A stretch of 64,000 bases of DNA from an uncultured Verrucomicrobiae bacterium (lineage in GTDB: Bacteria; Verrucomicrobiota; Verrucomicrobiia; Chthoniobacterales; UBA10450): the NCBI GenBank assembly GCA_963815455.1, contig CAWFGO010000002.1, forward strand, positions 96,001-160,000. Direction: 5' to 3'. The position numbers and the translations under genes were made by a program. Within the stretch, counting starts at the first letter, position 1, and each line of letters begins with the position of its first letter. Below, in pieces: positions 1-64,000 of this stretch. The notes under the pieces were generated by a model. That model made no database searches and was not told the DNA's origin. It saw only the letters and a program-made list of their open reading frames with translations.

Positions 1-1950
1 CCGCTTCGCTATGCGAAGCGTTCTTGCTCGTTGCAGGCGATTGATACTTGAGCGGTTCCACCGGCGGGACGCTCTCCGCCGAATCTGTCGCTGCGCCGGC
101 TGGAACAACCTCATACAAAGCCGTCACCGTATGCCCGGCGCCAATCTCGCCAGCATCGACCTTGTCGTTATTGAAATCCTCTTTGCGCAACATCCGTTTC
201 TCGTATCCGATCAGCCGATACGACGCCACCCGAGCAGGATTGAACTCGACCTGAATCTTCACGTCCTTCGCGATCGTCACCAGCGTCCCATTCATTTGCT
301 GAACGAGAACCTTGCGCGCTTCATCGAGCGAATCGAGATAAGCATGATTCCCGTTCCCTTTGTCGGCCAGCTTTTGCATGGTCGAATCCTTCAAGTTGTC
401 AGTGCCAACGCCGACCACGCTTAAGAACACGCCGCTCTTCGCCTTCTCCTCGATCAAGCGGATTAGATCGCCCTGGCTTGTCACCCCGATGTTGAAATCG
501 CCGTCCGTCGCCAGGATCACCCGATTCACACCGCCCTTGATGAAATTGTCGGTCGCGATCCTGTAGGCCAGCTCGATTCCCTCCGCACCATTGGTCGATC
601 CGCCGGCCTGCAAATTTTCCAGTGCGTCGAGAATCTTCTCCTTGTGATCGCCGCTAGTGGACGGCAGCACCAGACCGGAACTACCGGCGTAAACCACAAT
701 CGCCACTCGATCGTTCTCAGTTAGCTTATCGACGAGCAATCGCATCGCCTGTTTCACTAGCGGCAACCGCTCCGGTTCGTCCATCGAGCCCGAGACATCG
801 AGCAGGAAAACAAGATTGCTCGCGCCGCGCTTATCAATCGCAATCTCACGGCCTTTTAGTCCGATGCGCACGAGCCGGTGCGATGTTTCCCACGGACAAC
901 CGGTAACATCGACATGCACAGCGAACGGCTTTTCATCGGTCGGCTGCGCATAATCGTAAGTGAAATAGTTGATCATCTCCTCCACCCGCACCGCGTCCTT
1001 CGGCGGCAGCGATCCTTCATTGATGAATCGCCGCACGTTCGAATACGAAGCGGTGTCCACATCGATCGAGAACGTTGAAAGCGGATTCGCCTTCGAGTCG
1101 AGAAATGGATTCTCCTCGGATGTGATCGTAGGTCGCGGTGTTGAAGTCACTGAAGGTTCGCGAATTCAGCGGCCATAATCCGTAAGCGACGGTTCCGCCG
1201 CAGCGTACGATTGCACCAAACCAGCTGCCACTCGGGCTAGCTTGGCTGGACGTTTGGCTACTGCTCTATTGCGCGAAACAATCGGTGCCCGATTCTCCCG
1301 TTTCGAAAACACGGCGATATCGGTTTTGTCTTCGCCCGCGCCCGCCGTGCGCGCCCCCGGCAACGTGTTGCCGTACGATTCGGGCGTGATTGAAGGCACC
1401 TCCGACCTTCTATAGGCTTCGAAAGCGCAAGTTCCTCGCTAAATTCTGGCTGTTCCGCGGGCGCTGAATCTTGCCGCTTGTAGCTTCGCTTTGCTCTAGC
1501 TCGCCCTGAATCTCGCCGAGGGAAGACGCCGCGCCAACCGCAGAGGGGTTCCCGCAAACTCCGGACTTCCTTCCGTTTCTATCTCTGCAAATTTGTTTCC
1601 CTCACGCGGCGCAACAGCCAGCGGATTAACGCGCCAATTGTAGGAACCAATCGCCAGTGCTCCGATCACCGCGAGAAGAGCCAGAACGGCCGCAATCGCC
1701 AAAGGGCGCCCTTTTGACCAAACCCAGGGATCATCGCGAATATCGATCAAGTTCGCGGCGGGTGGCCTTTCATCGTTCAACTGGGCAGCGAACTCGTTTC
1801 GGGCGTCCGTGCCAAGCCTCTCGTTTCATTCACAGCACGCTGCGCTTCGGGCGAATCGGCGACCGCTCTTGCGACTGCCGATCTTTCCGGCTCGTCTAAT
1901 TCGTCTAGCGCGAACGCAGTCAATTTAGGATCATCGAGGTTCATTTTCAT
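1..1950 (-). CDS. YfbK-like VWA-domain protein with N-terminal anti-sigma-like/TM region; frameshifted, 3' end beyond window start
   Basis: Manual translation gives [18 protein letters not shown] at 1950 (1-nt overlap with the sigma stop), a TM segment, then [24 protein letters not shown] (MIDAS), [17 protein letters not shown]. Several frame breaks between ~1160 and ~1810. Confidence 0.8.
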
Positions 1951-2498
1951 CAGGTGGTTCTGGGTTCAAATGGCAAAAAATCCTTGGAAGCTTCCGCATA
2001 ACGCAGTCGCAACGTTTTCAGCCCGGTGTGAATCAGAACACCGACGTTGTTGGCGTTTGTTTTCGTGATCTCGGCGATTTGGTGATAACTGAGATCGTTT
2101 TGAAATTTGAGTTGAATCACTTCCTGCTGCCGCGGCGGCAACGTCGCCACGATGCGTAATAGGAATCCGGCCGCTTCCTTTTGCTCAAGTTGTTCGAACG
2201 GCATTGCCTGGTCGCTCGCACGCGATTCGATTACTTCCTCGTCGAGAAAGATCATCCGTTTTTCTTTTCGACACACGTTGAGCGCGCCATTGCGGCAAAC
2301 TGTGAAGAGCCACGTCACCGGCTCGCCTTCATGGGCAACACCGTTCCGCTGAAATTTCATGAATGTCTCCTGGACCACATCCCTCGCCCTTTCCCTGTCC
2401 CCCGTGATCCGCGTCGCGAATTGCAGCAGCGGAATCTCAAATCGCCGTATCAGCGTTTCGATCCGCTCCGATTCCGCGTTCGCGTCAGAGTCCGGCAT
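1950..2498 (-). CDS. ECF RNA polymerase sigma factor
   Basis: Region 2 ARDVVQETF..WLFTVCRN; region 4 LPPRQQEVIQLKFQNDLSYHQIAEI. Confidence 0.92.
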   Translation of the reverse strand: MPDSDANAESERIETLIRRFEIPLLQFATRITGDRERARDVVQETFMKFQRNGVAHEGEPVTWLFTVCRNGALNVCRKEKRMIFLDEEVIESRASDQAMPFEQLEQKEAAGFLLRIVATLPPRQQEVIQLKFQNDLSYHQIAEITKTNANNVGVLIHTGLKTLRLRYAEASKDFLPFEPRTT

Positions 2499-2513
2499 AT
2501 GTTCAGGAAGTTT

Positions 2514-2540
2514 AACGCGCGAGCTGGCAAAAAATTAGGA
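2514..2540 (-). promoter_or_regulatory. Putative ECF promoter TCCTAA-N17-CGTT upstream of the ECF gene
   Basis: Same bipartite motif and spacing as upstream of the tonB-like gene. Confidence 0.4.
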
Positions 2541-2575
2541 AATTCTTGTCGTTGTAGGCCAACAAGCGCCAACAT

Positions 2576-3205
2576 CTAATACGATGCGCCGCTAAGTGTA
2601 TAAGTGATCGGAACTTGGACCCTTGTAACCGTCCCAGGCCGGAATCGCCATCTTCGAAAGGCGCTCACGGCCGAATTATCCAGAACCGCGCTTCCGGTGG
2701 ATTGCACGATTCGAGCGTCGGTCACATTACCGCTCGATGAGTCGATCGTTAGGATAACCACGCCTGACCCAGTGGCGCGCTGCCGCCGCGCTTCATACGG
2801 ATAACTTGGACGTGGCGCATAGATCGCCAGCACTTTCACTGAGCCGAGGCTCGGACCAGAGACTCCCGGTGCCGACGCTGATTTTACAATGAGAGGCATT
2901 GGTTTCCGTTTTTTCGCGCTAACCGGCGCCGGAGAAGAACTCTCTTCCGGAAATGCTTCGTCTTGTTTGACGAACTCGGAAGGCTCCGGTGGTATTGGTT
3001 CGTCGGGCTGGATTGGCGATTGCTCCGGCGGCGGATCAATCGCTACAACTACGCCGGGGTCGGTTGTCGGCGGAAACGATGGAGCCTCGGGCGCATTCCG
3101 GGCCAGAGAGATTGCGGCAAAATGAAGCGCGATCGCGCAAACAAATGCGACCCAGATCCGCCAACGCTTAGTCCGCGAGTAAAGCAAAGCTGATGTCATG
3201 ATCAA
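2576..3205 (-). CDS. Energy transducer TonB family protein
   Basis: N-terminal TM, Pro-rich linker, TonB_C motif PSYPYEARRQ..G.V....STG...LDNSA..AFRRWRFRP. Confidence 0.88.
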   Translation of the reverse strand: MIMTSALLYSRTKRWRIWVAFVCAIALHFAAISLARNAPEAPSFPPTTDPGVVVAIDPPPEQSPIQPDEPIPPEPSEFVKQDEAFPEESSSPAPVSAKKRKPMPLIVKSASAPGVSGPSLGSVKVLAIYAPRPSYPYEARRQRATGSGVVILTIDSSSGNVTDARIVQSTGSAVLDNSAVSAFRRWRFRPGTVTRVQVPITYTLSGASY

Positions 3206-3222
3206 ATCCTCCTGATGAGACG

Positions 3223-3249
3223 AACACCGCAGCCGGAGAAAACTTAGGA
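3223..3249 (-). promoter_or_regulatory. Putative ECF promoter TCCTAA-N17-TGTT upstream of tonB-like gene
   Basis: Matches the motif upstream of the adjacent ECF sigma gene. Confidence 0.4.
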
Positions 3250-3295
3250 AAAATAATGCGACGCTCGGAGAGTGCCGCTACAATCGCCGGATCGG

Positions 3296-4186
3296 ATGAA
3301 CCTGAAGACGTATCTCAAATCGCGCCAAAAGCAGATCGACCGCGCGTTGGATCAATATCTGCCCAACGAGAGCACCAGGCCGGCGACGATTCATAGGGCG
3401 ATGCGCTATAGCCTGTTTGCTGGGGGAAAACGGCTTCGGCCAATTTTGTGTCTGGCGGCAGCCGAGGCTTGCGGCGGGAGGATCGACAAGGCGCTCCCGC
3501 TCGCTTGCGCAATCGAGTGCATTCATACCTATTCGCTGGTTCACGACGATCTCCCCAGCATGGATAACGACGATTTCCGGCGTGGCCGCCCGACTTGTCA
3601 TAAGGTTTTCGGCGAAGGCATGGGGGTGCTGACGGGGGATGCCTTGTTGACAATCGCCTTTGAAATCTTGTCCCGGACAAAGCCAACCCGTCGCTACGAC
3701 ATGTCGATGTTGCTGCGCGAGGTCGCGGTCGCCGCGGGCAGCGAAAAACTGATCGCCGGACAGGTGGCCGATCTGGAAGCCGAAGGCAAGAATGCGGATC
3801 GGGGCCAGTTACGTTACATCCACGAAAATAAGACCGCGGCGATTCTGGCCACTTCGGTGCGGCTCGGGGCAATGAGCGCCAACGCGAACTCGAAACAGCT
3901 TGGCGCCATCACAAAATTCGGACGCGCGCTTGGGCTCGCTTTTCAAGTGATTGACGACATTCTCGACGTGACGCAAACCTCCGAAAAACTCGGCAAGAGC
4001 GCGGGCAAAGATATCGCCGCGCGGAAAGCGACTTACCCCGCCGTCATTGGGCTGCAAGAATCGCGCGCCGAAGCGAAACGGTTAACGCGTCGCGCGCACG
4101 AAGCCTTGTCGATTTTCGGCTCAAAGGGAGAAGCCTTGCACGCGCTCGCGAATTACTTGCTCGAACGCGAGTACCTAAAGATGTAG
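3296..4186 (+). CDS. ispA: Polyprenyl (farnesyl/geranylgeranyl) diphosphate synthase
   Basis: GGKRLRP, HTYSLVHDDLPSMDNDDFRRG (FARM), FQVIDDILD (SARM), GKDIAARKATYP. Confidence 0.93.
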   Translation: MNLKTYLKSRQKQIDRALDQYLPNESTRPATIHRAMRYSLFAGGKRLRPILCLAAAEACGGRIDKALPLACAIECIHTYSLVHDDLPSMDNDDFRRGRPTCHKVFGEGMGVLTGDALLTIAFEILSRTKPTRRYDMSMLLREVAVAAGSEKLIAGQVADLEAEGKNADRGQLRYIHENKTAAILATSVRLGAMSANANSKQLGAITKFGRALGLAFQVIDDILDVTQTSEKLGKSAGKDIAARKATYPAVIGLQESRAEAKRLTRRAHEALSIFGSKGEALHALANYLLEREYLKM

Positions 4187-4207
4187 AGGTCCGTTCGTCC
4201 GCGACGA

Positions 4208-4495
4208 TCAATCTCTTGGGGGCTGGGGATCTCCGGCCGGATCGAGCGGGCGATTAAGCAAAGTCTCCGGGGTCGGACTCGGTGTCAGCGCCGCCTCCGG
4301 AACCTCTTCCACTCGTTCTCTAGCCGTCGGGAGTTTTATCTTGCCACGCTCCACTCGGCCGCTCTCTTCCAGCTTCGCCAGGTTCCTCGCCTTTTCTTCG
4401 GCCTCGGCTTTTCGCTCCTGGCGATAGCTGGCGCAAGCGCTCAAGAAAATGAACCCTGCCAAAATTCCCCCAAAAATTGCCAATCTCACAACCAT
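4208..4495 (-). CDS. Small putative lipoprotein
   Basis: Hydrophobic signal with lipobox LSAC; fills the gap between ispA and tsaD. Confidence 0.6.
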   Translation of the reverse strand: MVVRLAIFGGILAGFIFLSACASYRQERKAEAEEKARNLAKLEESGRVERGKIKLPTARERVEEVPEAALTPSPTPETLLNRPLDPAGDPQPPRD

Positions 4496-4517
4496 AGAAT
4501 AAAGCGAGAATGATCAA

Positions 4518-5645
4518 CTAAACGAGCGCAAGATTTGGGTCTATCTCTTCACTGACCTTCGATTCGAACCCGCCCATTAATCGCTTCGAGGCCGCAAACG
4601 CGATCATCGCCGCGTTATCGGTGCACAACCATGGCTCCGCGCTCCGGAACTCGAATCCTTCCCGCGCACATGCCTCTCGTAATTGCCGGCGCAATTCTTC
4701 GTTGCAACTCACTCCACCGCTCACCGTCACAAGACTGACATCGTATTTCCGCGCCGCCGCGATCGTCTTGCTCACCAGAACATCGACAATCGCCTGCTGG
4801 AATGAGGCGCAGAGATCATTCATGTCATCCCGAGCGAAGTCGAGGGACCTCGTTGCGCTACCTTCAAGATTTTTCATCGCGATCCCTCGACTACGCTTCG
4901 CTTCGCTCGGGATGACGGCGAGTTTCGGCAACATGTACCGCACAGCCGTTTTCAATCCGCTAAAACTAAAATTTTCGGAATCGAGCATGCTTCGGGGCAG
5001 ATCAAATCGCTTCGGGTCGCCAGTCCGTGCCTGTTTTTCGATTTCCGGGCCGCCGGGATAACCGAGCCCGAGCATCTTGGCGACTTTGTCGAACGCTTCG
5101 CCGGCGGCATCATCGACCGTGCGTCCGACGATTTCGTAATCGCCGACGCCACGCACGAAGATCGACATTGTATGCCCGCCGCTGACGATCAGAGCGATAT
5201 GGCGAGGAATCGTGGCATTGGCATCCTGCCGATGGTTCCTGGGTTTACATCGGCTGGAAGCCGATGCCACAAAAGGCGAAAGCAAATGGCCTTCGAGATG
5301 ATTGATGGCCAGATATGGTTTGCCGAAACCAATCGCGAGCCCCTTAGCAATTGAAGCCCCAATCATGAGCGAACTTGCCAAGCCGGGCCCGCCAGTGGCG
5401 GCGAAAGCATCGATCTGGGACATGTCGATCCTGGCCGCGCGGGTGGCGCGTTCGAGCAGACGCGGCGCGTGCAGCAGATGATTGCGAGACGCGATCTCAG
5501 GCACGACTCCGCCGTAAGCTTCATGCGCGGCGACTTGCGATGCGACTTCGCTGGCGAGCAACTCCGAGCCGGAGTTGCCTTCCGACTTCCGCAGGATCGC
5601 CACCGCAGTTTCGTCACAGGAAGTTTCTAAAGCTAGTACTGTCAT
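4518..5645 (-). CDS. tsaD: tRNA N6-adenosine threonylcarbamoyltransferase TsaD, with two in-frame repeat insertions
   Basis: LALETSCDET, GGVVPEIASRNH, HLEGH, VSGGHT, DDAAGEAFDK, FSFSGLKT, CTDNAAMIA. Confidence 0.96.
   Translation of the reverse strand: MTVLALETSCDETAVAILRKSEGNSGSELLASEVASQVAAHEAYGGVVPEIASRNHLLHAPRLLERATRAARIDMSQIDAFAATGGPGLASSLMIGASIAKGLAIGFGKPYLAINHLEGHLLSPFVASASSRCKPRNHRQDANATIPRHIALIVSGGHTMSIFVRGVGDYEIVGRTVDDAAGEAFDKVAKMLGLGYPGGPEIEKQARTGDPKRFDLPRSMLDSENFSFSGLKTAVRYMLPKLAVIPSEAKRSRGIAMKNLEGSATRSLDFARDDMNDLCASFQQAIVDVLVSKTIAAARKYDVSLVTVSGGVSCNEELRRQLREACAREGFEFRSAEPWLCTDNAAMIAFAASKRLMGGFESKVSEEIDPNLALV
4824..4916. repeat. GTCATCC...GGATGAC palindromic element (93 bp) in frame inside tsaD
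   Basis: Terminal IR gtcatcccgagcgaag/cttcgctcgggatgac; related copies are intergenic. Confidence 0.85.
5212..5270. repeat. GTGG-type REP pair (REPIN-like) in frame inside tsaD
   Basis: gtggcattggcatcctgccgatg...catcggctggaagccgatgccac; same family as 30332-30380. Confidence 0.85.
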
Positions 5646-5786
5646 GTCGAGCAAAGTCGCCTGCCGAGCCGTAGCTTTATGCGAAGGTCTGGAGACATCC
5701 CGTTGCCTAGCCTTAAGGTAATGCAGCGGGGTTCCTCCCTCCTTCGCATAAAGCTACGGCGTGGCAGGCGACTTCGCTCGGAATGC
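5641..5786. repeat. GTCAT-family palindromic element with two nested ~32-bp sub-elements
   Basis: gtcatgtcgagcaaagtc[gcctgccgagccgtagctttatgcgaagg]...[ccttcgcataaagctacggcgtggcaggc]gacttcgctcggaatgcc. Confidence 0.8.
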
Positions 5787-5794
5787 CGGCTGGG

Positions 5795-7093
5795 CTACTT
5801 CTTCACCGGTTCCGTTTTCGATCCGCCCTGTTGCGCGTAAATCATGACGCCTTTGAGCGCGTCGATGGCACGCAGCATTTGCGGATCTCGTGTCTTGACG
5901 AGGATTTTGTCTTCGTCGGCCCTGGCGCCCTCGGTGCTTCGCGCGGTGAAGAGCAGGCGCGATTGTTCCACCGTTAGCGGCACCCGAATATTGGGGGTAA
6001 TGCCATTCCCCTGAATCACCTGCTTGCCCGGTGTATAATATTTCGCGGTGGTAATGCGCAACGCCGATCCGTCCGGCAATTGCAGGACATTCTGAACCGA
6101 GCCTTTCCCAAAAGTCGTTTCGCCTACCAGAATCGCACGGCGCAAATCCTTCAGCGCGCCCGCGACGATTTCGGCGCCGCTGGCGCTCCCTTCATTCACC
6201 AGGACGGCCATTGGAAAATGGGGACGTTCTTTTATTCCTCCCGATGTGGCATAATCGCGTTGCTGGGATGCGACGCGCCCCTGCGTTGAAACCACTTTCG
6301 TGCTCGGCGGTAAAAATTGCGCGCATACGTCGACCGCGCTGTTCAACAGCCCGCCCGGATTATTGCGAAGATCGAGAATGAGCGCCTGCATCCCGCGCTT
6401 CTGCAAGTCGTCGAGCGCTTTCGACAATTCGTCGGCCGTCGGTTCGTTGAACTGGATCAAGCGGACATAACCGATCTTGAACGGCCCGGTCAGCTCCGGA
6501 TCCAACAGCCGCACCGCTTTCACGCTTTGCACTTTTATCTCTACCCGCTCGAGCGTGTATTCCTTGATCTCCTTGGTCGAAGGCCGCAACAATGTGAGTG
6601 TCACCTTTCGTCCGGGCGGTCCGCGCAAAACATTGACCGCGTCTTGCAGTTCCATTCTTTCGGTCGAAGTGCCATTGATCTTCAGAATCTGGTCGCCCGA
6701 GAGAATGCCGGCCTTGGCCGCGGGCGTGTCCTCCATCGCGCTGACAACCGTGGGCACACCGTTTTTTATCGAGACCTCGACGCCGAGTCCGTTGAACCGG
6801 CTCCGGGTATCGTCCTGCATATCGCGAAAATCGTTCGGATCCATGAACTGGCTGTGGGGATCGAGCGATGCCAGCATCCCTTTCATTGCCGCCGTGATCA
6901 GATCGTGGTAGCCCGTCTTGTTCCCATCGACATAATCCTGCCGGATCACTTGAAGCGCCTTTGCGAAAATGGAGATTTGCGAGTAACCGTTGTCGTCTTC
7001 CTCATTCGCTGCGCGGGCGTCATGAAAACGCTCGCCGAGCCAAACGAAGGACAACAGGCAAATCAACCCGCCGAGAATCAGGCTTCGTCTCAT
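5795..7093 (-). CDS. S41 family C-terminal processing peptidase (PDZ)
   Basis: LDPHS, PDZ domain, LDLRNNPGG, SASGAEI, TFGKGSVQ. Confidence 0.95.
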   Translation of the reverse strand: MRRSLILGGLICLLSFVWLGERFHDARAANEEDDNGYSQISIFAKALQVIRQDYVDGNKTGYHDLITAAMKGMLASLDPHSQFMDPNDFRDMQDDTRSRFNGLGVEVSIKNGVPTVVSAMEDTPAAKAGILSGDQILKINGTSTERMELQDAVNVLRGPPGRKVTLTLLRPSTKEIKEYTLERVEIKVQSVKAVRLLDPELTGPFKIGYVRLIQFNEPTADELSKALDDLQKRGMQALILDLRNNPGGLLNSAVDVCAQFLPPSTKVVSTQGRVASQQRDYATSGGIKERPHFPMAVLVNEGSASGAEIVAGALKDLRRAILVGETTFGKGSVQNVLQLPDGSALRITTAKYYTPGKQVIQGNGITPNIRVPLTVEQSRLLFTARSTEGARADEDKILVKTRDPQMLRAIDALKGVMIYAQQGGSKTEPVKK

Positions 7094-7176
7094 TTTATGA
7101 AAAATACCGCCGCACCATCGCTCATGTGGAAATTTTTGGCAATGAGCGCGGTGCGGTTAAACTTGTCGAAGGTGTA

Positions 7177-8955
7177 ATGATCTTTTGCCTGAAAATCGTC
7201 GTTCGCGCCGCTTTCCTGTTCGCGCTCTGTTTGCCCACGGCGAACACATTCGCCGCCCAAACCGCGGATTCGGAATATGAGAAGGTGGCCGAAGAATTCA
7301 TTAAGGGTTACTTCGCCGCTAATCCGGTCGAGGCTACGGCCCTCGGGCTCCACGAATACGACGGCAAGATCACCGATTTCAGCCGCCTCGCTTTGGATGC
7401 CGAGCTGGCCCGGTTGCGCCGGTTCGACGATCGGCTGAACAAATTCGAGCTCGATAAGCTAAGCGCGCGGCAGTCGCTCGACCTCCGCACGCTGAAAGCG
7501 GCCATTCGAAAAGAAATTCTGCGAAGACAGGAAATGGGCATCTACGAGCGCAACCCCATGGTTTATGCGCGCGCCGTCGATCTGGATGTCTATATCAAGC
7601 GCGCATTCGCCCCGCTCGATGACCGCGTTCGCAGCATCATCTCCATCGAATCGCAGGTCCCCAACATCATGATCGCGGCCAAGACCAATCTGGACGACGT
7701 GCTTCCCAAACCCTATGTCGAGCTCGCCATTCAAATCGCCAGAGGCGCCGCGGATTTCTTAAGGACGAATCTGGTGGCATCCATTGCCGAACTGAAAGAC
7801 GATCGGATTCGCGCGGACTTCCAGGAATCCAATCGCAAAGCTGCGGCCGCTCTGGCCGATTATGCGTCGTGGCTGGAACGCGAAAAACTTCCCAAGGCAT
7901 CCTCCGAATTCGCGATCGGCGAGGAAAAATTCAAACGACTATTGGCAGAAACCGAGCTTGTCGATCTTACCCCGCCGAAACTTCTCGAGATCGGCCTGGC
8001 TCAGCTCAACTCCGAACAACGAGCGTTTACCGTGGCGGCTAAAGAAATTGATCCCACCAAGCCTGCCACCGAAGTTTTCAAACAAATTCAGCGCGAGCAT
8101 CCCACTGCGGAAAATCTGCTCTCCAGCATTGGGAACGATCTCGAAGACATCCGGAAATTCGTCATCAGTCACAAGCTCGTCACCATTCCGTCCGATGTCA
8201 GGGCGCGGGTAAAAGACACACCCCAATATCGGCGCGCCACGTCGTTCGCCTCCATGGACACGCCGGGCCCGTTCGAGAAACGAGCGACCGAAGCCTATTA
8301 TTATGTCACGCCGACAGAGAGCGATTGGTCCGATAAACAGAAGGAAGAGTGGTTAACCGCGTTCAATTATTACACGGCAGGCGTTGTTTCCATTCATGAG
8401 GCCTACCCGGGACATTACGTGCAGTTCCTGCGATTGAATGCGTCGCCCGCGACGAAAGTGGAAAAGGTTTTCGGCAGCTACGCTTTCACTGAGGGCTGGG
8501 CGCACTACTGCGAAAAGATGATGATCGACGAGGGTTACGCCGGCGCGTCCGGAGCAACTTCGAGCGAACAGGATGCAAAACGCGCCGCCAAATATCGCAT
8601 GGCCCAGAGCAGCGAGGCCCTGCTGCGCCTCTGCCGCTTATGCGTGTCGATCAAAATGCACACCCAAAAAATGTCGATCGACGAGGCCACGAAGTTTTTT
8701 CAGGACAACTGTTACTACGAAGAAAAACCGGCCCGAGCCGAAGCGATGCGCGGCACGTTTGACCCCGGCTACTTCAATTACACGCTCGGCAAATTGCAAA
8801 TCCTGAAACTGCGCGACGATTACAAAGCGCAGGAGGGAGAAAGTTTCTCGCTCCAAAAATTTCACAACGAAATTCTCAATCACGGAATGCCGCCGATTCG
8901 ACTCCTCCGCGAGATCATGCTCAAGGACAAGGCGAAATGGGACGAAGTGCTTTAA
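7177..8955 (+). CDS. DUF885 domain protein (secreted)
   Basis: Signal peptide; HEAYPGH, FTEGWAHYCE, YTLGKLQI motifs. Confidence 0.9.
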   Translation: MIFCLKIVVRAAFLFALCLPTANTFAAQTADSEYEKVAEEFIKGYFAANPVEATALGLHEYDGKITDFSRLALDAELARLRRFDDRLNKFELDKLSARQSLDLRTLKAAIRKEILRRQEMGIYERNPMVYARAVDLDVYIKRAFAPLDDRVRSIISIESQVPNIMIAAKTNLDDVLPKPYVELAIQIARGAADFLRTNLVASIAELKDDRIRADFQESNRKAAAALADYASWLEREKLPKASSEFAIGEEKFKRLLAETELVDLTPPKLLEIGLAQLNSEQRAFTVAAKEIDPTKPATEVFKQIQREHPTAENLLSSIGNDLEDIRKFVISHKLVTIPSDVRARVKDTPQYRRATSFASMDTPGPFEKRATEAYYYVTPTESDWSDKQKEEWLTAFNYYTAGVVSIHEAYPGHYVQFLRLNASPATKVEKVFGSYAFTEGWAHYCEKMMIDEGYAGASGATSSEQDAKRAAKYRMAQSSEALLRLCRLCVSIKMHTQKMSIDEATKFFQDNCYYEEKPARAEAMRGTFDPGYFNYTLGKLQILKLRDDYKAQEGESFSLQKFHNEILNHGMPPIRLLREIMLKDKAKWDEVL

Positions 8956-8962
8956 CCTCCCT

Positions 8963-9090
8963 ATCGTTCCGAGCCCCGAATGTTTTCGGGGTCGAGGAAT
9001 CCCGTTGCGTAACCTTTAACTTAATTCCACGGGATCCTTCCCGCCTTCGCATAAAGCTACGGCGCGGCAGGCGACTTCGCTCAGGACGAC
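8963..9090. repeat. GTCAT-family palindromic element with nested mini-elements between convergent genes
   Basis: Near reverse complement of 21206-21334; contains cccgaatgttttcggg and ccgccttcgcataaagctacggcgcggcaggc. Confidence 0.85.
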
Positions 9091-9093
9091 AAA

Positions 9094-10302
9094 TTACTCA
9101 TCGTCATCTGCCGCGCCCAAGAGATCCTTAAACACCGGCTGCGGATTGCTCGGCAATTCTTCCACCTTTTGCAGCTTCTTTGTGATCGCGCGGGAGCGAA
9201 CATCGACGTCTTCCATTTTCCGCGCCGCTTGATCGAGCTTGTCTTTCACCGCGGATAGGGCATCGCCAAATTTTCCAAACTCGTTCTTCACCCCAGCGAG
9301 CAGGTTCCACACTTCGCTCGATCGCTTTTGAATTGCCAGGGTGCGAAAACCCATTTGCAAACTGTTGAGCAAGGCCACCAGCGTCGTTGGCCCCGCGAAA
9401 ACGACGCGACAATCGCGTTGCACCTGTTCCACCAGGCCTATGCGCCGAATCGCTTCCGCATAAAGCCCCTCCGTCGGTAAAAACATCAGCGCGAAATCGG
9501 TTGTGCGCGGCGGGTTGATATATTTCTGGCAAATATCTTTCGCGGATTTCTTCAGCTGTGTCTCCAGATTCTTCATTGCCTCGTCGACCGCGGGCAGATC
9601 GCCCTTCTCCTGCGCGCCGACCAATCGATGGTAATCTTCGATCGGAAACTTGGCGTCAATCGGCAGCCAGACCGGCGCGCCATTTTCGTCGCCCGGCAAT
9701 TTGATTGCGAACTCGACGTTCTCGCCGCTCTCTTCGCGCGTCTTCACGTTCCTTGCGAATTGATCGGACGTAAGCACTTGCTCGAGCAGATTGCCCAGTT
9801 GCACTTCGCCCCAGCCGCCGCGTGTTTTCACGTTGGCCAGCACTTTCTGGAGACCGCCGACATCACTCGCCAGTTGCTGCATCGCACCGAGACCTTGATG
9901 CACTTGTTCAAGCCGATCGCTTACGTGCTTAAACGCTTCTCCCAGTCTTTTCTCCAGGGTGCCTTGCAATTTTTCATCGACCGTCGCGCGCATCTTATCG
10001 ATCTGTCTGGCATTATCCTCCTGCAATTGCTTCAATCGAAGATCGACAATCGATCGCACCCCTTCGAGCGATTTCGTTAATTCTTCGCGCTGCGCTTTCG
10101 CCGCGCTGGCGTTCTCCTCCCGGCTGCGCGACATTTCCTCGCGCAGCATTCGCTCCTCGCGTTCCTGCGCGGTCTCGAGCAATCCGATTTTTCTTAACAG
10201 CACGCTTTCATCGTTGTGACCGCGGCGCGCCAGCAAAAAACTGATCGCAACCAGAATCGCGCCGCCAATCAAACCTATCACAAGGTGAAGCTGCGGACTC
10301 AT
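9094..10302 (-). CDS. rmuC: DNA recombination protein RmuC
   Basis: N-terminal TM and coiled coil; KTRGGWGEVQL, LPIDAKFP, TTDFALMFLPTEGLYAE. Confidence 0.95.
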   Translation of the reverse strand: MSPQLHLVIGLIGGAILVAISFLLARRGHNDESVLLRKIGLLETAQEREERMLREEMSRSREENASAAKAQREELTKSLEGVRSIVDLRLKQLQEDNARQIDKMRATVDEKLQGTLEKRLGEAFKHVSDRLEQVHQGLGAMQQLASDVGGLQKVLANVKTRGGWGEVQLGNLLEQVLTSDQFARNVKTREESGENVEFAIKLPGDENGAPVWLPIDAKFPIEDYHRLVGAQEKGDLPAVDEAMKNLETQLKKSAKDICQKYINPPRTTDFALMFLPTEGLYAEAIRRIGLVEQVQRDCRVVFAGPTTLVALLNSLQMGFRTLAIQKRSSEVWNLLAGVKNEFGKFGDALSAVKDKLDQAARKMEDVDVRSRAITKKLQKVEELPSNPQPVFKDLLGAADDDE

Positions 10303-10376
10303 GCGAGCGTAAGGTAGCACAACCGCCCCGCTTGTGATTACAAAGTCGCAATCCAGAGGCTTGAGCTACTCCCAAC

Positions 10377-10473
10377 AGCGCACCTTCGTTCCCTATACGC
10401 CGCGCGGCCCAATGCGGGGAATCCGAAAACCTCCGCGTAATGGTCCTCTGTCAGATTGTCGATCCAGCCGAAA
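10377..10473 (-). pseudogene. Remnant 3' end of a btuB-like receptor gene
   Basis: FGWIDNLTEDHYAEVFGFPALGRAAY matches FGRIDNLTNEHYAEVLGFPSLGRAAY at the C-terminus of 17083-19164. Confidence 0.85.
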
Positions 10474-10487
10474 TCTGACAGGCAAAA

Positions 10488-10567
10488 GGGTTCAACTACG
10501 CTCGGTAGGCCATCTTTCGGTCCATCAGCGTAGCCGGCTAGGGAAGGCCTCTTCCTGACCGCCCTTT
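10488..10567 (-). mobile_element. Possible orphan IS110-family non-coding end (bridge-RNA-like remnant)
   Basis: Structured non-coding stretch ggcggtcagg..ccggctacgctgatgg..agcgtagttgaaccc (ctacgct/agcgtag stem). Resemblance to IS110 leaders is from memory, not a search. Confidence 0.35.
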
Positions 10568-10569
10568 GA

Positions 10570-10980
10570 TCAGTGCGACGATGTGAGGTCTGGTCCGCGC
10601 GCAAATGGGCGGCGTCTCCACGTCGCAGTTGAGTGGGGCCATTTTAGCCAACCCAGCGCTTCGAGCGCTCGCAACATGACTTGGGCGCGGGTACAGAGGT
10701 GCAATCGGGCTAGAATCGACTCCACATGATGAGCCACGGTGCGAGAACTGACACCAATGATGATCGACAACTCCTCATTGGTCTTGCCGTGAGCAAGCCA
10801 AAAGGCAATTTCTGCCTGGCGACCAGTCAAACCGAGAGCTCTCAGAGCTGCAAGGTCGTCCGGCAAAGGACTGTCGCCATTACAACTGTTCGAATCGCTC
10901 ATGGTTGGCGGCGCAACGCCGAGAACGTGGCCGTTGTGGTCGCGGTGACCGTTTTGATTCTTGGTGAAGCCTACCTTCAT
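10570..10980 (-). CDS. LuxR-family HTH regulator (no receiver domain)
   Basis: LTGRQAEIAFWLAHGKTNEELSIIIGVSSRTVAHHVESILARL. Confidence 0.88.
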   Translation of the reverse strand: MKVGFTKNQNGHRDHNGHVLGVAPPTMSDSNSCNGDSPLPDDLAALRALGLTGRQAEIAFWLAHGKTNEELSIIIGVSSRTVAHHVESILARLHLCTRAQVMLRALEALGWLKWPHSTATWRRRPFARGPDLTSSH

Positions 10981-10989
10981 CGAATCCCG

Positions 10990-13668
<2,679 letters not shown>

Positions 13669-13769
13669 ATGGGTCTCCACCAGCTAACCGCGCCATTTGC
13701 CGGCGAAAACGGACAGTCCTCGAAAGTACTTCCGCTTTTTTCTGTAAAAGGTTAAAATCGGCCTAGCAA

Positions 13770-14345
13770 ATGAGCGCGCTCCCCGCACAAGAAGTCACCC
13801 AAATCCTCCAGGAATGGAGTCAAGGGGACCAAGACGCGCCCAACCGGCTTATGCCGCTGGTGTATGAAGATCTGCGCCGGCGGGCCGCGGAATATCTACG
13901 GCGCGAACGGCCAGACCACACCCTGCAAGCAACCGCGCTGGTGCACGAAGCGTACTTGAAACTGGTCGATCAAACCCGCGCGAATTGGAAAGACCGGGCG
14001 CACTTTGCCAGCGTCGCTGCCAAACTGATGCGGCGCATCCTTGTCCAGCATGCCCGCGACCACAACCGGGAGAAACGCAGCGGCAAATGGGAAAAAGTCT
14101 ATCTCGATGAAACGAGGGAGCTGGCCTGTGAGCGGTCGCTCGACCTTATCGCCGTAGACGATGCGTTGAAAAATTTTGCCACCACTTATCCGCGTGAAGG
14201 CACGGTAGTGGAATTGAAATTTTTCGGCGGCCTCGAGGCCAAGGAAATCGCCGAAGTGCTGGATGTCTCCTCTAAAACCGTTTTACGCGATTGGAATTTT
14301 GCCAAGCTCTGGCTCCGCCGGGAGCTCACCGGAAACGCGGCGTGA
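13770..14345 (+). CDS. ECF sigma factor, TIGR02999 (Planctomycete/Verrucomicrobia) type
   Basis: LMPLVYEDLRR, HTLQATALVHEAYL, VVELKFFGGL, RDWNFAKLWL. Confidence 0.93.
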   Translation: MSALPAQEVTQILQEWSQGDQDAPNRLMPLVYEDLRRRAAEYLRRERPDHTLQATALVHEAYLKLVDQTRANWKDRAHFASVAAKLMRRILVQHARDHNREKRSGKWEKVYLDETRELACERSLDLIAVDDALKNFATTYPREGTVVELKFFGGLEAKEIAEVLDVSSKTVLRDWNFAKLWLRRELTGNAA

Positions 14346-14367
14346 GAAAGCGCCTTTGCGGAGAATG

Positions 14368-14505
14368 ACCACGGATTACACGGATGGTCGCGGATGTTCT
14401 GAAAAAAACGATTTGAATTGAAGCAAGGTGGCGACTGATTTTCACAAATTAGAGAGACGAGTCTCTTCAGTATATATCCGTGTTGATCCGCGTAATCCGC
14501 GGTTA
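14368..14505. repeat. Inverted arrays of 9-bp CACGGAT-type repeats
   Basis: accacggattacacggatggtcgcggat ... atccgtgttgatccgcgtaatccgcggtt. Confidence 0.7.
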
Positions 14506-14510
14506 ATCCA

Positions 14511-17067
14511 ATGACCTCGTCGGAGCGAGCAGAACGCCTTGCCGAACTTGTTAAATCCGCGATCGAGCGCGATCCGCGGGAATGGCCATCGTTTCTGGAC
14601 GACACATGTGGTTCCGACGCCGGCTTGCGGGCGGAAGTGGAGTCGCTGCTTAAACATCATCAAGCCGCGGATCAATTCATTGAAGAACCGGCCCTGCATC
14701 TTGCCGCCGAATCCTTCGTGCGCGATACCGGCGCCTACCGGGCCGGACAAATAATTGGTGATTACGAAATTCTGTCGCTCATCGGCAGTGGCGGAATGGG
14801 CGAAGTTTATCTCGCGCAGGATCGACAACTGCATCGCAAAGCCGCGCTCAAGCTCATTCGCCGTGGAATGGACTCGGACGATATCATTCGTCACTTCCAA
14901 CGCGAAGAGCGTCTCCTGGCCGGTCTTAATCATCCGAATATCTCTCAGCTCTACGGCGGCGGCGTGACCGCCGATGGGATTCCGTTTTTCGCCATGGAAT
15001 ATGTCGAGGGCGAGCGACTGGATCAGTATTGCAATGAGCGCCAGCTTGCAACCGAGGAGCGACTCCAACTCTTTCGCAAGGTTTGCTCAGCCGTCACTTA
15101 CGCGCACCAGCACCTGGTCATTCACCGCGACATCAAACCAGCGAACATTCGCGTCACCGCCGAGGGCGAACCGAAGCTGCTCGACTTCGGCATTGCGAAA
15201 CTTCTGGACTCGGAGAGCGCGCAAAGCAGCGGCCAGACTCTCACGCTCCAGGGCGTAATGACACCTGAGTACGCCAGCCCGGAACAAGTTGCCGGCGGAA
15301 GCATGACGACGGCGAGCGATGTCTATAGTCTCGGCGTTGTTCTTTACGAACTGCTTACGGGACAGAAACCGTATCAAGATCGACAGTCGCACACCGACGA
15401 ACATCGCCCGCGCCATCACAGAACAAGAACCGTCCCGGCCGAGCACTGCAATTTCAACCGCAACATCCGGTTCACAATTCACACATCACGATTCACGATC
15501 TCTCCGCGGCGATCTCGACAACATCGTGCTCATGGCGATGCGCAAAGAATTTTCTCGCCGTTACGCCTCGGTCGCGCAGTTTTCCGAAGACATTCGTCGC
15601 CACCTCGAGGGGCTGCCCGTTATTGCGCGAAAGGACACTTGGAGTTATCGCGGCGGCAAATTTGTCAGACGAAACAAAATCGGCGTGGCCGCGGCGGTGC
15701 TCGTCGCTTTGACGCTGATCGGTGGCATCATCGCGACAGCCTGGCAGGCGAAGAGAGCTCTTGCTCAAGCGCGAATCGCAGCCGAGCAGCGTGACCGCGC
15801 GCAAAGACAAGCGGCCAAGGCGGAACGGGTGACCACGTTCGTGCAAAACGTGCTGGGCTTTTCCGATCCGGGTTGGGCTTCGTCGAACCCGCAGAGAAAC
15901 CGGGACGCCACCATTGCAGAAGCTTTGATCGAAGCGGCTCGGCGCGCCGAGACGGAGTTGGCGGAGGAGCCGGAAGCGCTCGCGGCGGTCCACTTCACTA
16001 TTGGAAACACCTACAGAGTTCAAAGCAAGTTCCCTGAAGCCGAGCCTCATTTGCGGAAGGCATTGGAGATCCGGCGCCGCGTGCTCGGCGACAAACATCC
16101 GGAGACGGCGCAAAGCATGGTCGCCGTGGCCGAATGGTGTGTGCTCCGCGGTCAGCATAATCCTGAAGCGGACTCGCTCTACCGCGAGGCCATCCCAATC
16201 TTTCGTGCCGCACGTGATGCGAAATGGCTCGCCATCGCCCTTAACGATTATGGGGTCCTCAAGTCGAGCACCGGGGATTACGCGGCGGCCGAGACGCTCT
16301 TGCGTGAAGGCTTGGAAGTTTCTGCCGAATTGAGAGGCGTAGAGCGTGCGCCAAGAGCGATCATGTACAGCGCGCTGGGCGCGGCACGGTGTCAGCAAGG
16401 CGATTTCACCCAAGGCGCTGAGCTCCTGCAGAAATCAATTGATGAATTCCGCGCCTTGCCGGGGGAGCCGCGTTCGGAGCTGGCCTTCGCGCTTAGTACT
16501 CTCGGCAACGTTCGACTAATCCAGGGTGACTATGACACGGCTGAATCCTTTCTGCGGGAGGCGTTTGAGCTTTTTCGAAAAACGGTGGGCGAAAATCATC
16601 AATTCAGCGCCGGCCCGCTGATCATTCTGGCCGAGCTTTATTACAAGCGAGAGAACTACGAAAAGGCGCGGAGTGAAATTGAGCATGCGATGCAGATCCA
16701 GAAAAACGCGCTTCCGGCCGACCACATCGATCTCACCTGGTCACGTCTCACGCTGGGGAAGATTCTCACCCGAACCGGCGCTCTGGAAGCGGCCGAACGT
16801 TGCCTTAGAACCGTTTTGGAAAAGTTGGCCAAATTACTTCCACAGGACCACCCAAATGCGGCTGCGGCCCGAGGCGCGCTCGGCGAATGTCTAGTTCTGA
16901 AAAAGCACTACGCCGAAGCAGAGCCGCTTCTGCTCGATTGTCACAAGATCTTTCAAGCGCGCTTCGGTCCTGCCGATCCTCGAACCAAGACTGCGAAGGA
17001 GCGTCTCGTCAAACTTTACGAAGCCTGGGGAAAACCGGAGAGCGCGGCACCCTATCGCACTTCATAG
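14511..17067 (+). CDS. Ser/Thr protein kinase with TM and TPR repeats (one frameshift ~15376)
   Basis: GSGGMGEVY, HRDIKPAN, DFG, TPEYASPE. Joins ORF 15319-17067 (KIDSRTP..LRGDLDNIV, TM, TPRs). Confidence 0.9.
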
Positions 17068-17082
17068 AACAGCGATTCGGGG

Positions 17083-19164
17083 CTAAAATCGTATCTTCAT
17101 TCCTCCGTAGGCCGCCCGCCCCAGAGACGGGAAACCAAGCACTTCCGCATAGTGTTCATTCGTTAGGTTATCGATTCGACCAAAAAGCGAGACATGCGGA
17201 TTGAAATCGTATTCCGCCGCGAAATTCACAAAGTTGTAATCTTCGATGTCGCGATTTGGCCCAAAGAAATTGGCGTTGATCTCTTCACGAGCATTCACCC
17301 ATTTGGCCGACAGCGTCGTGCGCAATCTGTTGCACCACAGATAGCTCGCCGACGCGTAGACCTCATTTCGTGGCCGGCGCGGCAGACGCGAGCCTTTCGG
17401 CGCGCCCACATCCGCCCCCGATGTTTTCTCGGTGTCGAGGTAAGTGTAGGCGCCGCTGAAAATGAGATTTGGGATCGGATTTGCCCGCAATTCCACTTCG
17501 ACCCCCTGCGTCTCGGCCGACCCAAGATTCAATGTCTCGAAAAGTCCGCTGAATCCGATGAGGTTCGACAAATCGTTATGAAAATAGGTCGCGCCGATCG
17601 TTATTTTCTTTTCCCAAAAACGCTGCTCGACGCCTGCATCCCAGCCCAGGCCCTCTTCCGGCTCGAGCGGCGGCAATGGCGCCATCGGATCCGGATTGAA
17701 CCGAAAGATCTTGTCCTGGCTGCTCGGCGGACTGAATCCTCTCGCCACGCTCGAATGCAGCGTCGTGTCGGTTTGGTCGATCTTGTAGCTGCCGGCAAGA
17801 CGGTAGGTCCATATGCCGCCAAACTGATTGAACGAATCGTGACGTCCGCCGGCGACCAGAATGAGCTCTTCCACCGGCTTGATCATGACCTGAAGGAATT
17901 CGCCGGTTTGTTTGGTGTGATCGCTCAGAAACGTTTCGCCAAAAAGCACGTGCGGACGCTCCTGTTCCGCATCCACCTCATTATAAAAGAACCCCGAAGT
18001 CAGAGTCAGCCACGATGCCGGATGCAGATCGTTCTGATAGTCGATCGTCTTGCGCGTGAACAACGCCCGCGTCGGGCCGACAAATCCGTCATCATTCGGA
18101 TCGTTGACCTGGCGTTCCTCGTCGTAACTGAAAATGAACCGATGATTCCACCAGTCTTCGATGTGAACATCGATATGCGGCGCGATCAGCCAGCGTTCGG
18201 TCAGGAAATTATCGCGAGGCCGGGGATCGGAAACGGTGTTTGGTAACCCGATATCGCTTAACGAATAGGTAAACAGCGTGCTGAATCGCAATGCCTCATT
18301 CGGACTGTATCCAACCTCACCGAGCACCGCGGTGTTGCGATACTGATTGTTCGGACGCGCGTTATCGGTATCGAGACGACTGACTCCCAGGGAATAATCC
18401 AGCTCGCCGGGCTCGCCGCCGGGCGAATCCGCTGGAATGGCAAACTTGCCGTCGCTGTGCAGCCATTCCCGAAATGTTCCATACGAACCGCCTTCACCCG
18501 CCAGCGTGATCCCCGGCGAACCATCTCCACGCTTGGTGAACATTTGAATCACCCCCGCCAGCGCCCGCGGCCCATAAATCGTACTTTGCGGGCCCCGCAC
18601 GACCTCGATGCGATCAATATCGTCGGTGGTAAAATCGGCGAAATTGAAGGCGCCCTGAAGCCCCTGGTTGATCGGAACGCCGTCCAGCAGGACCTGGGTA
18701 TGCTCGCTGCGCAACCCGCGCGTAAACACAGATGTGAGCTGGCCGGGCACCCCGGTTTGCACGACCGACAGACCCGGCACCTCCCGAAGCGCGTCACTTA
18801 CCCGTTCGATCTGCTTAACATCGAAATCCTGTGATGTGATCTCACTGACGCTGGAGGGCGATTGATCCAACGGAATCTCATTTCGGGTTGCTGAGACAAC
18901 AACTCGTGCCGCTTCCGCCTCCCCGTTGGCGTTCACCGATGCGGAACTCGCCTGGGCCAGGCGCGCGGAGGTAGCGATGAACAACATAAAAACCAGGAGC
19001 GCGACTTCTGAGAAGCGCACAGCCTGCCCGCCCGTGTGCGGGCGGCTCGCGTGCACTTTCCGGCGGCTCGCCGGAAAGAATGTGTTTGGCCAGCCGCCAA
19101 ACACGACACGCCGGCGGCGTGTGCTCCCCAGACAACAGAAACAAAATAACAGGCGATTTTGCAT
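17083..19164 (-). CDS. btuB: TonB-dependent receptor, likely cobalamin (BtuB-like)
   Basis: Plug motifs VLLDGVPI and IEVVRGPQSTIYG, C-terminal Phe, GGAGG RBS, upstream B12 riboswitch. Confidence 0.85.
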   Translation of the reverse strand: MQNRLLFCFCCLGSTRRRRVVFGGWPNTFFPASRRKVHASRPHTGGQAVRFSEVALLVFMLFIATSARLAQASSASVNANGEAEAARVVVSATRNEIPLDQSPSSVSEITSQDFDVKQIERVSDALREVPGLSVVQTGVPGQLTSVFTRGLRSEHTQVLLDGVPINQGLQGAFNFADFTTDDIDRIEVVRGPQSTIYGPRALAGVIQMFTKRGDGSPGITLAGEGGSYGTFREWLHSDGKFAIPADSPGGEPGELDYSLGVSRLDTDNARPNNQYRNTAVLGEVGYSPNEALRFSTLFTYSLSDIGLPNTVSDPRPRDNFLTERWLIAPHIDVHIEDWWNHRFIFSYDEERQVNDPNDDGFVGPTRALFTRKTIDYQNDLHPASWLTLTSGFFYNEVDAEQERPHVLFGETFLSDHTKQTGEFLQVMIKPVEELILVAGGRHDSFNQFGGIWTYRLAGSYKIDQTDTTLHSSVARGFSPPSSQDKIFRFNPDPMAPLPPLEPEEGLGWDAGVEQRFWEKKITIGATYFHNDLSNLIGFSGLFETLNLGSAETQGVEVELRANPIPNLIFSGAYTYLDTEKTSGADVGAPKGSRLPRRPRNEVYASASYLWCNRLRTTLSAKWVNAREEINANFFGPNRDIEDYNFVNFAAEYDFNPHVSLFGRIDNLTNEHYAEVLGFPSLGRAAYGGMKIRF
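19011..19129. repeat. GGAG double-hairpin REP pair in frame within the btuB signal-peptide region
   Basis: Minus strand GGGGAGCACACGCCGCCGGCGTGT-CGTGTTTGGCGGCTGGCCAAACAC with an inverted partner. Confidence 0.75.
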
Positions 19165-19214
19165 AACAAGTTTCCTCCAACTCCAGAGAGTCGGACTTGT
19201 TTGCTTCTTTGGTT

Positions 19215-19330
19215 CGACGGTCAGAGACCGCCGCTACAAAAAGCGCATCGCCCAGCTCTCATTCCTCTTTTTGCGAAGAAGTTTTTTCGCGGGCCCCAGC
19301 AGAAGGTCGACGGTCATAGACCGCCGCTAC
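19215..19330 (-). repeat. Two direct GTAG REPs (GTAGCGGCGGTCTCTGACCGTCG)
   Basis: Copies at 19215-19237 and 19308-19330; same as 22982-23053. Confidence 0.85.
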
Positions 19331-19349
19331 CGAAAACACACGAATGAGA

Positions 19350-19600
19350 TGGACCAGTCGAATATTCTGGCTCCTGGCATCTGGAGCGGTTGAGTGTTCT
19401 TGGTTGAGTGTTGAGAGAATCAAGAAAGCCTTTCGGCTGCACTCAACTCTCAACCCTCATCCCTCAACCATCTCCGCCCTTCTTCCCGCCTTCACCCCCG
19501 AATGCTTTCGGGGATTGGCCGTGGGAAGTTGTATCCAGTTACAGCAGCGCAACTGCTCCCGGTTTACACGGGATTTCTCGCGCCGATCCACTTTTTCAAG
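19350..19600 (-). ncRNA. Cobalamin riboswitch
   Basis: gagaaatcccgtgtaaaccgggagcagttgcgctgctgtaa ... gggaag ... B12-box-like gagccagaatattc, upstream of the receptor. Confidence 0.8.
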
Positions 19601-19683
19601 CTCGCAAAGAACTAGATCGACAACTAGCCGCCGCCGCTTCTCAGCTCAAGACAAATCTGATCAGTCGCGCTATAATTGCCGCC

Positions 19684-20643
19684 GTGCTCTCAACTAATCC
19701 CAAACCGAACCTGGTCGTCACCGGTGGCGCCGGCTTCATCGGCTCCAATCTTACGCTGGCGCTGCAAGAGCGATTCCCAGGCGCGCGCCTGACGGTGATC
19801 GACGATTTCCGTTCCGGCGACTTTAAGAACCTCGCCGGCTACACTGGCGATTTCGTGGCCCAAAACCTGGCCACGTTCGATTGGCGCGAACAATTCGGCG
19901 ATCCGGCAGCTGCCGGATTCGACGCGATTTTCCATCTGGCATCGATCACCGATACAACTAATCACGATCAGTTGGAACAAACACATGACAACGTCGAGAG
20001 CTTCCGGCGCATTCTGAATTTTGCGCGGTCAACCCAGACGCGAATCATTTACGCCTCGTCTGCTTCCATTTATGGCGCCGCCAGCGATCCCAGTGCCGAA
20101 TCGAACGGCGCGGCCCCGGCAAACATTTATGCGTTTTCGAAAGCGATCATGGACAACATCGCGATGCGGGAAGCCAGCGAGAATCCCGAATGGATAATTG
20201 TTGGCCTGCGTTACTTCAACGTCTACGGACCGCGCGAAGCGCACAAGGGCGTGCCCGCGAGTATGGTTTATCATCTCGCCCAACAAATGAAAGCCGGTCG
20301 GCGGCCGCGCATTTTCAAACAAGGCGATCAAAAACGCGATTTTGTGTATGTGAAAGACGTGGTCGAAGGAAGCATTCGCGCGCTCAATGCCGAGACCAGC
20401 GGAATTTACAATCTCGGCTGCGGTCAGGCGCGCTCGTTTAACGAACTAGTTGACGTTCTAAATCGAACTTTGGGCACACATTTTCAGCCCGATTACATCG
20501 ACAATCCCCACGCTCACTATCAAAATTTTACGCAAGCTGATCTCACGAGGGTGCGGAGCGCGCTCGGCTACGAGCCACGATTTCCGCTCGAAGAGGGCGT
20601 GCGCGACTACATGCAGTGGCTGTACGGAGGTCAGGCTACCTAG
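19684..20643 (+). CDS. hldD: ADP-L-glycero-D-manno-heptose 6-epimerase
   Basis: VTGGAGFIGSN, YASSASIYG, NIYAFSK, GLRYFNVYGPREAHKG, RDFVYVKD, YQNFTQAD. GTG start inferred. Confidence 0.9.
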   Translation: MLSTNPKPNLVVTGGAGFIGSNLTLALQERFPGARLTVIDDFRSGDFKNLAGYTGDFVAQNLATFDWREQFGDPAAAGFDAIFHLASITDTTNHDQLEQTHDNVESFRRILNFARSTQTRIIYASSASIYGAASDPSAESNGAAPANIYAFSKAIMDNIAMREASENPEWIIVGLRYFNVYGPREAHKGVPASMVYHLAQQMKAGRRPRIFKQGDQKRDFVYVKDVVEGSIRALNAETSGIYNLGCGQARSFNELVDVLNRTLGTHFQPDYIDNPHAHYQNFTQADLTRVRSALGYEPRFPLEEGVRDYMQWLYGGQAT

Positions 20644-20676
20644 CCTGACTCGGCCGACAGGCAGCTTGCCTGTCGA
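20626..20676 (+). repeat. GGAG double-hairpin REP overlapping the hldD stop codon
   Basis: GGAG-gtcaggct(acct)agcctgac-tcggc-cgacaggc(agctt)gcctgtcg. Confidence 0.7.
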
Positions 20677-20711
20677 ACTGGCGAACCCAAGTTCAGCAGG
20701 CTGGCAGCCTA

Positions 20712-21182
20712 TCATCCGGCCAGATCGCGAAACGCTTTTTCCGACATCTGGAGCTCGTGCCATTCATTGTCGATCTTTGCCCCGAGCCGTTCATAAAACT
20801 GGATGCTGCGATGGTTCCATTTCGCGACCCACCATTTGATCACGCCACAACCGGTCCGGATCGCTTCCTTCGCGACCGCTTTCATTAAAAGCTCGCCGAG
20901 CCCCTTGCTGCGGTGCGCCTTGGCAACATAAAGCTCCTTAATGATGATGTTCGGCCTCGCGCGGTATGTGAACGGAACAAAATGATAAACAAGGATCCCG
21001 ACCAGCTGGCCGTTCTCTTCGGCGACGAGACAATGGAAATCAGGCGGCGATTGGCGAAACCCTTGCTCGCGCAACGTCTCTTTCGTCACCGCGAAATCTT
21101 TGTCATATTTTTCGAACTCGGCCAGCTCACGCATGAGCGGAAGCAGATTGGGAACGTCGGCTTCGACTGCTTTTCTAATCAT
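20712..21182 (-). CDS. GNAT N-acetyltransferase (diamine acetyltransferase-like)
   Basis: LMRELAEFEK, ELYVAKAHRSKGLG, WNHRSIQFYERLG. Confidence 0.9.
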   Translation of the reverse strand: MIRKAVEADVPNLLPLMRELAEFEKYDKDFAVTKETLREQGFRQSPPDFHCLVAEENGQLVGILVYHFVPFTYRARPNIIIKELYVAKAHRSKGLGELLMKAVAKEAIRTGCGVIKWWVAKWNHRSIQFYERLGAKIDNEWHELQMSEKAFRDLAG

Positions 21183-21205
21183 GGGAGCTACCATCTATGC
21201 AGCAT

Positions 21206-21334
21206 TGTCATCCTGAGCGAAGTCGCCTGCCGCGCCGTAGCTTTATGCGAAGGCGGGAAGGATCCGCTGCGTTAGCTTTAAGGTTTCATCACGGGATTCC
21301 TCAACCCCGAAAACATTCGGGGCTCGGAATGACA
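21206..21334. repeat. GTCAT-family element with nested mini-elements
   Basis: tgtcatcctgagcgaagtc[...]ctcggaatgaca. Confidence 0.85.
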
Positions 21335-21339
21335 GAAGA

Positions 21340-21750
21340 TCACCCTTCCCAGAAAAACTTCGTCGGGCGATTAATTTCCGGCGGCAGACTCTTGTGCACT
21401 GGGCAATTGAGCGCGGTCTGCTCCAGCGTCTGGCGATGCGGCGAACTTGCCGGCAACGGAATGTGAACCTCGGAAGGCAATCCGACGATCCGCCGCGGCG
21501 CGTCCTTCGACATCTCCTTCGTCACCGACACTTTCATTCCACGAAGATCGACGCCGAGCTCTTCCGCTTTGATTCCCATGGTGGTACTGATGCATGTCCC
21601 CAACGCGGTGGCCACCAGATCGGTCGGCGAAAACGCTTCGCCTTTGCCTTTGTTATCCGTCGGCGCATCGGTCGCGATCTTTGATTGGGAAGGCCCATGC
21701 GTGGCATCGCAATGCAAACCGCCGGTGTAACTCACATCAACTTTAACCAT
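21340..21750 (-). CDS. OsmC family protein
   Basis: TDAPTDNKGKGEAFSPTDL..ALGTC; CPVHKSL. Confidence 0.92.
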   Translation of the reverse strand: MVKVDVSYTGGLHCDATHGPSQSKIATDAPTDNKGKGEAFSPTDLVATALGTCISTTMGIKAEELGVDLRGMKVSVTKEMSKDAPRRIVGLPSEVHIPLPASSPHRQTLEQTALNCPVHKSLPPEINRPTKFFWEG

Positions 21751-21797
21751 TCGCGAATATGCGGCGCGTCGCTGAATTACGCAACGGGTGCTCACGT

Positions 21798-21902
21798 TGT
21801 CATCCTGAGCGGAGCGAAGGATCTCGCGACGGTCGATAGATCACGCGAATTCGGGTGCCGCTGGCTTCGACTGTGAGGTCCCTCGCTAGGCTCGGGATGA
21901 CA
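21798..21902. repeat. GTCAT-family palindromic element
   Basis: tgtcatcctgagcggagcgaaggatctc...gaggtccctcgctaggctcgggatgaca. Confidence 0.85.
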
Positions 21903-21909
21903 AGGCAGC

Positions 21910-22975
21910 CTAGTGCGAGATGATAGCCTTCTCTTGAATCTTATCCGCATGCTCCGCGAACGCGTCGTGAAAAATGCGGGTGAGTTCCCGATCGTGTAAA
22001 ATAATCATATCCGTATCGTGTTTTTTGATATCATCGTTCTGCCACGCTTCGTTCCACCAACAAAAGCCAATCACCGCCGGCCAACGATTGGATAACAAAT
22101 CCTGAAGCGCCTCTTTCGTCCAATGCACAGCATCCACATGGCGATTATGCAGATCGCAACCGAACTCCGCGACGATCACGGGCTTACCCGACGCGATTTT
22201 CGTGAGCCGCGGATAGGCTTTGGACATCTTGAATCGGAAACTTTCGGTGCCATCGCCCATGGTCGGCGTAGTCGGACCGTAAACACTGAGCGCAACCCAA
22301 TCACAATAGCTTCCGCCCGGAAAATAATTCTCGAACGCGTTCCATTTTCGCTCGCGGCTCATCCCACCAGTTGACGTGCCAGATCCATTGCAAATTACTT
22401 GCGCCTTCCGCGCGCATGAGATCGACAATGTGCCGATAAGCGGAAACGTAACGGCGCGGTCCCTCGCCCGGGCCGCCATTCCATTTCCCGTTCCAACTGA
22501 ACCAATCTCCGTTCGGCTCAGTCCCCCATTCGATGAGAATTGGCGAACCAAATTTCTTCGCCTCCCTAGCCCACTCGCGAAGATCGACATCGAATTCGCC
22601 GTCGATGATCTTTTCCAGAGTGAATTTCTTCTCGGAACGCTTTTGATCGACACCGGAGCGCAACATTAGGCGCACATACGGAATCTTGCCGAGATCGCGG
22701 ATCCAGTGGCACATCGGTGCCGGAAATTTTCGCGATTCGAACCAATTATCGGAAAAATAAATCCAGGCGACATGTTGGCCGACCGCGTTCTCGTAACGCG
22801 CGACATCTGCCGGCGTGACATCATGCTCGGTCGGATCATGTTCGTCCGTGCCGGCGCCGCCCCAATAAAATCCGTGATAAAGTTTGCCCGGAGGCGGAGA
22901 GATGCGCAGCGGTTGTGCATAGGCCTGCGCGATACAGCAGAGCGCAAGCAACGATCGAATTAGCGATTCTTTCAT
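21910..22975 (-). CDS. Secreted GH26-like glycoside hydrolase (frameshift ~22350)
   Basis: Signal peptide; WGTEPNGDWFSW, YFPG..YCDWVALSVYG, KPVIVAEFG across two overlapping ORFs. Confidence 0.8.
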
Positions 22976-22981
22976 CCTTCT

Positions 22982-23053
22982 GTAGCGGCGGTCTCTGACC
23001 GTCGCTCGAAACCCCAGAAAGGAAACAGTACGACGGTCACAGATCGCCGCTAC
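22982..23053. repeat. Inverted GTAG REP pair (REPIN-like)
   Basis: gtagcggcggtctctgaccgtcg ... cgacggtcacagatcgccgctac. Confidence 0.88.
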
Positions 23054-23101
23054 AAATTCGCGGGTGGCTTGCGACGAATTCGTTTCGCGATAGCCTTAAA
23101 T

Positions 23102-23545
23102 ATGCACAAAAATGTCACGGGCAAGGATCTAACGAAGGAGTCGCCCCGCAGCCCGCGGATTCGGGTCGGCGGCTACGCGATTCTCGGCCGGACGATCGAC
23201 AAGTGTCGGGCATTAGTGGCCGGAAACATCGGCGAGTATCACTTCGATTGCCCGCTCGATAATACGCTGTTCGGGTTCAAAGGCGTCAAGGGCGCAGATT
23301 TCAAGGCCCAGATCGAGAACGGCGCAAGCGATCAGCAAATGGCCGAATGGCTCGACGCAAGCGGCGAGAAAAAGACGCCGGAGGAAATCAAACGCTGGGG
23401 CGAGCAGGCCGAAGCCGCGAGTCTCTACAACGAACCGGAGAAGCGCGAGTATTTCGTCGAGAGCTGCAAAAAACTCGGCCTCGATCCGGCCAAGACGACG
23501 ACGTTCGATTGGCTGGAAGCCGACGACAAAGCGAGCCACGAGTAA
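23102..23545 (+). CDS. DUF5069-like protein
   Basis: DLTKESPRSPR..LGRTIDKCRA..GEYHFDCPLD..F.F.G; ends FDWLEADD. Confidence 0.8.
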   Translation: MHKNVTGKDLTKESPRSPRIRVGGYAILGRTIDKCRALVAGNIGEYHFDCPLDNTLFGFKGVKGADFKAQIENGASDQQMAEWLDASGEKKTPEEIKRWGEQAEAASLYNEPEKREYFVESCKKLGLDPAKTTTFDWLEADDKASHE

Positions 23546-23569
23546 GCGGCGTAACCTGTCCTGTCGATC

Positions 23570-25192
23570 TTACGTCTTGATGATCGGCGGTGGAATGTCT
23601 TCGGTCGGACCGGCGTCAATACCGTGGCGAAGTTTGCTATGGCGCACGCTGTAGAGGAAGTAGATGGCCAACCCGATGGCGAGCCAAACGAAGAAACGAA
23701 TCCAAGTTTCGATTGGCAAACTGAGCATGAGCGCCGCGCACAAAAGGACGCCAACGATCGGAAATGTGGGCACCATCGGCACACGGAATGGTCGAGGACG
23801 GTTGCGATCTGTCCGGCGAAGCACGACCACGCCACAGCAGACGAGAACGAAAGCGAAGAGAGTTCCAATATTCGTTAGGTCAGCGAGCGAACCAATATCT
23901 GTAATCATCGCAACGCCTCCGACCGCAATGCCCGTCCAGATGGTGGTGATGTGCGGCGTGCGGAAGCGCGGATGAATTTTGGCAAAGTATTGCGGGAGCA
24001 AGCCGTCACGGGCCATCGCCATAAAGATGCGCGGCTGGCCGAGTTGAAAGACCAGCAATACGGAGGTGAGCCCAGCCAGCGCCCCTGCGCTGATGACCGC
24101 CTGCGCCCACGGCTTCGCCGCGAAAGCCGTCGCGACCGCGGCCGAATCACCAAGGTAAGCGGTGTACTTTTTCATCCCAGTGAGAACGCCTGACATCAGG
24201 ACGTAGAGGACGGTGCAAATGATCAGGCTGGCAATCATCCCGATCGGCAAATCGCGCTTCGGGTTTTTCGTCTCTTCGGCCGTGGTCGAGACGGCATCGA
24301 AGCCGATGAAAGCGAAAAAGACAATCGCGGCGCCGCTCATCACACCGCCAAAACCGCTCGGCATAAAAGGATGCCAGTTGGTCGGGTTGACCATGAAGGA
24401 GCCAAAGGCAATCACGAAAACGACCACGGCGAGCTTGATGATGACGATGGTCGTGTTGGCAGTCGCGCTCTCGCGAATGCCGTAGACCAGCAACACCGTC
24501 ACCCCCATGACGATGAGAAACGCGGGCAGGTTGAAAGCGATCGGATACCCCATGATGACGGGCAGCGTAGTGGAAGAATAATCGCTCAAGGCCGCCCCGC
24601 CCTTGGCGATGATGGTGCCGGCGGTCGTGTGATCGCTCACCAGCCAAAGCGGAAACTTGAGGTGCAACCCGAAAGGTAGATTGCCCAGCAGCTGCACAAA
24701 GTACCCGGACCACCCGACGGCGACGGCCATGTTGCCGACCGCGTATTCCAGAATCAAATCCCAGCCGATAATCCAGGCGATGATCTCGCCCAGCGTGGCG
24801 TAGGAATAAGTGTAGGCGGAACCTGAAACCGGGATCATGGCCGCCAGCTCGCTGTAACAGAGCGCTGCGAAACCGCAGGCAAAGGCCGCGACCACAAAGG
24901 AAAGGGCAACTGCCGGGCCCGCCGCAGGCCGGCCGAAAACAAGGTCGGTGTGATTGATATAAGCGATGATAAAATTGAGGACCGGCGTCTTCACAATCGA
25001 CTCCCCAACGTGCGCCGACTCGCCCGCCGCCGCCGTGCCGGCAAGCGCGAAAATTCCCGCGCCAATAATTGCGCCGATTCCGAGACAAGTGAGATCGAAC
25101 GCCGTCAGCGCACGCTTCATTTTGCGCTCGGGCGCTTCCGCCTCGCGCATGAGCAGCTCGGGACTTTTAGTTTTGAAAAGCGGAGACCCCAC
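23570..25192 (-). CDS. APC-family amino acid permease
   Basis: GIGAIIGAGIF, GSAYTYSY, FFAFIGFDAVST; many TM helices. Confidence 0.95.
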   Translation of the reverse strand: MGSPLFKTKSPELLMREAEAPERKMKRALTAFDLTCLGIGAIIGAGIFALAGTAAAGESAHVGESIVKTPVLNFIIAYINHTDLVFGRPAAGPAVALSFVVAAFACGFAALCYSELAAMIPVSGSAYTYSYATLGEIIAWIIGWDLILEYAVGNMAVAVGWSGYFVQLLGNLPFGLHLKFPLWLVSDHTTAGTIIAKGGAALSDYSSTTLPVIMGYPIAFNLPAFLIVMGVTVLLVYGIRESATANTTIVIIKLAVVVFVIAFGSFMVNPTNWHPFMPSGFGGVMSGAAIVFFAFIGFDAVSTTAEETKNPKRDLPIGMIASLIICTVLYVLMSGVLTGMKKYTAYLGDSAAVATAFAAKPWAQAVISAGALAGLTSVLLVFQLGQPRIFMAMARDGLLPQYFAKIHPRFRTPHITTIWTGIAVGGVAMITDIGSLADLTNIGTLFAFVLVCCGVVVLRRTDRNRPRPFRVPMVPTFPIVGVLLCAALMLSLPIETWIRFFVWLAIGLAIYFLYSVRHSKLRHGIDAGPTEDIPPPIIKT

Positions 25193-25274
25193 GTCGGCGG
25201 GTATGGTGTCATCGAGCCCTCCGCGCGGTCAATCCAAAGTTTCGATGGCGCAAATTAAGCTCCCTTGGATCGAC

Positions 25275-25487
25275 ATGTTTGGGCTAAGCGGGGCCAGTTT
25301 AATCGGCGGTTTGATCTTTGGCTCAGTCGGCTTTGTCGCATTCGTTTACGGGAAGCGAATGAACCTTTGGAAAATGATGCTCTGCGGACTCGCTCTCATG
25401 ATCTATCCCTATTTCGTCGAAAACATGTCGATCGCGTTCGCCATCGGAGCCGCCGGCACCGTGGCCCTTTTCTTTCTGCGCGATTAA
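25275..25487 (+). CDS. Small membrane protein
   Basis: Three hydrophobic segments; FGSVGFVAFVYGKR..LMIYPYFV. Confidence 0.7.
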   Translation: MFGLSGASLIGGLIFGSVGFVAFVYGKRMNLWKMMLCGLALMIYPYFVENMSIAFAIGAAGTVALFFLRD

Positions 25488-25556
25488 CCTAAATCGCCGG
25501 CCAGGATACAAAGGTTCCGAATAGACGTTCGGGCGCGGCTTTCCTAAGCTCGGGCA

Positions 25557-26747
25557 ATGGGTGATGATTTCAGCAAGCTCGTTTTAGGCGATACGGCGAT
25601 CTCAGCCGTTGAACGCTCGACTTCGCCTCGACGCTTTTTCGGCCGCCGAAAAAAGGAACAACCGCCTTTGACCCAATGCGAAAATTGCGGCGCCCAGTTG
25701 CATGGCCAGTATTGCGGACAATGCGGGCAGCCGGCTATCGATTATCGCCGTTCCTTCGGGCACGTGCTGGTCGATGTTCTAAACGAATTTCTCAACTGGG
25801 ACTCCAAATTCTTCGCCACAATCGGGCTGCTTGTCGCGAAGCCGTGGCGACTAACGAACGATTTTCTGGCCGGACACCGCGTCCGTTACGTGCATCCGCT
25901 TCGGCTTTACCTGCTGGCGAGCATCATCTTTTTCTTCGCCATCAATTACTGGGCGAAATCGATTCCTTCAACCAAATTAACTTCGGCCGAGCGCGCCGAG
26001 ATCGCAGCCGATCTGAAGAAAGAGAATCTCACCGCTGACCAGCGCGCCAAGATCGAACAAGCTTTGAGCCTTCCCAATGTTCCGCCCGACGTTGCCGCTT
26101 CCGTTCGGAAAGGCATCGAGGAAAAGAGGACCAAAGCCAACGGAAGTTCGATTCCCGCGGCAACGAGTTCGCCGCAGCCAACAAGCACTGCGGAAGCAAC
26201 TCCGGTTGAGACATCGGCCGATAAATCCGCGCACGATCGACCATTTTTGCAATTCGGCGGCGACAAGGAACCAAAGGATCGGCTTGGAAAGTGGTTAAAG
26301 GCTCGGGCCAAGGAAAAAATCGGCGAGCACGGAAGCAATGCCCAGTTATTTCTTCGAACGCTGATCAGCAATCTTCCTTACATGGTGCTGTGCTGCATCC
26401 CGCTTTTCGCTTTCGTCTTAAAGATCCTCTACGTCCGCAAAAAGATCTTTTACATCGATCATCTGATTTACGCGCTGCATATCCATACCTTTGCCTATCT
26501 CGCCGTGATGTTGATCATTCTGGCCACGATCGGTCTCAATCACTCAATGCCCGGCACTCTGACAGGATGGATTATCGCGGTGCTGTGGATAACATTCGCG
26601 GTCCAAATCTTTCTGTCGATTCGACGCGTTTATCGCCAAGGCTGGTTCTTCACCATCTTCAAGTTCTTCCTGGGCGGGTTCGTATACCTGATTGTTCTTC
26701 TATTCGCGCTGACCACGACTTTCTTCATCACCTTGGCTCTGCCGTAG
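25557..26747 (+). CDS. DUF3667 domain membrane protein
   Basis: CENCG..YCGQCGQ zinc ribbon, RVRYVHPLRLYL, C-terminal TMs. Confidence 0.88.
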   Translation: MGDDFSKLVLGDTAISAVERSTSPRRFFGRRKKEQPPLTQCENCGAQLHGQYCGQCGQPAIDYRRSFGHVLVDVLNEFLNWDSKFFATIGLLVAKPWRLTNDFLAGHRVRYVHPLRLYLLASIIFFFAINYWAKSIPSTKLTSAERAEIAADLKKENLTADQRAKIEQALSLPNVPPDVAASVRKGIEEKRTKANGSSIPAATSSPQPTSTAEATPVETSADKSAHDRPFLQFGGDKEPKDRLGKWLKARAKEKIGEHGSNAQLFLRTLISNLPYMVLCCIPLFAFVLKILYVRKKIFYIDHLIYALHIHTFAYLAVMLIILATIGLNHSMPGTLTGWIIAVLWITFAVQIFLSIRRVYRQGWFFTIFKFFLGGFVYLIVLLFALTTTFFITLALP

Positions 26748-26754
26748 GAATTTC

Positions 26755-26837
26755 TGTCATCCTGAGCCGAGTCGAAGGATCCCGCGGAATTCACCGTCAG
26801 CGTTTTAACGAATTGCCTCGACCGCTTGGTTGTGACA
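26755..26837. repeat. Degenerate GTCAT-family element between convergent genes
   Basis: tgtcatcctgagccgagtcgaaggatccc...tgtgaca. Confidence 0.75.
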
Positions 26838-26842
26838 ATGCG

Positions 26843-29800
26843 CTAGCTCAGTAATCTTCTTGCTTCCGCCAACGCGATGTCGATCTTGCTCGCGTCCTTG
26901 CCCGCGCCTTGCGCATTTTCCGGACGCCCCCCGCCCTTCCCGCCGACGATGGGTGCGATCTGTTGAATCAATTTGTTCGCCTGAACTTTCGCGGTCATTT
27001 CTTTCGGAACGGATGCGATTAATGCGACGGATTCTCCATTCGAACCGGCAAGAAATATTGGACCGGTAAACTTCGATTTCATCGCGTCCACAATAGCCTG
27101 AAGCAACTTCGAATCTGCGTCCGGCACCTGGGCCACGCAGAAATCCTTGTGCCCGGCGATAAGCTCGTTTGCGATTTGCACAGCCCGTCCCTGCAACTCG
27201 GCTCCCGCCGTTTTCGCAGCTTTCTTTTCCCACTCGCGAACATCGACATCGATCCTTTCCAAATGCGCCGCGCGCGCGGCGATCTGTTTCAACATCTCCA
27301 ACGTTTCCGCTTTCTCCGAAAAGATTGGCAATGCCGCGACATCCGATTTTTTGCGCACCAGCATTTCGAATTTTTCCTGCTGACGAGTTGCCTCCTCCAT
27401 GGCCCAGTGACGCGATGCTTCGCCCGCCACGGCTTCGATACGACGGACTCCCGCCGCGATTGCTTCTTCCTTTACGATCCGGAACGAACCTATCTCGCTT
27501 GTCGATCTTACGTGAGTGCCGCCACATAGCTCCATCGAATACCCGTTCAACTCGCGCGGTGTCCCGCCGATTTGCAAGACCCGCACCGTATCGCCGTATT
27601 TCTCACCAAAGAACTGAATGATGTCTTTGCGCTGCTTCGCGTCCGCGTACGGAATTTCCGCCCACGAGACCGAAGCATTTTCCCCAATCTTCTCATTCAC
27701 CAATGTTTCCACATCGCGCACCTGCTGTTTCGTCAGCGCCGCGCTCGAGAAATCGAACGTCAGCTTGTCCGGTCCGACGTAACTCCCTTTTTGCGAAGCG
27801 TCGCGCGAAACGACTTCATGCAGCGCCCAATGCAATAAATGCGTGACGGTGTGATGCCCCTGAATCGCGCGTCGGCGATCCACATCGACCGAAACACGCA
27901 CGGCCTCGCCCGGTTCGGGGGCGCGCCCTTGCGTCAGCATCGTGCGATGAATAAAAACATCACCGCGCTTCTGCGTATCGGTAACGCGAAGCTGGCCGAC
28001 CTCTGTGCGATCATGTCCGGGAACATGAAGCAACCCTCGATCGCCAACTTGTCCGCCCATTTCGGCATACAGAGGTGTTCGATCGAGAACGACATTTAGT
28101 TCGCCCGGTTTCTTGCCCGGCAGAACGGCTTCAACCACAGCCTCCGCCTCGAAAAAATCGAACCCAAGAAATCTGGTCGGTGCGGCCTGCAACTCCCCCT
28201 CTTCCACACTGATCTTCTCTTTCTTCTGCGCTTTGCGCGCCCGCTCACGCTGTTGCTCCATTAGCTTTTCGAAGCCGGGAACATCGACAGTTAGTCCACG
28301 CTCGCGCGCTATCAGCTCGGTCAGGTCGAGCGGAAAACCGTAGGTATCGTAAAGTTTGAAGGCGACCTCGCCGGAGATATGGCGCGCATCGGGCATCCCT
28401 TTTTCTCGACGAGCTTCCGAATTATCCAACGCTTCCGATTCACTCCCTGGATGGGGAGCGCGAGCATGTTGCTCGCTCTGGCCGGCATGCTGCCGGCCAG
28501 TCTCTCCACGCTGGGCCCATTCCCAGACCCACGGATAAGGCTCATCCGCTCCCACCAGATTCTCCGTCCACGGATTGCGGCAGATATAGAGAAACTTCTC
28601 CTCCACATCCTGATCGGAGCGCATCAGCCGGTCGTGATATTCATTCTCCCAAACCTGCCACCCTTTCTTGTCCTCTAATTTATTGATTTCCCGTGCGCTG
28701 AACGACTTAATCGAATGCATCAACTCGGGCAGTGACCAGAAGACGGGTTTCTCCCCATCGTCATCCGTTTTGGGAAACGGTTGAAAGAGAATGTGAACGT
28801 GATCGGGCATCACGCAGGTTGCGAAGAGGTCGTAGCGTTTCTGATCGAAATTGGCCACGGCGTTCAACGTGATCGTCCGTGCTTCAGGAGAGAGAACACG
28901 ATGTTTGCGAGTTGAAAACGTCACGTGATAAATGCCGTGGGGACGCTCGTAGTGAGGTAAACGGCGTTTCGAATATCTCCCGCCGTGCGGCCCATCCGGC
29001 AACATGCCGGATGGAGCGGGCAGAATGCCCGCGCTCCCCGACGCGCTGCCCGCGCCCGTCAACCGCGCGATTTCGCGCTCGAACAGCTCGATCCCTTTGT
29101 CCAGCGTCTTGTTAAACGCTTCTTCCTCGCGCTTAATCGTTTCTTTGATGTGCGTCTGTTTCGCGCGGACCTCGGGAAAAACGTCACCCATGGTTTTCGC
29201 GACTACATCGACAAGCTCGAAAAGGAACGGCTCATGAAAATCGAGCGTGCGACCGTAACGGACTGCGCGGCGCAGAATGCGCCGCGAAACGTAACCGCGC
29301 CCTTCGTTTGACGGAATGATTCCATCGGCAATGGCGAAGCTTAGTGTGCGAATGTGATCGGCGATCACGCGGAAGGCGATGTCTACGGAGAGTTGAGGGT
29401 TGAGAGTTGAGGGTTGAGGGTCGTTTTTCGGTAGCGTGCTCGCGTATTTTTTGCCGCTGAGTTTCTCCAGCTCATCGAAAATCGGACGGAAAACGTCGGT
29501 CTCGTAGTTTGAGACTGTGCCTGCGAAATCCGTAAGATTTTTTGTGCCTTGAATGATCGCTGTGACGCGCTCGAAACCCATGCCGGTATCGACGTGGCGG
29601 GCTGCGAGCGGCACGTACTCGATCCGGCCGGGGTCGGCGCCCCCGGCTACAGGTTGGGCATTGAACTGAATGAACACGAGGTTCCAAATCTCGATGCAGC
29701 GAGGATCGCCTTTGTTTACGAGCGCGCCGCGGGTATCGCCGTCGGGTGTAAGATCGACATGTACTTCCGAACATGGCCCGCACGGGCCGGTGTCGCCCAT

Positions 29801-30323
29801 CATCCAGAAATTGTCGGCTTTGTTTCCGTTTACGATATGAACGGCTGGATCGAGATCGGCTTCACGAAATAATTTCTCCCAATGATCGTGGGCTTCCTGG
29901 TCGAACTCGCTCGGTTCGCCGGGCCCAGGTTTGTAAACCGTGGCGTAAAGCCGTTGGGCAGGAAATTTCCAGCGATTGACGAGTAATTCCCAGGCCCATT
30001 CGATCGCCTCTTTCTTGAAATAATCGCCGAAGCTCCAATTGCCCAGCATCTCGAAAGAACGTGTGGTGATACGTGTCGAGCCCGACGTCTTCGAGGTCGT
30101 TATGCTTGCCCCCGGCCCGGATGCACTTTTGCGTGTCGGCAACCCGCGCCGGACGCCAGGACGGCTTCTGTTGCCCGAGAAAAATGGGCACGAACTGGTT
30201 CATGCCGGCGTTGGTGAAAAGCAGGTTGGGTGCATCCGGCAGCAACGAAGACGACGGCACGATGGTGTGCTGTTTCTCGCGAAAGAAATCGAGAAAGGAT
30301 TGTCGGATCTCGGCGCTGGTCAT
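26843..30323 (-). CDS. alaS: Alanine--tRNA ligase with in-frame RAYT insertion (one frameshift ~30055)
   Basis: [69 protein letters not shown]. Confidence 0.96.
28453..29039 (-). mobile_element. REP-flanked HUH/Y1 (RAYT-type) transposase element in frame in alaS
   Basis: [18 protein letters not shown] (HUH), [25 protein letters not shown]; inverted double-hairpin ends at 28453-28500 and 28992-29039. Confidence 0.9.
29388..29420. repeat. 7-bp tandem repeats in frame in alaS ([10 protein letters not shown])
   Basis: gagagttgagggttgagagttgagggttgaggg. Confidence 0.75.
29626..29650 (-). repeat. Single GTAG REP in frame in the alaS catalytic domain
   Basis: GTAG-CCGGGG-gcgccga-CCCCGG encodes VAGGADPG. 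Confidence 0.7.
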
Positions 30324-30331
30324 TACAGGAG

Positions 30332-30380
30332 GTGGCATGGGCTTCCAGCCCATGTCTCATCGGCAAGATGCCGATGCCAC
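30332..30380. repeat. GTGG REP pair just upstream of alaS
   Basis: gtggcatgggcttccagcccatg-tct-catcggcaagatgccgatgccac. Confidence 0.85.
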
Positions 30381-30389
30381 GCGATGCTT

Positions 30390-31094
30390 TCAACCGCAGA
30401 TGTAACGATACCGCAAAGGCTGATAACCCGCGGCGATCATTTGGTTCACATTGCGCACCGACGCCAGGGTCCTGCTAAACGGCGCCGCTTCGTAGAAGAG
30501 CGCACGGATTCTCTTGTTATCGAGCCACTTTACAAACATGACGACATGGCCACCCCGCAGATTCATGATGTCCGCAGGTTTAAGCGCGGCGGCCGAGGAA
30601 AGTTTGAGGCAAACTTCGCTCAGGGAATAGGTCGAATAGCGATTCTGCAATCTCCAACATCGACAGATGAATCCCGAACAATCGATGCCAACCGCGGTAT
30701 CGCTGACCCCCGCGCCATCGAGCCGGCGTTTTTCCGGCGTGTAGATATCGCCGGCGGCTTTGCCCGCTTTGATTCCGGCATCGAAACTCGCCGGCGTATC
30801 GAGTCCTCCCCATTTGTAAGCGACGCCGATGTTTTCACAATCGACCTGCCAACACTGGGACAAAGGAAAGCCGCGAGCACCGTCGCGATCTGGCGTATGC
30901 ACCTCTATCCCATTTTCGTCTTTACCGTGCAGCAAATTCTTCGCTGACCCTTGCCAGCGATGTTTAATGTAAGACTCGGCAATGCGAAGTGCTTCTGCTC
31001 GCGTCACTGTCTGAGCGCTCACCAGCGAACAAAGCGCGAAAAAGAAGATCAAGGAAAGCACGTATCCGTGGAGAGTTTTCGGTCTCGGCCTCAT
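30390..31094 (-). CDS. Secreted NlpC/P60-like cysteine hydrolase
   Basis: Signal peptide; AYKWGG, GIDCSGFI, GGHVVMF. Confidence 0.7.
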   Translation of the reverse strand: MRPRPKTLHGYVLSLIFFFALCSLVSAQTVTRAEALRIAESYIKHRWQGSAKNLLHGKDENGIEVHTPDRDGARGFPLSQCWQVDCENIGVAYKWGGLDTPASFDAGIKAGKAAGDIYTPEKRRLDGAGVSDTAVGIDCSGFICRCWRLQNRYSTYSLSEVCLKLSSAAALKPADIMNLRGGHVVMFVKWLDNKRIRALFYEAAPFSRTLASVRNVNQMIAAGYQPLRYRYICG

Positions 31095-31326
31095 TTCCGT
31101 AATTGGACTTCCTTGGTCATTCGTCATTAGATCTTCGTCATTGTAACTCATTGTTGATCCTAATTGCGGTGAAGTTTCACGAGAGCGCGAAGATTTCCAA
31201 ATGGAAATGTGCGTCGGGCCGCGTGATGTGCCCGTGAGGGCGTCCTGAATCCGAACGAAGACCAACACCTTGATGCAGCTCAAGTGGCGTTATTTGGCCA
31301 AGAGCTTCGACAGGACAGACGGAATT

Positions 31327-32484
31327 TCAGAAATTGTGCGTGTAGCTGATAATCAGCTGCCAGTCAGCAATCGTTGCGATTCCTGGCCCTGGAAGAGTGC
31401 CGGTTCTTCGAAATGGCACGCTCCTGTCAGCGTGACGGTGGAAAGCGATCGGCACAAAGACCGACAAAGAGTCTTTGGCGTTCGACCAAGCCACTCCGGG
31501 TTCAAATGAAAATGAATTTCCAGGAAATCGCCAACCGTCACTGGCCCCAATGGCGTCATATACGGGAACACCTTCCCATCTCACCCCCGCACTGGCTGAG
31601 ACTCCTTTCGAGGGCCAGATTGCCTGTGAAACGCCCATCCGCGCGAGCCACTGGTCCGCGATGGAGTTATACTTCAGACCTTTATAGCCGCCGGCCGTTA
31701 GTGGCGGCTCATCGGCGAAATCAGTCTGGACGTCGCTCATCTCCTCAGGGTTAAAGAGATAGATAACGTCGGCGTACGCGAACGTGTTTTTGAACCAGTC
31801 CGAATAAGGCAGATTTGGAAAATACAATCGGCTGAACGCGTGCGTGGCCAAAGTGACGCCCCAGCCGCCGTCTGCCGGTTGGATCGCAATGCTGACCGGC
31901 CGCAAAACTTTTCCGGTGGCGCGGTAGGAATAATCCGACGCATCGTCCACTCCGACTGGAATCTTGATTCCCAACCCGAAAGAAATGTTTCGATCGGGGG
32001 ATTTTTTCGGATCGAGCAACCAATAGTCGGCGTGAATCCTCGGGTCGCCCATTCCGCCAGCCCGCATGGTATGGAGTTGGCGCGACATGAAATCATGCTC
32101 GATCCATGTCTTACGCGTTCCGTACTGAAAAGGGATTTCGAGAGTAAAACTTAGCCCGTCGGTCGCCGCGTATGTAGCCGTGACATCAAACCCGTAGAAG
32201 TGAGTGTTGGCGTAGACAAATGCGGGATTTAATGGTTCATCCCCGCGCACATCCTCTCGCGAGTTGTAATATCGAAACGCAACCGACGCGGACCAGTGTC
32301 CCGCTGATAAAACTGTGCCATCGGCATTAACGCCCAAACTGGGCGTTACTAAATGCGTGCAGACTCACCCTTGGGATAAGAGCTTGGGCGCAGACATCCA
32401 GAAAGCGGACATCGCGGCAAAAGCACCCAACCTAAGCCGCACCCGCCGCGAACTTGCAGAGCTTCTTCTGAAAATGAGCGGCAT
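31327..32484 (-). CDS. Putative outer-membrane beta-barrel protein with in-frame UGA (candidate selenocysteine) at codon 40
   Basis: ATG 32484, signal-peptide-like segment ..LLS/QG, TGA 32367-32365, then open frame to C-terminal YTHNF; amphipathic strands. Confidence 0.7.
32324..32356 (-). promoter_or_regulatory. Putative bacterial SECIS hairpin
   Basis: TAACGCCCA-GTT-TGGGCGTTA stem; loop G preceded by 25 nt after the UGA. Confidence 0.6.
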
Positions 32485-32625
32485 TCATTCTCTTCCAAAG
32501 GAAAAAAGCGGAACGCATTGCAAAAATCCGTAGTCTTTTTGTGAGGGCGATTGCGTTGTTGTGGCCGCCCCGCTCTGTCGGGGCGTTCCTCGACGATACA
32601 ACGCTGCGGTCGCCGCCGGACGCAG

Positions 32626-35349
32626 TTACAATCTCTTTGGCGCGAGATCAGCCATCGCTTTTTCGAAGCGGGGATCCCCTCGCAAAGAATCCCATGTCGG
32701 GTCAAAACGCAGCTCACCGTAAGGGGGACCGCCCGGTATTTTCGCGATGACTTCGAGTTGCTCAATCGCGAGATCGCGCTCGCCTGTCCAGGCGTAAACC
32801 AGCGCCAGATTGCGGACCATCCACAGGCCCCGCACAGAATCCGTGGCAATCGGCATAAGATCGACTGCCCTCCGCGCCTCCCCAATCGCGTCCTGCTTTC
32901 GGCCAAGTCCAGCGTCAATTCTCGCGACGCGTGCCAAGTAGCGGTAATTCCTGATTTCGTCGCCCCAGGCAACATCGAATTTTTCACGCACTCGCCTGAA
33001 CACCGCCTTCGCCTTCGATTGATCGCCGCGGAAGCGCGCAACCATCCCATCGGCCAACCTCTCGGAAGGCGAGCCGTGGAAAACCCCCCCGGCAAACTTC
33101 GCCGGAACAGCGGCAACCAGCCGGCTCGCTTCATCATAATCGCGCAGGTAGAGGGCGGTGGTGAATCGAGTATGCCATATTTCTTCAGTTGGACTAAAGT
33201 CCAGCGGTACTTTCGCCAGAAGAGCTCGGGCCGCGACTGGATCGCCCTGGTCCAATTTGATCTCAGCCAGCGCCATTTCGGACCAAGGGTCGGGTTTCGC
33301 CTGACTGGGAATCTCTTTCTGGATTAGGTGTTCCCATTCGTCGTAGCGACGCATCTCGCGATATAGAGAGCCGAGATGGTAGGTGACCTCTTCATTGCGC
33401 GGGTCAAGTTCGTTTGCTTTCAGAAAATTGGCGAGCGCATCATTCCAGCGGTTGCGGTGGCGATTCGTCTCGGCCGCAATCCGAAACGTTTCGGAGTCGT
33501 TAGGCAAAGTGCGCAGTGCAATCGTTAACTCTTCATAGGCATGGGCGAAATCATCCGCATAGTAATAGTAGCGGGCCAACTCGCGGTGAACTTCGCCCAG
33601 ATCCGGCCGTAATCGAAAGGCGGTATCGGCCGCTTTCTTGGCCAATTCCAGATGCGCGGGATCGAGATCGTCGGACAGGTCGCATTGCGTTTTTGCAAGG
33701 GCGCACCAGGCAAGGGCAAAATTCGGATCGCGTTGGGTGGCCTGTTCGAGCAGTTCCACCTGTCGGGCCATGCTTTCTGCCGCACCCTGCCAATCACTCC
33801 AAACATCGATCGCTCTGGCCGCGGTATAAAGTTCGTAAGCCTTTAGGTCTGCGGTGGGCCGCTCCGTGATCGCCGTTTTCTCCGCCGGCGATAGCTTGCT
33901 CTGAAGTTGATTGGCGATTTGCTGCGCGATCTCGCTTTGGATGGCAAAAACATCACTCACGTTCCGATCATAATGGTCGGCCCAGACATGGTAATCGGTG
34001 CGAGCATCAATTAACTGGATCGTAACGCGAATTCGATCACCGGCGCGTTGCACTGTGCCTTCGATTACATAAGAAACACCCAAAACTTTTGCGATCTCGC
34101 CCAGATTCCGTTCCGAAGCGCTCTTGTATTTCATCACGCTCGCGCGACTAATGACTTTGAGATCGGCGATCTTGGCGAGATCGAAAAGGATTTCGTCCTG
34201 CATGCCGCTGGCGAAATACGAATTCTCCTTGTCGTCACTTAGATTTTCGAATGGCAGAACGGCAATGCTTTTTTGCGACGTCTCTACCGTTGCTGCCGGC
34301 AAATGCAGCGAGCGCAACAAATACGACGTCAGGCCGAAGCCGACGGTGAGCAACGCCGCCGCAGCGGCAGCCACTTTCAGAAGCCGGCTTCGACGAGGCG
34401 CGGCGGCCAGCGCGCGCTGGCACCGCTGCAAAGCCTCCAGGAGTCCACGCGCCGACTGCGGCCGTTTGGCTGGATCGGCAGCGAGCATCAGCCGGAGAAG
34501 AGCAGTCACTGGCGCAGGGAGTTTTGTCGCGGTCACGAACTCTCCCGCAGGCGCAGAGCCGGAAAGCAGGTAGCAGAGAGTAGCGCCGAGCGAATAGATG
34601 TCTGAACGCGCATCCAATTTTGCGTCGCCACCTCGAAGCTGTTCGGGACTGGCGAAGCCCGGCGTGCCCGAAAAACTCATTCTTTCAAGTGCTGAGTCCG
34701 TGCCAGCAGCGACTGCTTTGGCCAACCCGAAATCGATCACCTTAACGACCGCTGGTTGGGTCGATCCGGCGTGTTCCGCGACCCGCATTAAATTGCTCGG
34801 CTTCAAATCTCGATGAATCAGGCCGTGCGCTTCTGCCGCAAGAAGAGCGCGTGCTACTTGAGCAACCAGATCCAGTGCAACTTTGACCGGCAGCGGCCCT
34901 TCACGTTGCACAAGGCACTCCAAGGTCTCGCCCTCGACAAGTTCCATTGCATAGAAACACTGCCCGGCGGCAGTTTCGCCGAAGTGAAAAACACTCGCCA
35001 CATTCGGATGTCGCAGTTGCGCAGCAGTACGCGCCTCGCGCCGGAAACATTCGCGTGCCGCCGCGTTTTCCGAATAACCCGCGCCAATAATCTTCAACGC
35101 GACGAAAGATTCGAGATTAAGATCGAGGGCGCGATAAGTGACGCCCATCGCACCGCGGCCAAGCTCGTTCAGGCCGGCGCCTTCTTCGCGTAAACAGATT
35201 TCGTAATGTTGAAAACGGCGGCTTTCGGCGTCGAGCGCACTCATGCCACCGACGAGAAGGCAATTCAGACAACCTAACTCCGCGATTTGCCCATCCAGCG
35301 GCGCGCCGCATTGCTCACACCGCAAAAGTTCCGTCTCGGCCACAGCCAT
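32626..35349 (-). CDS. Ser/Thr kinase with TolB-like and TPR domains
   Basis: GRGAMGVTY, HRDLKPSN, DFGLAK, SIAVLPFENL, TPRs, WDSLRGDPRF. Confidence 0.93.
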   Translation of the reverse strand: MAVAETELLRCEQCGAPLDGQIAELGCLNCLLVGGMSALDAESRRFQHYEICLREEGAGLNELGRGAMGVTYRALDLNLESFVALKIIGAGYSENAAARECFRREARTAAQLRHPNVASVFHFGETAAGQCFYAMELVEGETLECLVQREGPLPVKVALDLVAQVARALLAAEAHGLIHRDLKPSNLMRVAEHAGSTQPAVVKVIDFGLAKAVAAGTDSALERMSFSGTPGFASPEQLRGGDAKLDARSDIYSLGATLCYLLSGSAPAGEFVTATKLPAPVTALLRLMLAADPAKRPQSARGLLEALQRCQRALAAAPRRSRLLKVAAAAAALLTVGFGLTSYLLRSLHLPAATVETSQKSIAVLPFENLSDDKENSYFASGMQDEILFDLAKIADLKVISRASVMKYKSASERNLGEIAKVLGVSYVIEGTVQRAGDRIRVTIQLIDARTDYHVWADHYDRNVSDVFAIQSEIAQQIANQLQSKLSPAEKTAITERPTADLKAYELYTAARAIDVWSDWQGAAESMARQVELLEQATQRDPNFALAWCALAKTQCDLSDDLDPAHLELAKKAADTAFRLRPDLGEVHRELARYYYYADDFAHAYEELTIALRTLPNDSETFRIAAETNRHRNRWNDALANFLKANELDPRNEEVTYHLGSLYREMRRYDEWEHLIQKEIPSQAKPDPWSEMALAEIKLDQGDPVAARALLAKVPLDFSPTEEIWHTRFTTALYLRDYDEASRLVAAVPAKFAGGVFHGSPSERLADGMVARFRGDQSKAKAVFRRVREKFDVAWGDEIRNYRYLARVARIDAGLGRKQDAIGEARRAVDLMPIATDSVRGLWMVRNLALVYAWTGERDLAIEQLEVIAKIPGGPPYGELRFDPTWDSLRGDPRFEKAMADLAPKRL

Positions 35350-35366
35350 GGTGGTTGCGTTTGGGA

Positions 35367-36128
35367 TTAACAAGCGCCTTTCAGAATACCGCACAGATGA
35401 CGGAGCTCTTCGTCCACGTTATCATTTTGCGCTACGGTGCGGGCAACTTCCTCGCGCAAAATCTCGCGATAGCGCGCGCGCAAACGCGAGAGATGGCTGC
35501 GCAAAGTCTCGATTGGCATTTCGAGACGCTGCGCTACTTCCTCCTGCGTGGGCAAGCCGATACCACCGCTGAGGAACGGGCGAAGCTCGCGGAAGATTCG
35601 CTTTTTCGAAACGGATTCGGCGCTGAGACGCTGCAAGGCCCGGCTAACGAGCGCAGCCGCCCAGCGTCTTTCGTACTCCTGATCTTCATTCAGCACGGCG
35701 GCTGATTCGTTTGTCCACATTTTTTCTATTTCGCTGATCTCTTCATCGAGAACAACGAACTGACAGTCCCCGCCGCGCTTCAATGCGCGCTCACGATCCC
35801 ACACATCCGAGATGTAATGCTTAAGCGAAGCGAGCAGGAAGGTGCGGAATTTACCCTTCCTGCGATCGGTCTGAGCATAGCCTTTGTTCCTCAGAAAATT
35901 GACGAAGAACCCCTGCACCAGATCCTGCGCATCGTGAGAATTGTAACCGCGCCGGCGGACAAAGCTGTAAAGCGGCGGCCAATAGTCGCGGCAAAGCTGG
36001 GTCAGTGCTGCGTTTGCCTCCGTGCTCGCCTCGTCCTTCGCGCAGGCAGCGATTACGCTCCAGTGTGTTGTCGCAAAGGTGGCCACTCCGTCCTGGACCG
36101 TGCCTGGAACAGTTTTCACAACACGCAA
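35367..36128 (-). CDS. ECF sigma factor (kinase-associated FATTHWS type)
   Basis: FATTHWSV, YWPPLYSFVRR, AQDLVQGFF, KRGG, VDEELRHL; exact start uncertain. Confidence 0.9.
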   Translation of the reverse strand: MRVVKTVPGTVQDGVATFATTHWSVIAACAKDEASTEANAALTQLCRDYWPPLYSFVRRRGYNSHDAQDLVQGFFVNFLRNKGYAQTDRRKGKFRTFLLASLKHYISDVWDRERALKRGGDCQFVVLDEEISEIEKMWTNESAAVLNEDQEYERRWAAALVSRALQRLSAESVSKKRIFRELRPFLSGGIGLPTQEEVAQRLEMPIETLRSHLSRLRARYREILREEVARTVAQNDNVDEELRHLCGILKGAC

Positions 36129-36271
36129 GTCTAGTGAAAAGGGCGCAAAGCGACAAGCATGTGAGCCATTTTTTGCAATGCCGCACGGCTCTCTCCTTTG
36201 TACTAGATGTGATGCGAGGCATCAATTCCAGTGCCATGTACCCATCGCGGACTGGGCAAGAGTGAGGTCTT

Positions 36272-39200
36272 ATGACGAATCTGGAGGAGTGGCTCAAGGA
36301 ACAAGGCCTTGAACAGCATACGAATCTCTTCGCCGACAACGATATCGATTTCGATATTCTTGCCGATCTTACCGAAAGCGACCTGGAGAAGCTAGGACTT
36401 TCGCTTGGCCATCGCCGGAAGCTCTTGAAAGCACTCGCGGCGGCGCAGCCTTCATCTGGTGAATCGCGGAGGGCGACCGAAGCATCCCCAGAAACAATAG
36501 CGACACAAGAAGCGGAGCGGCGGCAAGTAACTGTGTTATTCAGCGACTTGGTCGGATCAACCGCACTGGCCAACGCGCTGGATCCAGAGGACATGAGCGC
36601 ATTGATCCGGCGCTACCAGGACGCATGCGCCGGTGCGATCGCCCGCTTCGATGGCTTTATCGCTAAATTCATGGGCGACGGTGTCCTGGCCTATTTTGGT
36701 TATCCCCAGGCCCAGGAAAATGCGGCCGAACGTTCGGTTTATGCGGCACTGGCGATCATCGAGAGCCTAAGACAGTTGAAATGCCCCGACGGCCAACGGC
36801 TCGCGACTCGCATCGGAATTGCCACTGGCATCGTGGTGGTTGGCGACATCATTGGAAGCGGAGTCGCGCGCGAACATTCCATCGTCGGAGAAACACCTAA
36901 TCTTGCGGCGCGGCTCCAGACACTGGCCGAACCGAACTCCGTCGTCGTGAGCGAGAGCACTCATCATTTGCTTGGGAGACAATTTGACTACCAGAGCCTT
37001 GGCGAACGAGGGCTGAAGGGATTCGCTAATCCCGTCCAGGTCTGGCGGGTCTTGCGTGAGGCCGCAGTCGCCAGCCGGTTCGCGGCCGGCCGAGCTGCCC
37101 GCGCCGGGCCATTTATTGGCCGGATTCAGGAAATTGGACTCCTCCTCGACCGGTGGCAATTGGCAAAGAACGGAGAAGGCCAGGTGGTCTTGCTCTCGGG
37201 AGAAGCGGGCATGGGCAAATCGCGCATCATTGATGCCTTGTGTGAGCGCATCGGGGACGATTCCTACTACCATGTAATTTGTCAGTGCTCGCCCTATCAC
37301 ACGAATAGCGCGCTTTACCCCGTTATCCGCCAATTCGAACGGGCCGCCGGTTTAAAGTTAGAGGACTCTCCTGCGATCAGGCTCGAGAAGCTGGAAACAT
37401 TGCTCAGCGCGGCGGATAATCTCCCTGAGACGACCACCAGTATCTTCGCCGACCTTCTTTCGATACCTCTCGACGATCGTTACGCGCCACTCGATTTGTC
37501 GCCCGCCCAACGAAAGGTCGCAACAATCGCGGCGATCATGCATCAACTAACCCGGCTGGCCGAACAAAAACCCCTCTTGTTTGTTCTGGAAGATGTCCAC
37601 TGGATCGACCCAACCACGCAGGAGCTGATCACACGTCTCATCGATGGCATCGGCTCAACGAATATCCTGACCCTTATCACCGCGCGCCCCGAATTCTTGT
37701 CCCCGTGGACGGGCCGCGACCACGTCACATCGCTCGCCCTGAGTCGTCTTAGCAAGAAACAAAGCGCTGAACTTATTGCCGACGTGGCCGTGGCCCACGG
37801 ATTGGAGCCAGCTCTGGTCGAGGACATCGTGGCCAAGACCGATGGTGTGCCGCTCTATCTCGAAGAGCTGACCAAAGCTATTATTGAGTCTGCGACGCCC
37901 GAGCGGCCGGCAGTTCCCGCCACTCTGCAGGATTCGCTCATGGCCCGACTCGATCGCCTCGGACCAGCAAAGGAAATTGCCCAAATTGCAGCTGTGATTG
38001 GCCAGCAATTCTCCCATGCGCTCTTGGAGATGGTCAGCTCTGCCTCGGTCGCTGACGTTGCCAGCGGGATTGCACGCCTTGTTGACGCAGGGCTTGCCTT
38101 TCCACAGAGCCAGGCGAATGAACCCAGCTACAGCTTCAAGCATGTGTTGATGCGAGATGTGGCCTATGACAACTTGCTACGCGCACGCCGCCAGCAAATT
38201 CACGAATGTGTTGCGCGATCGCTGGAAGAACATTTCCCAGCTGTAGCTGAGAGTGAACCGGAATTGCTGGCGCACCATTTCAGTCAGGCCAATCTCCCGG
38301 ACTCCGCATGCGTCTACCGCGAACGAGCAGGTAATCGAGCCGCAGCTCACTCCAACTTTGCCGAAGCGGTTGCCCATTTCACTGCCGGGTTAAGCGAATC
38401 TGGCCGACTAGTTGAAGGGCCAGATCGATCACGGCGCGAACTTTCCTTTCTGCTCAAACTGGGTCCAGCGCTTTCGATCATAAAGGGCCAGCAGAGTCCG
38501 GAAGTAGAGCAAGTCTTCGAACGTGCGCATTCATTAGGAACGGCATTGCCGGACGAGGCCGGGCTCTTCAAGGCAATCTGGGGACTTTGGTTTTCCGCTC
38601 TGGTCGGTCGCAACCTTCGAAAGGCGCGAGACCGCGCCCAAGAACTTGTCGCCCTCGGTCACAAATCAACTGATCCAGACTTGTTGCTCGAGGCCTTTCA
38701 TTGCCGCTGGTCCACCGCGTTTTTCCGCGGAGACGTCGCGACCGCGCTCAAAGATAGTCGCGAGGGCATTGAACGGTACGATCCGGCCCGGCATAGTTGG
38801 ATGGGTGCCGTATTCGGTGGTCACGATCCAGGTGTTTGCGCCTATTGCGTCCACGCCAATCACCTTTGCCTTTCTGGCATCGTTGGACAGGCCAAGGGTC
38901 TTGTCGAGAAGGCGCTGTCGCTCGCTGAAAAATTGAAGCACCCTCACAGTCTGGGGCATGCGCTTCAGAATGCGACCACCGCGCAGCAGATCGTCGGTGA
39001 TCACGAAGCCGTCGATCAATCAGCGCAGCGCTTGATTGAACTTGCCGGCAAGTTTAATTTTCCCCCGCAACGCGCGCACGCTCTGGTCCTTTCGGGATGG
39101 GCACAGGCAATCGGGCACAATTCGGCTGCTGGCTTGGAATTGATCGAAGCTGAATTCCCACGAGCGTCAGCCATAGGACCACTGTTCCGCTATTATGCCC

Positions 39201-39583
39201 TACTTCTGGCGGAAGCTCGGTCGCAACTCGGAAGAATTTCAGACGCGCTTACCGTTCTGCGCTCGGCGCTCGACACGGTCACGGAGCCCGGGATTGGCTT
39301 CTGCGTGCCCGAACTCTATCGGCTGCAGGGTCTATGCCTCCTTCGCCTTGACTCACAGCGCAAAGAAGAAGCGCTGAATTCGCTGCAGATGGCGGTGGAC
39401 ATCGCAAAACAGCAAAAGGCACGACTTTTTGAACTCAAAGCTGCAATCAGCATGGCAGATGCGGCAGAGAAGATGGGCCAACCAGAAAGTGGCTTGCAAC
39501 CCTTGCGCGATCTATGTGCCAACCTTCCGGAGGAATTCGACGCGCCACAGCTCGCGGAAGCTAAACGACTTCTGTCGGCGTGA
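36272..39583 (+). CDS. SAM-adenylate/guanylate cyclase-ATPase-TPR protein
   Basis: SAM domain, FSDLVGST, FMGDG, NLAARLQ, Walker A GEAGMGKS, EDVHWID. Confidence 0.93.
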   Translation: MTNLEEWLKEQGLEQHTNLFADNDIDFDILADLTESDLEKLGLSLGHRRKLLKALAAAQPSSGESRRATEASPETIATQEAERRQVTVLFSDLVGSTALANALDPEDMSALIRRYQDACAGAIARFDGFIAKFMGDGVLAYFGYPQAQENAAERSVYAALAIIESLRQLKCPDGQRLATRIGIATGIVVVGDIIGSGVAREHSIVGETPNLAARLQTLAEPNSVVVSESTHHLLGRQFDYQSLGERGLKGFANPVQVWRVLREAAVASRFAAGRAARAGPFIGRIQEIGLLLDRWQLAKNGEGQVVLLSGEAGMGKSRIIDALCERIGDDSYYHVICQCSPYHTNSALYPVIRQFERAAGLKLEDSPAIRLEKLETLLSAADNLPETTTSIFADLLSIPLDDRYAPLDLSPAQRKVATIAAIMHQLTRLAEQKPLLFVLEDVHWIDPTTQELITRLIDGIGSTNILTLITARPEFLSPWTGRDHVTSLALSRLSKKQSAELIADVAVAHGLEPALVEDIVAKTDGVPLYLEELTKAIIESATPERPAVPATLQDSLMARLDRLGPAKEIAQIAAVIGQQFSHALLEMVSSASVADVASGIARLVDAGLAFPQSQANEPSYSFKHVLMRDVAYDNLLRARRQQIHECVARSLEEHFPAVAESEPELLAHHFSQANLPDSACVYRERAGNRAAAHSNFAEAVAHFTAGLSESGRLVEGPDRSRRELSFLLKLGPALSIIKGQQSPEVEQVFERAHSLGTALPDEAGLFKAIWGLWFSALVGRNLRKARDRAQELVALGHKSTDPDLLLEAFHCRWSTAFFRGDVATALKDSREGIERYDPARHSWMGAVFGGHDPGVCAYCVHANHLCLSGIVGQAKGLVEKALSLAEKLKHPHSLGHALQNATTAQQIVGDHEAVDQSAQRLIELAGKFNFPPQRAHALVLSGWAQAIGHNSAAGLELIEAEFPRASAIGPLFRYYALLLAEARSQLGRISDALTVLRSALDTVTEPGIGFCVPELYRLQGLCLLRLDSQRKEEALNSLQMAVDIAKQQKARLFELKAAISMADAAEKMGQPESGLQPLRDLCANLPEEFDAPQLAEAKRLLSA

Positions 39584-39610
39584 CGTTTGATCGCGCAGGC
39601 TAGCCGAGCC

Positions 39611-40648
39611 TTAAACTTTCTCCTCGTCGAGCTTCGCCTTTACGGCAGTCTCGATTTCCTCGTAAAGCGCCCGATCGTTTTTTATTGCTTCCTTGGCGGC
39701 ATCGCGGCCTTGGGCGAGCTGCGTGCCCTTATAGTTAAGCCAGGAACCACGCTTCTCGATGATCTGTTTCTCGATGGCAAGATCGAGAAGCGCGCCGGTT
39801 GAGGAAATGCCCTCGTTGTACATGATGTCGAACTCGGCCTCGGTGAACGGCGGCGCGACCTTGTTTTTCACGACCTTCACCCGGGTGCGATTGCCGGTCA
39901 CAACGCCATCGGTCTGTTTGATCGCGCCGATGCGGCGGATGTCGATCCGCACGCTGGCGTAAAATTTCAGCGCCTTGCCGCCGGGCGTCGTCTCAGGATT
40001 CCCGAACATCACGCCGATCTTTTCCCGGATCTGGTTCGTGAAAATGCAGCAGGTGCGCGCTTTGGAAATCAGTGAAGTCAATTTCCGCAACGCCGCGCTC
40101 ATTAATCGCGCTTGCGCCCCGACGGTCACATCGCCGATTTCGCCCTCCAGTTCCGCCTTTGTTACCAAAGCGGCGACTGAATCAAGCACGATTACATCCA
40201 GCGCATTGGAACGCACCAGCGTCTCGCAAATTCTGAGCGCTTCCTCGCCGCTGCTCGGCTGCGAAACAAGCAGATCATCGAGATTCACCCCCAGCTTCTT
40301 CGCGTAAGCCGGATCGAGGGCATGTTCGACATCGATGAACGCGGCGAGCCCACCGCGTTTTTGCGCCTGGGCAATGACGGTAAGTGTCAGAGTCGTCTTG
40401 CCGGATGATTCCGGTCCGTAAACTTCGACTACGCGGCCACGCGGAAAACCGCCAACTCCCAGAGCGCGATCGATCAAAATGTTTCCCGTGGGGATAACAT
40501 CGATATCGACAATTTTCTCGTCGCCCAGGCGCATGATCGCACCGTCGCCGTAGTCCTTGGCGATTTGTTGAATCGCCAGATCAAGATTCTTGTTTCGCGC
40601 CGCTGTCACTTTCTCGGCGCTGGTTTTTTCTTCAGTTTTCGTCGCCAT
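39611..40648 (-). CDS. recA: Recombinase RecA
   Basis: [42 protein letters not shown]. Confidence 0.98.
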
Positions 40649-40694
40649 ATCGAGGTGCACTCTAAGTACGTCGGCGGCGACGGTTCGCCAAGCA

Positions 40695-40736
40695 AAAAGC
40701 GAAAGGCCGCCGATCTAGCGATCAGCGGCCTTCTTT
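40695..40736 (-). terminator. Intrinsic terminator after the Hsp20 pair
   Basis: aaggccgctgatc/gatcggcggcctt stem followed by a T-rich tract on the minus strand. Confidence 0.7.
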
Positions 40737-40756
40737 CCAGGGAAGAGACTCGCTCC

Positions 40757-41128
40757 TTACGAAACGGCGATCTTGCGGGGCTTGACGTGTTCGGCCTTCG
40801 GCAGAGTCAACGTGACCAATCCTTGATCGATTTTCGCGCTAATCCTGCCGGCGTCGATCGACGGGTCGATCTCGAATGTGCGCCGGAAGTTTTCCGGGCG
40901 CGATTCGTGATGAATTCGATCGCCTTCCACAGCCGGAAGCGAACGCCGTCCGATGATGGTCAACTCGTTGTTATCGATCGAAATCTCGAGCCCGTCCTTG
41001 TTCACCCCGGGCATCTCGACTTCGAGAGTGTAACCATCGCCGGCCTCAATTACGCTGGCAGGCGGCGCAATGAATTGCTCGACTTGCGCTCGCTCACCCT
41101 CACGATTTTCACGAACTAATGTGTTCAT
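40757..41128 (-). CDS. Hsp20/alpha-crystallin small heat-shock protein
   Basis: EMPGV, FRRTF, GLVTLTLPK. Confidence 0.92.
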   Translation of the reverse strand: MNTLVRENREGERAQVEQFIAPPASVIEAGDGYTLEVEMPGVNKDGLEISIDNNELTIIGRRSLPAVEGDRIHHESRPENFRRTFEIDPSIDAGRISAKIDQGLVTLTLPKAEHVKPRKIAVS

Positions 41129-41161
41129 AATTTATTTCCTTTCGCTTTCAAATTGATCTCT

Positions 41162-41623
41162 TTAGCTGACCTGAATCTGCTTTGGCTTTGCTTCCTCGGC
41201 CTTCGGCAACGTCACGGTCAGGATTCCATCCCGATAGGTCGCACTCACCTTGTTGGCGTCGACTCGCGTCGGCAATGCGATGCTACGTCGGAATACACCG
41301 ACGTAACGCTCGGTGCGCTCGGCTTTTTCGCCGTTGCTGCTCCCTGCCTTGCGTTCGCCGCTAATGGTCAGGGTGCCGTCGTGCAAAGAGATTTCGATGT
41401 CTTCCTTGCGCATCCCGGGAAGTTCGATGACTGCCACCAGGTTGTCTTTGTTCTGGTAGAGATCAAGCGCCGGCGACCAGCCGGTAAAAAGTTGTCCCGG
41501 ACGCGCGAATCCGGACCAGACGGGCGACTCGAACAACGAGTCGAGCTCATCCCGCAGGTCGTTCCATCTGCCAAAGGTGGACCACCTTGGCAACTCGGGA
41601 GTTCGGTAACGAATTAAACTCAT
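41162..41623 (-). CDS. Hsp20/alpha-crystallin small heat-shock protein
   Basis: PALDLY, ELPGM, ERYVGVFRRSIALP, DGILTVTLPK. Confidence 0.95.
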   Translation of the reverse strand: MSLIRYRTPELPRWSTFGRWNDLRDELDSLFESPVWSGFARPGQLFTGWSPALDLYQNKDNLVAVIELPGMRKEDIEISLHDGTLTISGERKAGSSNGEKAERTERYVGVFRRSIALPTRVDANKVSATYRDGILTVTLPKAEEAKPKQIQVS

Positions 41624-41669
41624 AATTTATAGGTTCCTTTCTTGGATAAAGTTTTCGCCATCTTGACAT

Positions 41670-41685
41670 AGCTCCGCTCGTGCCA
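41670..41685 (-). promoter_or_regulatory. Putative sigma-54 promoter for the hsp20 operon
   Basis: TGGCACGagcgGAGCT with GG-N10-GC spacing, 46 bp upstream of the start. Confidence 0.5.
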
Positions 41686-41911
41686 GCAGAAATCCGAGCG
41701 TCGTTGTTTCGTATAAGCTCCTCACGGAGTGATTGTTAGACCGTTCCAAACTACATCGCGAGATTTACAGTGTAGGTCCAATCTGTCCCGGAGATGCCAT
41801 TGCTGATCAATGGATGTGAGACAAAATCACACGCCTCTCGCGGCCAAAGGCCGTGAATCGCTTTCGCGAAACGGTTTGCCGACGTTCCCCTCGGCGGGTA
41901 AGCGTCTCCTC

Positions 41912-42955
41912 ATGCACCGAGCGAACACCGATGAGCGCTTTATGCGCGAAGCATTGCGTGAAGCAAGAAAGGGCCTGGGGCGGACAAGCCCCAATCCGGC
42001 GGTCGGCGCGGTACTGGTTTCGCGGAGCAAGATCATCGCACGAGGCCATCATCGCCGGGCAGGCGCGCCGCATGCGGAGGTTGAATGTCTCCAGCGCGTC
42101 GCCGGCGCCGTCCCAACAGGATCGACATTGTATGTGACGCTTGAACCTTGCTCCAGCGCAGGGCGGACCGGAGCTTGTATCGACCAAATCCTAAAGGCTG
42201 GAGTCGGGACGGTCGTCATCGGGACTATTGATGTGAATCCGCGTCATCAGGGGCGAGGGATTAAGCTTCTGGAGAATGCGGGCATCACGGTCCGCACAGG
42301 TGTCCTGGCCGCAAAATGCGCGACTCTTAACGAAGCGTTCAACAAATGGATCAGCACCGGCCTGCCTTTCGTCATTGCCAAATGCGGAATGAGCTTGGAC
42401 GGGCGTTTGACGCGGCCCCCTGCCGAATCCCGCTGGGTCACTGATTCAAGTGCGCGCCGTCATGCGCATGGCTTGCGCGCTTCCGTTGATGCCATTCTTG
42501 TCGGCGCGGAAACCGTTCGAATAGATAATCCACGATTGACTGCGCGTTACGTCCGCCATGCAAGGCAGCCGTGGCGGGTAATTCTTACTCGCTCCGGCAA
42601 ATTACCGAGGCGCCTGCGCCTCTTCTCCGATCGGCTGGCCGCCCGCACGGTTGTTTACAAGAGCGAATCACTCCAAGCGGTCCTCAATGATCTGGGTAAG
42701 AAAAATATTACCAGTGTGATGATTGAGGGTGGCGGTGACGTACTCGGTCAGGCGCTGGATGCGCGCCTGATCGACAAAGTTCAAATCTACATCGGCCCGA
42801 TGGTGACCGGAGGACCCGTGCTCGCGTTTCCGGGCGCCGGTGCCGGCACGCCCTCAGACGCGGCGAACCTGGATCGCGTTTCGTATCACCGACTCGGACA
42901 AACCATATTTGTTTCGGGTTATCCGATCGGGGCTGATACAATGTTGCGCGAATAA
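41912..42955 (+). CDS. ribD: Riboflavin biosynthesis deaminase/reductase RibD
   Basis: SPNPAVG, HAE, TLEPC, SLDG, IEGGG. Confidence 0.95.
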   Translation: MHRANTDERFMREALREARKGLGRTSPNPAVGAVLVSRSKIIARGHHRRAGAPHAEVECLQRVAGAVPTGSTLYVTLEPCSSAGRTGACIDQILKAGVGTVVIGTIDVNPRHQGRGIKLLENAGITVRTGVLAAKCATLNEAFNKWISTGLPFVIAKCGMSLDGRLTRPPAESRWVTDSSARRHAHGLRASVDAILVGAETVRIDNPRLTARYVRHARQPWRVILTRSGKLPRRLRLFSDRLAARTVVYKSESLQAVLNDLGKKNITSVMIEGGGDVLGQALDARLIDKVQIYIGPMVTGGPVLAFPGAGAGTPSDAANLDRVSYHRLGQTIFVSGYPIGADTMLRE

Positions 42956-43007
42956 TTTGCGAAACCTGCCGTCTAAAATAGTGTTTAACACACTAGGAGG
43001 GGAACAG

Positions 43008-43286
43008 ATGAAGAAGCTTCTTTTTATCGGGCTCATTGTGGCGGGATTTGCATTTGCTTCAGCCTCGCGTTCTGAGGCGGGAGTTTCGGTTGGGATCGGC
43101 ATAGGGCTCCCATTGGCATATCCGTATCCCTACTACGGCTATTATCCTTACGGCTGCTATCGCCCGTACGCCTATTATCCGAGGCCATATTACAGAACGT
43201 TCGCTGGCCCGAGATGGTACTGGCACCGCGGGCACCGCGGACACCGTGTCTATTACAGCCGGCCCCACCACTATCGCCGACGTTAG
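43008..43286 (+). CDS. Small secreted Tyr/Pro/Arg-rich protein
   Basis: AGGAGG RBS, signal peptide, GVSVGIGIG..YPYPYYGYY. Confidence 0.75.
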   Translation: MKKLLFIGLIVAGFAFASASRSEAGVSVGIGIGLPLAYPYPYYGYYPYGCYRPYAYYPRPYYRTFAGPRWYWHRGHRGHRVYYSRPHHYRRR

Positions 43287-43333
43287 ACTGATCTACCGAG
43301 GACGACCGAGGAACAAAGAGCGCGGCGAGGCCG

Positions 43334-43855
43334 CTAGTTTCCCGGTTTGGGCGAGGTCGAGGGCTTGGAAGTAGCTGAGGGAGTAGGTTGTTGGGATTGA
43401 AATTCCTTCTTCAATCGCTCGATTAGGCCAGGCACTTCCTGTCGCCGCTTGGCTTCAAGCTCCTGCCGCATCAGATGCTCAATCTTGGTCCGCTCCTGTA
43501 GATAGCGCGCTTCAAACTCCGCCCGCTTCTTGGCATCCAGGTGAAGCCCGGAATCACGTATCGCCGCCTCCGCTTCCTGCTTGATCCGTTGCCGCCGCAG
43601 ATTTTCCCGTTCGCGCATGATCTTGCGCTCTTCCGTGTTCATCTGCATCCACCGTTCGGCGTTGCGGTTGAAACGTTGTCGATCCTCCGTCGACAATCCG
43701 CGCATTTGTCCTAGTCCCCGGTTGAATTCCGTACCGCGGCCAACTCCCTTGTTGCGCCCGCCGGCGCCTCCCTGAGGATTCTGCGCACACGTCGGCCCCG
43801 TCCCGAAAACAGCGAACGAAACCGCCGCGCTTAGAGCGATGAATTTTGGTCCCAC
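43334..43855 (-). CDS. Secreted helical protein (DUF3106-like)
   Basis: Signal peptide; LSTEDRQRF..ERWMQMNTEERK repeats. Confidence 0.6.
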   Translation of the reverse strand: MGPKFIALSAAVSFAVFGTGPTCAQNPQGGAGGRNKGVGRGTEFNRGLGQMRGLSTEDRQRFNRNAERWMQMNTEERKIMRERENLRRQRIKQEAEAAIRDSGLHLDAKKRAEFEARYLQERTKIEHLMRQELEAKRRQEVPGLIERLKKEFQSQQPTPSATSKPSTSPKPGN

Positions 43856-44307
43856 AAGCTCGTCTCGTATAAGACCAACAAGTCGTCCAGATTGGCGACT
43901 ACGTCGTAATCTTGTTCCTCAATTCCTGCCAGACCCCCGGATTCATCCGGCAACGAATCGCTTTTCTCTTCAACTGCTGTTTCGGTTACCGGCACATCGG
44001 CTTTCGCTATTGCCTCCGGCACCTTGGCGGGCTCGGCTGCCACGATTGTCTCAGCCGCCTGCGACGGAGCGCTCAGCTTCGGCGCCGAACTTCGCAAGAA
44101 AACGGCCCCCAGGATCACGGCCAGGGCCACGCCAGACGCCGGCACCAGTATTCTCAGATTCAGCCAGGTCCCTCCCCGACCAAATAGACGCAGACGCGGC
44201 TCCTGCCGAATCTGCCGGAGCACATTTCTGGAGAAAAATGCCGAAAGACGCGGCCCGGGAGTCCGGCCCAAAAGGTCCCACAGTTGTTGATCGTCGTCGC
44301 GTTTCAT
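43831..44307 (-). CDS. Single-pass membrane protein, anti-sigma-like
   Basis: DDQQLWDLL..P..SAFFSRNVLRQIR, TM, acidic tail DYDVVANLDDLL. Confidence 0.6.
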   Translation of the reverse strand: MKRDDDQQLWDLLGRTPGPRLSAFFSRNVLRQIRQEPRLRLFGRGGTWLNLRILVPASGVALAVILGAVFLRSSAPKLSAPSQAAETIVAAEPAKVPEAIAKADVPVTETAVEEKSDSLPDESGGLAGIEEQDYDVVANLDDLLVLYETSLWDQNSSL

Positions 44308-44389
44308 TTTCTCCGCGGAATTGAACTACCTGGGTCGTATAAAGTTGCGCCGGGAAGCGCTCGGAAAGCTGATCGAATCGATCGGCGTT

Positions 44390-46222
44390 TTACGCATCCG
44401 GCGCTTCCAAAAAGCCTTCCAATTGTCGGATCCGCGTGGGGTGACGCATCTTACGCAAGGCTTTGGCCTCAATCTGGCGAATGCGTTCCCGCGTCACCTG
44501 GAATTGGCGCCCCACCTCTTCCAGCGTGCGGCTGTATCCGTCTACTAATCCGAACCGTTGCTCGAGCACCTGCCGTTCCCGTTCTGTCAACGTCTCAAGC
44601 ACATCCTTGATTTTCTCCTTCAACAAAACGATCGCCGTCATGTCGCTCGGATTTTCCGCGCCCTTGTCCTCGATAAAATCGCCGAAATTGGTTTCTTCGC
44701 TTTCGCCCACGGGCGATTGAAGCGATATGGGCTGCTGCGCCATTTTAAGAACCGCCCGGACGCGATCGACTGGCAACAGGATCTCTTCCGCCACCTCTTC
44801 CGGGGTCGGTTCCCGGCCATATTCCTGGACCAGCTGCTTTTGTACACGCATCAGCTTGTTGATCGTCTCGATCATGTGCACGGGAATGCGAATCGTGCGT
44901 GCCTGGTCGGCAATCGACCGGGTGATGGCTTGCCGGATCCACCAGGTGGCATAAGTGGAAAACTTATAACCGCGGCGGTACTCAAATTTTTCCACCGCTT
45001 TCATCAATCCCATGTTGCCTTCCTGGATCAGATCGAGAAACGACAGTCCCCGGTTGGTATACTTTTTGGCGATGGAGATCACGAGGCGAAGGTTGGCCTC
45101 CACCATTTCGGTCTTGGCCCGCAACGCCTGCCGCACCCAGTTCTTGAGCGTCTGATATTGTTCGGCGAATTCCTCCGTGGAAAGCCACATGCTTTTTTCC
45201 AGGTCCCGCATTTTGCCACGAAGACTCAAACACTTTTTCCGGTCCCGAGAATGCTTCGCTATTTCGCCCTGGAGATAGAGGGAGCTCTGCGACGCATCGT
45301 CCGCCAGGTGAACAAATTCCTCGGTAACCTTCTGCTTAAAATAGAATTTGGGATAACATTTTTGCAGCGTGGCGAGGGAGCGCTGGAACGATTTGATCTT
45401 CTTGCTTTCCTTCTTTGAAGAATTGCGCGCCAGCTGGCAGTACTGGTGGCTGATTGACGCGCTTAGTTCTTCCACATGCTTGCAAAGGCGGGGAAGTTTC
45501 TTCAGGTAACGCTCCCGGCTTTCGATTTTCTTGTCCAGGATTACTCGGTCGAACCGCTCCCCTCCCTGAGCGAGCTTTTCGGCCAGATCCAGATGGGCGC
45601 GAGCGGTGAATCCGAAGCGATTGATCTGCTTCTGGACCATGTTTTCGGCTTCCTCGATCCGTTTGGATATCTCGACTTCCTGCTCCCGAGTGAGCAACGG
45701 CACCTGGCCCATCTGCTTGAGATACATCCGCACCGGGTCGTCGAGGATGTCCAGTTTCACTTCTGGCTTCTCTTCCTCCTCCTCCTCCTCAACATCCTTT
45801 TTCCCGTCCTTGTAACGATCGACCTCCGACGCTTCGATGATGTCGATCTCCATCCGGCGGAGCCGGGTCAAAATCGTGTCCAGCTCGTCCGCGTCGCTCA
45901 GCCCCTCTGGCAATGCCTCGTTTAGATCATCGAAGGTGAGGTAGCCTTGCTCTTTCGCGAGCTTGATCAGGTCGCGAATACGCGTCTCAGCCTCGACCGG
46001 AGAATTCAAATCGCCTATGGCCTTGGCTCGACCGGAGACCTGGCCATTCTTGCCAGCCGATCTCGCGATACCCGTACGCCGGCCGGACTTCAGTTTGACG
46101 GCCTTCCCAGCTCGCTTCGATCCTGCCCGGAAGGGCGATCGCTGGCGGCGAAAACGTTTGGGTCGCGGTCGCTTTGCCTGCGACCGCCGGATTTCTCCCT
46201 TTCTTTTCGAGTGCCTGGCCAA
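44390..46222 (-). CDS. rpoD: RNA polymerase primary sigma factor RpoD
   Basis: Region 1.1, [44 protein letters not shown]. Confidence 0.97.
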
Positions 46223-46281
46223 GGTTACGGTTAAGTATTAATCTCCTACCGATAGATCGACAGTTCGTCCCCAAGGGGCGC

Positions 46282-48096
46282 TCAGCTGTCGGCCACACGG
46301 GCGGGCGAAAACCCGCAAAGCTCGCGGAGCTGTTCCTGCAGGTCAAGAATTTGTTTTTGCAGGTTGACCACATCACCGGTGCTGTGCTGGGGAAGCTTTA
46401 TCCGGCTCTCAGCGACCTCAAGCTGGCGCCGCAATATCGCCTGGCGAATGCCCAGCCACCATTTTTCCACCATCGTCCCGGCCTTGGGCGGCATCTTTTG
46501 CAGCAGCCACGAGGATACCAACTGCTCCTCCGCCGGAGGGAGCGTGGCCATAAAGGCGTTGAGCGAGGCCGCGTCATTCGGATTGAAATCGCCTTCCAGG
46601 ATTCGGACCAGAACGTCAGCATCCGGCACCTGTGACAGAACTTCGCGCCAATTTTGACTTCGGATAAAATCGCGAGCGGCGTCATCCCTGAGCGCCAATA
46701 GACAGAGCATCGCCACGTCGTGCCTGGGCGCGGGAGCAATCGGTCCAGTGGGAGAATCGGACGGGCGCTGCGGTTCGCGTTTTTGGCGAGGCAGGAGGCT
46801 ACGGAAATCGTCAGCCGGTACGCCGAGTCGTGCGCTGGCCTTGCTTATCACTTCCCCGCGCATGAGCGGATCATGGACCCGCGCCACGGTCTCGGCCAAT
46901 CTCCGCGCCAGTTGCATTTTGGCACCTAACGAATCAAGATCGACATCGGCCGTTTCGCGCTCGATCCAGTAATCGAAAAAGTCCCGGGCCGCGGCAATTC
47001 GCTTTTCAAACGCCTCCTTACCATCCCTCCTCACCAGTGAGTCCGGATCTTGGCCGGCGGGCATTTCCGCGACGCGCACAATCAAATCGTTCTGAAGCAG
47101 GGCATCGAGCGATCGTTCGGCCGCCTTTTGGCCCGCTGCGTCCGCGTCAAAACAAAGGACAACCTCGCTGACGAAACGTTTTAGGATTCGAGCCTGGCCC
47201 TCCGTAAAAGCCGTCCCCTGCGGCGCGACGACGTTGGTGATTCCGGCCTCGAACAAAGTGATTAGATCGAGTTGGCCCTCACAAACGATCGCGCAGTCCG
47301 CGTCGATCAATGCGCGTTTGGACTTGTCCAATCCAAAGAGCACGTTCCCCTTTCGGAACAGCGGGGTTTCCGGCGAATTGAGATATTTGGCGGTTCCTTC
47401 CTCGTCTTTGAGGAGCCGGCCACTAAAGCCAATCACTTCACCGACATCATTGCAGATCGGAAACATGATCCGTCCCCGGAACCGGTCGTAGGATTTTTGA
47501 GCTGGCGCCGTCTCATCTTCGTCCTTGGTTCTGACCAGGCCGCTCGTGAGCAAATCGCGGGCAATGTAGCCATGCTCTCGCGCCCAACTGCCGAACGCGT
47601 CCCACTCGTCCGGCGCATACCCCAGCTGCCACCGCTTGGCGATCTCCAATGTGATCCCGCGCTTTTTCAAATATTTCCGGGCCGCCTCTCCCGATTCGCG
47701 CTTGACCAAATTTTCGTGAAACCATTCCGCGGTTTCCGCGTGCAGCTTCAGCAGCGTTCGGCGCGCTTCATGTTGTCGATCTTCATCCCCTGCGCCTCGT
47801 TTTTCCACTATCGGGATTCCCACCCGGGCCGCGAGCTTCCGGACGGCAAACGGAAAATCGACATGTTCGTAATCCATCACGAACCGAAAAACGCTGCCGC
47901 CCGCGCCGCAGCCAAAGCAATGGAAGGTTTGCCGGCTCGGGCTAACCGTGAATGACGGGGTCTTTTCCTGATGGAACGGGCAGAGCGCCTTGAGATTCGT
48001 TCCGGCGCGTTTTAAGGGAAAATACGACCCGATCACCTCCACGATATCGTTGGCTGCGGCGATTTGCTCGATTGTCTCCGGAGGAATCGATCCCAT
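46282..48096 (-). CDS. dnaG: DNA primase
   Basis: CPFHQEKTPSF, CFGC, KYLNSPET, CEGQLD, CFDADAAG. Confidence 0.97.
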   Translation of the reverse strand: MGSIPPETIEQIAAANDIVEVIGSYFPLKRAGTNLKALCPFHQEKTPSFTVSPSRQTFHCFGCGAGGSVFRFVMDYEHVDFPFAVRKLAARVGIPIVEKRGAGDEDRQHEARRTLLKLHAETAEWFHENLVKRESGEAARKYLKKRGITLEIAKRWQLGYAPDEWDAFGSWAREHGYIARDLLTSGLVRTKDEDETAPAQKSYDRFRGRIMFPICNDVGEVIGFSGRLLKDEEGTAKYLNSPETPLFRKGNVLFGLDKSKRALIDADCAIVCEGQLDLITLFEAGITNVVAPQGTAFTEGQARILKRFVSEVVLCFDADAAGQKAAERSLDALLQNDLIVRVAEMPAGQDPDSLVRRDGKEAFEKRIAAARDFFDYWIERETADVDLDSLGAKMQLARRLAETVARVHDPLMRGEVISKASARLGVPADDFRSLLPRQKREPQRPSDSPTGPIAPAPRHDVAMLCLLALRDDAARDFIRSQNWREVLSQVPDADVLVRILEGDFNPNDAASLNAFMATLPPAEEQLVSSWLLQKMPPKAGTMVEKWWLGIRQAILRRQLEVAESRIKLPQHSTGDVVNLQKQILDLQEQLRELCGFSPARVADS

Positions 48097-48172
48097 ATGC
48101 GTCTTGATTTTTCGCTCGTTTGCTTTCGGAAGCGATGCCAAAATTTACCCAGCCCAAGATACTATCCAAATC

Positions 48173-49582
48173 ATGAACAGAACTCCGGTCAGTCGAGCCA
48201 TCGCGATTTGGGCGGCAATATCGCTGGCCGCCCCGGGAATCACGCTTGCGCGGGACGTCATCCACAAGGGCGACGTAGTCGTTGTGCCTTTGGGCGGTGA
48301 GGTCTCGAATTCGCTGCTTATGTTTCTGCGACGCGCCATCAAAACAGCTGAAACCGCCGGCGCGTCCGCGATTGTTTTCGAAATGAATACCTACGGCGGG
48401 CGACTGGACGCGGCTGCCGATATCGTGGACGCGCTCAACCACACAACCATTCCCACCTACACGTTTATCAACACCAACGCCGGGTCGGCTGGCGCGCTGA
48501 TCGCCATCGCAACGCCGCACATTTACATGGCGCCTGTAAGTGCCATCGGTGCCGCCGCGCCCATTCTTCCCACTGGGGAAGATCTTCCTGCTACAGCGAA
48601 GGAAAAGACAATCTCGTATTGGTCCGCGCTTATTCGCAGTTCGGCCACCAAGAACGGCCACAATCCCGAAATCGCCGAGGCCTTCATGAACAAGGACAGG
48701 GAGGTCAAAATCGGCGACCGGGTCATTCATCCCAAGGGGGCCGTGCTCGCCCTCAACGCGCAGGAAGCGACCGAGAAGATCAACGGCAAACCGGTGTTGG
48801 CCGAGGGGATTGCTGAATCCGTTGTCGATCTTGCCAAAAAAGCCGGACTTAAAGGCAACATCGCTTCGATTGAGCCGACCGGCTTCGAGCAGCTCGCCTT
48901 GTGGATTACGGCGCTCGCGCCGCTCCTACTCCTGGCCGGAATCCTCGGGGCCTATCTCGAATTCAAACTTCCAGGGGTAAGCTGGCCGGGGATTATTGCT
49001 GCGATTTGTTTTGCCCTGTTTTTTCTTGGGCATTATCTGGCCGGGCTGGCCGGTTGGGAGGTAGTCGCCCTTTTCGTGATAGGAATCGTGCTGGTGCTAA
49101 TCGAGATCTTCTTCTTCGCCCACTCGACGATCGTCTTTGGCGTCGTCGGAGTTTTCCTCATCCTGGCCTCGCTGCTCTGGACGATGATCGACCGTTACCC
49201 TGGCCAGAATTTTTTTCCGAGTGGTAAAATGCTTGCCCTTCCGCTACTCAACATGTTCATCGCGATCATTGGCTCGTTCATCGCGATTGCCCTGCTCGCC
49301 CGCTATCTGCCACGCACGAGTATCTACCGCCGATTCGCTCTCATTGAATCAAATCCTCCCGGCCCGTCCTTAACCGGCGCGCCGCGCCACTTCGATACCG
49401 CTCTGGCCCTCACGCCCGGAGTCCAGGGCATCGCGATCACAGTGCTGCGTCCAAGTGGGAAAGCTCGCCTCGCCGGCCACGTTGTCGATGTTGTTACCGA
49501 AGGCGAATTCATCGCTCCAGAAACGCCCGTAACGGTGATACAGGCCGACGGAATGCGGGTGGTGGTGAAAAGTAGCGCCTGA
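48173..49582 (+). CDS. NfeD family membrane-bound serine protease
   Basis: NTYGG, AGSAGALI, TM block, C-terminal LRPSG OB fold. Confidence 0.9.
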   Translation: MNRTPVSRAIAIWAAISLAAPGITLARDVIHKGDVVVVPLGGEVSNSLLMFLRRAIKTAETAGASAIVFEMNTYGGRLDAAADIVDALNHTTIPTYTFINTNAGSAGALIAIATPHIYMAPVSAIGAAAPILPTGEDLPATAKEKTISYWSALIRSSATKNGHNPEIAEAFMNKDREVKIGDRVIHPKGAVLALNAQEATEKINGKPVLAEGIAESVVDLAKKAGLKGNIASIEPTGFEQLALWITALAPLLLLAGILGAYLEFKLPGVSWPGIIAAICFALFFLGHYLAGLAGWEVVALFVIGIVLVLIEIFFFAHSTIVFGVVGVFLILASLLWTMIDRYPGQNFFPSGKMLALPLLNMFIAIIGSFIAIALLARYLPRTSIYRRFALIESNPPGPSLTGAPRHFDTALALTPGVQGIAITVLRPSGKARLAGHVVDVVTEGEFIAPETPVTVIQADGMRVVVKSSA

Positions 49583-49783
49583 TCAGCCGCCGGCCACAAC
49601 GCGGATAAATTCAACCCGATCGCCTTCGGACAGCGCCCATTGCGGCCAGTCGCGCCGGCGAAGGGCAAGGCCGTTGTGCTCGACCAGGACGGATTGCGGC
49701 GCCAATTGAAAACGGTCGATCAACTCCGCAATCGTCTTGGCCTCGCGGGCATCAACGGTTTCGCCGTTTAATAAGATCGTCAT
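49583..49783 (-). CDS. thiS: Sulfur carrier protein ThiS
   Basis: 66 aa ending VAGG; overlaps the thiH stop. Confidence 0.93.
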   Translation of the reverse strand: MTILLNGETVDAREAKTIAELIDRFQLAPQSVLVEHNGLALRRRDWPQWALSEGDRVEFIRVVAGG

Positions 49784-50904
49784 ACGCCGCAGAGCGCCTG
49801 GTCCCAATCTTTCCACACCGGTTCGAGGCCACGTTGACGGAGGAAGGCAGCGATTTCGGCCGGCGAACGCTCGTCGCTGATCTCGAATTGACCGGTGGCA
49901 AGGTCGTCTTCGCCGTTCTGAAACTCGGGCGCCACGATGCGACCCCGCACTGTTCGATGCAGATGTTCCCGGCCCTGCCGGGTGTAGCCGCCGGGCTCGG
50001 TGTGGCTGCCGGCGCTCATCATTGTAACGCCAAGCGCTGCCAGCGAATCACGCAACGACGCGCGCTCACGCGTGCTGAGCACTATTCCAACCTGAGGAAA
50101 AGTAATGCGCAAGGCGCAGACTAGCTGCGTCAGCTCATGATCGCTCATAGTGAAGAGAGGCAGGAATCCACCTGCTGCCGGGCGCAGTCGGGGCAGGCTG
50201 ACGCTAATTTGGGCCTGCCAGCAGTGCCTAAACAGATGTTCCAGATGCGCTGCCAGGGCAACGGCCTCGTCTCGCCAGGGCGCTAATCCGATAAGCGCGC
50301 CGATGCCAAGTCTGCGAAAACCGGCAGCATAACCCCGCTCTGCGCAATCGAGCCGAAAGTTGAAATCGCGCTTTGGCCCGGCGGTGTGCATCTCCGCGTA
50401 TGTTTCTCGGTTGTAGGTTTCCTGGTAAACGACCAGACCTTCTGCGCCCGCATCGACAATCGACAAATACTTCTCGGTTTCCAACGGACCGACCTCGATC
50501 GCGACTGAGGGAAAATCGGGGGCGAGGGTGCGCACGCAATCAGCCAGATAATCGCCGCTGACGAATTTAGGGTGTTCGCCGGCGACAAGAAGAATTTGGC
50601 GAAATCCGGCCCGTGACAGGTGGCGCCCCTCGGCCACGACCTCCTCGACGCCAAGCGTGACTCGTAGAATCGGATTGTCGCGCGAGAATCCGCAATAGCG
50701 GCAGTTGTTAATGCATTCGTTGGAAAGATAGATCGGCGCAAAAAGGCGCATCGTCCGGCCAAAATTCTGCAAGGTAAGCTCGCTCGAAGCCCTTGCCATG
50801 GCTTCAAGCTCCTGATCGGACTTGGAATCAATGAGCCGTTCGAATCGCCGCACCAGCGGCGATTTCCTCAGCGCAAGATTGTCCAACGTTGCGACAAACG
50901 ACAT
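49780..50904 (-). CDS. thiH: 2-iminoacetate synthase ThiH (radical SAM)
   Basis: CINNCRYC, YQETY, SLPRLRP, SAGSHTEPGGY, QFEISDER, WKDWD. Confidence 0.95.
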   Translation of the reverse strand: MSFVATLDNLALRKSPLVRRFERLIDSKSDQELEAMARASSELTLQNFGRTMRLFAPIYLSNECINNCRYCGFSRDNPILRVTLGVEEVVAEGRHLSRAGFRQILLVAGEHPKFVSGDYLADCVRTLAPDFPSVAIEVGPLETEKYLSIVDAGAEGLVVYQETYNRETYAEMHTAGPKRDFNFRLDCAERGYAAGFRRLGIGALIGLAPWRDEAVALAAHLEHLFRHCWQAQISVSLPRLRPAAGGFLPLFTMSDHELTQLVCALRITFPQVGIVLSTRERASLRDSLAALGVTMMSAGSHTEPGGYTRQGREHLHRTVRGRIVAPEFQNGEDDLATGQFEISDERSPAEIAAFLRQRGLEPVWKDWDQALCGV

Positions 50905-50947
50905 CGCCGTAATTTCACGCTCGGCGAGCAAGTTCGCAAACCCAATC

Positions 50948-50990
50948 AAAACAAAACGCCGGAAACGCATGTGCGCTTCCGGCGTCTTTC
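50948..50990 (-). terminator. Intrinsic terminator
   Basis: acgccggaa stem plus T tract on the minus strand after the third OMP. Confidence 0.6.
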
Positions 50991-51007
50991 AAATGCCGTT
51001 CTCGATG

Positions 51008-51772
51008 TTAGTACGAGAAATTCAGTCCGAATCGTGCCATTCCAAAATCCTGATCGCCGGAATCTTTGCCCCCGACGAAGTTCCAGGTGAAGTCACCCAT
51101 CACGCCAACGGCAAGTTTGCTCATCGTCGAGGGACGAATGAGGCGGACTTCCAGGCCGGTGCCCAATTGACCAATAAATCGCGCATGCTTGTTGTCGAAA
51201 ATCGTGTCTTTAATAAATTCGACCTCATCCTCTTCTTCAACCGGGCCAAAGTGAGTCTCCTTGAAAAATCTTTCTGTATGCGCGCCACCGAAGAGGAAAC
51301 CTGCACCGCCAAAGGCGTAAGGAGCGAAGCGAGTGCAACCGATTGGATAACGAACTGTGAAAGTACCGAGAAAGGCGCCGCCGGTATCCGCATTTACATC
51401 GACAACGAAACCTTCCAAGCCCGCTCCGAAATATTTGCTCCAGAAGTATTTTATGTCCGCGCCGCCAGCCCACGCGTCATCCTTGTTCAAAAAACGATCG
51501 TCGTGCGGTTCACCGAGGAAGACCGGGTTCAGGGTCTCGTCGAATTGTTCGTCTACCGCCTCGTAGTCGAAATCGATGTCGTTATGCCCGTTCTGGCCGG
51601 AGAACGCCCAGCCGGCCCAGAGGTCCAGGTTCCATTCGTGGGAGCGGTACCAATCGCACGGCGGTGGCGCGAGTTGAATTTCTTTGTCTTTGCCAGAAAA
51701 CGGTTCCGGCCCAGCGTAACACAAAGCGGTGAGCAAGGCAGTCGCGCACAGGGTTAAGGTCAATCTTTTCAT
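51008..51772 (-). CDS. Outer-membrane beta-barrel protein (paralog 3)
   Basis: Signal peptide, AGPEPFSGK, C-terminal GLNFSY. Confidence 0.8.
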   Translation of the reverse strand: MKRLTLTLCATALLTALCYAGPEPFSGKDKEIQLAPPPCDWYRSHEWNLDLWAGWAFSGQNGHNDIDFDYEAVDEQFDETLNPVFLGEPHDDRFLNKDDAWAGGADIKYFWSKYFGAGLEGFVVDVNADTGGAFLGTFTVRYPIGCTRFAPYAFGGAGFLFGGAHTERFFKETHFGPVEEEDEVEFIKDTIFDNKHARFIGQLGTGLEVRLIRPSTMSKLAVGVMGDFTWNFVGGKDSGDQDFGMARFGLNFSY

Positions 51773-51938
51773 AATCTGGGCTCTGGAATAGGGATTCCTG
51801 AGGGGAGCGTCAATGAAAAAAAAGAAATAATTTTTTTGCGGATTATAAAAACTAGAATGTCGCCTGGCCAGGGCAAGGCCTATTCGAATTCTTGGCCCGT
51901 TTTGGGAAAACCTCCCCGAGACAACTTGCGTCGGGCGT

Positions 51939-52649
51939 CTAAAAGGCGAAGTTAACGCCGCTGCGGACCATCCCGAAGTCGTCGTCGTCGGTGAAGTTCC
52001 AACTGCCATCGAGCATCCAACCGATGTGCGGGGTGAAACGGTACTCGATCCCGCCGCCTACCTGGCCAAGTGCCCGGGCGTCATCTTCCGATTGGCCAAC
52101 GAAACGCTCTCTGACCCCGATCAGGACAAATTTCTCGCGCTCCCCGCCAAAAATAACTCCGCCACCGGCAAAGATGTAAGGTGACCAATGCGAGCATTGA
52201 AAGGGATAGCGCAAGGTAAATGTACCCTTCACGGCACCCACCGCGTCGTCGTTGCTGGGATCAATGCCAACGTCTCTCAGGCTTTGACTAACGTCTCTGT
52301 TATTATCGGTGGCCAATCCGTAAGCTTCGATGCCGATGCCGAAGTAACGATGGAAAAAGTATTTGATGTCGATTCCACCGCCCCCGGCAACATCGCCGAT
52401 CGTATCATCAAAGTGAACCGTCTCGCCATCCTCGAAAGTAAGATCGCTTTCGTGGATATCGTTGTCGTTGTCTCCACCGAACGCCACTGCACCCCACAAC
52501 GAAATGTTCCATTCATTATCCGCATACCATTGCGGGCAGGGCGGCGGCACAACCTGTTTCATTTCCTTTCCCGAATAAGGTTCCGGTCCGGCAAAGGCCA
52601 GAGTTGATACAACCAAAAGAGTCCCAAAGGCTAAGGTAAATTTCTTCAT
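51939..52649 (-). CDS. Outer-membrane beta-barrel protein (paralog 2)
   Basis: AGPEPYSGKE, C-terminal GVNFAF. Confidence 0.82.
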   Translation of the reverse strand: MKKFTLAFGTLLVVSTLAFAGPEPYSGKEMKQVVPPPCPQWYADNEWNISLWGAVAFGGDNDNDIHESDLTFEDGETVHFDDTIGDVAGGGGIDIKYFFHRYFGIGIEAYGLATDNNRDVSQSLRDVGIDPSNDDAVGAVKGTFTLRYPFQCSHWSPYIFAGGGVIFGGEREKFVLIGVRERFVGQSEDDARALGQVGGGIEYRFTPHIGWMLDGSWNFTDDDDFGMVRSGVNFAF

Positions 52650-52787
52650 AGTCGGCTGTGCTTAGGCGTTGCCGAAGGATTCGTCAACAAAAAAACCAAT
52701 AACCAAGGGGCGAAAGCATTATAAAACCATGACAGGAGTGTGCTGATAGCTGCAACACACCTGTGCACTTGGCACAGCGTCGGAAAA

Positions 52788-52822
52788 ACAAGAACGCCGG
52801 GAACAGGTGTTCCCGGCGTTCT
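52788..52822 (-). terminator. Intrinsic terminator
   Basis: agaacgccgggaac/gttcccggcgttct stem with a T tract on the minus strand. Confidence 0.7.
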
Positions 52823-52860
52823 CGACTATTCGATTCGTTCGACCTCGTTCGGGGAACGGC

Positions 52861-53580
52861 CTAGAACGAGATGTTGATGCCGGTCCGGGCCATTCCGAAA
52901 TTGTTATCGGCGCCATCGACCACGTTCCAGCTGAAATCAGCTATCCAGCCCATCCGCGGCGTGATCCGAACCTCCATGCCGCCGCCAAACTGGCCCATGC
53001 CACGCGATTCCGTTTCGTGTGCGATGTCTGCAACGGCGCCCCCGACGCGAACCGCCCGATCACGGTGGCCGCCGAAAATCCCGCCGCCGCCGGCCCACAC
53101 ATACGGGGCAAAACGTGAGCAGCCGATTGGATAACGCAGCGTCAAGGTTCCCAGTCCACCGCCAACCACATGGTGGTCGCTCTCCTTGTTGAAGTCTCCT
53201 AGCCCGAAGTTGGTGTAATTGTACCTGCTGCCGTGAGCAGCCAGGCCAAAGCCCTCCACCCCAATGCCGAAATACTTGGCGAAGAAGTATTTAATATCGA
53301 GACCTCCACCCCAGGCGTGATCGCCGCCCAAGAAGCGGTCGTAGGTACCAGTATCACCGGTCACGGCCATATCGAGCAGGCTCGAACGGTTGTTGTCCGT
53401 CCCGGTAAACGCGTATGCGCCCCAGAGACCAACATTCCACTCCGTATCGCGGTACCATTCGCATACCGGCGGCGCGGTGGTGGTCCTCATCTCTTTGCCC
53501 GAGTAAATGCTTGTCTCTCCGGCGAATACTACCGATCCCATGATCGCAAATGCCAACAGTCCTAATGTTAATTTCCTCAT
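52861..53580 (-). CDS. Outer-membrane beta-barrel protein (paralog 1)
   Basis: YSGKE..CEWY..EWN, C-terminal GINISF. Confidence 0.82.
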   Translation of the reverse strand: MRKLTLGLLAFAIMGSVVFAGETSIYSGKEMRTTTAPPVCEWYRDTEWNVGLWGAYAFTGTDNNRSSLLDMAVTGDTGTYDRFLGGDHAWGGGLDIKYFFAKYFGIGVEGFGLAAHGSRYNYTNFGLGDFNKESDHHVVGGGLGTLTLRYPIGCSRFAPYVWAGGGGIFGGHRDRAVRVGGAVADIAHETESRGMGQFGGGMEVRITPRMGWIADFSWNVVDGADNNFGMARTGINISF

Positions 53581-53696
53581 TTTTTTCCCTTGGTTAAATG
53601 TTCCCTTGAAACGGACGTCTTCAGACAGTCCAATTTAGCAACGAATCTCGGGGGTGGTTTGGATGCCCCGACGCCCAATAAACACGCCGTTTTACG

Positions 53697-53712
53697 AGCG
53701 GGAACCGTGCCA
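53697..53712 (-). promoter_or_regulatory. Putative sigma-54 promoter upstream of the OMP cluster
   Basis: TGGCACGgttcCCGCT with GG-N10-GC spacing. Confidence 0.4.
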
Positions 53713-53724
53713 ATGCCAGGCGTT

Positions 53725-55299
53725 TTAGGACTTCAATTCCGCTCCTGTATTGGCGTCGGTAACGATGAATTTCTCGTGATGGTAAGTGGGATCGCCGCGG
53801 AACGTCAGCCGGCCGGCATATCGCCGTTCCAGCTCCACCAGCAACTCCTCGTCCTCTTCTTTCAAACGCTTCAGCACATCGGGATTTAGAATCACGCGAA
53901 AATCGTGCACGCTATCCTGATGATTGCGCATCACCGTGTTAAGAGTACGGTGCAATTCCACGCTCGTGGTCATCGACGTCTTCACCACCCCGCGCCCGCT
54001 GCAATATGGACAATTTTCGTAGATCGTGTCGCTCAAGCTTTCCTGCGCTCTTTGCCTCGTCATTTCCATCAAACCGAGTGCCGAAATTGGAAGAACATGA
54101 GTCTTGGCTTTGTCGCGCCTGAGCCGCTCCTTCATGAGGTTGTAAACCATTTGCTGATCTTTGCGGCTTTTCATGTCGATAAAATCGCCAATGATCAGGC
54201 CGCCGATGTTGCGCAACCGCAGCTGGCGCGCGATTTCGTCCGCCGCTTCCAAGTTCGTTTGCAGGATCGTCTTCTCGACGTCGCGCCCGCCCTTGTTACG
54301 GCCAGTGTTTACGTCAATAGCCACAAGCGCTTCAGTTTCGTCGATTACAATGTAACCGCCGCATCTAAGCCAGACCTGCCGGTGAAAAGCGTCATCGATT
54401 TGCTTCTGCACTCCATGAGCCTCGAAAATCGGCGTCGCGCCATCGTAAAAGTGAATTCGGTTGCGCGATCGTCGAGAGATCTGACCGATCATTTCGGTCA
54501 TTCGGTCCATCGCGACGCGGTCGTCACAAAGAACTTCGTCGATCTCTTCCGTGAGAAAATCGCGAACGGTCCGTTCGACCAAATCAGGCTCCTCAAAGAC
54601 GCGGCAGGGGGCTGTCTGTTCGCGGATAGCCTGCTCAACTTTGATCCATTGATCGAGGAGAAACCGCAAATCACGCACAAAATATCTGGCCCGCTGGCCT
54701 TCACCCACCGTGCGGATGATCACGCCGACGCCTTCGGGAATATCCAGCTGGCGCAGGATCTTGCGTAACCGGTCGCGCTCCTTTGGGTTCTCGATCTTGC
54801 GCGAGATACCGCTGCGATCGCTAAACGGCATCAGAACCAGATAACGGCCGGCGAAACTGAGGTTGGTCGTCACCCGAGGGCCCTTAGTCCCGATCGGCCC
54901 CTTCGTGACCTGCACGATGACTTCCGAGCCCACGGGATAAATGCTCGGGATGTCCTTAACCGTTATCCGCTTGCGTGGCCGCCGGTTTGCCGGTCGATCG
55001 ATTTCTTCAATGCCGCTATCGAGTGCCGCCGGAATGGCGTCCCAAAAATGCAGGAACGCGTTCTTCTCGAAGCCGATGTCGACGAACATCGCCTTCAAAC
55101 CCATCTCGATGTTCTTGACCTTGCCCTTGTAAACGCTGCCTACGATATTGCGCGAGGTTTTACGCTCGACGCTGTATTCCTCGAGGCGACCATTCTCGAG
55201 CAGCGCCACGCGCGACTCGAGCTTTTCCACGCTGAGCACAATTTTGTTGCCGGTCTTGCGTGAAGAAAGACCTAAAATTTTTCGTACTTGTTCTAACAT
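53725..55299 (-). CDS. rng: Ribonuclease E/G family
   Basis: S1 domain, GTKGPRVT, AIDVNTG, LRNIGGLIIGDFIDM, CPYC.GRG. Confidence 0.9.
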   Translation of the reverse strand: MLEQVRKILGLSSRKTGNKIVLSVEKLESRVALLENGRLEEYSVERKTSRNIVGSVYKGKVKNIEMGLKAMFVDIGFEKNAFLHFWDAIPAALDSGIEEIDRPANRRPRKRITVKDIPSIYPVGSEVIVQVTKGPIGTKGPRVTTNLSFAGRYLVLMPFSDRSGISRKIENPKERDRLRKILRQLDIPEGVGVIIRTVGEGQRARYFVRDLRFLLDQWIKVEQAIREQTAPCRVFEEPDLVERTVRDFLTEEIDEVLCDDRVAMDRMTEMIGQISRRSRNRIHFYDGATPIFEAHGVQKQIDDAFHRQVWLRCGGYIVIDETEALVAIDVNTGRNKGGRDVEKTILQTNLEAADEIARQLRLRNIGGLIIGDFIDMKSRKDQQMVYNLMKERLRRDKAKTHVLPISALGLMEMTRQRAQESLSDTIYENCPYCSGRGVVKTSMTTSVELHRTLNTVMRNHQDSVHDFRVILNPDVLKRLKEEDEELLVELERRYAGRLTFRGDPTYHHEKFIVTDANTGAELKS

Positions 55300-55372
55300 A
55301 AAACTGGAGAGGTTCTGCGATCGGAAGCGCAAGCATCGTAATGGTGATGTTCATCGCTGGTTGGATCGCCAT

Positions 55373-57631
55373 TTATCGTGAGCGCGGGCGGCGGGGGGGT
55401 GGAGTTGGTGTAGAAGCTGGTCGAGGTTTAGCCCCGAAAAGGCGTTCGAAAAAGTTAGGCCGCCGTTGTGGAGTGTTCGATACCGGTTGGGCCCGGGGCA
55501 AACGGCGCCTGGAGACCTGGCCCTGCTGGTCCGCTTCCGGCTCGACATCGGGGTTCGCGCCGGCCACGGCCATCTGAGCGTCTCCATTCTGGCTGTTCAA
55601 GTTTTCTTCATCGGCGCTGGCCACGTTAGGCCCGGCGTCCTGAAAGCTCACTTCTTTGATCATCTGGAATGGATTCGGCTTGCTCGCCGGCGGAAGCCAG
55701 GCGACCTGCGCTTCAAATTTTCCATCCTCCATTGCCAGGGAGCGCTCGAGGATACGGGTGGCAATCGGCGCCGCTACCGAGCCGCCGTGCTCGCCTCCCT
55801 GCACCATTACCGCGATCGTATATTTCGGATGTTCGAATGGCGCCCAACAAATGAACCAGGCAATGGTATCTTTGCGGCCATGATCGGTCGCCTGCGCCGT
55901 GCCGGTTTTCCCCGCCACCTGAACGTTGCTCAGGCGGGCCCGGCCACCGGTGCCTCCGTCCTCGTTCACGACTTTCCAGAAACCGCGGCGCTCCAGGTCG
56001 AGGTCCGCCGCTGAAACTTCGCTGCGAAAATCGGCGTGCACTTTCGGCTCATCCGGCACGGCAATTTTTCCGTTCTCATTCACCGCCGGCACGCCGTCGT
56101 GGGTCACAACCTTCTTAACCAGGCGCGGATAATAGGAAGTGCCGCCGTTGGCCAGCATTGCGTAAGCCATCGCCATCTGAAGAGGCGTGCATAGATCGTA
56201 GCCCTGGCCAATGGAAACGTTGGCTGTGTAAGCCTGCGACCATCTTTCCTGCGGATAATGAATTCGCATCCAATCCGGACCGGGCAAAACGCCCGGCTGT
56301 TCGCCGGTCAAGTCGAGTCCGGAAGGTTTGCCTAGTCCCAGCAGCTCACCTACCCGGTCGATCGACTCGATCCCGGCGGCGTTGCCGTATTGGTAGAAAA
56401 ATGCATTGCAGGAAACCTTAATTGCATCCGCCAATGTCAGCGTTCCGTGCGTGTAATGCTTCTCACTTACCCAGCATTGAAAATAGTGATCGCCGTAGGA
56501 TACGCCGCCGTAGCAGGTAAATTTCGTCTTGGCCAGGCCCCGGCGCAGTCCGGCCAGTGACGTGATCAGCTTAAATGTCGATCCCGGGGGAAAGGCGCTG
56601 ACCGCGCGATTGACTAACGGATTCGCATCGTCTTTGCGCAGAGCTTCCCAGTCCTTCGCCTTGATACTTGGGATGAACGCGTTCGGATCGAACGACGGCA
56701 CCGAAGCCATGGCCAGGATATCGCCGTTGTTTGGATCGACAACGACCGCCGCCCCGCGTCCGACTGCCCGCAACGCTTCCTCGGCAATCGCCTGGATGCG
56801 CGCGTCGATGGTCAAATAAACGTCGGCGCCTTGCGTGGGCGGATCTTCTCTTAGCACTCCGTCGATGGCCCCTTTGGCATTACGCCGCAAATAGCGCACT
56901 CCGGGTTTGCCCCGCAGATACTCGTCCATCGCTTTCTCGATATTCGATTTCCCATCCACGTCGCCTTGATAAAAAGTAAACTTCCTCGCTTCCTCTTTGT
57001 TAATGTCGTCCGGCGCACCGACGTAGCCGAGAATGTGCGACGCCAACGCTCCGTAAACATAGGAACGCACCGGTTTGACCGCGATATCCACGCCCGGTAA
57101 TCCGACATCGTGCTCGGAAAATTTCGCCATTGTGGGAAAGTCGATGTCTCGAATGTAGGAATAGGGCACTTCGGTGTCGTTGCGATAATGCCGCTGCAAC
57201 TGGCTGGCGTTGTAATCGCGGGCCAGATCGAGATCGTTCAGCCGGGGGACAATTCCCTGGTTTACGATCTTGATGATATCCGGCTCCTTCACATCCTTCG
57301 GCATGCCGTTAATGGTGGCGCGATATTCTGTGAGCGGCGGCAAACCGAAGCGTTCCCGGTAGCCTTTCACCATTTCCGGCAGATAAAAATCGACTTCATA
57401 ACTGGCCCGGTTCTGCACCAGTGTGAGGCCATTGCGATCTTTGATCTCGCCTCGCACCGAAGGAATCCGCACCGTGGCCTGCGAACTGCCACGAATTTGA
57501 GCGGTCCATTCCTGACCGTGCGCCACCTGGATCCACCAAAGCCGGAATATCAGCGAACCGATCCCCATGAGAATGAGCAGCCCCAGGAACTGGATTCGCA
57601 AGCGCGAGGAGAAGCGGCGACGACGGTTCAT
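55373..57631 (-). CDS. mrdA: Penicillin-binding protein 2
   Basis: PGSTFK (SxxK), SCN, KTGT; follows mreBCD. Confidence 0.93.
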   Translation of the reverse strand: MNRRRRFSSRLRIQFLGLLILMGIGSLIFRLWWIQVAHGQEWTAQIRGSSQATVRIPSVRGEIKDRNGLTLVQNRASYEVDFYLPEMVKGYRERFGLPPLTEYRATINGMPKDVKEPDIIKIVNQGIVPRLNDLDLARDYNASQLQRHYRNDTEVPYSYIRDIDFPTMAKFSEHDVGLPGVDIAVKPVRSYVYGALASHILGYVGAPDDINKEEARKFTFYQGDVDGKSNIEKAMDEYLRGKPGVRYLRRNAKGAIDGVLREDPPTQGADVYLTIDARIQAIAEEALRAVGRGAAVVVDPNNGDILAMASVPSFDPNAFIPSIKAKDWEALRKDDANPLVNRAVSAFPPGSTFKLITSLAGLRRGLAKTKFTCYGGVSYGDHYFQCWVSEKHYTHGTLTLADAIKVSCNAFFYQYGNAAGIESIDRVGELLGLGKPSGLDLTGEQPGVLPGPDWMRIHYPQERWSQAYTANVSIGQGYDLCTPLQMAMAYAMLANGGTSYYPRLVKKVVTHDGVPAVNENGKIAVPDEPKVHADFRSEVSAADLDLERRGFWKVVNEDGGTGGRARLSNVQVAGKTGTAQATDHGRKDTIAWFICWAPFEHPKYTIAVMVQGGEHGGSVAAPIATRILERSLAMEDGKFEAQVAWLPPASKPNPFQMIKEVSFQDAGPNVASADEENLNSQNGDAQMAVAGANPDVEPEADQQGQVSRRRLPRAQPVSNTPQRRPNFFERLFGAKPRPASTPTPPPRRPRSR

Positions 57632-58170
57632 TCGAAACGGTCCCTTTCCGGAAGATAGGCGAAGGCGGTGATCCTACCCAACCATTGCAAAAACCAAAAG
57701 ACAACGGGCGACATGAGCATGGCGATCAAACCCGGACCGCCGATCTGCCACCAGACTTCCTGCGTAAAAACAAGAGAGCCGCGTCGAAATGTGATCATTA
57801 AATATTGTGCCAAAAGTATCAGCGACGTGCAGATGCCGGTCATAATGCAATGCACTTCCCAGCGGCCGCGGATAAAGAGTGGCCTCAAGCCATGCATAAT
57901 TCCCGCCAGCACAGCGTAGAGCAGTATCGACCATCCAAGCGAGATTTCAACCTTGGCATCGATGACCTGGACCGTGAGAGCGTCGAGCAGGACTCCGGCA
58001 TACAGCGCCAGCGCCAGCATCATCGGGAAAGGCAGCGCCACCGCTCCATAAAAAACAATTACCGGTGCGATATAAACGTGCGCGTTATAAAGCCACGGCA
58101 GCGTTGGAATGAAAAACTCCGCTATTTGCGCGATCAGGACCAGGATCAAAAGCAAAAAGAAAAAAATCAT
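57628..58170 (-). CDS. mreD: Rod shape-determining protein MreD-like
   Basis: Polytopic membrane protein overlapping the mreC stop and mrdA start. Confidence 0.75.
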   Translation of the reverse strand: MIFFFLLLILVLIAQIAEFFIPTLPWLYNAHVYIAPVIVFYGAVALPFPMMLALALYAGVLLDALTVQVIDAKVEISLGWSILLYAVLAGIMHGLRPLFIRGRWEVHCIMTGICTSLILLAQYLMITFRRGSLVFTQEVWWQIGGPGLIAMLMSPVVFWFLQWLGRITAFAYLPERDRFE

Positions 58171-58970
58171 TTTCGCCCGGTCACCACGAAGACGTCCTCC
58201 AGATGCGACAAATCGACCCCGGGCACCAGCTGCGCCTGCGAATCCAAGGCGCGAACCTGAAAAGTCTTCACCACGCCTACCAGCAGGCCGGAGGGGAAAA
58301 CGCCGCCCACGCCTGTGGTGTAAACCTTTTGCCCGGGCTTTAGGTCCGCTTGTTTCGAAAGAAAATTCAGATCCAGCAGCGGGGTCACACCGGTGGTCAG
58401 GCGCTCGCCAGAGACGATTCCCTGTTCGCGGGTTCCTTCCACCGAGCACGCGACCTTGCAATTTTCGTCCGCGATCAAGAGCACGAGCGAGATGTTCGCG
58501 CTTACGGTTGTCGTTTTACCGACCAAACCTTCATCGGTCACCACCGGCATGTCGCCCTCGACGCCATCTTCCTTTCCCCGATTGATCGTGATCGTGCGCC
58601 ACCACGTGGAAGAATCGCGGGCCACGACCACCGCCGGCACCAGCTTGAAAACGGAACGCTCGCGATAATTGAGGGCGTGCCGGAGGCGGTTCACCTCGCG
58701 CTCTACATCCCGCAACGCCTGATTGGTCGCGCGCAATTGGCGGTTCTCCACCTGTAGCGTCGTATTTTCGTGCTCGAGTTCCTCCAACGATTTCAACCCG
58801 GTGCGCACGGACGTGATCTGTTTCTGCAAACCCGAGCCGCTCGTCAAAAACGGCGCAATCAATTGATAGATCCCGGCCTGGAATTTGCGCGTGCTTTCGG
58901 GCCCGAAACTCAGGAAATAGCCGAGAATGGCGCCGAAGACCAACAGCGCAATGATGCCAGTGCGACTCAT
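58167..58970 (-). CDS. mreC: Rod shape-determining protein MreC
   Basis: Coiled coil, ITINRG, GLVG, TTGVGGVFPSG. Confidence 0.93.
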   Translation of the reverse strand: MSRTGIIALLVFGAILGYFLSFGPESTRKFQAGIYQLIAPFLTSGSGLQKQITSVRTGLKSLEELEHENTTLQVENRQLRATNQALRDVEREVNRLRHALNYRERSVFKLVPAVVVARDSSTWWRTITINRGKEDGVEGDMPVVTDEGLVGKTTTVSANISLVLLIADENCKVACSVEGTREQGIVSGERLTTGVTPLLDLNFLSKQADLKPGQKVYTTGVGGVFPSGLLVGVVKTFQVRALDSQAQLVPGVDLSHLEDVFVVTGRK

Positions 58971-58973
58971 CGC

Positions 58974-59047
58974 ATTTTCGATCTTCGATTTTCGATTTTC
59001 GATTTTGCCGTCTTCAATCGAAAATCATCGATCGAAAATCGAAAATC
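58974..59047. repeat. Inverted 7-bp tandem repeats (TTTTCGA)n...(TCGAAAA)n
   Basis: Occupies the mreB-mreC spacer. Confidence 0.85.
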
Positions 59048-59048
59048 G

Positions 59049-60086
59049 CTACCGCCACTGACGGTCCGCCGAGGCGACTTGACGCAAAAATTTAAGTTCA
59101 TTAAGGCATTTGCCGGTTCCTTCCGCCACGGCGCTCAGCGGATCTTCAGCAACATGGACAGGCAACCCGGTTTCTTCGCTCAAAAGCTTGTCGAAGCCGC
59201 GCAGCAACGCGCCGCCGCCGGCCAAAACCAATCCGCGATCCACCAGGTCCGCCGAAAGTTCGGGCGGACAACGCTCCAGCGTAATGCGAACCGAATCGAC
59301 AATGGTCGAGATCGGCTCGAGCAACGCTTCACGGACTTCCTGCGACGTAATCATCAGCGTCTTGGGCAAACCCGCGACCAGATCGCGCCCTTTTACTTCC
59401 ACGCTCGTCTCCTTCTCGCTCGGATATGCGCTGCCGATCTTGATCTTAATTTCCTCGGCCGTGCGCTCGCCCACCATCAAATTGTAGGCGCGCTTCATGT
59501 ATTGCACGATCGCTTCATCCAATTCGTCACCCGCCACTCGCACGCTTCGGCTAAACACAATCCCCGAAAGCGAAATGAGAGCCACCTCGGTCGTGCCGCC
59601 GCCGATGTCGATGATCATGTTGCCGGCCGGGTCCTGCACCGGAAGTCCCACGCCGATCGCCGCCGCCATCGGCTCCTCAATTAGATAAACTTCGCGCGCA
59701 CCGGCGTGCGTCGCCGACTCGCGCACCGCACGCTTTTCCACTTCGGTAATTCCGGACGGGACCGCGATGACGACACGCGGACGCGCCCGCACGCGGCGAT
59801 TATGCACTTTGGCGATGAAATGCCGCAACATCGCTTCGGTCACTTCGAAATCCGCGATCACGCCATCTTTCAACGGGCGCACTGCCACGATATTGGCCGG
59901 CGTCCGGCCAAGCATGCGCTTGGCCTCATCGCCTACAGCCAGCACTTTGTTCGTGCCCGCCTGCACCGCCACCACCGAGGGCTCGCGCAACACGATGCCC
60001 TGATCCTTCACGTAAACGAGAGTATTCGCCGTTCCGAGATCGATCCCGATGTCGTTCGATAAAAAACCGAAAAGTCCGTTAAACAT
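59049..60086 (-). CDS. mreB: Rod shape-determining protein MreB
   Basis: [31 protein letters not shown]. Confidence 0.98.
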
Positions 60087-60286
60087 GAATTAATTGTTCC
60101 AGTCCGCTCGGAAACGCCGCCATCGATCTCTATAGCAAACGGTACGCCTCACCAACGCGATTCTAACCGGCTGAATCGCCGTAACATGAAACACGGCATG
60201 ACGGCGTCAAGCTCATTTATGTGGACGTTGAAGGTTGGCGCGTTGAAGCGGAAACCATCGCCGCGCTCAACAATTCCCGCAGTGCG

Positions 60287-61087
60287 TCACGCAGCGTTCT
60301 TCACGGAGTGCAATTGCTCCATCATTCTCCAGTCGCACTTGTTTGCCCACCGCGCCGCTTTTCGCTTTAGTTCCGCGGTGTTGCTCAATCCAAGTTTGTC
60401 CATGATCCGCTTTTGATAAGTCTCGATCGTCTTCGGACTGACGTACATCGACTGGGCCATTTCTGACACGCCCGCGCCTTTGCCAATGTGAACGAAAATT
60501 TCCCGCTCACGATCGCTCAGCTTCGCCAACTTCGGTCCGGCAGAGTTCGCCCCGCCGATGGCAAACTTGTTAAATACGAGTTGTTCCAATCCACTGCTCA
60601 CATAGTGATCTCCCGCGCAAATCTTTTTCAAGGCCGGGAACAGCTCAGAGCGTCCGTCGAAAATTGTCACATATCCCAGGGCGCCAGCCCGCCAAGCTCG
60701 ATGGACCGAGGCCGCCTCTTCGGAAGCAGACAGCATCAGGATCGCAACCTTCCTGTCCATTTTGTGAAATTCTTTGATTAGCTGAAGGCCCTCGCCACTA
60801 CGCAGCGTCGGGCCAACGATCACCACCCGCGGCCGATGCCGTTCGAACAGACGGCGCGCCGTAGGTCCGTCATTGGTTTCCGCGCACACTTCAAATGCAT
60901 CGCTGCCCGCCAGCAGCGTCGTTACCCCACCACAGATCAGCCCCACATAATGCGCCAGCAATACAGTGATCTTTGTCGGAGTTTCCAACGCTGGTGATTG
61001 CGGGCCGTTGTCGGGGACTTTGTCGGGGGTCGAACCGCGCAACGATATCGATCCTCGCCTGAGCTTACTCGTTTTTCGGCGCGACAT
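60287..61087 (-). CDS. NarL/LuxR response regulator with atypical receiver
   Basis: REC-like fold plus LSDREREIF..SPKTIETY..KLGL HTH. Confidence 0.85.
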   Translation of the reverse strand: MSRRKTSKLRRGSISLRGSTPDKVPDNGPQSPALETPTKITVLLAHYVGLICGGVTTLLAGSDAFEVCAETNDGPTARRLFERHRPRVVIVGPTLRSGEGLQLIKEFHKMDRKVAILMLSASEEAASVHRAWRAGALGYVTIFDGRSELFPALKKICAGDHYVSSGLEQLVFNKFAIGGANSAGPKLAKLSDREREIFVHIGKGAGVSEMAQSMYVSPKTIETYQKRIMDKLGLSNTAELKRKAARWANKCDWRMMEQLHSVKNAA

Positions 61088-61205
61088 GACGTCTCTTGAT
61101 TTCGTTAGCCTTTGTAAGGCAAACCCTGACAAGAAAGCAACACAAAAAAATCAGGGATTTCCCCGACAAGACAAATTCACGGGCGATCGCTTAATCTCCG
61201 CAGGC

Positions 61206-64000
61206 ATGAACACACGGGTTCTCAACAGATCGGCCGCATCCAAGACGCAAAACGCCTATCAACGTTCGAAAGCAACGACGAGGAGGACAGTGTTGATGCT
61301 AACCCTGACAAGACATCGTGTCGCGCATCGCCACTTTCTCGCAATTGCTTTGGCCATTGGCACCCTCTTTGCAGGCATTGCTCGCGGACAACTCGGAGAA
61401 AGCAACCCGACCGGAATCGCGGGACAGTTCAACGGCAACGTCACCACAGGTTGCTCATACGATCCGTTTACCGGCAACGCCACACGCTCCGTTACAGATA
61501 TCGTCGTAGCCGGCGCGGTCGGCGAATATCCACTCGCTTTTACGCGCACCATGAACAGCCGCTTCATCGCCGGCTTGACCAACGAATTCGGCGCTGCCGG
61601 CAACTGGCGCCATTCCTACCAATGGACCATCGACACGATCACGGTCAATCAAACAGGCAGCGTGGGGCTTCCGCAGAACTACTACGTAAATTATCCGGAC
61701 GGCCGACGAATCAACTTCAGCAAAACTCGCCCCAATGACCCTGACTTTAGAGGACCCGATGGCGTGCGCGACCGCTTCGAGCAACTGGCGACTGGTGGGA
61801 CGGAATGTTATGTGCAGTTACCTGACGGCGGCAAAGTCTGGTTCCACGCCGCGGTGCAGACCACGGTTTCGGGAACCACTTATACCTCCACATATACCTT
61901 TTCGCTAAAAGGCATCATTGATCCCTACGGCCAAATCACAACGATTACGTATCCGGCAGATGGGAGCATGACTATTACTGAACCGGCAGGACGTTATCTT
62001 AAAATTTTCTATCGGATGATCACAAAAACCACCGATGGAAATCTAAACGATGTCGTCGTGAATTACGTCCAGGGAAGTGATGGCAGGAAAGTGCAGTACA
62101 CCTACATCGCTTACGTAACGCCCGGCGGGGTTCGATATACGTCTCTGACCAGTGTCACCTATTTCAACGATGCCAATCTTAAGGCCCTGTACACGTATCA
62201 AAACGCCAATACGAACGCAAACGACCGGCCGCTCATTGCCACTTGCACTGATCCCTTGTACGACGGCCCGATGTGGAAAATTGCTTACGATTTTGCGCCA
62301 AACGGAACGGGCGTAGTGCCTGGGCAATTACTTCGCGAAAAACATCCAACCGGCGCGCCCGTCTCCACCCTCATGGTCACCGGCACCAACACGCGAATGG
62401 AAACTCGAGGCGATAACCCCGCCGGCACCGGCTATGCAACGCGCACATTCACCTATTACAGCGGCGATTACAAACTCAAGAGCGTGACCGATTTCAAGGG
62501 CGTCGCCGCCACTCAAACCTACGATACTTACTCGTTGCTCAATTCAGTCATCGACCGCAGAAGCAATGAAACAACGTTTATCTACAACTTTTATGGAGGC
62601 AGCCTTCGCCGTATCCATTATCCCAATCCCGAAGACGGCGACCAGGTGGAGCTCCTTTACACTTATGGCTACTCCACTTGCCCGGATCCAAATAATCAGG
62701 ACGCCTATAACCCCTATTACCTCTACGCTGACCCTGCCGGCGTTACTTATTTTCGGGACGCGAGTAAAAGGGTAATCAAAATCGTTTATCCGGATACTGA
62801 CAACAACGACCCGACAGAGGAATTCACTTACAACGCTCGTGGCCAGGTCCTCACTCACAAATTGCGCAACGGTTCCACCGAATCCTGGACCTACGATACG
62901 AGCGGGAAAGTCACGGCTTATTGGGACGCGGCCCACCCCACCAGCGGAAAACCGACCGCCTGGTATCAGTACGATTCATATGGACGCGTATCCGGGGTGA
63001 CTGAATCGCGCGGCACTGCATCCGGCGACAAGAATTACACGACCTTATTCGCCTACAACACGCGTGGACAATTGATTAAGCTCACCCATCCCGACGGAAA
63101 AATCGTCCAGTACGTCTACAATTCCAATGGAACCCTCGCCAGCACGACTGATGAGCTTAGCCACGTCACCACCTATACGTACGACGATTACAAGCGGTTG
63201 CGCAGCGTCACCACGCCGCTTCGGGCTTCGGGGGATACAACGCCTCGGACAACCTATTATTTTTACGATCAGACCGGGACCGGAGACGACTATTCTCGCA
63301 CCGCAGCGATTCCCACAAAAGTCGTTTCGCCAGGCGGGAAAATCGTCACCACTGCGTATGATGAGAATTTGCGCACGATGAGCGTGACTGCCGTGGGCGA
63401 CTCCAGCGTGCCCGATGCCAAGACCGGTTACACCTACGATCCTAATGGGAACGTGCGCACCGTAAAAGATCCAAACGGCCAGAGCACGGGGTGCGGTCAC
63501 GACTTATTATTACGACGTCATGAACCGGGTAAAATTTATGGATGATCCGATTTCAGGCGACCTCAACTCGGACGGCCACACAGTTAGTTTTAACTACGAT
63601 GCCGGCGACCATGTAAAGAACCAGAAGAGAGTCGATGATCAAATTTGCATCTTCTTTTACGACACACTGGGGCGGATGACCAGGAGGGAGGGCTACGCAG
63701 ACGAGATCACGAAATACACGTACCATGCTTCCGGCAATATCAGCTCGTACAAATTCAAAAAATCTGATGGCACGTTTATCACTTACACCTACGCCTACGA
63801 CGCGCTCGATCGACAAATGCAGATGGCCTACGCAGCCGACGTCTACGGCGCGAGTCGATCGGAGACGTATCATTACGACATCGCCAATCATCTGGATCAA
63901 TACACCAATCCCGCCGGCCAGGTAAAAACGCTTACTTATGACAAGCGGGGCCGGTTAACCAACACATCCTGGAACGCGAACGGCCCGAATATTACAATTG
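61206..64000 (+). CDS. RHS/YD-repeat protein (frameshift ~63490; continues beyond window)
   Basis: Signal-peptide-like segment, YD repeats (YDTSGK, YDSYGR, YDALDR, YDKRGRL). Confidence 0.9.

Follow-up and report, generated by a model that had tools for sequence, protein, structure and literature searches.

A RAYT transposase with inverted REP ends lies in frame within the only alanyl-tRNA synthetase gene of a soil Verrucomicrobium

The alaS gene of a soil Verrucomicrobium contains 227 stop-free codons (681 nt, positions 28379–29059, minus strand) that continue the host reading frame and stand in place of a 6-residue loop of alanyl-tRNA synthetase (AlaRS). What is this insert, and how does it come to lie within an essential enzyme? 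The initial annotation of the window (the whole 64,000-nucleotide stretch of DNA that was analysed) called it an intact RAYT transposase with its REP ends, inserted in frame. Evidence from the ORF, Pfam, NCBIfam, the predicted fold and the hairpins confirmed that description. The locus had been presented as a single curiosity; the cassette proved to be real, but it belongs to a family found across the clade and is not unique. On sequence comparison, our preferred reading, with a probability of roughly 0.7, is that the cassette is a translated in-frame REPtron that has been exchanged horizontally, a complete hairpin-flanked unit in the only AlaRS that is kept intact by selection.

Architecture and identity of the cassette

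The ORF at 26843..30142 (minus strand) crossed positions 28379–29059 without a stop codon, as had been claimed. In a Pfam scan, the tRNA-synt_2c match was broken at profile position 378, with Y1_Tnp between the two halves. The AlaRS loop at this site had been described as normally short, and it consists of 6 residues (370–375) in the Aquifex aeolicus enzyme (3HTZ/1RIQ); the anchor-to-anchor span was 262 residues here versus 37–38 residues in three relatives. The features of the locus are as follows.

26843..28378, minus strand: 3' part of alaS, downstream of the cassette (rest of tRNA-synt_2c, tRNA_SAD and DHHA1, to the stop codon)
28379..28452, minus strand: distal cassette linker, poorly conserved and predicted to be disordered
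28453..28500, plus strand: REP at the cassette end nearer the 3' end of alaS, with head GGGGAGCGC and two hairpins; open in the alaS reading frame
28502..28954, minus strand: RAYT / Y1 HUH core, insert residues 36–186 (HUH at 28793–28801, catalytic Tyr codon at 28586–28588)
28992..29039, minus strand: REP at the cassette end nearer the 5' end of alaS, with head GGGGAGCGC and two hairpins; open in the alaS reading frame
29040..29059, minus strand: short linker TGAGSAS at the junction, from AlaRS ...EREIARL to the REP head
29060..30353, minus strand: 5' part of alaS, before the cassette (the aminoacylation domain and the first part of the tRNA-recognition domain)
30054..30057, minus strand: extra T in a T run (HHTFF/EMLGNW), shifting the alaS frame as assembled

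The HMM scan that had been proposed for the insert, searched alone, returned Pfam Y1_Tnp (E 1.5e-8) and the RAYT model NF047646 (REP_Tyr_transpos) at 81.4 bits, a small margin above the cut-off of 80, over profile positions 3–145 of 146. The sister modules in metH and recG scored 80.8 and 76.3 bits, respectively, against the same model and cut-off. An IS200/IS605 element was rejected as a candidate, as the IS200 model NF033573 reached 28.5 bits, under its cut-off of 55, and the ends of the cassette are inverted. The sole PDB sequence match for the insert was 4ER8, and Foldseek also ranked 4er8_A first (E 6e-7, TM 0.57 on target), followed by folds of the IS200/IS605 superfamily at ranks 2–30. 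In the predicted structure, the core (residues 36–186) had a pLDDT of about 90, and residues 1–35 and 187–227, the REP-encoded stretches among them, had values below 50. The insert is a REP-associated tyrosine transposase (RAYT). On translation, the HUH motif (H87-V88-H89 of the insert) and YICRNP (28571–28588) were found where they had been placed, and HUH and the catalytic Tyr (Y158) were invariant in 36/36 modules. The Y1 domain seems to have been kept catalytically competent by selection, and we infer that it is active. The Met of GMLPDG, suggested as an internal start, was rejected because Met was conserved in only 1 of the 36 aligned modules, the others having I, L or V.

The inverted ends reported to bracket the domain were real. 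The two 44-nt arms (28453–28496 and 28996–29039) were 82% complementary, and each end folded as single-stranded DNA into two hairpins, with energies of -21.7 and -21.4 kcal/mol (z -5.6 and -5.7; 0/200 shuffles equally good). The gene in the alaS cassette is flanked by inverted REPs. The head GGGAGCRCRNGC occurred three times in the window versus 0.36 expected. In TnpA-REP systems, CT is the cleavage site and GTAG the guide, according to excerpts of PMC8266576. The head in this genome (G000) is GGAG, not GTAG; among related ends, position 2 was G in 57% and T in 43%, and A3 and G4 were at least 96% conserved. A head with hairpins was present at the 5' end in 79/99 modules, at the 3' end in 81/99 and at both ends in 68/99. 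Across related ends, 13 of the 16 REP base pairs varied on both sides, that is, covaried (score 0.751 versus 0.193 in shuffles; 0/500 shuffles as high). Sequences had been selected for hairpins before they entered this alignment, which makes its 99% pairing circular; the both-sided changes alone are informative.

A genome-wide search by head and hairpins yielded 88 REPs and 35 inverted pairs, three of which held a RAYT. Sixty-eight REPs were of type A, like the ends of the recG cassette, and 13 were of type B, like those of the metH cassette. The alaS stem types occurred genome-wide only at the cassette's own two ends, and BLAST with the two exact 48-nt alaS REP ends found no further copy in the genome; the window contained only one other canonical REP (19117–19128). 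It had been suggested that the alaS enzyme spreads the REPs of the window. The abundant REPIN doublets instead match the recG and metH cassettes, and the alaS cassette is without REP progeny in this genome; since its REP types have no other copies, REP spreading by the alaS enzyme is not evident here. The embedded RAYTs were the sole RAYTs flanked by the genome's REPs. Stop codons were scarce in REPs, with 476 of 528 frames open.

Occurrence, selection and history of the family

In the same genome, metH and recG each contained an in-frame sister cassette, and carB a more distantly related Y1 insert. Among the 120 best longer public homologues, 114 were AlaRS with a module, nine of them with two modules, and a second alaS loop was found as a further module site. 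An in-frame module in AlaRS, RecG, ThrRS, CarB or MetH was carried by 57 of the 60 metagenomic relatives scanned. As for earlier descriptions, an excerpt of PMC3733652 notes REPs within replication and repair genes; the consulted parts of open-access papers and bioRxiv main texts (including PMC5581495, PMC6006769 and PMC8049555) did not describe a RAYT within alaS or any other housekeeping gene.

Comparison of the AlaRS site among relatives, as had been proposed, revealed both empty and filled sites in a patchy pattern: the site was filled in 3 of the 18 parsed published relatives, and the congeneric G001 was empty. Twelve relatives had other loop expansions at this site (48–170 residues, anchor to anchor). 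No Y1 match was found in these expansions, and they look unrelated to the cassette.

The dN/dS of the insert, another proposed check, was like that of AlaRS itself. Core values were 0.055–0.084 in six close pairs with measurable dS and 0.175 in the G000/L011 pair, which is more distant, with dS saturated in the other four pairs; the AlaRS flanks gave 0.048–0.194 over all pairs and 0.056–0.166 in close pairs. These estimates indicate purifying selection on the Y1 core resembling that on its AlaRS host. In the REP-holding linker segments, dS was 0.21–0.77 in close pairs where measurable (4 of 22 estimates were higher or saturated), compared with 0.86–2.9 in the flanks and 1.4–2.9 in the core of the same pairs. 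By their low dS and covarying pairs, the REP ends are maintained as nucleic acid and not as peptide.

Purifying selection equal to the host's would also be seen in an old domesticated domain, that is, a RAYT captured once in the ancestor of the order, passed on vertically together with alaS (and, separately, together with recG, metH and others) and kept for a use to the host protein or cell, with empty sites representing losses. Such a history agrees with the clustering of modules by host gene (17 changes versus 54.8 in shuffles) and with the correlation between module and host distances (r 0.50; 0/999 permutations as high), from which it follows that much of the history was vertical. RAYTs are, moreover, generally viewed as domesticated, vertically inherited single-copy genes, according to parts of PMC5581495. 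We nevertheless regard this explanation as unlikely, in that five unrelated host proteins share a cassette with REP ends and these ends are conserved as nucleic acid. The AU test rejected a single clade both for AlaRS-site modules (p 1.2e-5) and for RecG modules (p 0.0017), the groups having been chosen after tree inspection, and stand-alone copies were nested within the RecG clade of the module tree. Furthermore, P0028 and P0043 had modules with 0% difference but host parts 12.7% apart, whereas P0027 and P0075 had host parts 9.5% apart and modules 39.9% apart. A single origin of the AlaRS-site modules is rejected, and the trees of module and host are discordant.

Under the preferred reading of a horizontally exchanged REPtron, the cassette family moves: distinct module lineages occupy the same alaS site, closely related hosts can have dissimilar modules and distant hosts similar ones, and sister lineages reside in recG, thrS, carB, metH and the second alaS loop. 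Movement might proceed by RAYT-catalysed single-strand DNA cut-and-paste at CT/G(T/G)AG, or by homologous recombination through the conserved host flanks.

Predicted expression from the host gene

If the REPtron reading is correct, a complete REPtron (REP, RAYT gene, inverted REP) would occupy a permissive surface loop of the AlaRS tRNA-recognition domain. Having no stop codon and needing no promoter of its own, it would be transcribed and translated along with alaS. The predicted product is an AlaRS bearing a Y1/HUH single-strand DNA nuclease-ligase domain of about 150 residues on two disordered tethers; REP hairpins read as protein would make up the proximal tether and a portion of the distal one. 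The essential host gene would guarantee expression, and removal would be possible only by precise in-frame deletion. Selection would preserve both the Y1 enzyme and the REP ends as DNA hairpins, which would be the cis sites of the enzyme; the niche would be intein-like, without protein splicing. Translation as a fusion, with both junctions, is what we infer from the comparative data. The initial annotation had proposed a passenger in an essential single-copy gene, expressed as an unspliced fusion. Comparison favours this passenger (no Hint domain, no Rfam intron, open frames in 57/60 relatives); no sign of splicing was found, and its expression is the presumptive part of the proposal.

It is improbable that the mature AlaRS lacks the cassette because RNA splicing, protein splicing or, in a fraction of the cells, DNA excision by the RAYT takes it out before the enzyme acts. 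Intervening elements in essential genes generally splice (inteins, group I/II introns, IStrons), and a relative's soil contig joins 28351 to 29079, omitting 727 bases. That contig, however, is 80–95% alike and therefore derives from another organism; it shows that insert-free alleles exist. Among public sequencing runs, the best shared a fraction of 0.07 of the words sampled from the stretch, with no RNA run listed, and alignment at 80% likeness returned contigs of other organisms only. An intein was ruled out, as only four Pfam families matched the ORF, none of them Hint or another intein domain, and the junctions (..ARL/TGAG.. and ..ARH/ISGE..) lack the intein His-Asn and the +1 Cys/Ser/Thr. 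An intron or IStron was likewise ruled out, with no Rfam match at E <= 1 in 28200–29250. An open frame, moreover, would be unneeded if the cassette were spliced, yet it is kept in 57/60 relatives.

The host gene itself is interrupted in the assembly. The N-terminal ~100 codons of alaS lay in another frame (ORF 29862..30353), which the initial annotation had missed. As assembled, alaS is not one open frame because of one extra T at 30054–30057 (TTCTTTCGAG here versus TTCTTCGAG or TTTTTCGAG in 9/9 relatives). An extra base within a T run fits an indel error, and the frameshift is probably an assembly error; if it is real, the copy in this genome is broken. The start codon is probably the Met near 30323. 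The gene is the sole AlaRS found, all three PF01411 pieces of the genome mapping to the cassette locus, and the three published module-bearing relatives (G022, G021 and G005) likewise had a single alaS. A chimeric assembly, or an alaS pseudogene tolerating the insertion, is very improbable: the frameshift and a genome completeness of 90%, which would allow an unassembled second alaS, speak for it, but the same architecture recurs at the same site in over 100 public contigs and proteins that are independent of one another, purifying selection acts strongly on the module and on both flanks of alaS, the extra base has the character of an indel error, and 3/3 module-bearing relatives have one alaS.

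Significance and comparison with known systems

If the fusion is made and active, the cassette would represent a third route, besides RNA or protein splicing, by which a mobile element can live in an essential gene. It would also show that AlaRS, ThrRS, RecG, CarB and MetH tolerate a large domain insertion in nature, and the role of RAYTs and the spread of REPs would become testable where the amount of enzyme depends on a housekeeping gene. Annotation is affected as well: genes of this kind appear under the NCBI-sourced name 'alanine--tRNA ligase-related protein', although the gene is the sole AlaRS here. More tentatively, and at a little under even odds, in-frame REPtrons may constitute a distinct class of selfish element, in which loops of essential proteins (AlaRS, ThrRS, RecG, CarB, MetH) serve a single-strand DNA transposase as expression platform and safe harbour, and from which it re-colonises the same sites across lineages like a homing element and maintains REPIN populations. 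On that view, nuclease domains displayed on housekeeping enzymes would drive REP biology in this genome, where only embedded RAYTs have flanking REPs of the genomic kind.

Rickettsia palindromic elements and REPs in ORFs, as described in excerpts of Di Nocera et al. 2013 (PMC3733652), are similarly palindromic repeats in frame, translated into loop peptides that the protein tolerates; they are devoid of genes, whereas here a transposase rides in frame between the repeats. IS200/IS605 elements and IStrons share the Y1 superfamily fold, hairpin ends and single-strand chemistry, but the cassette has no tnpB or intron RNA and its ends are inverted, not direct.

A close parallel is with REPtrons, TnpA-REP/RAYT genes with inverted REPs (E. 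coli yafM, PDB 4ER8; Stenotrophomonas and Marinomonas; the Pseudomonas REPIN-RAYT systems). Common to both are a Y1 HUH enzyme that passes the RAYT model, 4ER8 as best fold match, inverted REP flanks, a G(T/G)AG head, often with CT before it, at the cassette ends and, for the sister cassettes, dispersed matching REP doublets. In REPtrons the gene is free-standing, whereas in alaS the whole unit, hairpins included, lies in the frame of a housekeeping gene. REPtrons are single-copy; here, three REP-flanked cassettes and the carB insert occur in one genome, each in a different housekeeping gene. The alaS cassette differs further in having two hairpins per REP end and the GGAG head, and a dispersed cognate REP population, present for recG (68 type A) and metH (13 type B), is missing for it.

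Inteins with homing endonucleases resemble the cassette as selfish coding elements in frame at conserved sites of essential genes (aminoacyl-tRNA synthetases, recombination and replication proteins), expressed through the host gene, patchily spread and with the same site held by different lineages. They differ in that the cassette has no Hint domain, splicing residues, or LAGLIDADG or HNH nuclease, and the insert is apparently retained in the mature protein. Textbooks present RAYTs as domesticated transposases that are free-standing and single-copy, and inteins as the in-frame parasites of essential genes; the alaS cassette would unite both ideas, a transposase and its DNA recognition hairpins translated within an essential enzyme.

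The sole alaS gene carries an intact in-frame RAYT flanked by its REPs

The alanyl-tRNA synthetase (AlaRS) is encoded by an open frame at 26843..30142 on the minus strand, with Pfam matches to tRNA-synt_2c, tRNA_SAD and DHHA1 and a Y1_Tnp match in mid-frame. The tRNA-synt_2c match is interrupted at profile position 378 and picks up again 227 codons on (28379-29059). Comparison with solved AlaRS structures showed that the 227-residue insert replaces a 6-residue loop (residues 370-375 in Aquifex aeolicus 3HTZ/1RIQ), in agreement with the initial annotation that this linker is normally short; the site, in the helical part of AlaRS that recognizes tRNA, lies near residue 386 of E. coli 3HXU. The initial annotation had described an intact REP-associated tyrosine transposase (RAYT) with its REP ends here, and its positions for the insert, motifs and ends were all correct on checking; as it had also proposed, nothing indicated splicing at the cassette. 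The gene is the sole alaS of the source genome (90% complete), in which all three PF01411 pieces lie at the cassette locus.

Codons 1 to approximately 100 of alaS sit in a different frame (ORF 29862..30353). The window has TTCTTTCGAG and 9 of 9 relatives have TTCTTCGAG or TTTTTCGAG, which places an extra T within the T run at 30054-30057; the base at 30054/30057 was also absent from soil contigs of relatives. The extra T that splits alaS into two frames is probably an assembly indel.

The insert matched Y1_Tnp (Pfam) and passed NF047646, the NCBI curated RAYT model (81.4 bits, cut-off 80); it failed the IS200 model (28.5 versus a cut-off of 55). The sole PDB match of a profile built from 36 modules was TnpA-REP (4ER8, E. 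coli yafM). AlphaFold modeled the core with confidence (insert residues 36-186, pLDDT approximately 90), and Foldseek returned 4er8_A as the best match to this core (E 6e-7), followed by IS200/IS605 transposases. Residues 1-35 and 187-227, including the REP-encoded stretches, are predicted to be disordered. A Met had been proposed as an internal start, but this residue is kept in only 1 of the 36 modules.

The protein and the hairpins of the cassette are both under selection

For six close pairs of alaS loci in which dS could be measured, dN/dS of the Y1 core was 0.055-0.084, indicating purifying constraint; it was 0.175 in a more distant pair (the source genome and locus L011); dS was saturated in the other four pairs. 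The AlaRS flanks gave dN/dS values of 0.048-0.194 across the eleven pairs, or 0.056-0.166 when the close pairs are taken by themselves. In the two REP-bearing linker segments, dN was high (0.13-0.72) and dS was as low as 0.21-0.77 in measurable close pairs; of the 22 estimates for these linkers, four exceeded this range or were saturated. For the same pairs, dS was 1.4-2.9 in the core and 0.86-2.9 in the flanks. The low linker dS together with the low core dN/dS indicates that the transposase is constrained as protein and its ends as nucleic acid.

The cassette ends are inverted copies of 44 nt with 82% complementarity, each with GGGGAGCGC as its head and two hairpins behind it; folded as single-stranded DNA, the two ends reach -21.7 and -21.4 kcal/mol (z approximately -5.6). 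In an alignment of 91 ends from approximately 60 cassettes, both sides change in 13 of 16 base pairs (399 cells), and the covariation score was 0.751, versus 0.193 in shuffles and at most 0.20 in slid controls. Because the aligned ends had been pre-selected for hairpins, their 99% pairing is circular and the compensatory changes alone count. When 99 modules were scanned without the hairpin filter, 79 had a head plus hairpins at the 5' end, 81 had them at the 3' end, and 68 had them at both.

The source genome contains 88 canonical REPs of the same design. Type A (hairpin GGCTGCCAGCC) accounts for 68 of them and type B (hairpin CGCGCCTCGCG) for 13, leaving 7 others. Among the 35 inverted pairs that they make up, three enclose a RAYT, in alaS (585 nt), metH (572 nt) and recG (625 nt), and the other 32 are short, REPIN-like doublets (98-148 nt). 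Type A flanks the recG cassette and type B the metH cassette. The stem types of the alaS cassette were found nowhere else in the genome, and the only other canonical REP in the window (19117-19128, minus strand) has a different stem; the earlier suggestion that the alaS enzyme spreads REPs elsewhere is therefore not supported. Stop codons are depleted in the REPs: 476 of 528 frames are open (72% in shuffles), and 52 of the 88 REPs have no stop in any of the six frames. This scarcity is what permits in-frame life. Outside the window, REPIN-like inverted doublets lie inside long open frames at G000:C3:173128-173268, G000:C2:503931-504056 and G000:C2:506295-506393; metH harbors one of them as its second insertion, and two share a 1067-codon frame.

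Distribution and history of the module

Three further Y1 inserts were found in frame in the source genome, G000.

In-frame Y1 inserts elsewhere in the source genome
L002, G000:C3:169288-172770, metH module, in frame; 44-48% identity to the alaS module (range for metH and recG)
L003, G000:C5:89650-93150, recG module, in frame; 44-48% identity to the alaS module (same range)
L004, G000:C1:1469471-1472752, carB Y1 insert, in frame; more distant Y1 subfamily (RRNLPHW...FVTFRLAD)

No flanking REP ends were detected for the carB insert. Three more Y1 genes of this genome (27-29% identity) are free-standing, and comparison of REP positions placed no canonical REP within 5 kb of them.

The in-frame arrangement is widespread. 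Of the best 120 public proteins that exceed the module in length, AlaRS with the module at the same site made up 114, and the others were ThrRS (1), RecG (3) and CarB (2). Strict regular expressions recovered the HUH-type motif in 118 of the 120 and Y-x-x-x-N-P in 101, the misses including variants such as YICRNA. Such AlaRS are labeled 'alanyl-tRNA synthetase/REP element-mobilizing transposase RayT' by JGI and 'alanine--tRNA ligase-related protein' by NCBI (Verrucomicrobiae, Chthoniobacter, Chthoniobacteraceae, Terrimicrobiaceae and Spartobacteria, with one tagged Nitrospirota). A metagenome scan found relatives encoded on 496 stretches; in 60 of the best 80, scanned with Pfam, the hosts were AlaRS (20), RecG (26), ThrRS (6), CarB (4) and MetH (1), so that 57 of 60 were embedded in frame and 3 stood alone. 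Free-standing module copies with the same REP ends were observed at loci L015-L018, L068, L083, L116, L118, L121 and L122. A second alaS loop, at Pfam position ~263 (window ~29380-29440), is short here; other lineages have a RAYT module in it, as seen at 6 metagenomic loci and in nine AlaRS with two modules among the best 120 longer proteins.

Filled sites are distributed patchily, and the history of the module disagrees with that of its host. The alaS genes of 19 published relatives were taken and 18 were parsed, revealing both filled and empty sites: the module was present in three (G022, G021 and G005), a minimal loop in three (G001, of the same genus, G004 and G006) and other loop lengths in twelve. 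The relatives whose AlaRS flanks are most similar to those of the source genome (80-87% identity; G011, G023, G001, G013 and G010) all lacked the module. In twelve relatives of the order (loci L038-L047), the position 378 loop holds unrelated-looking expansions of 48-170 residues from anchor to anchor; either this loop is generally permissive or the expansions are decayed inserts.

Over 79 module-bearing AlaRS, host and module distances were moderately correlated (r 0.50; 0 of 999 permutations as high). Some pairs departed sharply from this correlation. Between proteins P0027 and P0075, the host part diverges by 9.5% and the module by 39.9%, with block identity falling from approximately 38/40 to 12-21/40 in the module and returning to 39/40 directly after it; between P0028 and P0043, the module difference is 0% and that of the host part 12.7%. 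A tree of 99 modules clustered by host gene, though not cleanly (17 changes; minimum 7, shuffled mean 54.8), with at least two lineages at the alaS site by its starred branches. AU tests, on groups chosen after the tree had been seen, rejected a single clade for 24 AlaRS-site modules (p 1.2e-5; one row, L021, from the unpublished genome G008) and for 38 RecG modules (p 0.0017). None of the conclusions depends solely on genome G003 or G008. Stand-alone copies nested in a RecG-embedded clade, and therefore embedded and free states interconvert. We read this history as mostly vertical, interrupted by events in which modules were replaced, lost or moved from one site to another, which is the behavior of a mobile element with a strong site preference.

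Proposed mode of life and known systems

The cassette is best described as a REPtron (a RAYT gene between inverted REPs) living in frame in essential genes. It would be translated together with AlaRS and form a tethered domain on disordered linkers, and the Y1 domain may act on its own REP single-stranded DNA. Its position in an essential gene would secure expression and block every loss but a precise one; spread may proceed via RAYT chemistry or by recombination through conserved flanks. The initial annotation was thus accurate in its observation and is retained in part in its interpretation, without REP spreading or the internal Met.

A search of open-access full text turned up no account of a RAYT within alaS or any other housekeeping gene. 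Extra domains are noted in classifications of RAYTs (PMC6006769, PMC5581495), in which the terms looked up returned no fusions to housekeeping proteins. Both REPs within genes and the Rickettsia palindromic elements have been described (PMC3733652). Conservation of the REP ends begins approximately four bases ahead of the head (consensus (T)C(Y)G-GG(G/T)AGCGC), and within the G(T/G)AG motif the conservation of A and G reaches at least 96%; this pattern fits what has been published for TnpA-REP, with CT as the cleavage site and GTAG as the guide (PMC8266576).
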